A stretch of 64,000 nt of DNA from an uncultured Eubacteriaceae bacterium (GCA_903789635.1 CAIFEY010000012.1:138-64137), one strand, 5' to 3'; positions 1-64,000 are shown, counted from the stretch's first letter. Numbers and translations are program-made. Notes: generated by a model not told the origin, from the letters alone.

Positions 1-235
1 GTATTCTGCATACATTCGTCGTCCCACCCCAGTATCGCCGTCCTCACGCCTATCCACACGGCGCCTACGGCCCAGCAGGCGACAACACATTGGAGCCTGC
101 GGGCCGGATCAGGAGAACTCGACCACCCGGGAGAGTTCTCCTTCCCCTTTCGCGGTCGCCCGCGCGAACACTGAGCCCGTCCACCATTTTTTGCCTTCGT
201 CCGCATAATCATGCGAGCCCTTACATGTAAAAAGT

Positions 236-385
236 CCCCCGTCCGCTTTTATTGGGGGTGATCATGTGCCCTGCTCGAATTCTTGCGAAGCACGTGTTCA
301 GGCAATGCATGTGACCGCCCCTGTGAAATGCGGACAGCCTCACAGTGTGGAGAATGTGGTCATCCCTACAGACTGTGGACGAACG
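236..385. repeat. Palindromic intergenic repeat family R1, copy a (long imperfect hairpin 255-321 plus conserved flanks)
   Basis: Arms ggggtgatcatgtgccctgctcgaa and ttcaggcaatgcatgtgaccgcccc are inverted repeats. The same about 70-nt palindrome recurs at 455-531 and 8590-8656. The flank tccctacagactgtggacg resembles tccctatggactgcggacc next to copy c. Confidence 0.8.
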
Positions 386-440
386 TGCTCCTTTCCGCGG
401 AGCGGCCGCCCCAGCGACCTCTCAACGCGGTGAAACACTT

Positions 441-535
441 ATTCGCATGTAAAAGGGGAGGTCATGTGCGTTGGCCGAATTCTTGCGAAGCACGTGTTCG
501 GACAATGCATATGACCTCCCCTGTCTATAGGCGAA
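441..535. repeat. Palindromic intergenic repeat family R1, copy b; probably also the tpiA terminator on the minus strand
   Basis: ggggaggtcatgtgcgttggccgaa ... ttcggacaatgcatatgacctcccc. The hairpin starts exactly 200 bp after copy a. On the minus strand it is followed by TTTT, immediately downstream of the tpiA stop at 539. Confidence 0.8.
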
Positions 536-538
536 TCG

Positions 539-1297
539 TTATTTCACCGCGTTGAGAATAGCCGCGAACTTGTCTGGCTGCAGGCTCGCGCCGCCGACCA
601 GGCCGCCGTCGATGTCGGCCTCGGCGAGCAGGGCTGCCGCGTTCTCCGGCTTCATGCTGCCGCCGTACTGGATGATCAGCTTATCGGCTGCGGCGGAGCT
701 GTAGAGGGAGGCGAAGGTTCTGCGGATGAAGCCGCACATCTCCTCGGCCTGCTCCGGGCCGGCGGTTTTGCCGGTGCCGATCGCCCAGATCGGCTCGTAG
801 GCGATGACGACCTTCTCGGCGAGGTCTTCAGGGATGCCGGCGAAGTCGGCCTTGATCTCGGAGGAGACGACGTCCTCGGCCTTTCCGGCCTCGCGCTCTT
901 CCAGGTTCTCGCCGACGCAGAGGATCGGCGTGATGTCGCTCTCCTGCAGCAGCTTCTTCAGCTTGAGGTTGCAGGTCTCGTCCGTCTCGTTGAAGTACTG
1001 GCGGCGCTCGGAGTGGCCGATGACGCAGTAGTCGACGCCGATCTCCTTCAGCATCGGAAGGGAGACCTCGCCGGTGAATGCGCCCTCGTCCTCGAAGTGC
1101 ACGTTCTGGGCGCCGACGCCGATGTCGGTTCCGGCGAACGCCTCCTTGGCCGTCATCAGGTCGGTGAACGGCACGCAGAATGCCGTCTTCACGGCAGAAG
1201 TGCGCTCCTGCTTCTTAAATGCCTCGGCGAACTCCTTTGTCTCCGCCATCGTCTTAAACATCTTCCAGTTTCCTGCGATAAATGGTGTCCTGCTCAT
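539..1297 (-). CDS. tpiA: Triose-phosphate isomerase
   Basis: 252 aa. N-terminus FIAGNWKMFKT, plus IGHSERR and AYEPIWAIGTGKTA, are classic TIM motifs. Last gene of a gap-pgk-tpi arrangement. Confidence 0.97.
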   Translation of the reverse strand: MSRTPFIAGNWKMFKTMAETKEFAEAFKKQERTSAVKTAFCVPFTDLMTAKEAFAGTDIGVGAQNVHFEDEGAFTGEVSLPMLKEIGVDYCVIGHSERRQYFNETDETCNLKLKKLLQESDITPILCVGENLEEREAGKAEDVVSSEIKADFAGIPEDLAEKVVIAYEPIWAIGTGKTAGPEQAEEMCGFIRRTFASLYSSAAADKLIIQYGGSMKPENAAALLAEADIDGGLVGGASLQPDKFAAILNAVK

Positions 1298-1484
1298 TAT
1301 TCAACCTCCGCAAAACGCTTTTGCTGTGAAATGAGGCCATTGCAATTCGATACAACAGCCTCATCCATACCATCATGCCGGATTCGGCATGGTTCATTTA
1401 TTTTTTGCCGCACCGCGGTGCGCTGCCCCAGGGCGGGAAGCCCAGCGGCCGGGCCCTCGGTGATTATTGGTCGGCGACTATGTT

Positions 1485-2669
1485 CTACTTGTCTTCGATG
1501 ACTGCGATTCCCGGCAGGGTCTTGCCCTCGAGGAATTCCAGGGATGCGCCGCCTCCGGTGGAGATGTGCGTCATCTTGTCCGCGAGCCCGGCCTTTCTGA
1601 CGGCCGCGGCGGAATCTCCTCCGCCGATGATCGTCGTGCCGGCGCACTCTGCCATCGCCTCGGCGATGCCGTTCGTGCCTTTGGCAAAGTTCGGCATCTC
1701 GAACACGCCCATCGGTCCGTTCCAGACGACGGTGGCTGCTGCCTTGATCTTCTCGCCGTACAGCTTGACCGTCTCCGGTCCTACGTCCAGTCCCTCCATG
1801 TCGGCCGGGATCTGGTCACACGGAACCGTCCTGGTGTTCGCGTCGTTGTCGAACTTGTCCGCGCAGACGATGTCGACCGGCAGGAGCATCTCGACGCCGG
1901 CCTCCTTGGCCTCCTTCATCAGGGAGCCCGCCAGCTCGATTCCGCTCTCATCCAGGATGGAGTTTCCGACCTCATAGCCCATGGACTTGAAGAACGTGTA
2001 CGCCATTCCGCCGCCGATCAGCAGCGTGTCGACCTTTCCGATCAGGTTCTTGATGACCGGGATCTTGTCCTTGACTTTGGCGCCGCCCAGGATGGCGACG
2101 AACGGACGCTTAGGAGACTCCACGGCGTCGCCCAGGAAGCGGACTTCCTTCTCGATCAGGTAGCCGGAAACCGCCGGAAGATAATCCGCGATTCCAGCAG
2201 TGGAAGCGTGCGCCCTGTGCGCCGTTCCGAATGCCTCCTGAACGAAGATCTCCGCGAGGGAGGCGAGCTCCTTCGCGAACGCCGGATCGTTGTCCGTCTC
2301 CTCCTTGCGGAAGCGGACGTTCTCCAGCAGCATGACCTGTCCCGGCTCGAGCGCGTCTGCAGCCTTTCTGACCGCATCGTCGACGACGGCCGGGCTGCTG
2401 ATGAAGACGACCTCTTTCCCAAGCAGCTCGGACAGCCTGTCCGCAACCGGCTTCATCGTGAACTCCATCTTAGGCTCGCCCTTAGGACGGCCCATGTGCG
2501 ACATCAGGATCACGCGCGCGTCATGCTCCATCAGGTACTTCACCGTCGGGAGAGCGGCGCGGATACGGGAATCATCCGTGATCGCGCCGTCCTGCATCGG
2601 GACGTTGAAGTCGCATCTGACGATGACACGTCTGCCTTTTACATCAATATCTTCAATCGTCTTTTTCAT
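1485..2669 (-). CDS. pgk: Phosphoglycerate kinase
   Basis: 394 aa. Contains [26 protein letters not shown] and [13 protein letters not shown]. Confidence 0.97.
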
Positions 2670-2789
2670 TGTAATTTGTCCTTAATGTACTTTGTCCTAA
2701 ATTAACCCTGTGTACGCCCGAACGCTCCGGCCCCCATCAACACAAGAGGCACCGCCGCGCGGGCAGGCTTCCATTTTCTGGAAAATTCC

Positions 2790-3803
2790 TTATTTATGGT
2801 CTACGGAGTACATGTACTTCGCGAGCTCCAGAGCCTTGCTGGAATAACCGAACTCGTTGTCGTAGTAAGCGATCAGCTTGAAGACGTGGTCGTTCAGCTC
2901 GATTCCCTCGTTTGCGTCAAAGATCGATGTGCAAGGATCGCCGAGGAAGTCGCCGGATACGACCTGGTCGTCCGTGTACTCGAGAATGCCCTTCATCTCA
3001 CCCTCGGAAGCCTCGCGGATTGCCTTGCAGATCTCCTCATAAGAAGTCGCCTTCTTGGTTACGACGTTCAGGTCGACAACGGAGACGTCGATCGTCGGGA
3101 TGCGGTATGCGATTCCGTTCATCTTGCCGGCGAGATCCGGGATGACCTTGCTGACTGCCTTGGCCGCACCTGTGGTCGTCGGGATGATGTTTCCGAAGAT
3201 GCTGCGTCCTCTTCTCCAGTCCTTCTCGGACTTGGCGTCTACAACCTTCTGCTTGGCGGTTGCGGCGTGAATCGTGGACATCATGCCGTTCTCGATGCCG
3301 AAGTTGTCGTTCAGGACCTTGCACAGAGGTGCCAGGCAGTTCGTCGTGCAGGATGCGTTGGAGACGACGTTCATGTCTGTCGTGTACTCCTTATGGTTTA
3401 CTCCGCATACGAATGTCGGGGTGTCGTCCTTAGCCGGAGCGGAGATGATGACCTTCTTGGCACCGCCCTGCAGGTGGCCCTTAGCCTTCTCTGTCGTCGT
3501 GAAAGCGCCCGTGCACTCGATGACGTACTCTGCACCGCACTCGCTCCAAGGAATGGCAGTGATATCATTCTCTCCGTAAACCGGAACCTTCTTTCCGTTG
3601 ATGACGAGTCCGCCCTCATACTTGTCGAGCGGCTTCGGGAATCTTCCGAAAGTCGAATCGTAACGGAGCATGTACAGCATGTAATCCAGATCCGCATTTC
3701 TCTTGTTAATTCCTGCGATCTCGATCTCCGGCATGTCCATAGCCGCGCGAAGAACGACCCTGGCAATTCTGCCGAATCCACTGATACCAATTTTAATAGC
3801 CAT
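2790..3803 (-). CDS. gap: Glyceraldehyde-3-phosphate dehydrogenase (type I)
   Basis: 337 aa. Contains [10 protein letters not shown] (NAD-binding fold), active-site [12 protein letters not shown], and WYDNE-like YYDNEFGYS. Confidence 0.96.
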
Positions 3804-3952
3804 TATTGCCTCCTAAGGTAAAATAAAAAATCAAAACGCTGATTCGCCCACTGACCCTGCATCGCAGCGGCCGCCGCAGCATCGCATGACTAAGTGACCG
3901 CAATGCTCACGATCAGGGCATAATTCAAATACAGTATAACATTACCTGAATA

Positions 3953-4423
3953 TTATTTCAATCCTGGAAACCCGAGCTGCCTGAGCCCCTCGAAAAGCAC
4001 GATGTTCGCAGAATTCGCGAGGTTGAAGGAGCGAAGGCGCGTGCTGGCGCTCATCGGGATCCGGATCGACCGGTCCGGGTGCTCCGCCAGGAAGTCGCGC
4101 GGAAGGCCCCTGGTCTCCCGTCCGAACAGCAGCATGTCCTCGTCGCGGTACTCGACGTCCGTGTAGTACTGCTTTCCCTGCGTGCTGACGAGCCACATCC
4201 TCCTGCCCGCATACTGCTCCAAAAACTCGCTCAGACTCTCATGCACCTCGAGCTTGACGTACGGCCAGTAATCCAGCCCCGCGCGGAGCACCGACTTGTC
4301 GTCAATGTTGAATCCGAGCGGCTTGACCAGGTGCAGGACCGTGTCCGTCGCAGCGCACGTCCTCGCGACATTTCCCGTGTTCGGCGGAATTTCCGGCTCC
4401 ACCAGGACCACATGCATAGCCAT
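3953..4423 (-). CDS. trmL: tRNA (cytidine/uridine-34 2'-O)-methyltransferase, SpoU/TrmL family
   Basis: 156 aa. VVLVEPEIPPNTGNVARTCAA and the size are typical of TrmL. Confidence 0.88.
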   Translation of the reverse strand: MAMHVVLVEPEIPPNTGNVARTCAATDTVLHLVKPLGFNIDDKSVLRAGLDYWPYVKLEVHESLSEFLEQYAGRRMWLVSTQGKQYYTDVEYRDEDMLLFGRETRGLPRDFLAEHPDRSIRIPMSASTRLRSFNLANSANIVLFEGLRQLGFPGLK

Positions 4424-4671
4424 GTTTTACCTCCTTGACCGGCGTTCTTCGCGCCGTGATGATCCGTTTCTTTCAGACAAAATCCACCCGCCCTTCACAC
4501 CACGCGGACTGCCGTAATCCGGTGCGCCCGCGCCGTGATTCCCATTGTTTGTTCGCGCGCTCGCGCCTCGCTTTTTTCATGGCGTGCGGCGCTGTCTAAA
4601 CCCCGAGGCGCGGAACCCCGGAATCCATCAGACAGGTAATTTCCTGCCTGATTCGTTAAAATTTTGTCTGA

Positions 4672-4708
4672 AGAGAAAACAACAAAAACGGGCTCCAAAA
4701 AGAGCCCG
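4672..4708 (-). terminator. Rho-independent terminator downstream of the SEC-C gene
   Basis: The minus strand reads cgggctc-ttttt-gagcccg followed by tttttgttgtttt, about 20 nt after the stop at 4728. Confidence 0.8.
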
Positions 4709-4727
4709 AATGGTATTTATTTCCCGC

Positions 4728-5234
4728 TTAGGCGTTTTTGCCGCAGCAGTTCTTATACTTCTTTCCGCTTCCGCACGGGCACGGATCGTTGCGGCCCGGC
4801 TTCTTCGGTGCGTGGTAGGTCTTGGACTGCTTGTAGGACTTCGTAATCTCCTCACGCTCCTGCTCGTTCAGCACCTTGGCCCACTGCGGCAGGGAAAACA
4901 GGTGGTCCGCCTCCGCCTTATGCATGTTGAAGTACAGTTTCTTAAAGTCGATGGAAAGATCGATCTCCGTGTCCTCGGTCACGTTCTCCAGGTCCAGGGA
5001 CGCAGGATCGTTCAGGCTGTCCTGCACGCCGTCCAGGAATCCGACAAAGATAACGTTCGTCGTATCGAACTTCTCTGCGAGCTCGGAAACCTTTCCCTTG
5101 AGGTTCTCCGTGTGGTTCTCCAGGACGCTGCCGTAGATCGCCTTCTCCGCAGCCGCATACTCCTCCCAGAACTTAGGGAAGCTCTCGTTGGTCTGATTCT
5201 TCAGGAGATCGTTCCATTCTTGATATAAACTCAT
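4728..5234 (-). CDS. SEC-C metal-binding motif protein (function unknown)
   Basis: C-terminal [17 protein letters not shown] is the SEC-C motif. Start trimmed to MSLYQEW (ATG 5234) because GGAGGG lies 8 nt upstream. The upstream 38 codons of the ORF look like non-coding read-through. Confidence 0.85.
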
Positions 5235-5639
5235 TGTGATATACCCTCCGTCTTGTAAAGTTGTTCCGCGATGCGCGCTCTGCCCCGTCCGCACAGCCAA
5301 AAACCAATGCGCATGGGCCCCGCCGCATAGCATATTGTATTTTACCATAGAAACGCGAAGGCGCGGAGAAAAAATTCATCCGCGCCGAAAACGTTCTTAT
5401 ATTATATAGGTTATGCGCGGCATCGACGCACTGCGGTTGGATGCGGGATTCGCGCGCAGCGGCAAATTTCACCGGCCCCGCTCCGCTGCCCATTCGTCAC
5501 GGACGCGTTTTCCACCGCCTCCGCCCGAACATGTACGCCGGGCCTCCCGGACGCGCCGCCTCTCTGACCGCCCGCCCCGGGCAATGCGCGTATACAGAAT
5601 ACGTGATGCCGTCACGCAGCCGCCGTAAGAATTTCCAGT

Positions 5640-6611
5640 CTAGAAACGCCCGCGCATGATCGCGATCAGGTCCCCGACCACCGCACTGCCAGTCGGAAGC
5701 GCGCCCGCGCCCTTTCCGACGAACATCGTCTCGCCGACCATGTCCGCGTCGAGCACGACTGCGTTGAACTCGTTGTTGACGCAGGCGAGCGGGTGATCCT
5801 GCGGGATCTCCGTCGGGCGGATCCAGCAGTCGACCGTGCCGTCATCCAGCAGGACCGCGTGTGAGATCAGCTTGAGCAGGACCTTCTTCTCCTTTGCCTC
5901 GCGGATATCGTCCTTGGTGATCGCGGAGATTCCGGTGCGCGGGATGTCCTGCGGCGGGATGTAGGTGTCGAAGCAGAGCGCCATCAGGATCGAGAGCTTG
6001 TTCGCGCAGTCGATTCCCTCGACGTCCGCCGTCGGGTTGGCCTCCGCGAAGCCGCTGTCCTGCGCCATCTTCAGGGCTGTGGAATAGGACAGGTCGTTGT
6101 CGGCCATCTGCGTCAGGATGTAGTTCGTCGTGCCGTTCACGATGCCGTCGATCCTGGTGAAGTTGTTCGCGGCGAGCGCCTCGTTGATGCTCGTCAGGAT
6201 CGGGATTCCCCCGCCGACACTGGCCTCGTAGCGGAATGCGACGCCGTTCTCCCTCGCGCACTCTGTAAGTTCTTCAAAGTTGGCGGCGATGACCGCCTTA
6301 TTCGGCGTCACGACGTGCTTGCCGTGTCTCATCGCTTCTAAGATGTATGTCTTCGCAGGCTCCAGGCCTCCGATGCATTCGACGACGATGTCCGTCTCCT
6401 CGTCCTGGAAAATTTCCGCCGGGTCGCTCGTGATCAGGGCAGGGTTTGCTCCCCTCATCTCCGCTTTCTCCGGATGGCGGGCCAGGACGTGGCTGACCGC
6501 GAAATCGGCGCCGATCCGCTTTCGGATGACGTCGTGATTGGTCTGTAGGATTTCATAGGTGCCGCTCCCGACGGTGCCGAAGCCCAGGATGGCGATTTTA
6601 AAGGTTTTCAT
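5640..6611 (-). CDS. hom: Homoserine dehydrogenase (short form, no C-terminal ACT domain)
   Basis: Contains ILGFGTVGSGT (NAD fold), EASVGGGIPI and NGTTNYIL. Start at MKTFKIA, with GGAGGA upstream. 323 aa. Confidence 0.9.
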   Translation of the reverse strand: MKTFKIAILGFGTVGSGTYEILQTNHDVIRKRIGADFAVSHVLARHPEKAEMRGANPALITSDPAEIFQDEETDIVVECIGGLEPAKTYILEAMRHGKHVVTPNKAVIAANFEELTECARENGVAFRYEASVGGGIPILTSINEALAANNFTRIDGIVNGTTNYILTQMADNDLSYSTALKMAQDSGFAEANPTADVEGIDCANKLSILMALCFDTYIPPQDIPRTGISAITKDDIREAKEKKVLLKLISHAVLLDDGTVDCWIRPTEIPQDHPLACVNNEFNAVVLDADMVGETMFVGKGAGALPTGSAVVGDLIAIMRGRF

Positions 6612-6664
6612 GCGCTGCGTTCCTCCAATTTTTTGCTTATGATTATCCATTTTATGATAAAACT

Positions 6665-7306
6665 CTAGTTATGTCCATGATCTTTTGTGTATTCTTCACA
6701 AAACTCACGGATACAGCAGGTCTCGCACTGCGGATTTCTCGCGGTGCAGCAGTTTCTGCCGTGGAAAATCAGGAGGTGGTGCGTGCGCGTCCAGCGCTCC
6801 TCGGGGATCGCCGCCATCAGCGCCTTCTCCGTGTGCAGGACGTCCTTCTCGTGGACCAGCCCGATGCGGTTGCTGACCCTCTGGACGTGCGTGTCGACCG
6901 CGATGTGCTGCTGGTGGAACCCGTCCGCGAGCACGACGTTCGCCGTCTTTCTGCCCACGCCCGGCAGCTTCACGAGCTCCTCCATCGTGTCCGGCACCTC
7001 CCCGTCGTAGTCGACGACCAGCTTCTGCGCCATCGCGACGAGGTTCTTGGACTTATTCCTGTACAGCCCGATGCTGCGGATGTATCCCGCGATCGTCTCC
7101 GGGTCCGCCTGCGCCATCGCAAACGCGTCCGGGTACGCGGCAAAAAGATCCGGCGTAATCATATTCACCCGCTTGTCCGTCGTCTGCGCCGACAGCATCG
7201 TCGCCGTCAGCAGCTGAAATACGTCCTCATGCTCCAGCGCGCACTTTGCCTGCGGATACTCCTCCTTCAGCGCATCCAGAATCTCCAGCACAATTTCCTC
7301 TTTCAT
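6665..7306 (-). CDS. nth: Endonuclease III (DNA-(apurinic/apyrimidinic site) lyase)
   Basis: 213 aa. HhH-GPD region LPGVGRKTANVVL and the C-terminal 4Fe-4S motif C-x6-C-x2-C-x5-C (CTARNPQCETCCIREFC). Confidence 0.93.
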   Translation of the reverse strand: MKEEIVLEILDALKEEYPQAKCALEHEDVFQLLTATMLSAQTTDKRVNMITPDLFAAYPDAFAMAQADPETIAGYIRSIGLYRNKSKNLVAMAQKLVVDYDGEVPDTMEELVKLPGVGRKTANVVLADGFHQQHIAVDTHVQRVSNRIGLVHEKDVLHTEKALMAAIPEERWTRTHHLLIFHGRNCCTARNPQCETCCIREFCEEYTKDHGHN

Positions 7307-7362
7307 ACTCTCTTCTCCCCTCGTATTTCTAATTCCTGTTCTTCGAATCCGTTCTTTCCCTT

Positions 7363-7394
7363 TAAGAAAAGCCGCCCTGATTATTCGGGCGGCT
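7363..7394 (-). terminator. Rho-independent terminator after the aldolase-family gene
   Basis: aagccgccc-tgattattc-gggcggctt. On the minus strand it is followed by TTTTCTT. Confidence 0.75.
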
Positions 7395-7587
7395 TCTGCT
7401 CGTTTGACTGTATAATTTTATTCTATAACTATTTTTCCGTGCTCCCGGTACTGCCGCATCACGATCATTCCGCGACAAAATCCGATGCACCAGGCACCAA
7501 ACCCCGCCTGCCGTTCAAACGTTGAAATCCCGCCGCTTTAAAGCTATGCGGCGATTCCCACCCGGCAGCACCTGATTCCGGCAGCAC

Positions 7588-8427
7588 CTACTCCGCCGGC
7601 TCAGACAGCAGTTTGATCCTGCGCACCGCCTCCTCGTACAGGCCGTCCAGCATGACGCGCTTGAGCTCCAGGTACGACGGCGCGTCATTCCCCTGCAGGT
7701 AATTCTTGGCCTCACGCGTGATCACGCGGAAATTCTCCTGCGCGTAGTTGATCTTGCAGATACCCGCCCGGACCGCACGGCGCGAGTCGCCGTCCGTGAT
7801 TCCGGATCCGCCCTGCAGGATCAGCGGAAGGTCCGTCTCCCTGCGGATCTGCTCGAGCCTCTCGTAGTCCAGCCCGCCCTCCGGGACGTTATGCCCCGGC
7901 TGGTTGCCGATCGACACGGCCAGCCCGTCGATTCCGGTCTCCTCACAAAACTCCCTTACAATAGAAGGATCCGTCAGCGCATAGACGCGGTCGGTGCTCT
8001 TGTCCTCCGCCTCCCTGCCGTGCAGGACCGCCTCGCAGCTGACCCCGTACGGCTCAGCCATCTCGACAACCTTGCGCGTGTACTCGATGTTCTCCTCCAG
8101 CGTGCGCCTGGAGCCGTCGTACATGACGGACGTGAACCCCAGGTCCATCGCCTGCTGAAAAAGCTCCTCGTAGTGCCCCATGTCCAGGTTGACGCAGACC
8201 ATCGTCGACGCGTTCTCCGCCGCCGTGACCATCGCCGGCCCGATCAGGTCGAGCGGCGCGTACTGCAGGAACCTCTCCGTGATCTGAATCACCACCGGAT
8301 ACTCCAGCCTCTCCGAAGCCTTCACGGCCGCCCGGATCATGTCCAGGCTCGCCACCTGGAACGCCGGCACGCAGCGATTCTCCGCCTGTGCCTCCGTAAT
8401 CAGTTTCTTCAGTGTTGCAATCGGCAT
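7588..8427 (-). CDS. Class II (ketose/fructose/tagatose-bisphosphate) aldolase family protein, divergent
   Basis: 279 aa. Family-typical N-terminus (VPAFQV), GIDGLAVSIG and PLILQGGSGI. Expected zinc-ligand positions deviate from the family norm (see findings). Confidence 0.8.
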   Translation of the reverse strand: MPIATLKKLITEAQAENRCVPAFQVASLDMIRAAVKASERLEYPVVIQITERFLQYAPLDLIGPAMVTAAENASTMVCVNLDMGHYEELFQQAMDLGFTSVMYDGSRRTLEENIEYTRKVVEMAEPYGVSCEAVLHGREAEDKSTDRVYALTDPSIVREFCEETGIDGLAVSIGNQPGHNVPEGGLDYERLEQIRRETDLPLILQGGSGITDGDSRRAVRAGICKINYAQENFRVITREAKNYLQGNDAPSYLELKRVMLDGLYEEAVRRIKLLSEPAE

Positions 8428-8569
8428 AACTCACCTAGCTTTCCCGGCCTCGCCCTTCCCCGGGCAAAAAATCAGGCCGCAACTCCGCATTCCGTTCCTT
8501 CTGTATTATTCTTTGTACCCATTGTAAAGGATTTGACCCTATAACTCAAGCGTAACGGACGCGGCTTTG

Positions 8570-8672
8570 TTCCGCCGTCCGCATATTATGGGGGAGATCA
8601 TGTGCCCTGCCTGAACTCTTGCTTGCACGTGTTCAGGCAGGGCATGTGGTCTTCCCTATGGACTGCGGACCG
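8570..8672. repeat. Palindromic intergenic repeat family R1, copy c
   Basis: gggggagatcatgtgccctgcctgaac-tcttgcttgcac-gttcaggcagggcatgtggtcttccc (hairpin 8590-8656). Homologous to copies at 255-321 and 455-531. Confidence 0.85.
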
Positions 8673-8749
8673 GGGGACTCGAATGCGCGGATGCGGCTCG
8701 CTAATAAACTGCGGGCGGGCGGACAATGCTGTACGGGCGGCCGCACACC

Positions 8750-8778
8750 TTGACAGGGTAATTTTCCCCCCGTATAAT
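8750..8778 (+). promoter_or_regulatory. Sigma-70/SigA-type promoter of the GntR-sortase pair
   Basis: TTGACA (8750-8755), a 17-nt spacer, then TATAAT (8773-8778). Lies 37 nt upstream of the start codon. Confidence 0.8.
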
Positions 8779-8786
8779 GGAATGAG

Positions 8787-8798
8787 ATTGTATACAAT
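8787..8798. promoter_or_regulatory. GntR-family palindromic operator (probable autoregulation site)
   Basis: Perfect 12-bp palindrome ATTGTATACAAT, matching the GntR/FadR-type T.GT-N-AC.A pattern. Sits between the -10 box and the RBS of the GntR gene. Confidence 0.7.
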
Positions 8799-8814
8799 TG
8801 AGAAGGAGAGTTTC

Positions 8815-9513
8815 ATGTCTGTACAGCAGTACCTAGAAGGTAAAAAGAACAATAACCAGCCTTTGTCCGATAACCTGTACGCCAAGCTGCAGGAGGATAT
8901 CCTGACCGGACGGCTGAAGTCCGGGAGCAAGCTGACGGAGAACCACGTCTGCGAGAAGTACAAGGCGAGCAGGACGCCGGTCAGGGAGGCGATCCGGCAG
9001 CTGGAGGCGGAGGGGCTGGTTCAGCTGATTCCGAACCGCGGGGCGTTCATCATCGGGCTGAGTGAACGAGACATTTCTGACATTTACGTCATGCGGAACG
9101 GCATGGAGATTCAGGCGGCGAGCTGGGCGGCGGAGCGGATTACCGACCCGGAGCTTGACCAGCTGACGGAGATTTACGAATATATGGTCTTTTACACGCA
9201 TAAGGCCGACATCGAGAAAATGCGAAGCATCAATGCGGCTTTCCATCAGATCATCTACCAGTCGTCGCACAACCGCATTTTGCAGCGGCAGCTGAATATG
9301 TTCCAGACCTATTTGAAATTTGCCGCACCCGACCGCTATACGCCGGAGAGCCTGAACGAGATCCTGGCCGAGCACCAGTCGATCTACCACGCGATCCTGA
9401 CCCGCGACCCTGCGTCGAGCGCCCTTGCCATGCGCGATCACCTGCAGCGGGGAGCCGAGAGAAACAGCGCGGCCCCGGCCGAGGCACGTGCGCCGGAGAA
9501 GGAGGCAATCTGA
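8815..9513 (+). CDS. GntR family transcriptional regulator (FadR/FCD-type C-terminal domain)
   Basis: The winged-HTH region LTENHVCEKYKASRTPVREAIRQLEAEGLV is canonical GntR. Start at MSVQQY, with AAGGAG upstream. The ORF-track 5' extension runs through repeat R1 and was trimmed. Confidence 0.9.
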   Translation: MSVQQYLEGKKNNNQPLSDNLYAKLQEDILTGRLKSGSKLTENHVCEKYKASRTPVREAIRQLEAEGLVQLIPNRGAFIIGLSERDISDIYVMRNGMEIQAASWAAERITDPELDQLTEIYEYMVFYTHKADIEKMRSINAAFHQIIYQSSHNRILQRQLNMFQTYLKFAAPDRYTPESLNEILAEHQSIYHAILTRDPASSALAMRDHLQRGAERNSAAPAEARAPEKEAI

Positions 9514-10268
9514 TGGCAAGTGACAGCGACAAAAAACGAAGAGCTCACAAACCAGCCGACACTGCGGTCAACCTGTTGATCGTCCTCCTGATCGGGGTCA
9601 TGCTCTTCAGCGGCTGGCAGCTCTTCAAGGCCTATCAGCGCTACCACACCGGCACCAAGGCCTATAAATCCATGCAGGCCGCCGCCGGCACGGACTCCTC
9701 TGGCGAGAAGGCGCCCGACTTCAAGGCACTCCGGAAGAAGTACAAGGACGTCAAAGCCTGGCTCTACCAGAAAGACACGGTCATCAACTACCCGGTCGTC
9801 CAGGGCAAAGACAACCAGTACTACCTCTACCGCCTGCCTGATGGCACCTGGAACGTCAAGGGCTCACTGTTCATCGACTTCCGGAACAAGCACCCGTTCA
9901 ACGACTTCCTGACCGTCATCTACGGCCACCGCATGAAGGACCACAGCATGTTCTGGCACATCGCCGACTTCCGCGACCCGGATTACTACAAGAAGCACAA
10001 GCAGATGACCCTCTTCACCCCGGGTCACACCTACACGCTGAAGATCTTCGCGGCCGAGACCATCCCGTCTAAGAGCCGACTCTACCGCTTCGACTTCCGC
10101 ACCGCCACCTCCAAGGCCGCGTACCTTAAGAAGATCCGCAGGAGGAGCGACATCTCCCCGGAAATCAAGGTCTCCGCAGACGACCGCATCGTCATGCTGA
10201 GCACCTGCACCTACGAGTACCAGAACGCTCGGGCGGTCGTGTTCGCGAAGCTGGTGGAGAGGAAGTAG
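9513..10268 (+). CDS. srtB: Class B sortase
   Basis: 251 aa. N-terminal TM anchor, YPVVQGKDNQYYL, GHRMKDHSMF, the catalytic LSTCTYE (TLxTC-like) and a late Arg. The ATG overlaps the GntR stop (TGATG). Confidence 0.88.
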   Translation: MASDSDKKRRAHKPADTAVNLLIVLLIGVMLFSGWQLFKAYQRYHTGTKAYKSMQAAAGTDSSGEKAPDFKALRKKYKDVKAWLYQKDTVINYPVVQGKDNQYYLYRLPDGTWNVKGSLFIDFRNKHPFNDFLTVIYGHRMKDHSMFWHIADFRDPDYYKKHKQMTLFTPGHTYTLKIFAAETIPSKSRLYRFDFRTATSKAAYLKKIRRRSDISPEIKVSADDRIVMLSTCTYEYQNARAVVFAKLVERK

Positions 10269-10458
10269 CCGGCGTTCCTGCGGCGCGTAGGCTGCGGCGC
10301 GGTTTCCACTATCATAAGCATCACGAGGCCGCAACAGCGCTTAGAAACTTTCGATGCCCGCGCGGAAATGCCGCGTCAAAATTTAATAATCGTACAGTAA
10401 ACAGCGCGGGCGGGCGGCGCGGCGGGAACGACACCCCTCTGCGGGGAAGTGGCGGCGT

Positions 10459-11066
10459 GTATACTGCATACGCCGACATTCCTCCCTTTTCTAATAACAA
10501 ACGAGGGGGTAAGCTGCGCCGCAGTTGGGAATTTCGCCCATTCATCGGCCATTTCCCAACAATGCAAAAAAAGTTAGGGAAAACGGCGCCGAAATCCTGT
10601 ATTTCCCAACAGCTAAGCGAGGCTGGTGGGCGTCTCCGTCACTGCCGCAGATCACAGTCATCAATTAAACCAGTGCGCCCGCAAAAATTGACTGCACCGC
10701 CGCCGTCATTCTGGACAGACTGCATAATCCGCCGCACAACACCGTCATGTTGTCGTCCATTTTACAGCAACGGCGGCGGTGCTTTCAATACCCGTCGATG
10801 ATCATCGCCCTGCGTATACCCCTGTAGGGTATACCGTTTTATACACCCGTCGCTGGCGACTTTGGAATTTGGGCTTATAGGTGTGCATTATCCCAAATTT
10901 CCGTTGATGCCTGGGAAATTGGCGAATTATCATGGAAATTCCAAAATTCCAGGCCGCCGCTGCTGCACTGCGCGGGCGGGTCGGCGCAGGAGCGGCACAT
11001 TCTTCCCTCCGGCGGCGCAGGAGCGGCACATCCTTTCTCCGGAAGCGGCGTATACTGCATACGCCG
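10459..11066. repeat. Dispersed repeat module A (core 10524-10965), bounded by a perfect 17-bp direct repeat
   Basis: gtatactgcatacgccg occurs at 10459-10475 and 11050-11066. The core is about three-quarters identical by eye to the reverse complement of 39091-39530. It holds multiple TTTCCCAA/TTGGGAAA motifs and the central palindrome gtatacccctgtagggtatac. Confidence 0.85.
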
Positions 11067-11103
11067 CCGCCGTTTCATTTACATTTCATTTATATATCAC
11101 GCG

Positions 11104-11141
11104 AAAACGAGGGGCCGCGTCTCCGCAGTCCCCCTCGTTTT
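11104..11141 (-). terminator. Bidirectional hairpin / terminator downstream of clpB
   Basis: aaaacgagggg-N15-cccctcgtttt, located 69 nt after the clpB stop. Confidence 0.65.
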
Positions 11142-11209
11142 CCACGTATTCCATGTTTTTCCATCTTATCAGTAACAACCGTAATTCGCGTCAGCCGCGG
11201 CCATCTCGC

Positions 11210-13822
<2,613 letters not shown>

Positions 13823-13928
13823 TTCTCTTTCACCTCTTATCCTTTTACCGGGCGGATGCGCGTCCCCCGCGCCATTCCCGCCTTCTGAGTCTTATTATAC
13901 CCCCTTGCGGACGGATGTAAAGACTTTT

Positions 13929-13955
13929 TTAGCACTCATTTTAATAGAGTGCTAA
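13929..13955. promoter_or_regulatory. CIRCE element (HrcA operator)
   Basis: TTAGCACTC-ATTTTAATA-GAGTGCTAA is a perfect match to the CIRCE consensus TTAGCACTC-N9-GAGTGCTAA. Lies 107 nt upstream of the clpB start. Confidence 0.9.
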
Positions 13956-14757
13956 CATTTTTATTCACGCGGCCGATATTTATGCGACAAAACCCCTGCC
14001 TTCCCTCCACACCGCCGGACCTGATGTATTCCTGCAGCCGAACTCCGTCCGTAGGGCGTCCCTGCTCGGCGGCGCCGAACTTCTCCGGCGCCCGGCTGTA
14101 CTCACCCACACGCCCACGCAAAAAACAGAAACGCCGCCAGCGGGTCTCCCCGCTCGGCGGCACTTCCGTATTAGATTGATTCTGTTAAATATGTTAGATT
14201 TCTTGAAAATAAGGAGAACAAATCTGATGTGCCTCGGCCAGAATCTACCGAATATCAGCACGTACAGCCGCTTCGGCGGGGCCGATCGCGGGACGGAAAC
14301 CCGCGGCTCCCGCAGCCCGCCTGCACGGCAGGCCCGGCTGCTATCTCTATTATACTCCATTGCACCGATTTCGAAACAATTGATATTTTATTCACAATAA
14401 AAATGCACACCTTGGCAAAAAATGTGCATTTTTCCACTCATCTGTTAGGTTTTTCACAATGTGATATACGCGACTTTCGAGCATTCCCAACGCGCGCGGG
14501 GCGCGGCTCGCCTCCCGCGCGGCACCCCCACCGCCCGACCGCGCCGGAGGCTTCGCCGCATCACACCGCACCGAAGAACGCCGCCCCTCAGCCCTTTCAC
14601 GCCCCCGGGCCGAGAGGCGGCGCCTCCCATCCAAACTTTCCTGACACCTGCGCGTCCCCCGCGCTTTCCGTCCGCTTGAGCGCGCCCCCGCGCCCTTCTT
14701 ATCCTTCGCGGGCGCTCCCCCGGCGCTCCTGCCAGGCTGGGGCGGCGCCCCCGCGCG

Positions 14758-15750
14758 CTACTTCGCGGCTTCCTTAGCGGCCTCCTTCGCCGCCTCTTTC
14801 CGCGCGCGCTCCTTCAGCACCTTGCCGAACCAGTGGCCCAGGATGCCGGCGAGCATCTGCTGGAACAGGGTTCCGACCAGAACCGGAAAGATCGCGCCGC
14901 CCGGGAAGTACTGCGCGGCGAGGACCGCGCCGACGGAGATGTTACGGATGCCGCCGCTGAAGATCATCGTCGTCGCATTCTGGACCTTGGTGCGCATGAT
15001 CAGTGTGATCGCGAACATGACGAAGTAGGCGAAGACGATGATGAACAGCATGAACAGGATTACCAGCAGGTACAGCGGCTTCAGGTGAAGCAGGTACGGC
15101 GCAACCTTGGTGCTGTTCAGCGTCATGACGAGGATCATCGCGATTCTGGCGAACGGGGTGACCTTTGGCCGCAGAACCTCCTTGGCCTTACCGTGGCTGA
15201 ACTGGTTCATGCAGAGCGCGATCAGCGACGGGATGACGATCATGAAGATCATGCTGCGCATCATCGGCCAGGCCGGGATGTGGACGACCGTGCCGAGCAG
15301 CATAGACAGAATGACCGGCAGCAGGAACGGCGAGATCAGCGTGTCCACGACCATGATCGAAAGCGACAGCGCGATGTTGCCGCCGTACAGCTCCGCCCAG
15401 GTCATGCCCATCATGCCCGCCGGGACGATCTGCTCGATGACGATGCCCATCACGAGGTTCATGTCGTTGTGGAAAAATATCATGCCGAGCAGATAGCCGA
15501 GCACCGGCATCAGAATATGAAGAAAGGCGAGCACGACGAACACCGGAAGCGGGTGCTTGCTGACGTCCCGCAGCGCCTGGAAATTGGACCCGAGGCTCCC
15601 CTGGAACGCCATGACCATGAAGAAGTACGCCGCCAGCCACTGGTACTTGGCGAACCACGGCGAGATCAGCACGCCCAGCAGCACGCACGTCGGCGGGACG
15701 AACATGATGTGCTTCTCGATAAATGTGTTAAATGAATACAAATACCTCAT
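14758..15750 (-). CDS. Bile acid:sodium symporter (BASS/SBF) family transporter
   Basis: A polytopic membrane protein. The spacing of helices resembles the BASS family, with a lysine/alanine-rich tail (KEAAKEAAKEAAK). Start set to MRYLYSF; the upstream part of the ORF has no convincing RBS. Confidence 0.7.
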   Translation of the reverse strand: MRYLYSFNTFIEKHIMFVPPTCVLLGVLISPWFAKYQWLAAYFFMVMAFQGSLGSNFQALRDVSKHPLPVFVVLAFLHILMPVLGYLLGMIFFHNDMNLVMGIVIEQIVPAGMMGMTWAELYGGNIALSLSIMVVDTLISPFLLPVILSMLLGTVVHIPAWPMMRSMIFMIVIPSLIALCMNQFSHGKAKEVLRPKVTPFARIAMILVMTLNSTKVAPYLLHLKPLYLLVILFMLFIIVFAYFVMFAITLIMRTKVQNATTMIFSGGIRNISVGAVLAAQYFPGGAIFPVLVGTLFQQMLAGILGHWFGKVLKERARKEAAKEAAKEAAK

Positions 15751-16118
15751 ATTTCTACAGAGCTTCCTTCCCTTCCCATGAAAACAAACTCCTTTCATAT
15801 TAACACATTCGCCGGCAGCGATGAAGGACCGAAGGGGAATTTTCTGCCTGAGCAAGTGGTTTTTGCCGCGACAAAGGAAAAAGTCACAAGAAATTCAAGC
15901 AATCGCCGGTAATCCGTGGTAAAATAAAAATTCGTATGATGAGATTCTGCGCCCTTTTCCGTTCTCTTCCCGCCAGGGACAATTCGAATGACAAAACCGA
16001 CCCGCGCGCACGGCGCACGGAGCCGCAGGAGGGAAACCGGGGCTGATGCAGAATGCCCGTCAATCGTCTTTTCAGGCATGTAAGCTAATGATTTTTAACG
16101 CATATAAAAGGAAAACTT

Positions 16119-17774
16119 ATGTCTAGAAAAAATTCAGCTGTCGGCGGCGCCGCGATACTGGCTGCCGCTGGAATTATTGTTAAACTTCTGGGATTCGTCT
16201 TCCGTATCCCGCTGACCCGCTGGATCGGCGCCTCCGGAATGGCTGACTACACGCCGGCCTACGATGTATACAGCCTCCTGCTGATCGTCGCGACCTCCGG
16301 CATCCCGGTCGCCATCTCCAAGCTGGTCTCCGAGCGCTGCGCCGTCGGGGAATACCGCGAGGCGAGCCGCGTCTTCCACATCGCGCGCATGCTGATGTGG
16401 GGCATCGGCATCACGGGATTCCTGATCCTGTGGTTCTGCGCGGGACCGATCTCCCACGCGATCGGCATCGAGACTTCGGCGCTCTCCATGAAGGCGACCG
16501 CGCCTGCCCTGCTGTTCGTGCCGATCATGTCGTCGTACCGCGGATTCTTCCAGGGCCTCGAGATCATGCAGCCGACCGCGCTGTCGGAAATCGCCGAGCA
16601 GATCGCCCGCGTCATCGTCGGACTGGGTGCGGCGTACCTGCTGTTCCACGCGATCATCCTTCCGGACTCGCTGAACGGCGGCTTCACCGGAATTGAGGCG
16701 CTGCGCTCCAAGGGCGCTGCCGGAGCCTGCCTGGGCGCATCAGCAGGTGCACTCGCAGGTTTCCTCGTCATGATCTGGATTCGTTTCATGTACAGGCATA
16801 TTTTGTCCAGAAAGATCGCCAAGGACCACAGCACGGTCCACGAATCCGGCAAAAAGCTCCTCAAGCGCATCATCTGGATCGCCTTCCCGATCACGCTTGC
16901 TGCCTGCATCATGCCGATCGTCAACCTGATCGACGTTGCGATCGTCCAGAACCGCCTGACCGGCATGGGCTACAGCTACGAGGCGGCAAAAAACCTCTAC
17001 GGCCAGCTCACGGCAATGGCCGCGCCGATCATCAGCTTCCCGCTGGTGCTGATCCAGGCCCTGACGGCGACGATCGTCCCGATGGTCTCCCGCGCCTGGA
17101 AGCTGCAGGACCACGACCTGCTCGAGCGCGACTGCATCTTCGGATTCCGCGCCTCGTCGCTGATCGCGCTGCCATGCATCGTCGGCATGATCGTCATCGC
17201 GCAGCCGATCCTGATCCTGTTCTACGGTGACCAGGCCCGCCGCGCCCCGGCTGCGGCTTCCTGCCTGCAGATCTACGCGCTGAGCTTCTTCTTCCTCGCC
17301 CTCGTCAGCATCGCCACGGCCATGCTCCAGGGTCTCGGAAAGCAGCAGATCCCGGTCATCAACATCTTCATCGGCATCGCCCTGAAGATCGTGATCACCT
17401 GGACCCTGACCGGCGTCCCGGCGATCAACGTCCGCGGCGCGGCGATCGGAACCACCTGTTCCTACGCCCTCGCCTCGGTCCTGGACATCATCGCCCTCAA
17501 GCGCATCACCGGCGTCAAACTCAGGCTCCCGAGCAGCCTGGTCAAGCCGCTCGCGGCCTCGCTCGTCATGGGCGCCGCGGTCCTCCTGACCAACCTCGCG
17601 ATGACCCACCTGACCTCGAGCCTCTACCTGAACACCCTGGTTGACATCGTCGTAGGCATCGCCGTCTACGCCTTCATGGCCCTCGCCGTCCACGCCCTGA
17701 GCCCGGAGGAGATCGCCTACCTGCCGCACGGCCACAGGATTCAGCGGATTGTAGATAAGTTGACGAGGAAATAA
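16119..17774 (+). CDS. MOP-superfamily flippase (polysaccharide biosynthesis protein / SpoVB-MurJ-like)
   Basis: 551 aa with about 14 predicted TM helices. The N-terminus GAAILAAAGIIVKLLGFVFRIPLTRWIG...AISKLVSE is typical of SpoVB/Wzx-like proteins. Confidence 0.8.
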   Translation: MSRKNSAVGGAAILAAAGIIVKLLGFVFRIPLTRWIGASGMADYTPAYDVYSLLLIVATSGIPVAISKLVSERCAVGEYREASRVFHIARMLMWGIGITGFLILWFCAGPISHAIGIETSALSMKATAPALLFVPIMSSYRGFFQGLEIMQPTALSEIAEQIARVIVGLGAAYLLFHAIILPDSLNGGFTGIEALRSKGAAGACLGASAGALAGFLVMIWIRFMYRHILSRKIAKDHSTVHESGKKLLKRIIWIAFPITLAACIMPIVNLIDVAIVQNRLTGMGYSYEAAKNLYGQLTAMAAPIISFPLVLIQALTATIVPMVSRAWKLQDHDLLERDCIFGFRASSLIALPCIVGMIVIAQPILILFYGDQARRAPAAASCLQIYALSFFFLALVSIATAMLQGLGKQQIPVINIFIGIALKIVITWTLTGVPAINVRGAAIGTTCSYALASVLDIIALKRITGVKLRLPSSLVKPLAASLVMGAAVLLTNLAMTHLTSSLYLNTLVDIVVGIAVYAFMALAVHALSPEEIAYLPHGHRIQRIVDKLTRK

Positions 17775-17923
17775 CCGAGGGGTTGACGAGATCGGATAAG
17801 AAGAAGTGATGCAGTCGAATGACTGCATAGTGACTGCACAATATAGAGAATCCAACGTTATTCGATAACGTGAGAGATTCAAGAGATTGATGAATTGAAG
17901 GATTGAAGGAGTGAAGGAGTGAA

Positions 17924-17963
17924 GCGCCCGCCCGGGGATGATTCGGGCGGGCGCTGGTTTTTT
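17924..17963 (+). terminator. Rho-independent terminator of the flippase gene
   Basis: An 11-bp GC stem, gcgcccgcccg-gggatgatt-cgggcgggcgc, followed by tggtttttt. Confidence 0.88.
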
Positions 17964-17997
17964 ATGATAATAGGAAGTGGCGCTAACTGGGCTGTTT

Positions 17998-18232
17998 GGG
18001 TATACTGTGTGCACCAATAACTGGAAGATTCGACTGCGGATGTGCGCTCATGCGGTCGATCAATTTACCGGGGGGCTGATTGGGTATACTGTGTGCACCA
18101 ATAACTGTAAAATTTGACTGCGGATGTGCGCTCATGCGGTCGATCAATATACCGGTGGCTGATTGTGTATACTGTGTGCACCAATAACTGTAAAATTTGA
18201 CTGCGGATGTGCGCTCATGCGGTCGGTTAATA
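17998..18232. repeat. Tandem repeat, 3 x 83-84 bp
   Basis: Units start at about 18000, 18084 and 18167 with ggtatactgtgtgcaccaataactg.aa.att.gactgcggatgtgcgctcatgcggtcg. They are head-to-tail with no spacers and more than 90% identical. Confidence 0.92.
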
Positions 18233-18860
18233 GGAAAAAATGCCCTTTTCAGGAAGACGTCGCCAAGATCTTCGGCTATATTGAAAAATCATTTTGTGCC
18301 GAATCTCCCGCGGTCAGATCGCAGCTAATATCAGAATAGTCAGACGACTACCGGGCGATTCGGCCGGTAGTTTGATGATGATCGGATGACCTCTGCCCAC
18401 GGCGGCGCAAATTGCATATAATAACATGCAAACGGCGCCGCCAGCGTTGGACTGCGCGATCATTTGTACATATAAATATCTGCTCACACGCGTATATTCA
18501 GATAATTTTACTCTGTGTCCAGGCGCCTGCGCCGCCTCGCATCGTCGATCCCCCGGTCTGCTCTGCACGCGCTCGCGGCGGCTTCATAATGTCGTAATGT
18601 TTTCGATATAACAGATGTTTTTTTGATATTTTTAGCTCATGATCAAATCGCGCCATTTTCAAAACTGCCCGCGGCGCAGGTAGCAATTATGCTATCGGGT
18701 ACTTAGGCGATATATTGCCCTACTCATGTTTCATCGCGAGATATCGTGGCGATCGGCTGATCATTTCAGTAAAACACTCGTTATTTATGCATTGCTAATT
18801 GTATACAGTATACCCTCGTATCATTTTCCACATCGTCTTCCCTAGTGAATATGGAAGCGT

Positions 18861-18935
18861 CGCCTTTCAGCCCGGGACGGGCTGAGAGACGGCGCTGTTT
18901 TTTTGCGGCGCGGGCTCCGGCGCCGAGCTTGGCGG
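18861..18935. repeat. GC-rich dispersed repeat R3, copy a
   Basis: cgcctttcagcccgggacgggctgag..cggc...tgcggcgcgggctccggcgccgag is shared with 24098-24170. Contains the hairpin cagcccg-gga-cgggctg. Confidence 0.75.
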
Positions 18936-19164
18936 GATGGGGCGCGGCGCGGGAACACCGCCGCGGGCGCGCGCGGAATATAATGGGAAGCGGCGCGCGG
19001 CATTCGGGCAGCGGCGCAAACGCAGTAACTGCTGGGTGCTGCGCCGCCTCGATTATGATGAGCGGCGTCGTTGTTTGCCGTGCGCGCGCCGGCATCCCCG
19101 GTATCCGAACACAATCCCGCATCCCGCCGCAACAGCAAGGGATGCGGCGACCGCCCCTGCCACG

Positions 19165-19205
19165 AGCGAAAAACGGGATCCCGCCCCATGGGAATCCCGT
19201 TTTTC
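19165..19205 (-). terminator. Probable terminator downstream of the glutamine synthetase gene
   Basis: aaaaacgggat-N14-atcccgttttt, a bidirectional hairpin with flanking A/T runs, about 150 nt after the stop at 19357. Confidence 0.6.
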
Positions 19206-19356
19206 CGTCTATTAACTTATTATCATTTGCATTTCCTGGTTTTACCAGAGGCGGCGGCTGCGCCGGGCGGCCGGACCGCCGTGATATTCTGCGGCGGCGG
19301 CAGGCTCCTTCGTCCCTGCGCTCCTGCGGTCCGCGGGCTGCCGTCACGCCGCCGCC

Positions 19357-21432
19357 CTACCGCTCGCTGAAGAGCAGGTCCGCGTAGGTCGGGAACGGCC
19401 AGGCGGATTTGGCGGTGAGGGTCTCGAGGGTGTCGGCGGTGGTGCGGACCTCGGTCATGGCCGGGAGGACGGCGTTGTGGAAGTAGAGCATCGACTCTTC
19501 TTCGCCGGATGGGGCGTGGGAGAGGACTTCGGCCAGGGAAGCGGTCTTCTCGGCGAGGCGGTCGGTGAGGAGGCTGAGCTTCTTTACGAGGTCGGCCTCG
19601 TAGGCGGAGACGGCGCCGAGGGACTGCTTGCGGGCGGCGCGCTCGGCGACGCTGGCGGTATACTCGGAGACGGCCGGCAGAATCTGCCTGCGCGCCATGT
19701 CGACCATGGTGTTCGCCTCGATGTTCAGGACCGCGGAGTAGTTCTCCATGTGGATGCGGCCGCGGGCGTCCATCTCTTCCTTGGTGTAGATGCCGTGGCG
19801 GATCAGGAGGCTCTCGTTCTTCTCGGAGACGTAGGCCGGGAGGGCTTCGGCGGAGGACTTGAGGTTGGCGAGGCCGCGGCGCTCGGCTTCGGCGATCCAC
19901 TCGTCGGTGTAGCCGTTGCCGTTGAAGATGATGCGGCTGTGTTCGGTGAACACGCGGCGGATCAGGGCGGACAGAGACTTCTGGAAGTCGTCCGCGCCCT
20001 CGAGTTCCTCGGCGAACTGGTCGAGCTCGTCTGCCATCATCGTGTTCAGGACGATGTTCGGGCCGGAAATCGACTGTGAGGAGCCGAGCATGCGGAATTC
20101 GAACTTGTTGCCGGTGAAGGCCATCGGGGAGGTGCGGTTCCGGTCGGTGTTGTCCTGGCGGATCTCCGGCAGAACATCAACCCCGATCTCGAGGGTCTTC
20201 TTCTTGCTGTCCAGGTAGTCTTTGTCGTCGTGAACGAGTGCGTCGACCACGGCGGAGAGGTCGTCCCCGAGGAAGATCGACATGACGGCCGGCGGTGCCT
20301 CCTGTGCGCCGAGCCTGTGGTCGTTGCCGGCGGATGCGACGGTTGCGCGGAGGAAGTCCTGGTATTCGTCTACGCCCTTGACAAAGGCAGCAAGGAACAG
20401 GAGGAAACGAGCGTTTTTGCTGGGCGTCTTACCCGGCTTGAACAGGTTCTCGCCGCTGTCGGTGGCCAGGGACCAGTTATCGTGCTTGCCGGAGCCGTTG
20501 ACGTAGGCGAACGGCTTCTCATGGATCAGGCAGACGAACCCGTGGCGGTCGGCCACCTTCTTCATCAGCTCCATCGTCAGCTGGTTGTGGTCGCAGGCAG
20601 TGTTCGCGTCCGTGTATACAGGAGCCATCTCATGCTGGGACGGCGCGACCTCGTTGTGCTTGGTCTTGGACAGGACGCCGACCTTCCAGAGCTCACGGTC
20701 CAGGTCTTCCATGAACGCGGAGACGCGCGGCTTGATCATGCCGAAGTAATGGTCCTCCATCTCCTGCCCGCGCGGCGGCTTGGCGCCGAACAGGGTCCGG
20801 CCGGCAAGGCGGAGGTCCTCACGCTGGTTGTAGAGTTTTTTGTCGATCAGGAAGTATTCCTGCTCCGGGCCGACCTGCGCGGTCACACGCTTGGTCTCCG
20901 TGTCGCCGAACAGGCGCAGGATCCTTACCGCGGAATTGCTGACGGCCTCCATCGAACGCAGCAGCGGCATCTTCTTATCGAGCGCCTCGCCCGAGTACGA
21001 GCAGAAGATTGTCGGGATGTACAGCGACCCCTCCTTGACGAACGCGAACGACGTCGGGTCCCACGCGGTGTAGCCTCTCGCCTCGAACGTGCTGCGCAGC
21101 CCGCCGGACGGGAAGGACGACGCGTCCGGCTCGCCCTTGACGAGCTCCTTGCCGGAGAACTCCATGATGATCTTTCCGCCGCCGGTCGGACGGATGAAGC
21201 TGTCGTGCTTCTCCGCCGTCGCGCCGGTCATCGGCTGGAACCAGTGGGTGTAGTGGGTCGCCCCCTTGGACACCGCCCACTGCTTCATCGCCTCCGCGAT
21301 CTCGCAGGCGGTCGAGATGTCCAGCGTCTTTCCCTCCGTCACGCACTCCTTCCACGCGATGAAGGACGCCTCGGACAGCCGCTCCTTCATCGTCTCCTCG
21401 TCGAACACCATGGAGCCGAACAGCTCCGGCAT
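19357..21432 (-). CDS. glnN: Glutamine synthetase, type III
   Basis: About 690 aa, the size expected for GSIII. The N-terminus MPELFGSMVFDEETMKERL resembles clostridial and Bacteroides GSIII proteins. Start chosen at the ATG with AGAGGAG 7 nt upstream. Confidence 0.9.
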   Translation of the reverse strand: MPELFGSMVFDEETMKERLSEASFIAWKECVTEGKTLDISTACEIAEAMKQWAVSKGATHYTHWFQPMTGATAEKHDSFIRPTGGGKIIMEFSGKELVKGEPDASSFPSGGLRSTFEARGYTAWDPTSFAFVKEGSLYIPTIFCSYSGEALDKKMPLLRSMEAVSNSAVRILRLFGDTETKRVTAQVGPEQEYFLIDKKLYNQREDLRLAGRTLFGAKPPRGQEMEDHYFGMIKPRVSAFMEDLDRELWKVGVLSKTKHNEVAPSQHEMAPVYTDANTACDHNQLTMELMKKVADRHGFVCLIHEKPFAYVNGSGKHDNWSLATDSGENLFKPGKTPSKNARFLLFLAAFVKGVDEYQDFLRATVASAGNDHRLGAQEAPPAVMSIFLGDDLSAVVDALVHDDKDYLDSKKKTLEIGVDVLPEIRQDNTDRNRTSPMAFTGNKFEFRMLGSSQSISGPNIVLNTMMADELDQFAEELEGADDFQKSLSALIRRVFTEHSRIIFNGNGYTDEWIAEAERRGLANLKSSAEALPAYVSEKNESLLIRHGIYTKEEMDARGRIHMENYSAVLNIEANTMVDMARRQILPAVSEYTASVAERAARKQSLGAVSAYEADLVKKLSLLTDRLAEKTASLAEVLSHAPSGEEESMLYFHNAVLPAMTEVRTTADTLETLTAKSAWPFPTYADLLFSER

Positions 21433-21815
21433 TTTCAGCTCCTCTTTCCTTTCAAATTCTCTTTCCATAGTTTTTTCCCCCTGATAACCCAAAATTAGAA
21501 TCTGTTTCTGTTGACGGCCGCCCCGCGCTGTATTTCAATCCTGCCGGAGGCGGCATTCCCTGATCCCGCCGCGCGAACCCCTCGGTCACGACGGACGGCG
21601 GCCAAGCGCCGAAGCGACTTGCCCTGAATCATAATAGCGATAACGGACTGTATGGTTATAGATTATACAAATACCTGGGACTGCAGGCGCCCCGGAGGAC
21701 TTATCGCAATCTCGGTAAGTATCGAATTGTCGCTGACCTCTTCAGCGGGCCGCCTGCGCCGTCTCATGTCATTTCCTCCCGGAAGCGGCGGCGGGCAGGC
21801 TTTCGGCTGTCCGGT

Positions 21816-21881
21816 GATTTTCGCGTTATGCCGAATCAGCTGTTCGTTGATCTTCGCGTTATGCCGAATCGGCTGTTCGCG
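21816..21881. repeat. Tandem duplication, 2 x 33 bp
   Basis: gattttcgcgttatgccgaatcagctgttcgtt / gatcttcgcgttatgccgaatcggctgttcgcg. Confidence 0.85.
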
Positions 21882-21963
21882 CGCCTGTAGTTTCGCGGCT
21901 TCACGGCCTGCCGGCAGGGAAGGCTGGTTCCCTGGGCGGCCATGGATTTTGTCGAAAAATCTC

Positions 21964-23559
21964 CTACTTTCCGCTTGCCCCGTAGTTGCTGAGGACGCGG
22001 GCGGACGGATCGTCGACGCGGCAGCCCTCCCACGAGCGGTTCGGCATCCAGTAATCCTGGATCATCTGCGCCTGGCCCGGGTAGTACTTCTCGAAGATCT
22101 CGCGATAGAGCAGGCTCTCCTTGGTGAACGGGCGGCAGTAGGTGTAGCGGGCGCTGCGGCGGCGGAATTCGTCGTCGGTGTAGCACTGCTCGGCGTACTC
22201 CTTCAGGTCGTCTACCATCGAGTGGCCGACGGCGTCGGAGAAGGCGGCCTTCTCACGCCAGAGGATCTCATCCGGAAGAATATGATCCTTCTCAAACGCG
22301 TGGCGAAGGAGGTATTTCCCCATCTCATAGCGGTTCATCTTCATCTCCGGGTCGATGCTGAGCACGTAGCGGACGAACTCGGTGTCGCCGAACGGAACCC
22401 TGGCCTCGAGCGAGTTGACGGAGACGCAGCGGTCGGCGCGAAGGACGTCGTACATGTGGAGCTCGCGGATGCGCTTGACGGATTCCTGCTGGAATTCCGC
22501 GGCGCTCGGGGCGAAGTCGGTGTACTTGTAGCCGAACAGCTCGTCGGAGATCTCGCCGGTCATGAGGACGCGGATATCGGTGGTTTCGTGGATTTTTTTG
22601 CAGCAGAGGTACATGCCGATGCTGGCTCTGATCGTCGTGATGTCCCAGGTGCCGAGGAGCTTGATGACCTCCGGCAGTGCGTCGATGACGTCCTCCCTGG
22701 ACATGTAGAACGCGGTGTGGTCGGCGCCGATGAAGTCGGCGGCCTCCTGCGCGTACTTCAGGTCGATCGGGTCGCTCTCCATGCCGATCGCGAACGTCCG
22801 GATCTTTCTTCCGAGCAGCTTCGCGCTGATCGCGCAGACCAGACTGGAGTCCAGACCGCCGGACAGCAGGAAGCCGAGCGGCGCGTCGGCGTCGAGGCGC
22901 TCCTCGACCGAGTGGATCAGCCTCTCGCGGATCCCTTCGCATACGGTGTCCAGGTCGTCTTTGACGAAGCTGTCCACACGCGTGATGTCCGTGTAGGAGA
23001 AGAATCCACTGTCCTCACCTTCCCCGCTGACGTAGTAGTGTCCCGGCGGGAACGGCCGGATCGTGCGGCAGAGCCCTTCCAGGTTCTTGGCCTCGCTCGC
23101 GAACACGATGCCGCCCATGCGGTCGTAGCCGTAGTAGAGCGGGCGGATGCCGATCGGGTCGCGCGCGGCGATCAGTCTGTCCCGGCGCCCGTCGTAGAGG
23201 ATCAGCGCGAACTCGGAGCCAAGCGCCCCGAACATGTCCGTTCCCATCTCGCTGTAGAGCGGGAGCAGAATCTCGCAGTCGCTCTGGCTGACGAACCGGT
23301 ACCTGCCCTCGAGCTTCTTCTTGAGCTTCCTCCAGCCGTAGATCTCTCCGTTGCAGACGATGGCGTCCTGGCCGAGCGTGAACGGCTGCATGCCGGTCGG
23401 GTCCAGGCCCATGATCGCGAGGCGGTGGAAGCCGAGGTAGCCAGACGGCGTCTCGATGAAGCGCGAGCTGTCCGGTCCTCTGGAAACCGTCCGCTGAAAG
23501 AACGGCTGGATCTCTTCTTTACTGTACGTTTTCTTCTCAAATCCGATAATTGAACACAT
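21964..23559 (-). CDS. asnB: Asparagine synthase (glutamine-hydrolysing)
   Basis: 531 aa. N-terminal nucleophile MCSIIG (Ntn amidotransferase) and the PP-loop SGGLDSS. Confidence 0.95.
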   Translation of the reverse strand: MCSIIGFEKKTYSKEEIQPFFQRTVSRGPDSSRFIETPSGYLGFHRLAIMGLDPTGMQPFTLGQDAIVCNGEIYGWRKLKKKLEGRYRFVSQSDCEILLPLYSEMGTDMFGALGSEFALILYDGRRDRLIAARDPIGIRPLYYGYDRMGGIVFASEAKNLEGLCRTIRPFPPGHYYVSGEGEDSGFFSYTDITRVDSFVKDDLDTVCEGIRERLIHSVEERLDADAPLGFLLSGGLDSSLVCAISAKLLGRKIRTFAIGMESDPIDLKYAQEAADFIGADHTAFYMSREDVIDALPEVIKLLGTWDITTIRASIGMYLCCKKIHETTDIRVLMTGEISDELFGYKYTDFAPSAAEFQQESVKRIRELHMYDVLRADRCVSVNSLEARVPFGDTEFVRYVLSIDPEMKMNRYEMGKYLLRHAFEKDHILPDEILWREKAAFSDAVGHSMVDDLKEYAEQCYTDDEFRRRSARYTYCRPFTKESLLYREIFEKYYPGQAQMIQDYWMPNRSWEGCRVDDPSARVLSNYGASGK

Positions 23560-23571
23560 AAAAATAACACC

Positions 23572-23898
23572 TCCGGAAAATACTGGCAGCTTGTCCTATG
23601 AATATAGGACGAATAGCTGCTATCCGCGGTGCCACCTAAATTACCGTACGCGTTTACGCACGATCCCTTTCTGAGTTCCAACAAACCCGTGTGATGTAAC
23701 GATCACAACTCGTCTCTCTTACTGACCGTCCTTCCACGCCTCCCTTACTGAATCAGGAGGCTCTGGACGGCGTTCTGTTCGAAGCTCCCGAGTGTTCTTC
23801 ACGAGGCGCCTGCGTCAGGAGTTCTCACTGTCCTCCCGTCACTGTAACCGGCCTTCCACGCTACTTTTCTCGATCAACGCCGTGCCATATTTCTTTGT
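23572..23898 (-). promoter_or_regulatory. T-box riboswitch leader of asnB (probable Asn specificity)
   Basis: The minus strand contains AATTTAGGTGGCACCGCGG (T-box core), a stem-I-like ..GATCGAGAAAAGTAGCG.., a candidate specifier GAAGAACAC (AAC = Asn), and a terminator hairpin GCAGCTATTCGTCCTAT-attc-ATAGGACAAGCTGC followed by CAGTATTTT. All of this lies just upstream of the asnB RBS. Confidence 0.8.
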
Positions 23899-23905
23899 TG
23901 TGGAT

Positions 23906-23934
23906 ACTTTACTCTAGAATTTGTGCGTAGTCAA
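23906..23934 (-). promoter_or_regulatory. Candidate promoter of the asnB T-box leader
   Basis: On the minus strand: TTGACT (23934-23929), a 17-nt spacer, then TAAAGT (23911-23906). Confidence 0.55.
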
Positions 23935-24000
23935 TATCTTTTTTGAGATATTTTGTGTATTATTACAAATACAAAGTGATGCGGTAGGATTAGAGTATAG

Positions 24001-24058
24001 TGCGGGCGCGCGGCTGGGACGGGCGTGGGTGCGGGCGCGCGGCGGGGACGGGCGTGGG
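24001..24058. repeat. Tandem duplication, 2 x 29 bp (GC-rich)
   Basis: tgcgggcgcgcggc(t/g)gggacgggcgtggg occurs twice, head to tail. Confidence 0.85.
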
Positions 24059-24097
24059 TGCATCAGTGCGGCGGGCGGGATGTGAGCCGCGGCGGGC

Positions 24098-24170
24098 CGC
24101 CTTTCAGCCCGGGACGGGCTGAGGGGCGGCAGAGTTATGCGGCGCGGGCTCCGGCGCCGAGGCCTGGCAG
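24098..24170. repeat. GC-rich dispersed repeat R3, copy b
   Basis: Same cgcctttcagcccgggacgggctgag...gcggcgcgggctccggcgccgag block as 18861-18935, in the same orientation. Confidence 0.75.
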
Positions 24171-24364
24171 GGTTTGGGGGACGAGGCGCGGGAGCCCGCG
24201 CCGCGATGCGAATGGGCGGTCGCGCGTCCGCCGCCGCGTATTCCCTCTAGAACATCCCCTCCCGAACAGGTATAATAGAGAGGTGCAGGCACTGCCGTAT
24301 AATGCCGCAGCAGGCATTGCTGCAAAGTGCAGCAGATCATGCTGCAAGTGAAGAGGAAAAAAAC

Positions 24365-25339
24365 ATGAATCAGGAATACATTCTCGCCGTCGACCTCGGC
24401 GGCACGTTTATCAAGTTCGGGCTGTTTTCCCCTGCCGGGGAGTGCGTGTACAGCTGGAAGGCCAGGACCGCGCTCGAGAGCAGCGGGGACTTCATCCTGC
24501 TCCAGGCCGCGGAGGAGGCGCGCAGCGCGTTCACGTACTGCGGGCTGCCTCTGGAATCGCTCGGCGGGGTCGGCATCGGCGTCCCGGGCGCGGTCATCGG
24601 CGGCAGAATCGTCAATCGCTGTGTGAACCTGGGCTGGGGCGTCTTTGACCTCCGAAAACAGCTGCAGCAGCAGCTCGCGGATCGGGGCTTTGGGCTCGTG
24701 CACGTGCAGGCGCTCAACGACGCGAACGCGGCCGCACTCGGCGAGTACTACTGCGGCGCGGGCAAAGACTACCGCGACATGGCGCTGATCACGATCGGAA
24801 CGGGCATCGGCTGCGGGATCATCCTGGACGGCCGGCTCCGCGAGGGGGCGTTCGGCGGCGCGGGCGAGATCGGTCACCTGCCGGTCAACCCTGCGGAAAC
24901 GGCCTACTGCGGGTGCGGAAAGCGGGGCTGCCTCGAGCAGTACGCGGCCGCGGGCGGGATCGTCGCCAGGACAAAACAGCAGCTGACCAAGTCAAACACG
25001 CCTTCCCTGCTGCGCCACCTTCCGGATTTGACGGCCAAGGACGTCCTCGACGCCGCCGCTTCCGGCGACCCGTTCGGCCTGGACGCGGCACGCTTCGCCG
25101 GCGAAATGATCGGACGCGCGCTCGCGTGCATCTCCGGCGTCGCCGACCCGCAGGCATTCCTGATCGGCGGCGGCATATCTGAGGCCGGAGACGTCATCCT
25201 GGACCCGATCAAAGAGTCGTTCCGCCGAAACGTCTTCCACACGTCGACCGACGCGGTCATCCGCACCGCCGAGCTGAAGAACGACGCCGGCATCTACGGC
25301 GCCTATCACGCCGTCCGCGTGCATTTAGAAAACGAATAG
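24365..25339 (+). CDS. glcK: ROK family glucokinase
   Basis: ILAVDLGGTFIKFG (ATP-binding N-terminus) and the zinc motif CGCGKRGCLEQY. Start at MNQEY, with GAAGAGGA upstream. Confidence 0.88.
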   Translation: MNQEYILAVDLGGTFIKFGLFSPAGECVYSWKARTALESSGDFILLQAAEEARSAFTYCGLPLESLGGVGIGVPGAVIGGRIVNRCVNLGWGVFDLRKQLQQQLADRGFGLVHVQALNDANAAALGEYYCGAGKDYRDMALITIGTGIGCGIILDGRLREGAFGGAGEIGHLPVNPAETAYCGCGKRGCLEQYAAAGGIVARTKQQLTKSNTPSLLRHLPDLTAKDVLDAAASGDPFGLDAARFAGEMIGRALACISGVADPQAFLIGGGISEAGDVILDPIKESFRRNVFHTSTDAVIRTAELKNDAGIYGAYHAVRVHLENE

Positions 25340-25624
25340 CCGCGCCGGCGCCTGCGCAACGCACAAGCCGGCCGCATGTCAGCCGTCCGCGTCCGAATCC
25401 GCGCGCCACGCGCCGTTCGGAAACGCGGAGCACCCAGGGCGTCCGGCGCCCGCCCGTTCGGCAACATGGAACATCCAGGGACCTGACGGCGGCTGCACGT
25501 TCTGGGGCATTGTAAATCCAAGCCGCGCCGGCGCCCGCCGAAATATGTGAACTATGGGAAATATCGCAAAACCACTGAAAAAAACGCCCGCAGCAGGCGA
25601 GCGTAAGCAAAAGGAGTATACACG

Positions 25625-26206
25625 ATGAAGGATTCTAAGGATATCGAGAATATTCAGGTCGGCGCGAAGCTGAAGGAGCTCCGCGGAAAGAAGAAGCTGA
25701 GCATCGCCGCGCTTTCTGAGGCGTCTCAGGTCAGCACGGGGCTCATCAGCCAGATCGAGCACGATAAGGTCGTCCCTTCCGTGGTCACGCTTTGGCGCCT
25801 CTCCCAGGCACTGGACGCGAGCATCTCCTGCTTCTTTGAGGAGGCCGAGGCCCCGCTCCACTACGTCCTGAAGAAGGGCACCCAGCGCATCCTCCTGACC
25901 GACAAGGGGAACACCGAGTACACCCTCTACACCCCGACCGACCCGCAGCGCCTGATCGACATGTGCAAGGTCGTCATCCAGCCGGGCCAGACCGTCGAGG
26001 AGGACTCCATGTCCTTAGTCACTCACGAGGGCGAGGAGTGCGGCGTCGTGCTCGAGGGCCAGATGACCATCCGCATCCGCGACCAGGAGATCGTCCTGGA
26101 CGAGGGCGACAGCATCACCTTCAAGTCCACCGAGCCGCACAAGTACCTGAACCGCTCCGACCGCCCGTGCGTGTCGATCTGGAACATGACGCCAACGTTT
26201 TTCTAG
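25625..26206 (+). CDS. XRE family transcriptional regulator with C-terminal cupin domain
   Basis: 193 aa. The HTH region VGAKLKELRGKKKLSIAALSEASQVSTGLISQIEHDK, then a cupin-like HEGEECGVVLEGQ...GDSITF..PH. Confidence 0.88.
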   Translation: MKDSKDIENIQVGAKLKELRGKKKLSIAALSEASQVSTGLISQIEHDKVVPSVVTLWRLSQALDASISCFFEEAEAPLHYVLKKGTQRILLTDKGNTEYTLYTPTDPQRLIDMCKVVIQPGQTVEEDSMSLVTHEGEECGVVLEGQMTIRIRDQEIVLDEGDSITFKSTEPHKYLNRSDRPCVSIWNMTPTFF

Positions 26207-26216
26207 AATATGCACA

Positions 26217-26247
26217 GGGGCTGTGAAAAACGCAGCCCCATTCTTTA
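26217..26247 (+). terminator. Probable terminator of the XRE-cupin gene
   Basis: ggggctg-tgaaaaacg-cagcccc followed by attcttta. The U-tract is weak. Confidence 0.55.
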
Positions 26248-26367
26248 TGAGTGTGGCATGCGGCAAAATGGTCTAACGAGGGCGGATAATAACGGACTTG
26301 AGAAATTGAAGAATTGAAAAGACTGGGAAACGACGGGCGGACGGCTGGATACGCCGAAAAGACGGCG

Positions 26368-26915
26368 GTATACAGTATGCATTGATGACATCTATAGGAA
26401 AAACACTCCAATGGCCAATTAATCCTTCAGTTTTTCAGCAGGAAGATTAATCTTGTATTTTGGTGTAACAGGTTTTCCGAATTTCAGCAATGCATATTTT
26501 CCAGCGCCTTGGTGGAACTTCCTCGCCGTCTGAAAGCGCCAAAAGTAGTCTGACAATTTAAGAGGCTTGAATTTGACACGAAAATGATTCGCAATCAGCC
26601 TTTAAGACATCTACGAATGGCTAACCAGTGTCCGTGGAGGTGAACAAACGCCAAAGTAGAATGCATATTTACACGCAGCGTACAATAACCGATCACCATT
26701 TTGGCCGCTACGGACGATATTTTCCTGGGCAAGCGCAAAGAAGAGACAATTTTCTGTGGTTATGACAAATTCACAACGGCAGTAAATCTATAAGGTCAAT
26801 CGGCGCTAGGAAGCTGTTATGTAATGATACTGAATTTGCGCCATTATGGAATTCGGTAAATTGCGTTCCACCAACATGGAGAAATCTCACTCCTGCAGAA
26901 AAACATACAGTATAC
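26368..26915. repeat. 548-bp AT-rich conserved non-coding module, copy C1 (candidate large structured RNA or defined DNA element)
   Basis: Co-linear with 36463-37010 and of identical length. There are 10-30-nt near-identical blocks (tggtgtaac.g.ttttccgaatttcagcaatgc, ccttggtggaac, agtctgacaatttaag, cggacgatattttcc, ctgttatgtaa, gcgttccacca) separated by variable blocks. It starts with gtatacagtatgc and ends with catacagtatac. No conserved ORF. Confidence 0.85.
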
Positions 26916-26930
26916 AAAGGTGATTTTTTA

Positions 26931-27100
26931 CCATTTTCATCTCAGCTTCAATTTTCACTGCCAATTTCGTCCCAGCGTCAACTGTCGCCGCCATTTCACT
27001 GTCAATTTCGTCTCAGCGTCAATTTTCGTCGCCAGTTCCCCGCCATTTCACTGCTGATTTCATCCCGGCTTCAATTTTTGTCGCCAGTTCCCCGCCAATC
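26931..27100. repeat. Degenerate tandem repeat, about 3 x 52 bp
   Basis: ccatttcactg(t/c)..atttc.tc.c.gc.tcaattt..gtcgccagttccccg is repeated. The sub-period AAATTGAC..TGA is seen on the minus strand. Confidence 0.8.
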
Positions 27101-27333
27101 CGAAAACACTTCTCCGCCCTCGTCTCGTCTATGATCCGCCTGCGCCGCCTTTTCCCTTCTCTTCCCCTTACTATATCGGGTATCGGGCATATCGGGCGTT
27201 GAAAAAAACGAAGGAATTGGACAGACGCGTCAGCGTAGTCCAATCCCTTCGTTTTCTATTCTCTATAACCACGGAACTCGGCCGCCGCCGGAGGACCGCG
27301 GTCCGCCCATACTTTGACGCGCAGCCCCGCGCA

Positions 27334-28296
27334 TTAATATCCGCGCGTGCGGTCGACTACGTTGTGCATCTTCTCGCCTGCCGCGTAGCGCTTGAGGTTG
27401 TCGCAGAACAGCTCGATGCAGCGGTAGGTGGTGTACCCCAGGGTCATGTTGCCCGAGACGTGCGGGGTCAGGATGCAGTTTTTGGCGTCCCAGAGCGGGT
27501 CGTCCTTCGGGAGCGGCTCCGGCGTCATGACGTCCAGGGCGGCGCCGGCGATTTTGCCGGTGTTCAGGGCGTCGATCAGGGCCGGCTGGTCGATCAGGCT
27601 GCCGCGGCCGACGTTGACCAGGTAGGCGGTCTCAGGCAGCAGTGCGAGCTGCTCGGCGCCGATGAGGCCGCGGGTTTCCGGCGTGTCCGGGACGCAGCAG
27701 ATCAGGATGTCGGTGTCCGGGAGGTATTTGTCGATGTTGGAACTCGTGTCGATGGCGTTGAAGTCGTCGCCGGCAGGGCGGCCGCTGTGGTTGAGTCCGG
27801 TGATTTTTGCCGCACCTAACGCGTGCATGCGCTTGGCCGTCTCCCTGCCGATGTCGCCCGTGCCCAGGATCGTCACGCGGCTTCCCTGGATCGAACGGAT
27901 GAGCAGATCGCTCCGCCAGCCGCGGTCCGCCATGACCTGCTCGTACTCCGGCAGTCGCTTCAGCAGCATCAGCGTCACCATCAGGATGTGCTCGGAAATC
28001 GTCACGCCGTACGCGCCCGCGCTGTTCGTCAGCAGCTGGTCAGGGTCCGTCATGACCCCCGGCTTCAGATACGGGTCCACGCCCGCGTTGGTGCTCGCGA
28101 TCCACTTGGCGGCCTTAGCCTCCGGAATCAGCTGTGTGTTGCGGCAAAGCAGAACTTCACAGTCCCCAACCTTCCCTGATGCCTCCTCCGGCGTATCGTA
28201 AAACTCGACCGTGAACCCGCATTCCGCCGCGGTGTCCAGGATCATCTTCTTCTCATCTTCCGTCGCAAAATCCAGTACCCCTACTAATTTCCGCAT
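27334..28296 (-). CDS. D-isomer-specific 2-hydroxyacid dehydrogenase family protein (NAD-binding)
   Basis: 320 aa. Contains ILGTGDIGRETAKR (GxGxxG), NVGRGSLID and LDVMTPEPLPKDDPLW. Substrate not assignable. Confidence 0.85.
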   Translation of the reverse strand: MRKLVGVLDFATEDEKKMILDTAAECGFTVEFYDTPEEASGKVGDCEVLLCRNTQLIPEAKAAKWIASTNAGVDPYLKPGVMTDPDQLLTNSAGAYGVTISEHILMVTLMLLKRLPEYEQVMADRGWRSDLLIRSIQGSRVTILGTGDIGRETAKRMHALGAAKITGLNHSGRPAGDDFNAIDTSSNIDKYLPDTDILICCVPDTPETRGLIGAEQLALLPETAYLVNVGRGSLIDQPALIDALNTGKIAGAALDVMTPEPLPKDDPLWDAKNCILTPHVSGNMTLGYTTYRCIELFCDNLKRYAAGEKMHNVVDRTRGY

Positions 28297-28797
28297 GTTT
28301 TCCTCCTGATTCTCTCACGCTTACAGGAGACCATTCGATGAATCAAATCAATGAACCGAAACGAATCAAATCTGATCCAATCGAATTCAATCTAATCGTA
28401 TCTATGTCTCCCGAGCAATTCTATATCTTGTCTTAAAACAGCTTGACCTTGTCTTAAATCAACCTGTCCTAAAACAGCAGTAACTGTTAACTTATAGCTT
28501 ATATTCCGCGCGTTCGAGTTTACGAAGGTGCACTCACTACGTGAACTCTCATGGCGAAATCTCTGAAATCTCATAGTAAAATCGCCATTTACGCGCGCGC
28601 CTGTTCGTATTATACCATGAACGCGGCTGCTTCATTCACGCCATCCGAATTTTCACCCGGAAGGACCGAAGCAGAATCGAGACGACCGGAGGACGCGGGT
28701 CCAGAGCGTCCGCGGTTACCGTACGAGTTTTCCGTTGCAAAATCACCATTTCCGGGCGCGAAGGTTTTACACATCGCGTTTTCCTTCCACGATTTCG

Positions 28798-29283
28798 TGT
28801 GGAAAACCGTTTCGGTCCGTTCGCGGAAATATGCGCGCACATACGGTCGCATGTTTTCCGCACCGCACCCACATCTAGTTGTCGATTCATCCATACCACC
28901 TAGACCTAGTTGATGAGGAAAGTTATCCACCCCACGTTCGGTAATTTTATGAACGGCTATGCATACACAACGCATATTCTTGCAACTTTTCAGAATAGGA
29001 GTTCTGTAGTTGCGAACAAACCCATGTGGAAATTTTTACAATCCGGCGGGAGATGGTCCGCAATTACGTTCCGTAACTGCGAAAGAGTTCTCCACATCCG
29101 AACATAATTTTGTCACTCGAACAGGAAGCATTTATGCACATGCTGAAAATTGTGGATAACTTCCTATTGACAAGCCGTTTTCCCCGTCAGTACTGTTGAA
29201 ATTACAATGTCTCACCGGATCATCAATTTCCACATACCCCTGTTCAGGAGATTGTATACGATTTTAATTATCCATGTGGAAAA
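28798..29283. other. Cluster of DnaA-box-like 9-mers in an AT-rich non-coding tract
   Basis: One perfect TGTGGATAA (29151-29159). One-mismatch boxes at 28798-28806 (TGTGGAAAA), 28923-28931 (TTATCCACC), 29088-29096 (TTCTCCACA) and 29275-29283 (TGTGGAAAA). Two-mismatch boxes at 29025-29033, 29226-29234 and 29268-29276. Confidence 0.6.
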
Positions 29284-29761
29284 GGCGCTCGACCGCCTAA
29301 ATCAAGGCGTTCCGGTGATGTTGAAAAAAAGACGGGAATCGCGAACGGAGGTTTCCCTCCGCCCGGTTCCCGTACAATTATTTTTCCAACACTTGATTTT
29401 TTTCCATCCGCGAAAATGTATAAAATACAATTTTTTGCATAAATGGCGATGTGCAATGGGATATCGGCGCGTGCCGGACCCGCGCGTCATTGCCGACCAG
29501 AAGGACGGCGCGGCGCCCGCGAACAGGCTGACAGGCGCGCGGCATTGCGTCATTGCGGAATTGCCGAACAGCAGGACGCGCGGCGCCGGCGAACCCCGGA
29601 ACGGACCGCTTCGCGTGCTATACCTGACAATCATACTGCGCACGCAGCGCCGGTGGACAACGGCATGGGCCGCTGCGCATGTTAAACCAGACGATCGTAC
29701 CGCATTGAATCCGCATGAACCGCGCCGCGCCAGCCTCCGTCAACCGGCAAGTGAGGCCTCC

Positions 29762-30997
29762 TTAATAGATCAGCCCGTACTTCTCCGAGAGCGGCGCAAG
29801 CACCTTCTCCGGCAGCCCGCCGTCGTACATCGCCCTGCCCTGGTACGCGCGCAGCGCGCCTTCGAGCGCCTCCGCGTCTTCCGTAACGATGCAGAGCGGC
29901 TTTCTGACCGCGTACTGCGCATCGGCGAAGTCGTCGAGCTCGTCCGGCGAATCGATCCGAACGGCGATGACCTGCGCGTCCGAGTCCCCCGCCTCGTCGA
30001 GCGCGGAGGCGAGGTCGGCGTCGCATGGGAGCGGCTCCGGAACGGCGACCGAAGGGTCGAGCGGGAATACCTCCTTCTCGGTCGCGAGCGGGAGCTTTCC
30101 GATGAGCTCGACCGGGTTCAGCGGGGTCTCCTTAAATGCGTTCGCCGCCTCTCTGATCGCCCGAATGTGGTCCGGACCCGTGCCGCAGCAGCCGCCGAAC
30201 AGGCAGACGCCCGCCTTCGCGTACGCGTACTGGACCGCGGCGAACCGTTCCGGCGGGCAGTCGTAATAGGTCCTGCCATCAGCCGTTATTGGCATGCCGG
30301 CGTTGGCCTTTGCCGAGAGGGGCACCTCCGCGTAGCGGTGCAGGCGCTTCATCTGGCGCAGCATGTCCTCCGGGCCGACCGAGCAGTTCATGCCGAACGC
30401 ATCGACGCCCATGCCCTGGAAAATATCGAGGACCGCCGCGATGTCGCTGCCCGTGACCGTGCGCCCCTTCTCGTCGCAGGTGAAGGAGATCAGGACCGGC
30501 CGGTCGCTGACCGCACGCACCGCAAGCAGGGCCGCACGCGCGTCCGCCACCGTCATCATCGTCTCGATGACGTACATGTCCACGCCCGCCTCCTCAAGCG
30601 CCGTCACCTGCTCCAGGTAGATCTCGTATAGGTCCTCGAACCTGGCGTCGCCCATAGGCGCGAGGAATTTACCCGTCGGCGCGATGTCCCCCGCGACCAG
30701 GATGCGCCTGTCCGCCCCGGCCTCCTCGACCGCGCGCCTGGAAAGTTTTACCAGCTTCTGGTTGTACTCGGCCGTCCGGTTGAAGATCCCGTTCTCCTCG
30801 AGCTTCACCCGGTTGGCACCAAAGGTCGGCGCGTAAATCACATCCGAGCCCGCCTCGATGTACCGCTTCTGCAGGTCGATAATCGCCTCCGGATGCTCCT
30901 GCACCCACCTCTCTTCACAGATCGATCCGTCGTAGCCGCACTTCTGCAGCTCCGTCCCCGTCGCCCCGTCTAAAATCAAAGGGAAATATAGTTCCAT
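29762..30997 (-). CDS. Homocysteine S-methyltransferase domain protein (zinc/thiol methyltransferase, MetH N-terminal-domain-like)
   Basis: 411 aa. Contains LILDGATGTELQ and the zinc-ligand cysteines in MNCSVGP and FGGCCGTGPDHI. An extra C-terminal region of about 110 aa is present. Confidence 0.85.
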   Translation of the reverse strand: MELYFPLILDGATGTELQKCGYDGSICEERWVQEHPEAIIDLQKRYIEAGSDVIYAPTFGANRVKLEENGIFNRTAEYNQKLVKLSRRAVEEAGADRRILVAGDIAPTGKFLAPMGDARFEDLYEIYLEQVTALEEAGVDMYVIETMMTVADARAALLAVRAVSDRPVLISFTCDEKGRTVTGSDIAAVLDIFQGMGVDAFGMNCSVGPEDMLRQMKRLHRYAEVPLSAKANAGMPITADGRTYYDCPPERFAAVQYAYAKAGVCLFGGCCGTGPDHIRAIREAANAFKETPLNPVELIGKLPLATEKEVFPLDPSVAVPEPLPCDADLASALDEAGDSDAQVIAVRIDSPDELDDFADAQYAVRKPLCIVTEDAEALEGALRAYQGRAMYDGGLPEKVLAPLSEKYGLIY

Positions 30998-31052
30998 ATC
31001 CGTTAATCCTTCTGGTTATCATCATCTTATGCGTTTTATGCGTTGAAACCGG

Positions 31053-33041
31053 CTACTCCTGTGTTTCCTCAAACGCCATCTTGTCGATATACGCGTCGTT
31101 GAACGCCGTGTTCCCGGAAAGCTCCAGATAACGGCAGCCGCGCTGGATCTCCTGCATCGCAGCGAACGCCGCGTGGTCCGCGCAGGACATCTCCATGCCG
31201 AGCAGCGACGCGTTGCCTAGGTAGACGGCCTTGCCGGAAAGCGATTCCGGGAACATGCCGATCCTCGCCGCGCTGGCAAGGTTCAGGTGCTTCCCGAACC
31301 CTCCCGCGATATAAAGGTGCCTCACCTCGTCCTCGGAAACCCCGCTCTCCTGCAGCAGGACCTCGATCCCGGCCGCTATCGCCGCCTTCGCGAGCTGCAG
31401 CTCCCGCACGTCCTGCGCCGTGAAGCGGACGGCACTGTTGAAGCCGCCCTGGGCATCCTGGCCGTCCCGACTGCCCTGATTTCCTTGAGCGTCCTGGCCG
31501 CCCTGATCGCCCTGGTCGTCCCGATAGAACACGAACCTCCCGTTCCCGTCCTCGTCCTCTTCCAAATACGGCAGGATCGCCGGATCCACGCCCTCCTCGG
31601 CTGCCTCTTCAGGCGGCAGAAAATACCCGCTCTCATCGACCACGCCCTGCCGGAGCAGGAACGCAAGCAGGTCGATCAGGCCCGAACCGCAGATGCCGGA
31701 AGGCTTCCCGCCGCCGACAACGGAGAGCCGAAGCTTCCCGTCCTGCCAGGAAACTTCGGAAATCGCGCCCGGAGATGCCGCCATGCCGCAGCTGATCCTG
31801 GCCCCCTCGAACGCCGGTCCCGACGCGACCGCGCAGCAGAGGAACCCGTCCCGCCCGCCGATCGCCATCTCACCGTTCGTGCCGATGTCGAGCAGCAGGC
31901 TCATTCCCTCCTGCTCGCGCATCTTAGACGCCGCGAGCCCGGACAGGATGTCGCCGCCGACGTACCCAGCCGCGCACGGCGCCGCGTAAATGCCGCCGGT
32001 GCAGGCGGCATCACCGGCTACAGTCCTGCCATCGCTGCCGGCGGCATCACCGGCTTCAATCCTGCCGCCGGTTCCGGCAGCATCACCGGCTTTGATTTTG
32101 TCGCTGTATACAGTGTTCACACTGGTTCCAACGCTGCCACTCGTCTCGGTGCTGCCGCCGGTTCGGGTATGATTGTCTCTTTCTACATTCCGGAAATTCC
32201 GCAATGTCGTCCCTAACGTAAGAAGCGAAAACTTCTCCCTCCACTCGTCCGAAAACGGCTCCGCCATTACGCGGTACCCCGGCGATTCGCCGTCCGTGAA
32301 CAGCGTTTCCGGCGTGAACGGCGCGGACGCGATCGAGACCGGCGAGATCCCGAAAAAAATGTGCTGCATGATCGTGTTCCCGGCGACGTAGAGCGCCTGG
32401 AGGCACGAAGACGCAACCCCCGCGTCCCGGCAGAGCCCCTCGAGCAGCTCCGCGGTCTGTTCCCGGATCGCAGAAGTCAGGACCGCGAGCCCGGAATGGT
32501 TCTCGCTTTCCTGGATAAACTGGATCCTCGAGATCACGTCCGCCCCGTACGCCGCCTGGCGGTTCCAGCCGCCGCGCCGTGCGATGACGGCCGGGCTTTC
32601 CGAGCCGCCCCCGGCAGGCGTCCGAACCAGCGCCGCCGCGACCGTCGTCGTCCCGATGTCCAGGGCGGCGGCGTAGGTAAATCCCCCGCGCCCGGATTCC
32701 GACGGCGTCTGCCAGGAAGTCCCCTCGGCCGCGGGCTCTGCAGCAAGGCTCTCGACACCTTCGACCAGGATATCCGATTCCGAGCGGTCCTCGAGGATCA
32801 CCTCCATGCCGTCAGTCACCTGCGTGCGGCACGCGAGCCGCTCCTGGAAACCGCCGCCGGCAGATGGATTCGCCTCGCCGGCAGTCCGCACCATCACGCG
32901 GCACTTCCCGCACGTCCCGTTTCCGCCGCACGCGGCAGGAATGAAGAACCCGCCGCGCCTCAGCAGCCCCAGGAGATTCTCCCCAGGCTCCGCGCGGAGG
33001 ACGCTCTCCTTTCCGTTTTGCATGATTCTGATCGCTGTCAT
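31053..33041 (-). CDS. Corrinoid reductive activator (RACE-type: N-terminal 2Fe-2S ferredoxin + ASKHA/DUF4445 ATPase)
   Basis: Plant-type ferredoxin motif CGGNGTCGKCRV near the N-terminus, then a large ASKHA-like body (ALDIGTTT, LLLDIGTNGE). Start set to MTAIRIMQ (GGAGAGGGAG upstream); the alternative start is 33059. Carries low-complexity inserts. Confidence 0.82.
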   Translation of the reverse strand: MTAIRIMQNGKESVLRAEPGENLLGLLRRGGFFIPAACGGNGTCGKCRVMVRTAGEANPSAGGGFQERLACRTQVTDGMEVILEDRSESDILVEGVESLAAEPAAEGTSWQTPSESGRGGFTYAAALDIGTTTVAAALVRTPAGGGSESPAVIARRGGWNRQAAYGADVISRIQFIQESENHSGLAVLTSAIREQTAELLEGLCRDAGVASSCLQALYVAGNTIMQHIFFGISPVSIASAPFTPETLFTDGESPGYRVMAEPFSDEWREKFSLLTLGTTLRNFRNVERDNHTRTGGSTETSGSVGTSVNTVYSDKIKAGDAAGTGGRIEAGDAAGSDGRTVAGDAACTGGIYAAPCAAGYVGGDILSGLAASKMREQEGMSLLLDIGTNGEMAIGGRDGFLCCAVASGPAFEGARISCGMAASPGAISEVSWQDGKLRLSVVGGGKPSGICGSGLIDLLAFLLRQGVVDESGYFLPPEEAAEEGVDPAILPYLEEDEDGNGRFVFYRDDQGDQGGQDAQGNQGSRDGQDAQGGFNSAVRFTAQDVRELQLAKAAIAAGIEVLLQESGVSEDEVRHLYIAGGFGKHLNLASAARIGMFPESLSGKAVYLGNASLLGMEMSCADHAAFAAMQEIQRGCRYLELSGNTAFNDAYIDKMAFEETQE

Positions 33042-33379
33042 TATCTCCCTCTCCGTCATTTAATGCCGATCCCTTGTCCTTTCTTTTGCCCATCTCATTG
33101 TGAATTTCATCTATTATATACAAGAAAGATAGGGTATAATATGTTTATCTTACACAAGATCCGGGCGATTCGCAAGCCGGGAATGGGAAGACGGTCCGAA
33201 GAAAGTGTACTTGATTCTAGTACCTGGTTTCTATATATTATTTGTTCTTATATGTTCGTATAATATATTCATCGATGATCATAGGGACTGGGATCATTAG
33301 GACTGCGTCTGCGCGTCTATGATACCGGACATGGAACCGGAAAGTCGGTAAGTTGAATTTTTGGAGAGGGGGTGAGTTA

Positions 33380-34114
33380 ATGGCGAATGAAGTGGATAAC
33401 GAAATGACAAATGAATTGGCGGACGAATCAGCGAACGAATTGGCGAACCAAACGAATACGAACGGCAATCCCGTGGTTTCCGATGAAGTCGACGTTTCTG
33501 ACGAAAATATGGTTTCCGACGAAAACATCGAAAACGACGAATGCGATGAATGCAATAAGACCTTCGAGACCCTGAAGAGGCTAGCGGGCGAGATCGGGTT
33601 CGAGCACTTCGGAAAGCTGAACACGGACGCGCTGATCTTCCGCGAGGAGGTCCGCGCGATGTGCGAGGACGACCGGTGCGGAAGCTGGAATAAGAGCTGG
33701 ACGTGCCCGCCCGCGTGCGGCAGCCTTGAAGCGATTTCCCGGCGCGCCAAAAGGTTTTCCGAGGGCATCCTGGTCCAGACGACCGGAAGTCTTGAGGACC
33801 CGTTCGACATGGAGGCGATGCGTGACCTGGAAGCCCTGCACAAGCAGCGTTTCCAGACGTTCGTCCGCCAGGCTGAGCAGGTGTGCAGCAGAACCCTGCC
33901 GATGTCTGCGGGAACGTGTACACTTTGCCGCCGCTGCACCTACCCGAGCCGCCCCTGCCGCTTCCCCGGCCGTGCACACCCGTCGATGGAGGCGTACGGC
34001 CTGCTGATTTCCGAGGTCCTGGAGCGCTCCGGCATGCGGTACAACTACGGGAAGAACACGATGACGTTCACGTCGTGCATCCTCTTCCAGGGACAAAAAC
34101 CCGAAAGGCCTTGA
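33380..34114 (+). CDS. DUF2284-type predicted metal-binding protein with acidic N-terminal extension
   Basis: The Cys-rich core is CEDDRCGSWNKSWTCPPACG ... CTLCRRCTYPSRPCRFP. The N-terminal 60 aa are D/E/N-rich repeats. RBS GGAGAGGGGG precedes MANEV. Confidence 0.75.
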   Translation: MANEVDNEMTNELADESANELANQTNTNGNPVVSDEVDVSDENMVSDENIENDECDECNKTFETLKRLAGEIGFEHFGKLNTDALIFREEVRAMCEDDRCGSWNKSWTCPPACGSLEAISRRAKRFSEGILVQTTGSLEDPFDMEAMRDLEALHKQRFQTFVRQAEQVCSRTLPMSAGTCTLCRRCTYPSRPCRFPGRAHPSMEAYGLLISEVLERSGMRYNYGKNTMTFTSCILFQGQKPERP

Positions 34115-34242
34115 GACCACCGGACCTGCCGGCCCGGGAACACCCCGCGCCCGACGAACAGTAAAACTATAAGTTATAGATAGTATAAATAGCTTAAATC
34201 GAAAAAGAGAAATTTAGAGAAAAATCTAGAAGGAACTACCCC

Positions 34243-36075
34243 ATGATGACACCGAGAGAAAATTTTCTGGAACTGCTGAAGAGGGACGGCCGCCCTGAGC
34301 GCGTCCTGGACCAGTACGAGGCCATCAACCTCGTGCTCTACGACCCAATCAACGCCTACCTGCGCGGAAACCGCAAGCGCGGCACCACGAGCCAGGACCG
34401 CTGGGGCACCGTGATCGACTGGCCGGAGGATGCCCCGGGCGCGATGCCGCACGTCACCGACGACACCAAGGTTGTGAAAGATATCACACACTGGCGCGAC
34501 TACGTACACGTGCCTGACCTCGCCGCGAACGTCACCGAGGGCTGGGAGGCCTGCCGCGAGAAGGCCCGCGCCGCCGACCCGAACCACGAGAAACTGCTGA
34601 CCGGGTTCATGGGCACCGGAATCTTTGAGCAGTGCCACTTCCTGATCCCGTTCGCCGACGTCCTCGCCTACCTCTACGAGTACCCGGACGAGATGCACGA
34701 CCTGATCGAGACGATCACGGAATACCGCCTGCAGTACGTCAAGCTGCTGATCGACAATCTCCATCCCGACGCCATCCTCTCCCACGACGACTGGGGCGCC
34801 AAAGATGCGCTGTTCTTCCGCCCGGAGATGTGGCGTGAGTTCTTCAAGGAACCGTACGAACGCTTCTACGGCTACATCCGCTCCCGCGGCGTCATCACGA
34901 TCCACCACGCCGACTCCTACCTCGTGCCGATCTTAGACGACATGGTCGACGTCGGCATCCAGGTCTGGCAGGGCGCGCTGCCGGAGAACAACATTCCGGA
35001 GGTCCTGTCGCGCATGGACGGCCGCCTGGTCCTGATGGGCGGAATCGGCGCAGCCATCGACCGCAAGGACGCTGAAGGCCCAGAGATCCGCGCCTACGTC
35101 AGGGACGCGCTGAACCGTTACTGCCCGTACGGCCACTTCATCCCGTGCATCACCTACGGCGTTCCGGGCACCGTCTTCCCGCACGTCGACCCGTTCATCG
35201 ACGCCGAGATCGCAAGCTACAACGAGGAGGTCCACTTCCCGCGCTTCTGGCACGCGCCAGTCCGCAGACAAAAAAAACCATCCCCATCAGCACCGTCCCT
35301 GACGCCCGCCGCGCCCGCTGCTGCCGCAGCCGGCGCTCCCGGAACAGTTCACCCTGGCACCGCAGCCGGAACTGTATACCCTGCCGCCCCAGCCGGAACT
35401 GCCAATCCAAGCGCCGCATCCGCCGACCTTCCGCTCACCGCGCAGCTCTCCGCCGCCCTTGAGAAAGGCCGGAAAGCCAAAGTCGTCTCCCTCACCAAGG
35501 AGGCGCTGGAAGCCGGCGTCGACCCGGAATCCATCCTGGCCGACGGCCTGATCGCCGGCATGAACGCGGTCGGCGAGGCCTTCTCCGCGAACAAGGTCTT
35601 CGTCCCTGAGATGATCATGGCCGCCCGCTGCATGGTCGCCTCCACCGAAATCCTGAAGCCGCACCTGGTCAAGGACGCCCAAGGCACCTCCAAGGGCCGC
35701 GTCATCCTCGGCACGGTCAAGGGCGACCTCCACGACATCGGAAAGAACCTGGTCAAGATCATGATGGAAGGAAGCGGCCTCGAGGTCATCGACCTCGGCA
35801 CCGACATCTCCGCAGAGGACTTCGTCCAGACCGCGATCGACAGGGACGCCGACATGATCGCCTGCTCCGCCCTGCTGACGACCAGCATGCCGGAGATGAA
35901 GAACGTCGTCGCCGAGGCCACCCGCCGCGGCATCCGCGACACCGTCAAAATCCTGATCGGCGGCGCCCCGGTCACCCAGGACTACTGCGACGAGATCGGC
36001 GCCGACGCCTACACCGACGACGCCGCGGCCGCCGCCCGCGCCGCGGTGAAGATCATCGCCGGCGCGGCCGTATAG
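34243..36075 (+). CDS. CmuA-like fusion: URO-D/MtaA-family methyltransferase domain + Pro/Ala linker + corrinoid (B12)-binding domain
   Basis: 610 aa. The N-terminal ~340 aa are MtaA/uroporphyrinogen-decarboxylase-like. The linker is PSPSAPSLTPAAPAAAAAGAPG.... The C-terminus has the cap helix bundle and Rossmann domain with the DxHxxG motif (GDLHDIGKNLV). Confidence 0.85.
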   Translation: MMTPRENFLELLKRDGRPERVLDQYEAINLVLYDPINAYLRGNRKRGTTSQDRWGTVIDWPEDAPGAMPHVTDDTKVVKDITHWRDYVHVPDLAANVTEGWEACREKARAADPNHEKLLTGFMGTGIFEQCHFLIPFADVLAYLYEYPDEMHDLIETITEYRLQYVKLLIDNLHPDAILSHDDWGAKDALFFRPEMWREFFKEPYERFYGYIRSRGVITIHHADSYLVPILDDMVDVGIQVWQGALPENNIPEVLSRMDGRLVLMGGIGAAIDRKDAEGPEIRAYVRDALNRYCPYGHFIPCITYGVPGTVFPHVDPFIDAEIASYNEEVHFPRFWHAPVRRQKKPSPSAPSLTPAAPAAAAAGAPGTVHPGTAAGTVYPAAPAGTANPSAASADLPLTAQLSAALEKGRKAKVVSLTKEALEAGVDPESILADGLIAGMNAVGEAFSANKVFVPEMIMAARCMVASTEILKPHLVKDAQGTSKGRVILGTVKGDLHDIGKNLVKIMMEGSGLEVIDLGTDISAEDFVQTAIDRDADMIACSALLTTSMPEMKNVVAEATRRGIRDTVKILIGGAPVTQDYCDEIGADAYTDDAAAAARAAVKIIAGAAV

Positions 36076-36308
36076 CGCCGGCCCGTCTTCCATTCTGCTA
36101 AGCGTACGGCGCAGAGCGAATCATCACTTTCCAGCGCCGCGGTGCACTTGCAGCGCTGGGTCGACTTTCAATCGGCTCAGTCGACGGCGAGGCTTCTGGA
36201 TGACTTCAATGCTCGCGGCGCATTGCAGCGCTGACGCTCTTGCCATCCGGCTTCGACGGCGCAGCGCAATGCACCTTTTCATTACATACATTTACCGAGA
36301 TTATCAAG

Positions 36309-36343
36309 GGACCCGGTCCGAGGGCAGTCGGCCGGGTCTTTTT
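36309..36343 (+). terminator. Probable terminator downstream of the methyltransferase-corrinoid fusion gene
   Basis: ggacccgg-N15-ccgggtc followed by ttttt. Lies about 235 nt after the stop. Confidence 0.65.
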
Positions 36344-36462
36344 CTGCGCTGCAGTCAACGCATTATCCGCCGCGCCGCAAAACGCCATATCTGCTCCGCC
36401 GCAAGACGCTACGTTTTCACGCCGGAACGCGCGGCGAAATGACATGACGATGGCAGGTCCTG

Positions 36463-37010
36463 GTATACAGTACACATAGATGATATCTATCGGAAGTCCC
36501 CCGTAAGGACATTTTTGTCTTTCGTTTTTCAGCACGAACGCAGATCTTGAAATTTGGTGTAACGGATTTTCCGAATTTCAGCAATGCGAATGATTCTGCT
36601 CCTTGGTGGAACGTTTTCGCCGCCGGAAATCAAGTGAATTAGTCTGACAATTTAAGGATAAGCAGATGCTGCATATAAATAGCCCGCGGGCACTCCGGAT
36701 GGGGTCCGAATACCCCCTGTGAGTGCCCGCGGCGGTGAACAAGTGCTCAAGTTAAATGTATATTTGTATGATATGTCGAAATTCAGATCTCCATTGGATC
36801 GCCGCGGACGATATTTTCCCTGAAAGGGCCGCGAAAAGCAGACGAATTCCTGAAAGCACAGCGAATTGCATATATGGTAATTCTATAAGACCACGAGACT
36901 CTCAGAACCTGTTATGTAAAGACATCGGTTTTTCGCTATTATGGAACTTCGCAAATCGCGTTCCACCAGGATAAATAATTTGCGATCCTACTGAACAGAA
37001 TACAATATGC
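36463..37010. repeat. 548-bp AT-rich conserved non-coding module, copy C2
   Basis: Same block order and total length as C1. Starts with gtatacagtacac and ends with gaatacaatatgc. One variable block forms a 13-bp GC hairpin (36682-36695 / 36721-36733) that is absent from C1. Confidence 0.85.
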
Positions 37011-37036
37011 GCGGTCAATTAATTTCCCATCCAGGC

Positions 37037-37429
37037 TTACTTGCCCAGCGCTTCCTTTCTCTTATTACCTGCACTCTGGCCAACAAGGACGCGGATGATC
37101 AGGTTCACTGCGCACACCGCGACCGCGTACAGGATGCCGATCTTCAGCGTAATGCCCATGAAGAATACGGAAATTCCCAGGATCAGGCCGCTGTTGATGA
37201 GCCCCCATCCGTTCCAGTTCTTCGCGTAGCTGTAGAAATACGAACTTTCCGTATCTCTGGACTCGATGAACAGCACAACCAGACCGCAGATGCACAGGAT
37301 CACCCCGATCCCAAGCGACACATTGTCCGCGATATTTACACTGTAAAAGTAGCGCACCGCCAGTCCAACTGCCGTGACGATTGCGATATAAATCACATTA
37401 TACATGCCATACCGAAACGCTTTACTCAT
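37037..37429 (-). CDS. Hypothetical small integral membrane protein (about 4 TM)
   Basis: 130 aa and hydrophobic. AAGGAG lies 10 nt upstream of the ATG. No recognisable family motif. Confidence 0.65.
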   Translation of the reverse strand: MSKAFRYGMYNVIYIAIVTAVGLAVRYFYSVNIADNVSLGIGVILCICGLVVLFIESRDTESSYFYSYAKNWNGWGLINSGLILGISVFFMGITLKIGILYAVAVCAVNLIIRVLVGQSAGNKRKEALGK

Positions 37430-37677
37430 GACCCTTCACTCCTTTGGTAATCGAGTTCAGTCGATTGTAACCAGTCGGCTACAGCCTCTAATGTCAGTAT
37501 TTCCAACATTACCGATGCCCGACCGATGTTCAAGTTTCTGTCCGCGTTCACTGCCTGCACTTCTTTCCGTACAGGCTCTCTATAACATTATAATATCATC
37601 TATATATTTTTTTGCAAGCATTATTTTCTGAAAATATAATCATTTCAATCGCACGTTATAACTTATTAACTTACACC

Positions 37678-37941
37678 TTAACCGGCCGCGATAAAGAGTA
37701 CCAAGCCTACGCCCACGATGAGCAGCGAGACGATAAGGTCGATGAGCCCAAACACGATATCCAGAATCGAGGTTCCCTGCTCCCTGTCTCCATTAGTCCC
37801 GTTGTTCCCATTGCTTCCTCTGTTCGCGCCGGTTCCGGCATTCCCGTTCCCGGGGCCGTTCGTCTTTCGCAGGTCCGTGCCCGCCGGCAGGTCCCCGTCG
37901 TACCTGGTCACCCTGTAGTGCTCGTTTTCCCTTTTTTCCAT
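37678..37941 (-). CDS. Hypothetical small protein, Gly/Asn-rich N-terminal half and C-terminal TM anchor
   Basis: 87 aa. RBS AAAGGGAGAA lies upstream. The C-terminus ILDIVFGLIDLIVSLLIVGVGLVLFIAAG is a membrane helix. Confidence 0.55.
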   Translation of the reverse strand: MEKRENEHYRVTRYDGDLPAGTDLRKTNGPGNGNAGTGANRGSNGNNGTNGDREQGTSILDIVFGLIDLIVSLLIVGVGLVLFIAAG

Positions 37942-38195
37942 AACTCACGTTCTCCCTTTCCTGATTCATTCACATCGCGCGGAGGCGTCGCCGCCGCCAA
38001 AACCATTTTACCCACCGGACATTTTCCCGTCAATGCACCCATGCCTGCCATCATCCCAATCGCCTCCCGGCAGACAAAATCGACGCCCAAGTGACCAGCC
38101 TGTACTGCCGACTTTGTCGTAAAATAAAAAATAACGAGCCGGCACACGTGGTGCCAGCTCGTTACTTGTAAGTACAAATCCGTATGTATTTGTAA

Positions 38196-38268
38196 TACTC
38201 AGACTCGGAATTGAACCAAGGACACGGGGATTTTCAGTCCCCTGCTCTACCTACTGAGCTATCTGAGC
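38196..38268 (-). tRNA. tRNA-Phe (anticodon GAA)
   Basis: GCTCAGATAGCTCAGTAGGTAGAGCAGGGGACTGAAAATCCCC...GGTTCAATTCCGAGTCTGAGTA. Cloverleaf folds by eye. CCA is not encoded. Confidence 0.9.
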
Positions 38269-38275
38269 AAAAAAT

Positions 38276-38349
<74 letters not shown>

Positions 38350-38356
38350 ATAAAAT

Positions 38357-38431
38357 TGGAGCGGAAGACGAGATTCGAACTCGCGACCCCCGCCTTGGCA
38401 AGGCGGTGCTCTACCCCTGAGCCACTTCCGC
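38357..38431 (-). tRNA. tRNA-Gly (anticodon GCC)
   Basis: GCGGAAGTGGCTCAGGGGTAGAGCACCGCCTTGCCAAGGCGGGGGTCGCGAGTTCGAATCTCGTCTTCCGCTCCA. Confidence 0.93.
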
Positions 38432-38437
38432 ATAGAA

Positions 38438-38519
38438 TCGAGGGAGATGGATTCGAACCATCGTAAGCTCAGCTAACGGATTTACAGTCCGCCCCCTTTA
38501 GCCACTCGGGCATCCCTCG
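38438..38519 (-). tRNA. tRNA-Tyr (anticodon GTA), long variable arm
   Basis: CGAGGGATGCCCGAGTGGCTAAAGGGGGCGGACTGTAAATCCGTTAGCTGAGCTTACGATGGTTCGAATCCATCTCCCTCGA. CCA is not encoded. Confidence 0.88.
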
Positions 38520-38553
38520 ACATGATTAAATTGTAAGCATTCACCTGAATGAA

Positions 38554-38628
38554 TGGAGCTGGCGGGGGGAATCGAACCCTCAACCTGCTGATTACAAATC
38601 AGCTGCTCTACCGTTGAGCCACGCCAGC
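38554..38628 (-). tRNA. tRNA-Thr (anticodon TGT)
   Basis: GCTGGCGTGGCTCAACGGTAGAGCAGCTGATTTGTAATCAGCAGGTTGAGGGTTCGATTCCCCCCGCCAGCTCCA. Confidence 0.93.
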
Positions 38629-38634
38629 ATAAAT

Positions 38635-38711
38635 TGGCGACCAAGACCGGGTTCGAACCGGTGACCTCCAGCGTGACAGGCTGGCATTCTAACCAACTGA
38701 ACTACTTGGCC
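38635..38711 (-). tRNA. tRNA-Asp (anticodon GTC)
   Basis: GGCCAAGTAGTTCAGTTGGTTAGAATGCCAGCCTGTCACGCTGGAGGTCACCGGTTCGAACCCGGTCTTGGTCGCCA. Confidence 0.93.
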
Positions 38712-38742
38712 TCAGCGTCTCGCCTCGAACTCAAGGTGCCTA

Positions 38743-38748
38743 ATTATA
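38743..38748 (-). promoter_or_regulatory. Candidate -10 box of the tRNA operon promoter
   Basis: The minus strand reads TATAAT 31 nt upstream of tRNA-Asp, preceded by an A/T-rich UP-like tract (aatgtaatttttttacaacttttattt). The -35 box is unclear. Confidence 0.45.
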
Positions 38749-39090
38749 GTAACACGTTCCCCCGCTTAACGCAACCCTTAAATAAAAGTTGTAAAAAAAT
38801 TACATTTTCCCTTACCCGTCTGCAGAAATCCCTGATTTCCGCCGCCTTCACCCCTCTCCCCAGGTCAAAGTCGACGGCCAACGGAAAAAACTTTTTTGCT
38901 GCCTCCCCTTTCCTCACCAATTTCAGTCCTTCTTCGAAGCCCAGCGCCGCTCCCATGCATTTCGCATCCGCGGCGTCAGGAATTGCACAGACACGGCGCC
39001 CCTGCTAATCCGCCGCCGGCGCCCGCAGCGCCGCGCCGGGTTTGCAGGGGAGCGACGTCGTGGTTTGCGAGGGCGCTCTGAAAAAAACAA

Positions 39091-39530
39091 GCGCAGCGGC
39101 CTGAAACTTGGGAAAATGGATCAAAAGAACGCACGTTTCCCAAACGTTTCCAGAAATGTGGGAAATTGGCACCTATAAGCCCAAATTCCCAAATCGCCTG
39201 CGCTGGGTGAGTGAATCTCTATACCCTATAGGGGTATATACAAGGCGATGATTATCGATGGGTGACGGGAGTACCGCCTCCGACGCTGGAATACGGACGA
39301 CGACGTGACCCTGTTGTGCGGCGGATTGTGCAGTCAGTCCAGAATGATGGCGGCGGTGCAGTCAATACTGGCAGGCGCAGTGGTCAAATCCATGATCGGA
39401 CTCTGCCCTCAGCGACGGAGGCGCCCGACGAGCTATCCGCGATTTGGGAAATAAGGATTTTCGGCGTCATTTTCCCTAACTTTTTTTGGAACGTTGGGAA
39501 ATTGACCAGTGAGTTGGCCAAATTCTCAAC
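39091..39530. repeat. Dispersed repeat module B (inverted copy of module A core)
   Basis: The reverse complement aligns co-linearly with 10524-10965. It shares the blocks caatttcccaac, aaaaaaagttagggaaaa, ttgactgcaccgccgcc.tcattctggac.gactgca.aatccgccgcacaac, catcgat.atcatcgcc and gggcttataggtg. Confidence 0.85.
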
Positions 39531-39742
39531 AGCGAAGAGACATGCCCCCTTTTCTCCGGGTAAATTATGCTATCGTAGCTATCAAAACATGGTGAATATT
39601 GTATACACCGTCCCCCACGCCCTGCCCGTGAATTTGTTGTGCGCCGCGCTTTCTTTGGCCGCCGCCCCACAGAAAAACGGGACCTCCGGCCCCGTTTCTT
39701 TCTACATATTAATAATAACCGATGCTGTTGACGCGCGGCGCC

Positions 39743-41080
39743 CTACCTCTTATTCGACTTCTTCCAGATGCCCTGCTTCTCCGCCGCCGCGATCAGCTCG
39801 TCCCTGACCGCTGGGTGGGCGATGTTGATCAGGCCTTCGGTGCGCTGCCAGGTCGTGCGGCCGATCAGGCCGGCGACGCCGTACTCGGTGACGACGTTCT
39901 GCGCCTGGGTGCGCGGGGTCGTGATGATGTCGCCGCTGAACAGAGGCTTGATGTTGGAGTGGAGGCCGCCCTTCTTGTCGGTGAAGGTGGAGTGCATGGT
40001 CAGGAAGGAGCCGCCGCCCTCCGAGCGGTAGGCGCCGGTGACAAAGTCCAGCTGGCCGCCGGTTCCGCTGATCTGGCGGGTGCCCGCGGACTCGGAGCAG
40101 ACCTGGCCGTAGAGGTCCACGGCGATGCAGCCGTTGATTGAGACGAAGTCGTCCATGCTCGCGATCGTCTCCGGCTTGTTGACGTAGTACATCGGCGCGC
40201 TGACGATGTCGATGTTGTGGTCGAGGAAGTCGTACAGCTCGCGCGTGCCGGTGCAGGTCGAGAAGACGCCCTTGCCGCGGTGAAGCTTTTTGTTCTTGTT
40301 CGTGATCTTGCCGGCCTTGTAGAGGTCGAGGTAGCCGTCGCTCATCAGCTCGGTGTGCATGCCGAGGTCCTTCAGGTCGGACTCGGCGATCAGGGAGCCC
40401 AGTGCGTTCGGGGTACCGCCGATGCCGAGCTGCAGAGTCATGCCATCATGTAAGTATGGGAAGAGATTTTCGGCTATTTTTTTGTCTGTGTCGGAGGCCG
40501 TAGGCTTAGGGAGCGTTCCGACCGGGGTATCGCCGCGGACGACCATGTCGACGTCGCGGATGTTGATGTGGTCGGTCTCCATGCCGTAGATGAACGGCAT
40601 TGTGTCGTTCTCCTCGACGATCAGGATGTCCGCCGCGTCGACGATCGCCTGGGTCACGCAGTTGCTGAGGCCGTAGCTGAAGTTGCCGTACTCGTCCATC
40701 TTGGACATCGTCAGCATCGCGACGTTGACCGGTGCGTATCCCTTATAGTAGTAGGAGCCGCAGTCGCGGAACAGCATCGGCTGGAAGAACGCCCTGCCCT
40801 GCGCCATGTATTTGCGGTCGATGCCCGAACAGTGGAAAAGGTTGAGCGTAAAGGACTTTCCCTCCGGATCCTCCTCGATCGCCCTGACCTCGCGGATCGT
40901 GATGCCGCTCCTGATGTTGACGTCCTTCAGCTCGCCCACGCGCTTCGCGAGCGCCTCGTCCAGCGCCGTCGGGAAAGAGACCGCCTGGCCGTAGTCGACC
41001 CAGTCCCCGTCCTTGACGCACTTCACCGCTTCATCCGCGGTCACCAGCTTCCTGTTGTATTCCTCGTTGATGTTCGTCAT
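39743..41080 (-). CDS. Acetyl-CoA hydrolase/transferase family protein (butyryl-CoA:acetate CoA-transferase-like)
   Basis: 445 aa. The N-terminus EEYNRKLVTADEAVKCVKDGDWVDYG and overall length resemble the Roseburia-type But / 4-hydroxybutyrate CoA-transferase family. Confidence 0.85.
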   Translation of the reverse strand: MTNINEEYNRKLVTADEAVKCVKDGDWVDYGQAVSFPTALDEALAKRVGELKDVNIRSGITIREVRAIEEDPEGKSFTLNLFHCSGIDRKYMAQGRAFFQPMLFRDCGSYYYKGYAPVNVAMLTMSKMDEYGNFSYGLSNCVTQAIVDAADILIVEENDTMPFIYGMETDHINIRDVDMVVRGDTPVGTLPKPTASDTDKKIAENLFPYLHDGMTLQLGIGGTPNALGSLIAESDLKDLGMHTELMSDGYLDLYKAGKITNKNKKLHRGKGVFSTCTGTRELYDFLDHNIDIVSAPMYYVNKPETIASMDDFVSINGCIAVDLYGQVCSESAGTRQISGTGGQLDFVTGAYRSEGGGSFLTMHSTFTDKKGGLHSNIKPLFSGDIITTPRTQAQNVVTEYGVAGLIGRTTWQRTEGLINIAHPAVRDELIAAAEKQGIWKKSNKR

Positions 41081-41502
41081 CGATATTCTTCTCCTTCTTC
41101 ACGTTTTCGCCGCCCTGATGACCGTTTTCGGCCGCCAGAAGCGGTTTCCCTCACTCAATTCCTTCTATTGGTTCTTCCCCCGCTCGCGCGGGAGGGTTTG
41201 TTGATATTTTTTCGGACAAAATCAGAAGTCCAAGCGAACCAGTCCCGCCCTGCCGGCCGAACTCGATTTCACGCCGCGCCTGGCTGCCCGCAGTCCATTC
41301 TGCGCAGCGCCGCCGATCATTTCCAGAACGAAGATGATGCAGCGCGCCGGTGGTTTACCGACGCGCGGCGCAGCGCCCATGCCCTGTCCAGCCGCGTGCG
41401 GACCGTCCGAAAACGGGCCTCTGCAGCCCACCGTTTCCAGTCTACCACAAACCGGATGGCCTGTACGCCCCCGCTTGAATGTATACAAGCACGGCAGGCC
41501 GT

Positions 41503-41665
41503 GACCGGCCGCGGCCCGCAATTTCCTGTACTTACCACGCAGCCCGCCGCGGGGGTCATTTCCGGATATTTCAAGCCGTGGCCGCGCGGTCAGCCTGCCG
41601 ATCACGAGTCGACGGGACCGGCCGCGGCCCGCAACTTTCTGTCCTTACCGTGCAGTCCGCCGCGG
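41503..41665. repeat. Direct repeat pair (about 50 bp, 113-bp period) in the CoA-transferase upstream region
   Basis: gaccggccgcggcccgcaatttcctgtacttaccacgcagcccgccgcgg (41503-41553) versus gaccggccgcggcccgcaactttctgtccttaccgtgcagtccgccgcgg (41616-41665). Confidence 0.8.
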
Positions 41666-41705
41666 CGGTTGGTTTTCCGTTATTCCCGGCCTCGCCCGCG
41701 CGGAG

Positions 41706-42614
41706 TTACCTCCTCCGCTTCTGTACGATTTCGGCGCCGTCCGGGTTTTGGCGGCAGGGGTGGACGGCGTAGCCGGCGCCCTTCAGCGTCGAAACCTGCC
41801 CGCGCATGTGGGCGAGCGCGCCGGCCTGCATGGACAGCGGGTAGCGGGAAATGACGCGCTCGATCGCGATCAGGTTCCCGCCCCTGGCCGTCCGGCCGCA
41901 GAGCTTCCTGACGTAGGGCAGGAACAGCCTGCGCTTCTCCTCCGCCTTGGTGACGAACGGGGAGCACGCGAGCCCGCTCAGGCGGCGGCTCTCGAGGTTT
42001 TCCTGCAGCGTCCTGGAGGTGAAGACGGTGTCGTAGGTGCCGGGGGTTTTCTTTGGCGCGTGCGCGGTGCCGGCGGCGCGGTTTCCTCCGGCGGTGCGGT
42101 CTTCACGGGCGACGTCCTTGACCGCGGTCTTGACGGCCCTTTTCCACTGATTGACGTCCAGGAAGCGGGCGTTCTCGATGCCGAGCTGAATCCTAAGCTC
42201 CTCGGCGAGGCGGATCGACTCCGGGCAGACATCGATCGCGGTGATCTGCTTGCCTGGGAAGGTCTTTGCCATAAAGAGGGACAAGAGGCCGACGTCGCAG
42301 CCCTGGTCCAGGATAGTCTCGCCGAAGGACTCGGGGTGCGCGGCGATCCAGTCGCAGGTGCGGACAAGCAGATCGCCCTCGTAGCCGATCGAGATCGCGA
42401 GGCTGCGCCGCAGATTGGCGTTCTTCATCCGATAGAACGAGCGGTGGTCGATGGCGGAAGCGCCGCGCTTTTGGTCGGCGCGGGAATCCAGCGCCCGCAT
42501 GACCTCCCGCGCCTCGGCGTCGCCTAACTCGCCCGCCAGGATGCGGCGGAAGTCCTGCTCGTCCTCCGCGATCGCGTAACCGAATGATGTGATAAAGTCT
42601 TTTCCAGCTCCCAT
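41706..42614 (-). CDS. Class I SAM-dependent methyltransferase (substrate unknown)
   Basis: SAM motif I ILDQGCDVGLLSL and the acidic post-I residue in ITAIDVCPES. Start set to MGAGKDF (AGAGGA upstream). Confidence 0.8.
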   Translation of the reverse strand: MGAGKDFITSFGYAIAEDEQDFRRILAGELGDAEAREVMRALDSRADQKRGASAIDHRSFYRMKNANLRRSLAISIGYEGDLLVRTCDWIAAHPESFGETILDQGCDVGLLSLFMAKTFPGKQITAIDVCPESIRLAEELRIQLGIENARFLDVNQWKRAVKTAVKDVAREDRTAGGNRAAGTAHAPKKTPGTYDTVFTSRTLQENLESRRLSGLACSPFVTKAEEKRRLFLPYVRKLCGRTARGGNLIAIERVISRYPLSMQAGALAHMRGQVSTLKGAGYAVHPCRQNPDGAEIVQKRRR

Positions 42615-42740
42615 AAAATCCTCTGTATAATAATAATAAATAAATAATAAAATAAGCGGACGCGCGGAATCACTGGGATCCCGCGGCGTCCGCCAGGCTA
42701 AATTTCTGACATGCTTCCGGGCATCCGCCAAACGCTGCGA

Positions 42741-43475
42741 TCAAACGATAATCGTGCTTGAGATCAGGTTCAGGACGGCGTTCACGACCGGGTTCAGGAC
42801 GAAGCTGACGCCGTTGAAGATCAGGAGGATCATCAAGATCCAGAATCCGTTCCGGTAGAGCGGCTCGTACCAGCTGTACTTCCTCAGGTTGAAGATCTCG
42901 GTGACGATGCCGAATCCGTCGAGCGGCGGGATCGGCAGCAGGTTGAACGCCATCAGGCTCACGTTGATCACGACGACGTAGCGGAAGATGTCCAGCAGGA
43001 TCTGCGCCATCGTCACGCCGGCGCCCGCGGTCGTCAGCACGATCCCGGAGTGGATCATCAGCCGCATGAAGAACGCGAACAGGCAGGCCAGCAGCAGGTT
43101 CATGACGACGCCGGCGATGCTGACGAGGAACTCATCCCTCCTGCGGTGCTTGTAGTACCTCGGGTCGATGATGACCGGGATGCCCCAGCCGAATCCGACC
43201 AGGATCAGGCAGAGAAAGCCGAACCAGTCGGTGTGGGCGAGCGGGTTCAGCGTCAGCCTCCCCTGCGCGCGCGGCGTCGGGTCGCCCAGGCGGTCGCTCA
43301 TCCAGGCGTGCGCGAACTCGTGAAAGGACAGACCGATCACGATGCCCGGCAGCGTCAAAATTTCCTCGAGGAGCCAGGTCCTCGCGTCGCTGAATCCCCT
43401 GTCGAGCATGCGCATGATGAGCAGCCCCGCTACGAGGATGACGACGAGCAGTACGTTGCGGTTTCTTAAATTCAC
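42741..43475 (-). CDS. Site-2 protease (peptidase M50) family membrane metalloprotease
   Basis: 244 aa and polytopic. HExxH is present as HEFAHAW, with a later LLPIPPLDG (NxxPxxxLDG-like) motif. Confidence 0.88.
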   Translation of the reverse strand: MNLRNRNVLLVVILVAGLLIMRMLDRGFSDARTWLLEEILTLPGIVIGLSFHEFAHAWMSDRLGDPTPRAQGRLTLNPLAHTDWFGFLCLILVGFGWGIPVIIDPRYYKHRRRDEFLVSIAGVVMNLLLACLFAFFMRLMIHSGIVLTTAGAGVTMAQILLDIFRYVVVINVSLMAFNLLPIPPLDGFGIVTEIFNLRKYSWYEPLYRNGFWILMILLIFNGVSFVLNPVVNAVLNLISSTIIV

Positions 43476-43607
43476 GGTGGTTATTCCCCTCCTGTTTCTT
43501 TACGGTAACTTCTGCGTCCCACGGCAAAATTCGATGCATCAGCGCACGAACCCGTCTGCCGGCGAGTGGACGGTCCCGGCCTGACTTTGTCTGCCGGCAG
43601 GCGGACT

Positions 43608-44327
43608 CTAGTAGATAAATCCCCTGTCCGGCTCGCTGTACTCGGCCAGGCGCTCCTCGTAGGCCTCCATCGCCGCCTTCTCGTAGGCCGGGTGGATGTC
43701 CTTTCCGCCCGCCTCTTCCAGCACGCGGACCATGAACTTAGGGTTCAGGACGAAGATCGGTCCGATGATGTACGTCGCCATGAAATTCTTATAGTGGATG
43801 CCCTCCTCCATGACGTCCGGGTTCAGTCCGCAGCCTCTGACCGTCTGGAACAGCGGCTCGAACTTGCCGTCCGCGTAGCTGTGCGTGAACTGGCTCTTGT
43901 ATCCCACGATGCTGATGTCCTCGTACTTTCCGATGTACAGGGAATTGTAGCGGTGCATCAGGTCGCGCTCCGTGTGGAACGGCAGGATGTCCAGGAACTC
44001 AGTGTCGCCGGTCTCAACGTCGTGCACGCGGGTGCCGAAGATCTCGAGCGCGTTTCCGGTGATCAGCATGCGCTGGCCGCGCTCAATTGCCTGTTTCAGC
44101 TCCGGCAGGAACTCCTTCATCACGTCGCGGACGACGATCTGCGCGCTCTCGGTCATCGTGCCCATGTAGACCAGGTCGATGTGACTGTCCTCATCCAGGA
44201 AGCGCGGGCGCTCGTTCAGCGCCGTCTCGATGATCTCCGCGTCCGGCACGGACAGCTGCAGGTACTTGATGTTTCCGAGCTCACCGTAGAGGTTCGCGAC
44301 TTCCGGGTATAATACTTCGATCTTCAT
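43608..44327 (-). CDS. gatD: GatD-like protein (CobB/CobQ-type glutamine amidotransferase fold), catalytic residues substituted
   Basis: 239 aa. Family hallmarks are LYPEVANLYGELGNI and EGIHYKNFMATYIIGP. The start overlaps the murT stop (TAATG). The expected nucleophile Cys and the His are not conserved (see findings). Confidence 0.8.
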   Translation of the reverse strand: MKIEVLYPEVANLYGELGNIKYLQLSVPDAEIIETALNERPRFLDEDSHIDLVYMGTMTESAQIVVRDVMKEFLPELKQAIERGQRMLITGNALEIFGTRVHDVETGDTEFLDILPFHTERDLMHRYNSLYIGKYEDISIVGYKSQFTHSYADGKFEPLFQTVRGCGLNPDVMEEGIHYKNFMATYIIGPIFVLNPKFMVRVLEEAGGKDIHPAYEKAAMEAYEERLAEYSEPDRGFIY

Positions 44328-45748
44328 TACGCTTCCTCCTCATTATTCTCGTCGTTCACGCTGGAAATGCCGTGTGCGTCGTTGTAGGCGCGGACGGCGG
44401 CTTCCGCTTCTCTGGTCGTCTTCATGCCCAAATTGAAGGAGTCGGTTCCATAGAAAACGTAAATATTATCGTTCGGGATCATTTTCAGCTTCGATACGCC
44501 GTCCGCCGCGTCCTTCACGAACGTGATGCGGTCCTCCGGCACGCCGGCGATCAGCATGCGCAGCTTGTAGTCAAGGCCGCGGTCCCCGTAGACGATGATC
44601 TGCTTGATCTTGTCATCCGCGAGGAACTCGAAGTCGCAGTCGTACATCCAGCAGGTGTTCTCCGACCAGTGGTGGGTGTCGCCGATGCAGTTGTTGAAGA
44701 GCAGGATTTCCTTGTCTCCCGGCTGCTCGCCGACGTACTCGAACACGCGGGATGCCGCGTACGCGTTCTTCTCCTTGCAGAGGATGTTTCTGATCGCCTT
44801 GTCGCCGATCCGGTGGACGCCGAAGCGGGAAGCGGTGATCTGCGTCTTCTCCATCGCGGACTTGATTTCAGAAAGAGAATAGCCCATCTGCTGCAGCATC
44901 GTGATCGCGGAGACCTGGTTGTAGATGTTGAACGTGCTCGGGTTCAGCAGGGCGAACTCGGCCTTCTCGCCGCCGCCCTCGTACTCCATCGTCATGTTCT
45001 TTACATCGACGTTTCTCGCAACGCAGTCGTACTCCGGCGACTTAAAATCGCAGTTCGGACAGTACGCCTTTCCGATGTTGCTGTAGCGGATGTACTTGTA
45101 TTTCAGCTTGGTGTGGCACTTAGGGCAGATCTGCATGTCGTTGATCAGGTTCCTGCACTCGGTGAAGTCGCCCGGCATCTGATCGATTCCGTAGTACACG
45201 CGCGGGTTCTTCTCGGAAACCGACGACGCGATCAGGTCGTCCGCGTTCAGCACGAGTTTGGTCTTCTCCAGCATGTAGCGCTCCAGGATGTACTTGATGT
45301 ACTCCGGGTGGCCGTTTCTCATGATGGAGTCCCTCGACAGGTTGCTGATCAGCATCAGGTCCGGCTGCACGTACGGAAAGAGCACCCTCGCCGAACGCTC
45401 GTCGATCTCGAGGACGGCCGTGTCGTACTTCTCGCGCCCGAACAGGCTCACGCCGCTGATCAGGCACGTCGCGATACCGGTGTTGATGTTCGAGCCCATG
45501 CCGTTGTTCAGCACCTTGCGCCCGAGTTTAGACAAAAGGTCATTCAGCAGGTTGGAAACGGTGGTCTTGCCGTTCGTCCCGGTGACGCCGATGATAGTCT
45601 CAGGCTTATGGATATATTTCAGGAAATCCGGGCAGATGCGCAGCGCGACGATGCCCGGGAAGTTCGTCCCGTTGTGTTTGGTGACCTTCAGCGCGAGTAC
45701 CGACATCTTGGCCGCGAGCAGCGCGATGCCGTATCTAAACTTTCCCAT
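44327..45748 (-). CDS. murT: MurT (Mur ligase family, lipid II isoglutaminyl synthase ligase subunit)
   Basis: GVTGTNGKTT (P-loop), the Cys4 ribbon CPKC...CPNC, and a DUF1727-like C-terminus. Start at MGKFRYG, with GGGGGA upstream. This start avoids overlap with miaB. Confidence 0.88.
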   Translation of the reverse strand: MGKFRYGIALLAAKMSVLALKVTKHNGTNFPGIVALRICPDFLKYIHKPETIIGVTGTNGKTTVSNLLNDLLSKLGRKVLNNGMGSNINTGIATCLISGVSLFGREKYDTAVLEIDERSARVLFPYVQPDLMLISNLSRDSIMRNGHPEYIKYILERYMLEKTKLVLNADDLIASSVSEKNPRVYYGIDQMPGDFTECRNLINDMQICPKCHTKLKYKYIRYSNIGKAYCPNCDFKSPEYDCVARNVDVKNMTMEYEGGGEKAEFALLNPSTFNIYNQVSAITMLQQMGYSLSEIKSAMEKTQITASRFGVHRIGDKAIRNILCKEKNAYAASRVFEYVGEQPGDKEILLFNNCIGDTHHWSENTCWMYDCDFEFLADDKIKQIIVYGDRGLDYKLRMLIAGVPEDRITFVKDAADGVSKLKMIPNDNIYVFYGTDSFNLGMKTTREAEAAVRAYNDAHGISSVNDENNEEEA

Positions 45749-45767
45749 TTCTCTCAGTCCCCCTGTC

Positions 45768-47252
45768 TTAATGAATCTCTCGGTCATCCAACACGGCAGT
45801 CAGTCTTCCTTCCAGGCTGAACGTCTTTCCCTGGGTGATCTCTACCTTGGCAAATTTTCCCGTCCACTCCTCAGCGAGCGAGCTGACGGACCGTCCGCCC
45901 CTCCTGATGGATTCCGGAAGGTCCTCCGGCAGGACGGAGAAGTTGACGAGCTTGTAGCCGTCCGTGCGTCCGCACAGGGCCTGCGTGTTCCGCTTGCTCT
46001 TTCCCTCGATCATGATCGTCTGGACGGTGCCCTCGTACGCCTTGTTCTTCTCGGCGCTGCACTCGTTCACGAGGTCGACCAGGCGGTTGAACCGCTCGTG
46101 CTTGGTCTCCTCCGGGACCTGGTCCTCGTAGGTCGCGGCCGACGTGCCCTTCCGGATGGAATACAAGAAGGTGAACGCGGAGTCGTAGCGGACCCTCCGG
46201 ACGACGTCCAGCGTGTCCTGGAAGTCCTCCTCGGTCTCGCCCGGGAAGCCGACGATGATGTCGGTCGACATCGTGATCTCCGGGACCGCCTCGCGCAGCT
46301 TGTCGACCAAGCCGAGGTACTTCTCCCTGTCGTAGTGGCGGTTCATCTTCTTCAGGATGCGGTCCGAGCCGGACTGCACCGGAAGGTGGATGTTCTTGCA
46401 TAGCTTGTCACAGGTCCTGAACGTGTCGATCAGCTCCGGCGACAGGTCCTTAGGGTGCGAGGTCATGAAGCGGATCCTCTCGATGCCGTCGATCTCAGCG
46501 ACCAGGCGGATCAGGTGGGAGAAGGTGCAGATGCCCTCGTTCTTCTCGGCCAGCTGCCTTCCCTCTTCCGTGGCCGGCTCCCAGACCGCGCGCTCCGCGG
46601 TTTCCGGCAGCTCGTATTCTCCCCTGTAGGAGTTTACATTTTGTCCGAGCAGCATGACCTCGCGGACGCCGTCATCGGCGAGACGCTGAATCTCCTTCAG
46701 GATCTCCTCCGGCTTGCGGCTGATCTCGCGGCCCCTGGTGTACGGGACGATGCAGTAGGTGCAGAAGTTGTTGCAGCCGAACGTGATGTTGACCAGCGCC
46801 TTCTCCTTATACAGCCTCTTCATCGGCAGGTGCTCCGGAACGCTTCTGTCCGCGCCGCCCTCCAGGATCTCCATCTCCTGGTCGTGATTCTGCATGACGC
46901 TGCGCAGAAGGTGCGGCAGCCTCTCGATGTTGTGCGTCCCGAAGATCAGGTCGACCCACGGGTATTTCTTCTGGATCTGGTCGATGACGCGCTGCTGCTG
47001 CATCATGCATCCGCACACGCATACGCGGAAGTCCGGATCGTTCATCCTGCGGCGCTTCAGCTGCCCGAGCGTCCCGAAGAACCTCTTGTCGGCATTGTCC
47101 CTGACGCTGCAGGTGTTGATGATGGCGATGTTGGCGTCCTTCCTCTCCTTGACCGGGGTCAGCCCCATGTCGCAGAGCAGGCCCGCCATGATCTCCGAAT
47201 CGTGTTCATTCATCTGACATCCGAATGTCGTGATGTGAAACGTTGTACTCAT
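45768..47252 (-). CDS. miaB: tRNA-i6A37 methylthiotransferase
   Basis: The N-terminus TFGCQMNEHDSE (UPF0004 cluster), the radical-SAM motif CNNFCTYC and a C-terminal TRAM domain. Confidence 0.93.
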   Translation of the reverse strand: MSTTFHITTFGCQMNEHDSEIMAGLLCDMGLTPVKERKDANIAIINTCSVRDNADKRFFGTLGQLKRRRMNDPDFRVCVCGCMMQQQRVIDQIQKKYPWVDLIFGTHNIERLPHLLRSVMQNHDQEMEILEGGADRSVPEHLPMKRLYKEKALVNITFGCNNFCTYCIVPYTRGREISRKPEEILKEIQRLADDGVREVMLLGQNVNSYRGEYELPETAERAVWEPATEEGRQLAEKNEGICTFSHLIRLVAEIDGIERIRFMTSHPKDLSPELIDTFRTCDKLCKNIHLPVQSGSDRILKKMNRHYDREKYLGLVDKLREAVPEITMSTDIIVGFPGETEEDFQDTLDVVRRVRYDSAFTFLYSIRKGTSAATYEDQVPEETKHERFNRLVDLVNECSAEKNKAYEGTVQTIMIEGKSKRNTQALCGRTDGYKLVNFSVLPEDLPESIRRGGRSVSSLAEEWTGKFAKVEITQGKTFSLEGRLTAVLDDREIH

Positions 47253-47385
47253 ATAACTTATACTTCTCCTTTTATCCGTCAGGCAGAAAATCTCCCGTCC
47301 TTCACACAGCGCCCTGCCGTTTCTCCGACAAAAAGAACCACTGCCCTCCAGACGACAATCTGCCGTCTATATGGCAAAAATCCGC

Positions 47386-48387
47386 CTAACGGAAGTTCAT
47401 CTCATTCTTTCTGTCTCTCGTCATCAGCATGTCGACCGCTTCCTTAGCGGTGATCTCCCCGCTGACGCAGGCGTTGATGCACTTGGTAATCGGCATCTCC
47501 ACGTGGTGGACGCGCGCGAGCTTGGCCGCGGCACCCGCGGTTGTGATTCCCTCGACGACCATACCGATCTGCTTCACGGCCTCGTCAGGCGCGACGCCCT
47601 GGCCGATCAAAATTCCGCACCTCCTGTTCCTGGAGTGCATGCTGGTGCAGGTGACGATCATGTCGCCCATGCCGGTCAGGCCGGCGAACGTCTCCTGGCG
47701 CGCGCTTATCTTCAGGCCCAGGCGGATCATCTCGGTGAGTCCCCTGGTCATCAGGGCGGCCTTGGCGTTGTCTCCGTAGCCGATACCGTCGCTGACGCCG
47801 GCTCCGAGCGCGATGATGTTCTTCAGCGCCCCGCCGAGCTCCACGCCGACCACGTCGTCGTTCGTGTAGACGCGGAAACGGTCGGTCATGAACAGGTCCT
47901 GGACGAACTCCGCGGCCTCCTGGTCCTTGGACGCGGCGACAACAGTCGTCGGCAGGAACCGGCAGACCTCCTCCGCGTGGGACGGCCCGGAGATCGCGAC
48001 GTACGGGAAGTCCGGGCGCAGGATGTGCGCGACCATGTGCAGCTGCAGCAGCGTGCCCTTCTCGATTCCCTTGGCGGCGTTGACGACGATCGTGCCGTCA
48101 TCCATGTACGGGATCGTCTCCTCGAACGCGGAGCGGAATCTCTGTGCAGGTGCGGCAAAGACGACGGCGCAGGCGCCTTCCACGGCGTCACCCCTGTCCA
48201 TCGTCAGATGAATATTCTCCTCCAGCTTGATGCCCGGCAGATATCTGCCGTTCTCGCCGGTCTTCTTCATGTCGTCGAGGTGCTTCTGACTGTGCACAAC
48301 CAGATGTACCTCATGGCCCTTGTGTGCCAGGGTCATCGCCAGGGCCGTGCCCCAGCTTCCAGCGCCGATTACAGCGACCTTACTCAT
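47386..48387 (-). CDS. gpsA: NAD(P)H-dependent glycerol-3-phosphate dehydrogenase
   Basis: 333 aa. Contains VAVIGAGSWGTALA and GALKNIIALGAG. Confidence 0.95.
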   Translation of the reverse strand: MSKVAVIGAGSWGTALAMTLAHKGHEVHLVVHSQKHLDDMKKTGENGRYLPGIKLEENIHLTMDRGDAVEGACAVVFAAPAQRFRSAFEETIPYMDDGTIVVNAAKGIEKGTLLQLHMVAHILRPDFPYVAISGPSHAEEVCRFLPTTVVAASKDQEAAEFVQDLFMTDRFRVYTNDDVVGVELGGALKNIIALGAGVSDGIGYGDNAKAALMTRGLTEMIRLGLKISARQETFAGLTGMGDMIVTCTSMHSRNRRCGILIGQGVAPDEAVKQIGMVVEGITTAGAAAKLARVHHVEMPITKCINACVSGEITAKEAVDMLMTRDRKNEMNFR

Positions 48388-48453
48388 GATTAACTCCTTT
48401 GATAAATAACTAATGATTGTATATTAATATATTTTCTTGTGATTCGTGTGTAT

Positions 48454-49095
48454 TTACTTGCGATCATCTTCGGCTTCGGCGGCCTCTTCCTTCTTCTTCT
48501 TAAGGTTGAAGCTGATCGGCTTCTCCTCGTGGTGGATCAGGCGGACGATGTTGGTCCTGTGGTTGAACAGGACCAGGAGCGCCATGACCAGGCCGATCCA
48601 GAAGAACTCGCGCAGCATGAACCAGCACAGGATCGGGCACGCGATCGCGACCACGACCGAACCGACGCTGACGCGCCTTGAAATCAGCACCGTCAAAACG
48701 ATGATCAGCAGCAGGGAGAGTCCCAGCTTGGGACTGAACGCCACGATCGCGCCGAACGCGACGGCGACGCCTTTGCCGCCCTTGAACTTATAGTAGATCG
48801 GCCAGCAGTGCCCCGCGAATGCCGCAGGGACGGCCGCCATCGCGCCGATGTGGCCGGCCAGAAGATACCCGATGCCGACCGAAACGGCGCCCTTTCCGAT
48901 ATCGATCACCATGGTCGCAAGCGCCGCCTTGAGGCCCAGCACGCGAAGTGTGTTGGTCGTTCCGGCGTTTCCGCTCCCGGCCTTCTTGATATTGATGCCG
49001 TGCTTCCTCGCAATCAGCGTGGACGGAGAAATACTGCCGAGCAAATAGGCGATGACGATGGATAAGACAAGCATCCCAATTTCATGACTGCTCAT
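48454..49095 (-). CDS. plsY: Glycerol-3-phosphate acyltransferase PlsY
   Basis: 213 aa membrane protein. Contains YLLGSISPS, GSGNAGTTN and FKGGKGVA. Confidence 0.94.
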   Translation of the reverse strand: MSSHEIGMLVLSIVIAYLLGSISPSTLIARKHGINIKKAGSGNAGTTNTLRVLGLKAALATMVIDIGKGAVSVGIGYLLAGHIGAMAAVPAAFAGHCWPIYYKFKGGKGVAVAFGAIVAFSPKLGLSLLLIIVLTVLISRRVSVGSVVVAIACPILCWFMLREFFWIGLVMALLVLFNHRTNIVRLIHHEEKPISFNLKKKKEEAAEAEDDRK

Positions 49096-49097
49096 TT

Positions 49098-50423
49098 CTA
49101 CTGATCCTTCTCTCTCTTCTCACGGAATATAAACTTGATGGACGTGCCCTCGAATCCGAACGTCTCGCGGATCCGGTTCTCCAGGTAACGGTTGTAGGAG
49201 AAGTGCACGAGCTTTCTGCTGTTGATCTGGAACATGAACAGAGGCGGCTTGACGCCGACCTGGGCTCCGTAGTAGATCTTAAGATGCTTTCCCTTGTCGG
49301 ACGGGGTCGGCTTCATCATGACCGCGTCGGCGATCAGGCTGTTCAGCTGGCCCGTCGGTACGCGCTGCGCGCGGTTCTCGGCGACGGCCTTGGTCATCGC
49401 CATGACGTTGTGCAGGCGCAGCTTCTCGGTCACGGACGTGAAGATGATCGGCGCGTAGCTGCAAAACTGCAGCTCGGCCTCGACCAGGCGGACGAAGTCG
49501 CGCATCGTGTTCGTCTCCTTCTCGACCAGGTCCCACTTGTTGACGACCAGGACGATGCCCTTTCCGGCCTCGTGAGCGAGTCCGGCGATCTTCTTATCCT
49601 GCTCGGTCACGCCCTCGGTCGCGTCCATCATGACGACGCAGACGTCCGCACGCTCGATCGCGGCGATCGCGCGCACGACGCTGTACTTCTCGACCTCGTC
49701 GTAGACCTTGGAGCGCCGCCTGATTCCGGCGGTGTCGATCAGTGTATACAGGTCGCCCTCCCACTCGAACGGCGTGTCGACAGAGTCCCTCGTCGTTCCG
49801 GCGATCGGGCTGACGATCACGCGGTTGTCCTGGATCAGCGCGTTGATCAGGGACGACTTTCCGACGTTCGGCTTGCCGATGATGGCTACGCCGATGCGGT
49901 CCTCCTCGTCCGTTTCCGCGTCGCTCGGGAAGCTCGCGACGATGTCGTCCAGGACGTCACCGACGTTCAGCTTGTTCGCGGAAGATACCGGGATCGGCTC
50001 TCCGATTCCGAGCGTGTAGAAGTCATAGAAGGACTCCGGCAGGTTGGTCGGGTTGTCGATCTTATTCACGACGAGCAGGACCTTCTTTCCGGTCCTCCTC
50101 AGCATCTGCGCGACCTCCTCGTCCGCCGCCGTCAGGCTTTCCCTTCCGTCGACCATGAAGACGATGACGTCCGCCATATCCATCGCGATCTCCGCCTGCG
50201 CGCGCATCTGCGACAGGATCACGTCCTTGCTCGCAGGCTCGATTCCGCCGGTGTCGATCAGGCCGAAGCTCTTTCCGTTCCACTCCGCCTCCGCGTAAAT
50301 ACGGTCTCTCGTCACGCCCGGCGTGTCCTCTACGATGGACATCCTCTGGCCGACAAGCATGTTAAAAAATGTGGATTTTCCCACGTTCGGCCGTCCAACG
50401 ACCGCTACAATCGGTTTACTCAT
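49098..50423 (-). CDS. der: Ribosome biogenesis GTPase Der (EngA)
   Basis: Two tandem GTPase domains (GRPNVGKST and GKPNVGKSS) plus a KH-like C-terminus. Confidence 0.96.
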   Translation of the reverse strand: MSKPIVAVVGRPNVGKSTFFNMLVGQRMSIVEDTPGVTRDRIYAEAEWNGKSFGLIDTGGIEPASKDVILSQMRAQAEIAMDMADVIVFMVDGRESLTAADEEVAQMLRRTGKKVLLVVNKIDNPTNLPESFYDFYTLGIGEPIPVSSANKLNVGDVLDDIVASFPSDAETDEEDRIGVAIIGKPNVGKSSLINALIQDNRVIVSPIAGTTRDSVDTPFEWEGDLYTLIDTAGIRRRSKVYDEVEKYSVVRAIAAIERADVCVVMMDATEGVTEQDKKIAGLAHEAGKGIVLVVNKWDLVEKETNTMRDFVRLVEAELQFCSYAPIIFTSVTEKLRLHNVMAMTKAVAENRAQRVPTGQLNSLIADAVMMKPTPSDKGKHLKIYYGAQVGVKPPLFMFQINSRKLVHFSYNRYLENRIRETFGFEGTSIKFIFREKREKDQ

Positions 50424-51315
50424 CGAAAATCCCCCTTGCGAATTCCAGCGGCTCGAACTGCTCCAGGTCGTCGATTCCCTCGCCGACGCCGATGTACTTG
50501 ATCGGCATGTCGAACTCGTCGGCGATCGTGATCGCGATTCCGCCCTTGGCGGTTCCGTCCAGCTTGGTAATGACGATTCCAGTCAGCGGCGCGACCTCGT
50601 TGAACTCCTTGGTCTGGGAGACCGCGTTCTTGCCGTTCGTCGCGTCAACGATCAGCAGCGTCTCCCTGTCCGCGTCCGGATATTCCCTGTCGATGACCTT
50701 GTTCATCTTCTGAAGCTCGGTCATCAGATTCTTCTTATTCTGCAGGCGTCCCGCCGTGTCGCAGATCAGGACGTCGATGTTCTTCGCCTTTGCCGACTGG
50801 ATCGCGTCGAACAGAACGGCGCTCGGGTCCGCGCCCTCTTCATGGTGCACGGTGTTGCTGCCGATCCGGTCTCCCCAGATCGTCAGCTGCTCCGCCGCAG
50901 CCGCACGGAACGTGTCCGCGGCCGCGAACATCACGGTCCTGCCCTCATTCTTCAGGCGGTTTCCGAGCTTGGCGATCGTCGTCGTCTTTCCGCCGCCGTT
51001 GATGCCGATCATCATGATGACGAGCGGCGACTTATCGCTGAGCTTGAGGCGGTCTCCCTTATCCATCAGCTCGGCGATGATCTCGGTCAGCTTCTTCTTT
51101 ACCCTGTCCGGGGCCTGGATGTAATCTTTCTTGATGTGCATGCGGAGCTTCTCCATGATCTTCTCCGTCGTCTCCATGCCGATGTCGGAGGTGATCAGAA
51201 CTTCCTCGAGCTCGTCCATCATCTCCTCGTCGACCGTGTTATGCATCATAATGACGTCGCCGATGCGCTCCGCCATGCGTCCGAAAAATCCCTTTTTCTT
51301 CTGTAAAATTGCCAT
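50416..51315 (-). CDS. ftsY: Signal recognition particle receptor FtsY (short, NG-domain form)
   Basis: 299 aa. Contains GINGGGKTTTIAKL, DTAGRL and TKLDGTAKGG. Confidence 0.95.
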   Translation of the reverse strand: MAILQKKKGFFGRMAERIGDVIMMHNTVDEEMMDELEEVLITSDIGMETTEKIMEKLRMHIKKDYIQAPDRVKKKLTEIIAELMDKGDRLKLSDKSPLVIMMIGINGGGKTTTIAKLGNRLKNEGRTVMFAAADTFRAAAAEQLTIWGDRIGSNTVHHEEGADPSAVLFDAIQSAKAKNIDVLICDTAGRLQNKKNLMTELQKMNKVIDREYPDADRETLLIVDATNGKNAVSQTKEFNEVAPLTGIVITKLDGTAKGGIAITIADEFDMPIKYIGVGEGIDDLEQFEPLEFARGIFDE

Positions 51316-51338
51316 ATAGTCTGGTTACTCCTTGTTTC

Positions 51339-54300
51339 TTATTCGGTATACAGGCTCGGGTCGTACTCGCCGAGCTTCAGGCTGATCACCTTGGATACGC
51401 CTTCTTCCGCCATCGTCACGCCGTACAGGGCGTCCGCGTGTTCCATCGTCGCCTTCTGGTGCGTGATCAGCGCGAACTGCGTCTGGTCGAAGTGCTTCAG
51501 GTACTCGGCAAAGCGTGCGATGTTCGCCTCGTCCAGAGCGGCCTCTACCTCGTCCAGGATGCAGAACGGGGTCGGCTTGACGCAGAGGACCGCGAACATC
51601 AGGGCGAGCGCAGTCATCGTCTTCTCTCCTCCGGAGAGCAGGTTGATATTCTGCAGCTTCTTGCCCGGCGGTCTCGAGATGATCTGGATGCCCGACTCCA
51701 TCGGGTGCTTCTCGTCCTCCAGGATCAGCTCCGCATCGCCTCCGCCGAAGAGTTCCTTGAACACCCTCGTGAAGTTCTTCTGGATCGCCTGGAAATTGCT
51801 GGTAAACTTACGGATGATCTTGTGGTCCATGTCCTCGATGATCATCTCCAGCTCGGTCGCCGCACTCTGCACGTCGCTCTGCTGGTCGGTCAGGAACTTG
51901 TAGCGTTCACTCACCTTCTCGTATTCATCGATCGAGCCGATGTTGACGTCGCCCAGTTTCCGGATCTGGTCACGCAGCTCGTTCGTCCTCTTGACGGCGC
52001 CGTTCAGGACGAATCCTTCCCACTTCAGGTCCAGCGCCTGGGCGTAGGACAGCTCGAAGTCGTCGAACAGCCGGTCCTTCAGGTGCTCCAGCTGCGTCTC
52101 GTTCTTTGCCGCCTTGACCTCCAGCTGGTACTTCTCGTCGCGGTAGGCCGCGCTCTCCTTCCTGAGCTGGTTCTTCTGCTCCTCCAGGCGTTCCTTCTGG
52201 CGCAGAAGCTCCTTTCTCTCGTCCCGGCTCTGATCGATCAGCTGCTCGGCGGTCTGCTTCTCCTGCTGCAGGCGGATCAGCACCGCGTCGTCGTCCGATG
52301 CCCCGTAGGACATGTGATTCTTCTCCCGGGCGATCTTGTCGGCCTGCGCCTCCTTCTCCTGCTGCTCGCGGATCAGGGTGTTCAGCTCGCGCTCGCTCCT
52401 GGATGCCAGCGACTTGGCGGATTCCAGCTTGGCGTTCCAGCGGTCGCACTCGATCCTCTGCTGCGTGACCTCGTCTCTGGCCAGCTGCAGGGCGTTCTCC
52501 TGCGCCTCGTCCTCCGCCTTGACCTTCTCCATCTCGTGCTCGAGCTGGACGATCTGCTGATCGGCTTCCTTGCTCTCGTTCAGGAGGTTCCTGGACATCT
52601 CGTCGGACTCCCTGAGCTCGCGCTCGGCGTCTCTTCCCTCCTGATCGTTCTTCTTCATCTGCTCGTCCGCCTTGCGGATCTCCTCCTCGATCGACTTGAG
52701 TCTCGGGGTGACCGCGGTCAGGCGGATGTCGTTCTCCCTCTGCGCCTCGCGGATCTGGCGGATCTGCGAATCGACCGTCTTCAGTGAGTGCTCGATCGAC
52801 TCGCCGCTGTTCTTCAGGCGGCTCATCTCGTCCTGATCCTGCTCGATGTCGTTCTGCAGGCGGGCGATCTCGTTCTTCCTTCCGACGACGTTCGCCGTGT
52901 TCCTTCTGCTGATTCCGCCGGTGATCGCTCCGCTCGGGTTGATGACCTCTCCGTCAAGCGTGACGAAGCGGAGCCCCGTGCCCTTGATCTTGGAGAGGCG
53001 GATCGCCGCGTCGAGGTTGTCCACGATCGCGACCCTGCCGAGCAGGTAGCGGAAGATGCTGCGGTAACGCTCCTTGAATTTTACGAGGTCGACGGCGAGT
53101 CCCATGAAGCCCGCGTCCAGGGAGATCCTCTCCGGAACCTGTGCGCTCCTGCCCTCGATCGTCGATACCGGAAGGAACGTCAGCCTTCCCGATTTATTGT
53201 GCTTCAGGGCGTTGATCGCGCGCTTGGCGCACTCGTCGTCCCGGATGATGATATTCTGTCTCGCTCCGCCTAACGCCGTCTCGATCGCGGTCTCCATCCC
53301 GTTTGGAACGTCGATCATGTCCCCCGCGACGCCCTCGACGCCGATCAGGCCGGACTGCATGATGTAGCGAACCGCGTAGTTGTAGCCCTCGTAGTTGTGC
53401 TCCATCTCCTCGATCGTCTTCTGGCGGGTCGTCATCTCGCTGATTCTGATCTGCAGGCGGTTCAGCTGGTTCTGGAGGTCGGTCCTCTGCTGGAGCAGGT
53501 CCGTGCGCTGCTTCTCCGCCTCGCCGAACTCCTTCTCCAGGCGCTGCTTCTCATTCTGAGCGTAGCGCTCGCTGGTCGCGATCTCCTTCTGCTTGTTCTC
53601 GTACATCTCCTTGGTGCTGCGCAGGAGCTCGGACTGGCTGTCCAGTTCGCGGCGGCGCTTCTCCAGCGTCCCCTTGTAGCTCTCGACGCTCTGCGCCTCG
53701 CTCTTCTTGGACGCCGACGTGCTGTGCAGCTCGTAGAGCTGGTTCGTCAGGTCGGAGAGGCTCGGGCCCCTCCTCTTCTTCCTGGACAGCTGATCCAGGG
53801 CGTTCTTCTTCTCGTCCAGCGCGTTCATCGCGACACGGGCCCTCGCGTTGACCTCGGAGACCTTGCTCCTTCCGTCCTCGGCCTCGGCGCGCATCTCGTC
53901 CACGCGGCGGTTGAGCAGGCTCAGCTCGTCCTGAACCCGCTTCTCTTCCTTGATCATGTTCTGCTGGCGCTCGCGCTTCAGCTGACGCTCGCGCTCAAAG
54001 TTTCCGATCGACTCGACGATCTCCGGAATCTTCTTATGCGCAGACTCCTCCTGGCGGATCAGGCGGTTCTCCTTATTCTCGATGGCGAGCGCGTCGGTGT
54101 TGATCTTCTTCAGGTTGTCTTCCGTGAAATTGATCTTGCCGGCCAGGTCGGACGTCTCTGTCTTATACTGCTCGGCGTGCTCCATGTCGTCCTTGATGTT
54201 CTTCAGGATGATGTTGACGGACAGTTCCCGGTACTGCTTCTTCAGCTCCTGGTACTGCCTGGCCTTCTGGCTCTCCGTCCGCAGGGTCGTGATCCTTCCC

Positions 54301-54896
54301 TCGAGCTCCTTGACGATGTCGTCGATCCTGTCCAGGTTGATCTTGGTCTCCTCAAGTTTCTTCTCGGCCTCCGCCTTCTTGGACTTATACGCGACGATTC
54401 CTGCAGACTCCTCAAAGATCTGGCGCCTGCTGGCCGGCTTGTCGCTGATGATGTCCGCGATCTTGCCCTGCCCGATGATGGAGTAGCCGTCTACGCCGAT
54501 GCCGGTGTCGACGAACAGCGCGCGGATATCCTTCAGCCTGCAAGCGTGGTTGTTGATGAGATACTCGCTCTCACCGCTCCTGAACATCCTCCTCGTGACC
54601 GCGACCTCGCTGAAGTCGACGTTCAGGGAGCCGTCCGTGTTGTCGATGACCAGGGAGACCTCGGCCATCCCCTTAGGACGCCTGCTCTCGGTGCCGTTGA
54701 AGATGACCTCTTCCATCTTGCCGCCGCGAAGCTCCTTGGCGCTCTGCTCGCCCAGGACCCAGCGGATCGCGTCGCTGATGTTGCTCTTTCCGCTTCCGTT
54801 CGGCCCGACGATCGCCGTGACCCCCTCGTTGAAGTCGATCACTGACGGATCGGCGAACGACTTGAATCCGTGTATTTCCAGTCTTTTAAAGTACAT
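51339..54896 (-). CDS. smc: Chromosome segregation protein SMC
   Basis: 1185 aa. N-terminal Walker A GPNGSGKSN, long coiled coils, a hinge, and the C-terminal signature LSGGEKT with Walker B CILDEVEAALD. Confidence 0.97.
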   Translation of the reverse strand: MYFKRLEIHGFKSFADPSVIDFNEGVTAIVGPNGSGKSNISDAIRWVLGEQSAKELRGGKMEEVIFNGTESRRPKGMAEVSLVIDNTDGSLNVDFSEVAVTRRMFRSGESEYLINNHACRLKDIRALFVDTGIGVDGYSIIGQGKIADIISDKPASRRQIFEESAGIVAYKSKKAEAEKKLEETKINLDRIDDIVKELEGRITTLRTESQKARQYQELKKQYRELSVNIILKNIKDDMEHAEQYKTETSDLAGKINFTEDNLKKINTDALAIENKENRLIRQEESAHKKIPEIVESIGNFERERQLKRERQQNMIKEEKRVQDELSLLNRRVDEMRAEAEDGRSKVSEVNARARVAMNALDEKKNALDQLSRKKRRGPSLSDLTNQLYELHSTSASKKSEAQSVESYKGTLEKRRRELDSQSELLRSTKEMYENKQKEIATSERYAQNEKQRLEKEFGEAEKQRTDLLQQRTDLQNQLNRLQIRISEMTTRQKTIEEMEHNYEGYNYAVRYIMQSGLIGVEGVAGDMIDVPNGMETAIETALGGARQNIIIRDDECAKRAINALKHNKSGRLTFLPVSTIEGRSAQVPERISLDAGFMGLAVDLVKFKERYRSIFRYLLGRVAIVDNLDAAIRLSKIKGTGLRFVTLDGEVINPSGAITGGISRRNTANVVGRKNEIARLQNDIEQDQDEMSRLKNSGESIEHSLKTVDSQIRQIREAQRENDIRLTAVTPRLKSIEEEIRKADEQMKKNDQEGRDAERELRESDEMSRNLLNESKEADQQIVQLEHEMEKVKAEDEAQENALQLARDEVTQQRIECDRWNAKLESAKSLASRSERELNTLIREQQEKEAQADKIAREKNHMSYGASDDDAVLIRLQQEKQTAEQLIDQSRDERKELLRQKERLEEQKNQLRKESAAYRDEKYQLEVKAAKNETQLEHLKDRLFDDFELSYAQALDLKWEGFVLNGAVKRTNELRDQIRKLGDVNIGSIDEYEKVSERYKFLTDQQSDVQSAATELEMIIEDMDHKIIRKFTSNFQAIQKNFTRVFKELFGGGDAELILEDEKHPMESGIQIISRPPGKKLQNINLLSGGEKTMTALALMFAVLCVKPTPFCILDEVEAALDEANIARFAEYLKHFDQTQFALITHQKATMEHADALYGVTMAEEGVSKVISLKLGEYDPSLYTE

Positions 54897-55602
54897 TGTA
54901 TACGTAACCCTCCTCGAGAGACGCCTTCGCGGCGTTCTGCTCGGCTTCCTTCTTGCTCTTCCCGCTTCCGGAGCCCATCTTCTGCCCGTTGCAGATCATA
55001 TGGACGTAGAACGTCTTATCGTGGTCCGGTCCGGTCTCGCGGTCCAGGACATAACGAATCTCCGGCGCGGTTCCGCTCTTCTGCAGGATCTCCTGAACCT
55101 GCGTCTTATAGTCCGCATAGAGCTTTCCGGCGAGTGCCAGATCGATCAGCGGGCGGAACTGCCGGAGGACGAATTCCTTAACCTGCTCGTAGTCGCTGTC
55201 CAGGAAGATCGAGGCGATCACGGCCTCCACCGCGTCCGCGATAATGGACTCGCGGTTTCTGCCGCCCGACATCTCCTCTCCCTTTCCCAGATACAGGTAT
55301 GCACCGATATTCAGATTTCTTCCAACTTCTGCCAGTGCTTTTTCGCATACCACCAGGGCCCTGAGCTTGGTCAGCTTTCCCTCATTCGAGTGGTCGAGCC
55401 GCGTAAACAGCTCGGTCCCGATAATGGCATCCAAAAAGGCATCGCCCAGAAATTCCAGCCGTTCGTTGCATTTCATCGGCGGGTAATGGTGTTCCTTGCA
55501 GTACGAACTGTGTGTGAGCGCGCGCTGCAGCAGTTGTATGTCCTTGTAATGGTACTGCAGTACCTCTTCAAACTCTTGCTCGTTCAACTTTTGCCTCCGC
55601 AA
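54886..55602 (-). CDS. rnc: Ribonuclease III
   Basis: 238 aa. The RNase III signature NERLEFLGDA and a C-terminal dsRBD. Confidence 0.95.
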   Translation of the reverse strand: MRRQKLNEQEFEEVLQYHYKDIQLLQRALTHSSYCKEHHYPPMKCNERLEFLGDAFLDAIIGTELFTRLDHSNEGKLTKLRALVVCEKALAEVGRNLNIGAYLYLGKGEEMSGGRNRESIIADAVEAVIASIFLDSDYEQVKEFVLRQFRPLIDLALAGKLYADYKTQVQEILQKSGTAPEIRYVLDRETGPDHDKTFYVHMICNGQKMGSGSGKSKKEAEQNAAKASLEEGYVYNVL

Positions 55603-55647
55603 TAACAGACTTCCGGCCGGCAGATGCCGGCCGGCCTGTCTCGTATT

Positions 55648-56721
55648 CTATTCTTCTTCCTTCTTCTGTTCGGACTGCTCTTCCTGCTCGGCGCTCTTCT
55701 CCTCGTCGCGCAGCGTCCTGGCACGGTTTCCCAGAGCCTCGGCGATCGTCTCGACCACGCCCTCCTCTACGTAAGGCACGGCCTTCATGATCGTCTGCTG
55801 GACGGCCAGCGCATCGGAGGATCCGTGCATCTTCAGCAGCGCCTTATTCAGGCCCAGGACCGGCGCACCGCCGTACTCCTTATAGTCGAGCTGGCGCTTC
55901 AGGTCGGACAGCTGGTCCTTCATCATCAGGGCCGCAAGCTTGGTCTTAGGGCTCGTCATGAACATATCCTTAGCCAGGCGCAGGACCGTGAGGCCGATGC
56001 CCTCCGACAGCTTGATGCAGGCGTTTCCGGTAAATCCGTCCGTGACGATGACGTCACAGACCGCGCTCTGCAGCTCCCTCGTCTCGATATTGCCGATGAA
56101 ATTCAGATCGCTGCGTTCGAGCAGGGCGTAGGCGTCCTTGGTCAGGGTCGTGCCCTTCTCCTTCTCCGTGCCCAGGTTGACCAGGCCAACGGTCGGGTTA
56201 GGACGGTTCATGACCTTCTCCATGTAGATGCTGCCCATCACCGCGAACTCGAACAGGTTCCTCGCGCGGCACTCCGCGTTTGCGCCCGCGTCCGTAATGA
56301 GCGAAGGCGGGAGCCCGCCCAGCACCGGGTAGACCGCGGCCAGTGTCGGCCGGTCGATGCCCTTCACGCGTCCTAAGATCAGCAGTCCTCCTGCGAGGAG
56401 CGCGCCCGTGCTTCCGGCGGAGATGAACACGTCTCCCTCGCCGTGCTTCACCAGATTCAGGCCCTTCACGATGGAAGACTCCTTCTTGCTGCGCACAGCC
56501 ATGACCGGCGCCTCTTCATTGGTGATGACATCCGGCGCGTCGCAGATCGTGATCCTCTTTCCGTGATAGCCGTATTTCCTGAGTTTTTCGCGAATCAGTG
56601 CCTCCGGACCGGTGATGCAGATTTCATCACTTTCCTTCAGCATGGCGATGGCCTGCACTGCGCCTTCGATAATGGCGTCAGGTGCGTGGTCGCCGCCCAT
56701 TCCATCTAGTATTATCTTCAT
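55648..56721 (-). CDS. plsX: Phosphate acyltransferase PlsX
   Basis: The N-terminus MKIILDGMGGDHAP. Typical length, plus an acidic/lysine-rich tail. Confidence 0.95.
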   Translation of the reverse strand: MKIILDGMGGDHAPDAIIEGAVQAIAMLKESDEICITGPEALIREKLRKYGYHGKRITICDAPDVITNEEAPVMAVRSKKESSIVKGLNLVKHGEGDVFISAGSTGALLAGGLLILGRVKGIDRPTLAAVYPVLGGLPPSLITDAGANAECRARNLFEFAVMGSIYMEKVMNRPNPTVGLVNLGTEKEKGTTLTKDAYALLERSDLNFIGNIETRELQSAVCDVIVTDGFTGNACIKLSEGIGLTVLRLAKDMFMTSPKTKLAALMMKDQLSDLKRQLDYKEYGGAPVLGLNKALLKMHGSSDALAVQQTIMKAVPYVEEGVVETIAEALGNRARTLRDEEKSAEQEEQSEQKKEEE

Positions 56722-56846
56722 ATGTGCTTATTCCTTTAAAAATACATTAACTTCCTGCAGCAGTCAAAGTCAATCGATAAGGTGCTTTTACTTTGCCCTG
56801 CGGATCGTCCCGCCAGGCCCTTATCATTCTGCTGCCGCCGCGGAGA

Positions 56847-58097
56847 CTACTCCGCCTTTGCCTGGTCGAGCTGCTTGACGACCTCGTCGATTCTCCTCGC
56901 GGTCCTGCGGAAGTCTTCCTCCTTGAAGCCGCGGGTCGTCATCGGAGCCGTTCCGACACGGACGCCGCTCGTCTGCTTCGGTGACCGCTTCTCGCCCGGA
57001 ACCGCGTTCTTATTCAGCGTAATCCCGACCTCGTCCAGCGCGTCCTGCAGCTCCTTGCCGGAGAACACGTGGTCGGAGAGGTCGATCAGGAACAGGTGGT
57101 TGTCCGTTCCTCCGGTCACGATCTTATACCCCATCTTCAGGAATTCATCGCAGAATGCCTTGCAGTTGACGACAACCTGGTGGATGTACTCCTTGTATTC
57201 CGGGGTCTGTGCCTCCTCCGCGCAGATCGCCTTGCCGGCAATGATGTGCATCAGCGGGCCGCCCTGTGCGTACGGGAATACCGCGCTGTCGACCTTCTTG
57301 GCCAGATCCTTCCGGCAGAAGATCATGCCGCCGCGCGGTCCCCTCAGGGTCTTATGCGTCGTCGTCGTGATGATGTCCGCGTAGCCGAACGGTGTCGGAT
57401 GCTCGCCCGCAGCGATCAGTCCCGCGATGTGCGCCATGTCGACCATGAAGTACGCGCCGTATTCCTTAGCGATCTCGGAGAACGCCTTGAAATCGATGAT
57501 TCTGGAGTATGCGCTCGCGCCGGCCAGGATCAGGTCCGGGCGGTACTGGCGCGCCTTCTTCTTCACGTCCTCCATGTCGATCACGCCGTTCTCGTCGACA
57601 TCGTAGAATACGCAGTTGTACAGCTTGCCGCTGAAGTTGACCGATGACCCGTGCGACAGGTGACCGCCGTTGTCCAGGCTCATCGCCAGGATCGTGTCGC
57701 CCGGCTTCAGAATCGCCTTATACGCGGCAAAGTTCGCCTGCGATCCGCTGTGCGGCTGAACGTTGACGTGGTAGTCCGTGTGGAAGACCTTGCGCCACTC
57801 GTTGCAGCAGTACTCCTCCAGCTCATCCACGTACTTGGTTCCGCCGTAGTATCTCGACTCGTTTCCTGAATAGCGGTTCGTCGGATAACCCTCCGCGTAT
57901 TTCCACGAGAGGCAGCTTCCGCATGCCGCCAGAATCGCCTCCGAGCAGTAGTTCTCCGACGCGATCAGCTCGATGTTTCTCTGCTGACGCTCGTACTCCT
58001 CGCGGATCAGTTCGCCGACCTTAGGGGATGACTTCTCGATAAAGGTGTAATTATCTACGTTATACGTGCTGTTGTCCTGTCCGTTTCTGTCAAACAT
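56847..58097 (-). CDS. glyA: Serine hydroxymethyltransferase
   Basis: IELIASENY and the PLP site TTTTHKTLRGPRGG. Start at MFDRNG, with GGAGGA upstream. Confidence 0.96.
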   Translation of the reverse strand: MFDRNGQDNSTYNVDNYTFIEKSSPKVGELIREEYERQQRNIELIASENYCSEAILAACGSCLSWKYAEGYPTNRYSGNESRYYGGTKYVDELEEYCCNEWRKVFHTDYHVNVQPHSGSQANFAAYKAILKPGDTILAMSLDNGGHLSHGSSVNFSGKLYNCVFYDVDENGVIDMEDVKKKARQYRPDLILAGASAYSRIIDFKAFSEIAKEYGAYFMVDMAHIAGLIAAGEHPTPFGYADIITTTTHKTLRGPRGGMIFCRKDLAKKVDSAVFPYAQGGPLMHIIAGKAICAEEAQTPEYKEYIHQVVVNCKAFCDEFLKMGYKIVTGGTDNHLFLIDLSDHVFSGKELQDALDEVGITLNKNAVPGEKRSPKQTSGVRVGTAPMTTRGFKEEDFRRTARRIDEVVKQLDQAKAE

Positions 58098-58233
58098 ATT
58101 GTCCTCCGTTTCCCAGTAAAACCAACAAAAATTAACCCCTCGCGTTCTCTCACATGCCCTGCGCATATGTATAATTATTATACCATAAACAAGGCATGGG
58201 TTCTACTATGCGGACAAAGACCCAGGGCGCCGC

Positions 58234-58860
58234 CTACGCGCCGCCTCCCGGCCTGTCATCCTCATGGGACCTGCCGTCATCCGTATGCTTCGGATTCATC
58301 GCATCCGTCGCATTCGTCACGTTTTTCCCATTCGTCATGTTCGTCATCTGCATCGCATTCGTCCCGTCCTTCTTTTTCTCTCGCTCCTTCTGCTTCAGCC
58401 GCTTCTTATGCTTGCGGTAGCGCGCGGCGAACACAAAGTAACGGCGGAAGATGCTGACGACGATGAACCCGAGCGCAATCGCCATCGCGACCGCGATCAC
58501 CTGGAACAGATTGTACGCCGCCTGCGTGAAGTTCTCCTGTACGGCGTTGTACATGCAGTTGTAGAGGCTGGCTCCCGGAACCAAAGGGAACGCGCCGGAG
58601 GTCAGGAAGATTGTCGACGGCGCGCGCAGTGTCCGGGCCATGATCTCCGCGAACGTGGCGACGAACACCGCCGCCGTGAACGTCGCGATCAGATTGCTCC
58701 CCGTCAGGTCGTGCACGATGATGTCGACCGCCCAGGTCAGGAACGCGCCGACGCCGTTCGCGACGAACTGCCGCCCCTTGCTGTTGTACCAGAAGCAGAC
58801 GCCGAGGCAGCCGATCGTGCATGAGATCAGCTGTGCCGCAATGCTGGAATTCACTGTCAT
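58234..58860 (-). CDS. Threonine/serine exporter family protein (ThrE C-terminal/YjjB-like) with charged C-terminal extension
   Basis: Four or five TM helices, with GAFPLVPG typical of this family. Immediately follows its partner gene. Confidence 0.75.
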   Translation of the reverse strand: MTVNSSIAAQLISCTIGCLGVCFWYNSKGRQFVANGVGAFLTWAVDIIVHDLTGSNLIATFTAAVFVATFAEIMARTLRAPSTIFLTSGAFPLVPGASLYNCMYNAVQENFTQAAYNLFQVIAVAMAIALGFIVVSIFRRYFVFAARYRKHKKRLKQKEREKKKDGTNAMQMTNMTNGKNVTNATDAMNPKHTDDGRSHEDDRPGGGA

Positions 58861-58861
58861 A

Positions 58862-59617
58862 TCAAACCCTCCTGAAAAGCATCATCGCGAGCATGATCCC
58901 GCAGGCGATCGCGGCCGCGCCTAGGCAGGCGTTCGTCACGCGCAGGAACCCGGACATGATGTCTCTGTGCAGCACGTCGCGGATGCCGTTCGTCACGCCG
59001 AGGCCGCTGATCAGGAGCATGATGCAGCCGATCGTGACCGCCGAAGAATGCGTCCCGAGCCCGAGCCGCGTGAGCGACGCCGACAGGAACCCGATCAGAA
59101 ACGACAGCACAAAGTCCTTGATGAACCCGTTGTCCTCGAGCCTCTGCAGCATCCGGCTGACCGCCATGACGATCAGCGCGACCGCCCCGGCCGCCGCCGC
59201 GTCCAGCATCGTCCCGCCGTAGAACACGCAGAACCCCGCACCGATCAGCAGCGCCCCGATGTAGAATTTCCACTTTCCCGTCGATTCCCGGCTCATGACG
59301 TCCTGGAACTTCACGGCGAGGTCCTCCTCGCTCGGACGGTTCCTGACCACGTAGCGCGAGAGGTCGTTCAGGTAGTCCAGCTTGTCGAAGTCGTTCGCCC
59401 CCGCGCGCACGTTCCGGATCTGCGTCGTCATCTTCCCGTTCTGCCACTGCACCGTCGCCATGATGCAGCTCGTCAGCACGAACAGGTCGCACGACCTCGC
59501 GTTATACGCCCGGCACATGCGCTTGATGCTGTCCTCGCACCGGCTTACCTCCGCGCCGCACTCCAGCATCGCCTGGCCGACGTCGATGATTTCCTTCAGT
59601 ATGATCTCTTCATTCAT
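58862..59617 (-). CDS. Threonine/serine exporter family protein (ThrE N-terminal/YjjP-like, DUF1212)
   Basis: The AGAEVSRCEDSI-type motif (CGAEVSRCEDSIKRM) is a DUF1212 hallmark. Start trimmed to MNEEIIL (TGAGGA upstream). Confidence 0.8.
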   Translation of the reverse strand: MNEEIILKEIIDVGQAMLECGAEVSRCEDSIKRMCRAYNARSCDLFVLTSCIMATVQWQNGKMTTQIRNVRAGANDFDKLDYLNDLSRYVVRNRPSEEDLAVKFQDVMSRESTGKWKFYIGALLIGAGFCVFYGGTMLDAAAAGAVALIVMAVSRMLQRLEDNGFIKDFVLSFLIGFLSASLTRLGLGTHSSAVTIGCIMLLISGLGVTNGIRDVLHRDIMSGFLRVTNACLGAAAIACGIMLAMMLFRRV

Positions 59618-59876
59618 AGTGTCCTCAATTCCCCGGATTGTTCTTTCCGCGCATTTTCGACAAAGCCCCCGCCCGCCGCAGACCACCCGGACTGATGCAC
59701 AGCCCGCGCTGCCGCGGAGATTTTTCACGCGCGGCCGGGCGGGTGTATACATTATCCATCCGTACCGATGGTACGGCGTGCAGGCAGTGACTTTGTCACA
59801 GCGGAAACCGGAAAAAAACAGCCCGACAGAACCGGGAAAGCCGCGCCTCCCCTGTTCCGCCAGGCCAGATGTTATG

Positions 59877-62606
59877 CTATTTTCCGAGATGTTCAGCAAC
59901 CGTGTTCAGCTGCTCAGTCGTATTCTTCAGCATTTCCTTATACTCTTCCAGCTTGTCGCGCTCCTCCTGGACGACCTTTTCCGGCGCCTTGGAGACGAAT
60001 CCCTGGTTAGAGAGCTTCTTCTCCGCCCTCGTGACCTCGCCCTCGAGGCGCTTCTTCTCCTTGGTCAGGCGGTCGAACTCCTCGTTATAGTCGACGAGCT
60101 CGTCCATCGGGATGAAGACCTGTCCTGCGGCAGTCGTCTTAGACATCGCGTTCTTAGGCGCGTCCTGGTTTTCGCGGATGAAGGATACGCCGGTCAGGCT
60201 GCCGAGGTCGGCGATGTGCGCCTGTTCTCTCTGCAGTTCCTCCGCGCCCTTTCCGTCGGCCAGGATGACTGCGCTGACCTTCTTGGACGGCGCGACGTTC
60301 GCCTCGGAGCGGATGTTTCTGATCGCCGTGACGATGTCCATCATGCTCGCGATCGCGCTCTCCTCCTCAGGGAAGCTGCGCGCCTCGCTGTACTCCGGCC
60401 AGTGTGCGCAGATCAGGTAACCGTTCTTCAGGCCCTCGGACTCCTTCTCGGCATGCGGCAGTGCGTCCCAGATCTCCTCCGTGATGAACGGCATGAACGG
60501 GTGCAGCAGCTTCAGGATGTTCTTCAGTACCAGGACCAGAGCGAATCTCACGACCGCCTTGTCCTCCTCGTCGTCGCCCCAGAGGCGCTTCTTGACGAGC
60601 TCGATGTACCAGTCGCAGTACTCGTTCCAGATCAGGTCGTAGACCCTCTGGGAGGCCAGGCCGAGCTCAAACTTCTCGAACTGGTCGGTGACGTACTTGA
60701 CGGCGTCGTTCATCCTGGAGATCATCCACTTGTCCTCATCCTTCAGCGCGATGCCGGAGAAATCGTCCGCCATGTCGAATGCCAGGTTCTCGCCGTCCGC
60801 GATCGGAAGCGCGTTTCCGTCGTCGTCCTGCAGGTTCATGATCACGAACCTGGACGCGTTCCAGAGCTTGTTGGCAAAGTTTCTGGAGGCAATCAGCTTC
60901 TCCTCCTGGTAGCGCATGTCGTTTCCAGGCGTGATGGAGTTGCTGAGCATGAAGCGGATCGCGTCCGCTCCGTGCTGCTCGACGACCTCGAGCGGGTCGA
61001 TGCCGTTTCCGAGCGACTTGCTCATCTTGCGCCCCTGGGAGTCACGGACCAGGCCGTGCAGGTAGACGTAGTGGAACGGCGTCTCGCCCATCGCCTCGAT
61101 TCCGGAGAACATCATGCGGACAACCCAGAAGAAGATGATGTCATAGCCGGTGACCAGGACGTCGGTCGGGTAGAAGTACTCGAGGTCCCTCGTCTTCTCC
61201 GGCCAGCCGAGCGTGGAGAACGGCCAGAGCGCGGAGGAGAACCAGGTGTCGAGGACATCCTCGTCCTGCTTCAGGTTCTTGGAGCCGCACTTAGGACAGG
61301 TCGTCGGATCCTCCTCGGATACGATGATCTCGCCGCAGTCCTGGCAGTACCATGCCGGGATCTGGTGGCCCCACCACAGCTGACGGGAGATGCACCAGTC
61401 GTGAATGTCCTCCAGCCAGTGGTTGTATGTCTTGACGAATCTCGGCGGCACGAACTGGACGTCCCCGTCTGCGGCAGCCTTCAGCGCCGGCTTGGCGAGG
61501 TCCTCCATCTTGACGAACCACTGATCCGACAGCATCGGCTCGATGGCCGTGTGGCAGCGGTAGCAGGTTCCCGTCGGAATCGTCATCTTCTCTGTCTTAA
61601 CCAGGTAGCCTGCGGCATCCAGGTCCGCAACCCACTGTTTTCTGCACTCGTAACGGTCGAGTCCCGCGTACTTTCCGGCGAGCTCGTTCATCGTTCCGTC
61701 CTCGTTGATGCAGCTCAGCACCTCGAGGTCATGTCTCTGGCCGACCTCAAAGTCGTTCGGGTCGTGCGCCGGCGTGATCTTAACGGCACCGGTTCCCTTC
61801 TCCGGGTCCGGATACGGGTCGGCGATGACCGGGATCTCCCTGCCCACGATCGGCAGGATGACCGTCTCGCCTACCTGAGCGGCGTAGCGCTCGTCGTCCT
61901 CAGCAACCGCGATGGCGACGTCTCCGAACATCGTCTCCGGACGTGATGTGGCAACGATGATGTCTTTGCCGCCCTCCTTAGCTGCCGGATAGCGGAAGTA
62001 CCAGTAGAATCCTTCCTTATCCTCATGCTCGACCTCGGCGTCGGACAGCGACGTCTTGCAGCTCGGGCACCAGTTGATCAGGCGGTTTCCCCTGTAGATC
62101 AGACCCTTGTTGTAGAGTCTGACAAAGAATGAACGGACGGCCTTGCTGCAGCCCTCGTCGAGGGTGAAGCGCTCGCGGGACCAGTCACAGGAGTCACCCA
62201 GCTTTCTGCACTGGCGCGTGATTCTCCCGCCGAACTCCTCCTTCCACGCCCATGCGCGCTTCAGGAACTCCTCGCGGCCCAGGTCCTGCTTCTCCAGTCC
62301 CTCTTCCTCGCGGATCTTATTCGCAACCTTGACTTCCGTCGCGATGCTCGCGTGGTCCGAACCCGGCAGCCAGAGCGCATTGTATCCCCTCATCCTCTTA
62401 TAGCGGATCAGCGCGTCCTGCAGCGTCTGGTCCAGCGCGTGGCCCATGTGCAGCTTTCCGGTGATGTTCGGCGGCGGCATGATGATCGTAAACGGCGGCT
62501 TGTCATCGGTGTTCTCCGCGTGGAAAGAGCCGCTCTCCTCCCACATGGAATAGAGTCTGTCCTCGAATTCCTTCGGGTCGTATGTTTTCGGTAAATTCTT
62601 CTTCAT
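59877..62606 (-). CDS. valS: Valine--tRNA ligase
   Basis: 909 aa. HIGH is present as PNITGKLHMGHAL and KMSKS as RKMSKSLGN. A C-terminal coiled coil is present. Confidence 0.97.
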   Translation of the reverse strand: MKKNLPKTYDPKEFEDRLYSMWEESGSFHAENTDDKPPFTIIMPPPNITGKLHMGHALDQTLQDALIRYKRMRGYNALWLPGSDHASIATEVKVANKIREEEGLEKQDLGREEFLKRAWAWKEEFGGRITRQCRKLGDSCDWSRERFTLDEGCSKAVRSFFVRLYNKGLIYRGNRLINWCPSCKTSLSDAEVEHEDKEGFYWYFRYPAAKEGGKDIIVATSRPETMFGDVAIAVAEDDERYAAQVGETVILPIVGREIPVIADPYPDPEKGTGAVKITPAHDPNDFEVGQRHDLEVLSCINEDGTMNELAGKYAGLDRYECRKQWVADLDAAGYLVKTEKMTIPTGTCYRCHTAIEPMLSDQWFVKMEDLAKPALKAAADGDVQFVPPRFVKTYNHWLEDIHDWCISRQLWWGHQIPAWYCQDCGEIIVSEEDPTTCPKCGSKNLKQDEDVLDTWFSSALWPFSTLGWPEKTRDLEYFYPTDVLVTGYDIIFFWVVRMMFSGIEAMGETPFHYVYLHGLVRDSQGRKMSKSLGNGIDPLEVVEQHGADAIRFMLSNSITPGNDMRYQEEKLIASRNFANKLWNASRFVIMNLQDDDGNALPIADGENLAFDMADDFSGIALKDEDKWMISRMNDAVKYVTDQFEKFELGLASQRVYDLIWNEYCDWYIELVKKRLWGDDEEDKAVVRFALVLVLKNILKLLHPFMPFITEEIWDALPHAEKESEGLKNGYLICAHWPEYSEARSFPEEESAIASMMDIVTAIRNIRSEANVAPSKKVSAVILADGKGAEELQREQAHIADLGSLTGVSFIRENQDAPKNAMSKTTAAGQVFIPMDELVDYNEEFDRLTKEKKRLEGEVTRAEKKLSNQGFVSKAPEKVVQEERDKLEEYKEMLKNTTEQLNTVAEHLGK

Positions 62607-63174
62607 AACTTCCGTCCTTCAATCCTATAATCCAATTATTCTCTTTCGACAAAGTTCACCCGTCCAGGCAGCCGAACGTCCTGCCGCCTCCCGTGGCTCC
62701 CGTCAAATGTGAATCCCAACCATAATTGCGTGAATTCTAACCGTTATTTTAACATAACTTATCCGCGAATAAAAGTGACGCAGCCAATAAAACAGCCGCC
62801 TCCCGGCGAATTCCCCGCCCGCCGCCGCGGTGGCGGGAATCCCACTAATGGAGCCGGCGGGAATCCACGCAGGGCGGCGCGAGATTCCACGGACAGCGGC
62901 GGCAACGGCGGCGAAGTCCGCGCCTTTACCCCATCGCCAGCATCACAGCCGATAACCTGCATAGGAATTGGCGCGTATGCACCTGCGCCTCCCCGCTTCA
63001 TCAGCTCCGGCAGGCCGCCGTTCGCCGTTCCTGCGCGCGCTGTTTCCCGCCGCTGTCCGCCGCCGCGTTCGCCGTCCCTGCCGCCTCCGCACGCTGGTTT
63101 CGCGCTTCACCGAGTTAACGTGTTATTAATTAAATACAATTATATATATTCAACAATTATTTCAGTCTTGATTG

Positions 63175-63203
63175 TTGACAATTCACAAATATCGGAGTAT
63201 CAT
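63175..63203 (+). promoter_or_regulatory. Candidate SigA promoter for the downstream ATPase gene
   Basis: TTGACA (63175-63180), a 17-nt spacer, then TATCAT (63198-63203). Lies about 140 nt upstream of the ATG at 63344. Confidence 0.6.
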
Positions 63204-63343
63204 CATTATTGTCATCGGGGCAGTCCCACAATCGGACGCAGGTCGGTCAGGAAATCACCCGCATCGATCCGATCCGTTCTTACGACATTTCAATGACGAC
63301 AACTTCACATTTACAGGAAACAAGCAAGGATTGGTTTGAAAGA

Positions 63344-64000
63344 ATGCATCAGTTAGAAACATTACGTTTCCAGATCAATGCCCTCTCCGTTTTCAGAAGC
63401 ATATTGGATACTCCGACAGTATCTTCGCTTCAGAAACTTTTATATGCAGTTGAAAACGGCTCCCTGGACGAGCAGATCGCTCAGATAGGAGCCTTTTCAA
63501 GTGCATTATTTATTTCTGCGGACGGCGACCTGGGAAGATTCGTTCGGGATTACATCGAGAACGACCTGAACGTGTACACGAGAAAACGCACCACAGATTC
63601 CGAGATCCCGCAGGAGCTGCGCCGCGCTGCCGCGCGCGACCTGGGCATCCTGCAGAATCTCGCCGGGTTCACGCCGGAAGACGCCGCGGCGGCGCTGGCT
63701 TCTGCCCTGAAGGCGCGCGGCCTTGACCCGTCGCAGTCATCCTCATGGCTGCCGCGCTGGACCAACTCCCGCGTCGACCTCCTCTCCTCGTACCAAAAAT
63801 TCCTCGAGGAGATCCCGACCAAGGGCTACGGCAAGTTCCGAACTGCACGCTCCTTCACGGTAAGGGACGGCGAGATCGTTCCGGTCAGATTCGCCGACCC
63901 GCAGACGCTGGACGAGCTCTACGGCTACGAGCGCGAGCGGCACCTGGTCTACGAGAACACGCGCGCCCTGGCGGAGGGCCGCTCGGCGGCCAACGTGCTG
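63344..64000 (+). CDS. DUF815-type AAA-superfamily ATPase, 3'-truncated by the window end
   Basis: An open frame from the ATG at 63344 runs to the window edge, so it is missing from the ORF track. My translation ends ...LDELYGYERERHLVYENTRALAEGRSAANVL. In DUF815 proteins this segment directly precedes the Walker A motif. Confidence 0.7.
   Translation, partial: MHQLETLRFQINALSVFRSILDTPTVSSLQKLLYAVENGSLDEQIAQIGAFSSALFISADGDLGRFVRDYIENDLNVYTRKRTTDSEIPQELRRAAARDLGILQNLAGFTPEDAAAALASALKARGLDPSQSSSWLPRWTNSRVDLLSSYQKFLEEIPTKGYGKFRTARSFTVRDGEIVPVRFADPQTLDELYGYERERHLVYENTRALAEGRSAANVL

Follow-up and report, generated by a model that had tools for sequence, protein, structure and literature searches.

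What could supply the methyl group to a homocysteine methyltransferase that has kept only half of its folate barrel and stands beside a corrinoid protein with a methyltransferase domain of its own? This is the question raised by a four-gene locus in the genome of an uncultured Eubacteriaceae bacterium. The window that we analyzed is 64,000 nucleotides long (GCA_903789635.1 CAIFEY010000012.1:138-64137). Judging from sequence comparisons, the product of the locus is rather likely to be a modular methyl-X:homocysteine methyltransferase that depends on a corrinoid, in other words a B12-dependent methionine synthase that works without methyl-tetrahydrofolate. Carriers of the locus probably draw the methyl group of methionine from something other than methyl-folate. 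The predicted route leads from a donor (probably an O-methyl compound) to a Co(I) corrinoid, then to homocysteine and so to methionine. An earlier note on this DNA had proposed a folate-independent pathway similar to methionine synthase. The homology evidence supports such a pathway, and none of the refutation tests that were run went against it.

A divergent locus with four genes

The four open reading frames that the earlier note described are all present, with the domains it named (Pfam; Table 1). They make up a complete three-component set of donor methyltransferase, corrinoid carrier and acceptor methyltransferase, together with an ATP-dependent activase. The set is co-conserved and two of its components are fused.

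Table 1. Features of the locus, in positions of the window
Feature	Position	Strand	Size and evidence
Homocysteine-binding methyltransferase (MT II; MetH N-terminal half)	29762-30997	-	411 aa; PF02574, E 3e-71, residues 7-284
RACE/RamA-type ATP-dependent reductive activator of corrinoid enzymes	31053-33059	-	668 aa; Fer2 + Raco_middle + RACo_C_ter
Conserved intergenic block with TATAAT	33108-33157	.	near-invariance over five genomes (alignment)
DUF2284 Cys-rich protein, probable Fe-S protein	33353/33380-34114	+	PF10050, E 4e-47
URO-D + B12 fusion	34243-36075	+	610 aa; URO-D + B12-binding_2 + B12-binding
Fusion: URO-D-fold methyltransferase domain (proposed MT I, donor side)	34243-35250	+	PF01208, E 5.5e-13
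Fusion: flexible linker, Pro/Ala/Gly/Thr-rich	35251-35430	+	gap columns in family alignment
Fusion: corrinoid-binding module	35440-36075	+	PF02607 E 1e-19; PF02310 E 3e-28

The intergenic block between the divergent gene pairs is likely to be a shared promoter/operator, as predicted from its conservation. No Rfam family matches the divergent intergenic region (32950-33450) at E <= 1, and SAM, T-box and B12 riboswitches are absent at gathering thresholds around this locus and two orthologous loci.

The activase consists of a 2Fe-2S ferredoxin domain and an ASKHA domain; the AcsV-like model scores 310 bits against it, which is under the cut-off. It is longer than its orthologues (668 aa versus a median of 507 aa), and it contains three low-complexity in-frame insertions, whose positions are gap columns in the orthologue alignment. 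The DUF2284 gene likely starts at the ATG at 33380, downstream of a GGAGAGGGGG ribosome-binding site. Its product has an acidic N-terminal extension of about 60 aa that is absent from orthologues, and a cysteine pattern (C-x5-C-x7-CPPxC ... CxxCxxC-x6-C ... C) that is kept in 75 orthologues with a median length of 185 aa.

The predicted acceptor protein resembles the N-terminal half of MetH

The 411-aa protein has a Zn(Cys)3 barrel (aa 7-284), followed by a linker and a truncated half pterin barrel (aa ~300-411). Thermotoga maritima MetH matches it at E 2e-62, and the genome's own MetH is 34% identical to it across residues 7-408. The earlier note had recognized a complete homocysteine S-methyltransferase zinc site, and the alignment bears this out: C205, C270 and C271 correspond to C207, C272 and C273 of T. 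maritima MetH, and E145 corresponds to the homocysteine-contact residue E146. All four residues are invariant among 34 homologues, as is the DGxxGT motif, which binds the amino-acid moiety of homocysteine. The AlphaFold model (pLDDT 94.5) superposes on MetH(1-566) in 3bof, a MetH crystal structure with homocysteine, with a TMq of 0.88 over 432 columns at 31% identity.

The faint resemblance of the C-terminus to a MetH pterin domain, also pointed out earlier, is genuine, since residues 361-395 align to residues 380-414 of T. maritima MetH. The pterin barrel stops after its first half, and Pfam finds no PF00809 match in the protein. Compared with the genome's own MetH the folate contacts are altered (ERxNxTG to TEKEVFP, PLQIDS to PLCIVT, IVNS to MYDG). 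Alignment and model together indicate that the 411-aa protein is a descendant of the N-terminal half of MetH. The retained half barrel may be a conserved structural or docking relic that has lost folate binding.

The proposed donor domain appears to lie outside named families

The 610-aa protein is indeed a two-domain fusion with a DxHxxG motif. Its corrinoid module comprises a B12 cap (aa 400-472) and a Rossmann B12 domain (aa 485-597), in which D495, H497 and G500 of the motif (D495-x-H497-x-x-G500) are invariant in the family. The module scores 197.5 bits with the pyl_corrinoid model and 195.8 bits with an MtgC-like model, both above the metH model (159 bits). The length of the linker between the two domains differs among homologues.

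The earlier description of the fusion as CmuA-like stands for the domain order but not for membership of the MtaA/CmuA family: the URO-D domain scores 23.6 bits with the TIGR01463 profile, for which the cut-off is 235.4 bits. Its best PDB sequence/profile match is MtaA, at an E of 0.04, and the best PDB matches are limited to MtaA and HemE. The predicted structure (pLDDT 89.8) is closest in the PDB to the fold of MtaA (4ay8, TM 0.68, 16% identity). This fold search confirms that the domain has a URO-D fold and yields no clue to the substrate. By these TIGR01463 and PDB comparisons, the URO-D domain appears to be a deep branch of the superfamily outside the named families. A plasmid search for a CmuA reference returned only B12-domain matches and one Vescimonas orthologue.

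Invariant motifs of the domain lie at strand ends (H181-D-D-W-G, H221-H222-A-D224-S, W242-Q-G and T304-Y305-G). H222, D224 and Y305 fill the His/Cys/Cys zinc-ligand positions of MtaA-like proteins, so that the fusion reads His-x-Asp…Tyr at sites that in S-methyltransferases read His-x-Cys…Cys; the HxC...C zinc motif is absent. Within the URO-D superfamily, a non-cysteine ligand pattern marks O- rather than S-methyltransferases (rule summarized in PMC10418091). Because His-Asp-Tyr replaces His-Cys-Cys, the donor is probably an O-methyl compound. The pattern is compatible with the MT I clade of the aromatic O-demethylases (OdmB/VdmB/MtvB/MtoB) and with CdmB. However, substrate calls in this superfamily are unreliable, since CdmB clusters with the O-demethylases but takes chloromethane (PMC13222342). 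The stand-alone proteins most similar to the URO-D domain, with 34-48% identity, are encoded beside stand-alone corrinoid proteins and RACE, which is the pattern expected of MT I enzymes. Their contexts point to no consistent acceptor or pathway.

The gene set is conserved as a neighborhood

The fusion is found in 323 species genomes, from which we sampled 80 loci; 73 of these are not cut by a contig end. The earlier note had suggested asking whether the four genes co-occur across genomes, and they do. The identical divergent four-gene layout is seen in 55 of the 80 loci, and the homocysteine methyltransferase gene adjoins the fusion in all 73 uncut loci. Hence, the arrangement is far beyond chance. 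A DUF2284 gene lies next to the fusion in 74/80 loci and a RACE gene next to the module in 60/80, while five loci have a single operon in the order DUF2284, fusion, homocysteine methyltransferase. The fusion gene is single-copy, with 57-80% identity across families.

Apart from the core four, no neighbor exceeds 17 of the 80 loci, a number reached by a generic ABC ATPase. Neighbors confined to sub-clades are genes for FTCD_C, TetR, P5C reductase, Fe-ADH, an amidohydrolase and an SNF transporter. Neighbor and Rfam searches revealed no transporter, catabolic gene or riboswitch that recurs with the module. Carriers are gut, rumen and oral Clostridia, including Oscillospiraceae and Anaerovoracaceae, and in RefSeq the members of the module bear generic names only.

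Most sampled carriers lack MetH and MetE

The source genome encodes a separate, complete MetH of about 800 aa on another contig, which contains the genome's sole pterin domain (PF00809), and a YitJ-type MTHFR. It also has two further corrinoid methyltransferase clusters; there is an mlp-type cluster away from the module. Because MetH and MTHFR are present, the module would be accessory in this bacterium; in most of the other carriers no further homocysteine methyltransferase is recognizable. MetH (pterin domain), MetE and MTHFR are all missing from 30 of 35 module genomes, many of the sampled genomes being MAGs, which may be incomplete. In 28 of these 30 the module protein is the sole PF02574 gene. 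A source of homocysteine is recognizable in 25 of the 30 (AhcY in 18, LuxS in 3, MetA alone in 4) and not in the other five; MetA is present in seven in all.

The association between module and missing MetH is not uniform. Within the family of the source genome there is no anticorrelation, as 8 of 12 carriers have both. In an Oscillospiraceae sample, where the module was recognized via a frame-length and score proxy, MetH occurs in 3/17 genomes with the module and in 57/134 without it, a trend only (Fisher p = 0.065). Carriers without MetH and MetE could also simply be methionine auxotrophs.

Proposed mechanism and alternatives

We infer the steps of the cycle from homology. The URO-D domain would bind the methyl donor, probably an O-methyl compound, and methylate the Co(I) corrinoid of the same polypeptide to CH3-Co(III). 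The B12 domain would then swing on its flexible Pro/Ala linker towards the separate 411-aa protein, where L-homocysteine, activated as a thiolate at the Zn(Cys)3 site, would take the methyl group to give methionine and Co(I). Corrinoid oxidized to Co(II) would be re-reduced by the RACE protein with ATP and its 2Fe-2S cluster, standing in for the AdoMet reactivation domain of MetH; Pfam finds no such domain (PF02965) in any of the four proteins. The DUF2284 protein would be a Cys-rich accessory protein, possibly the electron carrier of RACE.

One could argue that the same chemistry serves another purpose, namely the catabolic or detoxifying demethylation of some methylated compound such as a methoxylated aromatic or a methyl halide, with homocysteine as a mere methyl sink and selection for something other than methionine supply. 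Such a role would fit the complete MetH and MTHFR beside the module in the source genome, a situation shared by 8/12 carriers in its family, as well as the two additional corrinoid methyltransferase clusters there and the classically catabolic role of URO-D MT I enzymes (PMC13222342, PMC10418091). We nevertheless consider it unlikely. Homocysteine makes a poor bulk sink, its pool being small and without stoichiometric regeneration; a single-copy, strongly conserved gene contrasts with the multi-paralogue arsenals of O-demethylases; and genes that could break down a demethylated product do not recur in the neighborhood. The acceptor might also be another thiol or selenol (sulfide, selenide, cysteine or mercaptopropionate), in a system that forms or salvages methyl-thiols or methyl-selenols like the type 1 mlp clusters. 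Zinc-thiolate chemistry is generic to PF02574 enzymes, and S/Se-methyl metabolism has been tied to corrinoid clusters without folate methyltransferases (PMC10418091). Yet the residues that hold the amino-acid moiety of homocysteine are invariant (DGxxGT, E145), the 411-aa protein superposes on homocysteine-bound MetH, and in 28/30 genomes no other protein could consume the homocysteine released by AhcY or LuxS, which makes a different acceptor very unlikely.

The chances are slimmer still that the URO-D domain is itself a folate module, of a non-canonical kind. The donor would then again be 5-methyl-THF or some other methylated pterin, and folate auxotrophs, for instance, could free THF from 5-methyl-folate that they import. 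It is true that 25/34 carriers are without any PF00809 domain, DHPS included, and therefore probably import folate, that a formimino-THF cyclodeaminase gene (FTCD_C) lies immediately 3' of the homocysteine methyltransferase gene in 7 loci, and that Vescimonas has glycine-cleavage genes near the module. However, the proteins related to the URO-D domain partner corrinoid proteins in the manner of an MT I, MTHFR is missing from carriers, and swapping a working pterin barrel for an unrelated domain with the same substrate would be unparsimonious. We also know of no URO-D-fold protein that binds folate. Running the system in reverse, with methionine or another S-methyl compound methylating the corrinoid at the homocysteine barrel and the URO-D domain passing the methyl group on, is more improbable again. 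MtsA does transfer methyl groups from a thioether to Co(I), according to a citation in PMC10418091, and carriers are mostly amino-acid fermenters from methionine-rich habitats. But MetH enzymology in general tells us that the strongly favored direction is from methylcobalamin to homocysteine thiolate, the URO-D domain has no thiolate-type zinc site for a thiol acceptor, and carriers have no pterin methyltransferase to receive the methyl group. Of the two directions that the earlier note considered, transfer towards a thiol such as homocysteine is thus favored and its reverse, methyl-thiol demethylation, less likely. Finally, three-part split MetH systems are known (PMC12478193), and the 411-aa protein might be the N-terminal piece of such an ordinary split enzyme, fed with methyl-THF by a pterin subunit elsewhere. 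We reject this reading as almost certainly wrong: the genome's only pterin domain sits inside its complete MetH, most carriers are without any pterin domain, and the URO-D/B12 fusion is the invariant neighbor of the 411-aa gene.

Comparison with known systems

One of the systems closest to the proposed methyl-X:homocysteine methyltransferase is MetH (EC 2.1.1.13), above all the short type found in T. maritima and Clostridia. Both have a superposable Zn(Cys)3 homocysteine barrel (31-34% identical) followed by at least part of a folate barrel, both have a B12 cap and Rossmann domain with DxHxxG, and both are predicted to share the second half-reaction, from CH3-Co(III) to homocysteine. In the module, however, the pterin barrel is halved and its folate contacts are lost, and the B12 domain sits on a separate polypeptide, fused to a URO-D-fold domain, so that the system consists of two or more proteins. 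Reactivation would fall to the RACE ATPase, not to an AdoMet domain. Short MetH itself has no AdoMet-dependent reactivation domain.

The arrangement of the fusion, with an N-terminal URO-D-superfamily methyltransferase and a C-terminal corrinoid domain on one polypeptide, is that of the chloromethane methyltransferase CmuA in the CmuA/CmuB system. CmuB is a pterin-type methylcobalamin:H4folate methyltransferase, whereas the partner of the fusion is a homocysteine barrel (PF02574); the N-terminal domain also differs, being outside the MtaA/CmuA family and without HxC...C. The O-demethylase and Cdm systems of acetogens and Desulfitobacterium combine an MT I (OdmB, VdmB, MtvB or CdmB), a corrinoid protein, a pterin MT II and a RACE activating enzyme. 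The module shares the path from a URO-D-fold MT I via a corrinoid to an MT II, with RACE, and the fusion has non-cysteine residues at the zinc-ligand positions, as O-demethylases do (PMC10418091). It differs in that its MT II is a MetH-type homocysteine domain rather than a pterin protein forming methyl-THF, in that MT I and corrinoid protein are fused and encoded by a single-copy, highly conserved gene, and in that most hosts are non-acetogens without MTHFR. In the type 1 mlp clusters of Kountz and Balskus, Mlp2 and Mlp3 are reportedly MtaA-like proteins with His-Cys-Cys sites; the domain in the fusion has His-Asp-Tyr instead.

The earlier note knew of no characterized system with this set of partners, and the general concept now has a precedent in MtgBCDE of Ruegeria pomeroyi and Phaeobacter inhibens, where a stand-alone PF02574 subunit, MtgE, is fed by a corrinoid protein that is also loaded by a non-folate donor (PMC12478193). 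The donor side of MtgBCDE is a glycine betaine methyltransferase of the MttB family, and the pterin subunit MtgD is essential and bidirectional (PMC12478193). Both systems have a stand-alone homocysteine subunit, a corrinoid module and separate proteins for reductive reactivation. Unlike MtgBCDE, the module has no pterin subunit, which is absent in most carriers, its donor domain, which has a URO-D fold instead of PF06253, shares a polypeptide with the corrinoid domain, and its hosts are strict anaerobes of the Bacillota. We rate the module as a further form of methionine synthase of the modular or split kind, to which MtgBCDE belongs. MesA-D are core folate-independent methionine synthases, some of which are thought to draw methyl groups from corrinoid proteins (PMC7857596). 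They too make methionine from homocysteine without methyl-folate, as is predicted for the module; however, they are MetE-type (PF01717), whereas the module is MetH-type (PF02574) with a dedicated corrinoid/donor fusion.

Implications

It is possible, and we propose it only tentatively, that hundreds of Clostridia species from the gut, rumen and mouth that are without MetH, MetE and MTHFR have the module as their sole methionine synthase. This B12-dependent enzyme would then transfer diet-derived methyl groups to homocysteine, independently of folate, via the His/Asp site of the URO-D domain. Candidate donors would be methoxylated plant phenolics, methylated sugars, methanol and methyl halides. 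If so, the supply of methionine and SAM in these species would be set by dietary methyl donors and corrinoid, and not by folate C1 metabolism. Cultured carriers (Vescimonas fastidiosa MM35, Baileyella intestinalis, Eubacterium pyruvativorans and Hominicoprocola fusiformis) make the module directly testable.

Should the proposed function hold, the module would be a natural module swap in MetH, in which the donor module was exchanged and only a relic of the folate barrel was left, and it would add a new substrate class to the URO-D methyltransferase superfamily. Many of the Oscillospiraceae and Anaerovoracaceae that abound in gut and rumen and appear to have no methionine synthase would close the methyl cycle with a B12-dependent, folate-independent enzyme, and auxotrophy predictions for carrier taxa, such as GapMind-type reconstructions, would change. 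Gut competition for B12 would include one more major corrinoid-dependent process, and dietary methyl donors would be tied to the bacterial supply of methionine and SAM.

A conserved methyltransferase pair

Our results show that the core of this locus is a tight pair, the fusion and the homocysteine-methyltransferase protein (HcyMT), with the DUF2284 protein and the reductive activator of corrinoid enzymes (RACE) as frequent companions. This follows from gene layouts in the best 80 loci out of fusion carriers in 323 species. Seven of these loci lack an HcyMT gene and every one of them is cut by a contig end; HcyMT therefore adjoins the fusion in 73 of 73 informative loci. DUF2284 is found in 74 of the 80 loci and RACE in 60. 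In 55 the layout is divergent and identical to the window's (HcyMT<-RACE<- ->DUF2284->fusion). A local RACE is absent from 13 loci: seven read HcyMT<- ->DUF2284->fusion, and six, which lack DUF2284 as well, read HcyMT<- ->fusion. A single operon, DUF2284-fusion-HcyMT, occurs in five.

In the window itself, the ORF listing and Pfam/NCBIfam scans bore out exactly the four genes that the earlier note had described (see table). Two motifs named there were also confirmed, DxHxxG in the fusion (D495/H497/G500) and the C...CC zinc site in HcyMT (C205/C270/C271), and both are invariant among homologues.

Genes and other features of the locus, with positions in the window
Feature	Position	Strand	Domains and remarks
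HcyMT, 411 aa, full homocysteine S-methyltransferase domain	29762-30997	-	PF02574, E 3e-71
RACE-type activase, 668 aa	31053-33059	-	Fer2 + Raco_middle + RACo_C_ter
DUF2284 protein	33380-34114	+	E 4e-47
Fusion, 610 aa	34243-36075	+	URO-D domain (E 5.5e-13), B12 cap, B12 Rossmann domain
Intergenic block, ~50 bp	33108-33157		TCTATTATATACAA...GGGTATAATATGTTTATCTTACACAAGAT
Acidic extension of DUF2284, 60 aa	33380-33560		N-terminal, Asp/Glu/Asn-rich
Fusion linker	35251-35430		Pro/Ala/Gly/Thr-rich
Direct repeat, left copy	26425-26562
Direct repeat, right copy	36519-36656
Operon of six tRNA genes	38196-38711	-

Clustered at 90% identity, the fusion and HcyMT each have well over a thousand homologues, which share about 60% identity with their counterparts in the window and are of conserved length (about 570 aa and about 405 aa, respectively). 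The 323 species with a fusion were identified by scanning a single genome of each species; those with names are Eubacterium sp. F2, [E.] saphenum, E. pyruvativorans, Mogibacterium, Baileyella, Candidatus Limivicinus, Vescimonas, Hominicoprocola, Lawsonibacter and Solobacterium.

Around the module, flanking genes vary from lineage to lineage, and a search of the module loci for a further, broadly recurring neighbour gene found none. Some neighbours are lineage-specific and can be taken as hints only. One sub-clade of Oscillospiraceae has a gene for formimino-THF cyclodeaminase (FTCD_C) 4 bp after the HcyMT gene (L047:4059-4712 and six similar loci). In Vescimonas fastidiosa (L107:8762-10042 and 3515-4843) an amidohydrolase gene lies 22 bp after the fusion and a sodium-dependent transporter gene beyond HcyMT. 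The gene after HcyMT in E. pyruvativorans encodes an Fe-alcohol dehydrogenase (L006:3188-4369). A more distant fusion (589 aa, L095:431-5577) has a transporter gene of the formate/nitrite family ahead of it, with DUF2284 and RACE after it on the same strand; no HcyMT gene is visible on this short contig. A distant relative (613 aa, L096:3169-5010) has its domains reversed, B12 then URO-D, and sits beside genes resembling those of coenzyme F430 biosynthesis (CfbA-E-like). Its source is presumably a methanogen or related archaeon.

The proposed acceptor side

HcyMT is a truncated N-terminal half of MetH. Of the proteins with a solved structure, T. maritima MetH(1-566) is nearest to it (E 2e-62); C205/C270/C271 align with the zinc cysteines of that enzyme and E145 with Glu146 of the conserved ET motif. 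The AlphaFold model (pLDDT 94.5) superposes on the same structure with a TMq of 0.88 over 432 columns. The earlier note had remarked on a faint resemblance of the C-terminus to a pterin domain, and this is correct, as the superposition and two alignments agree. A second, weak segment (residues 361-395) aligns to positions 380-414 of the T. maritima pterin barrel, with 'ALRAYxGR' common to both. Against the MetH of its own genome, HcyMT aligns from residue 7 to 408 (34% identity, E 2e-63), and the alignment stops at the start of the folate barrel's fifth strand.

The pterin-barrel relic is predicted to be no folate site. The MetH motifs ERINPTG, PLQIDS and IVNS read TEKEVFP, PLCIVT and MYDG in HcyMT. 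Q361, A381, L382, Y385, Q386, G387, Y391, G393, Y407 and G408 are nevertheless invariant, and because of this high conservation we judge the relic to be functional; plausibly, its surface serves for support or docking.

That HcyMT might be just part of an ordinary MetH is ruled out by the genome (2.6 Mb, 98% complete): it has a separate, complete MetH, which holds its only pterin-binding domain. Its four PF02574 domains belong to the module HcyMT, this MetH, a YitJ-like HcyMT/MTHFR adjoining MetH and a stand-alone protein of ~326 aa.

The proposed donor side

For the B12 half of the fusion, models of methylotrophic corrinoid proteins give the top scores (pyl_corrinoid at 197.5 bits, MtgC at 195.8), and the metH model scores lower (159). 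The URO-D half appears to be far from every named family. It reaches 23.6 bits against the MtaA/CmuA model (cut-off 235.4 bits), and even with a family profile its best sequence match in the PDB is MtaA, at E 0.04. The model (pLDDT 89.8) has a URO-D fold, and its nearest structure is again MtaA (TM 0.68, 16% identity).

Within its own family the URO-D domain is very well conserved (77% mean column identity). Model and alignment place its invariant polar and aromatic residues at C-terminal strand ends: E129, H132, H181-D-D-W-G, H221-H222-A-D224-S, W242-Q-G, E248/N249, D273-R274 and T304-Y305-G. In an alignment with this genome's three MtaA-like proteins bearing HICG...C motifs, H222 takes the position of the zinc His, D224 that of the first Cys and Y305 that of the second. 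More distant relatives keep H-x-C. As summarised by Kountz & Balskus (PMC10418091), His-Cys-Cys marks the S/Se-methyltransferases of the URO-D superfamily, and at the Cys positions its O-methyltransferases show carboxylates or residues that are not ligands. Since D224 and Y305 replace the cysteines, this rule points, weakly, to an O-methyl compound as the donor. Substrate calls by similarity are risky, given that CdmB, a chloromethane-specific, metal-free enzyme, is nested among O-demethylases (2026 study; PMC13222342).

Of 1.84 billion cluster representatives searched, 175 clusters matched at E <= 1e-30, including stand-alone relatives of ~330 aa. In Anaerovoracaceae, the window's own family, these adjoin stand-alone corrinoid proteins and RACE, and such neighbours fit a URO-D domain that acts on the donor side (MT I).

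We infer every step of the following mechanism from homology. URO-D and B12 domains, acting in cis, would transfer the donor's methyl group to Co(I), yielding CH3-Co(III). The B12 domain would then swing on its Pro/Ala linker to HcyMT, where a Zn-activated homocysteine thiolate would take the methyl group to give methionine. RACE would repair Co(II) at the expense of ATP. DUF2284, with its conserved Cys pattern (C-x5-C-x7-CPPxC...CxxCxxC-x6-C...C), is probably an Fe-S accessory protein.

Peculiarities of the window's copy

Low-complexity stretches missing from orthologues have been added in frame to three genes of the locus. RACE (668 aa, with an orthologue median of 507 aa) has three insertions rich in Gly/Asp/Ala/Gln, DUF2284 has its acidic extension, and the fusion has a long linker. 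All family-invariant residues are intact, and hence the module looks functional. The divergent intergenic block, nearly invariant across five related genomes, is likely a promoter plus operator; compared with close relatives, an insertion of about 200 bp separates it here from the start of DUF2284. Diverged copies of a direct repeat, spaced 10094 bp apart and 78% identical over an ungapped core of 138 nt, bracket the corrinoid-locus segment. The tRNA operon lies just right of the locus and repeat copy.

The genome has two further corrinoid methyltransferase clusters. One (G000:C1:132882-138807) is similar to Kountz & Balskus's type 1 mlp clusters. Besides a second RACE and a stand-alone corrinoid protein, it encodes a protein of 242 aa and a pair of MtaA-like proteins with HICG...C (His-Cys-Cys) motifs. 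In the other (G000:C7:48615-52045), one MtaA-like protein and one corrinoid protein are encoded together with a membrane protein of 511 aa. A pterin-type acceptor-side methyltransferase (MT II) for either cluster was not found in the genome. Elsewhere (G000:C32:24687-25580), a homoserine O-acyltransferase (MetA/HTS) domain lies within a ~760-aa open frame, as in several Anaerovoracaceae relatives, which suggests fusion to another domain.

Relation to known methionine synthases

No description of this partner set turned up in searches of the literature, and RefSeq names are generic ('homocysteine S-methyltransferase family protein', 'DUF2284 domain-containing protein', 'cobalamin-dependent protein'). 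Domain order is the only feature common to CmuA and the fusion. The nearest known concept is the split methionine synthase MtgBCDE of Rhodobacterales (PMC12478193), in which one corrinoid protein is common to a stand-alone Hcy subunit, a glycine betaine methyltransferase and a pterin subunit. The folate-independent 'core' methionine synthases are MetE-type (PMC7857596).

Among 35 module-bearing genomes, a MetH-type pterin domain and MTHFR occur only in the window's genome and its four closest relatives; a real MetE was found in none of the 35. In 28 of the 30 genomes that lack both, the module HcyMT is the sole PF02574 gene. Homocysteine sources in these 30 are AhcY (18), LuxS (3 more) and MetA alone (4 more; MetA is in 7 altogether). 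These genomes thus combine a homocysteine source with the lack of any other enzyme for its methylation, which is the classic 'gap' argument for the module's function.

This argument has limits. MetH is usual in Anaerovoracaceae, where 8 of the 12 fusion carriers possess it as well. Among 151 Oscillospiraceae genomes, MetH is present in 3 of 17 with a module-type HcyMT, as recognised by frame length and score only, versus 57 of the 134 that lack the module (odds ratio 0.29, p = 0.065). Because co-occurrence with MetH differs in this way, the module is an alternative to MetH in many lineages and an addition to it in others, including the window's genome.
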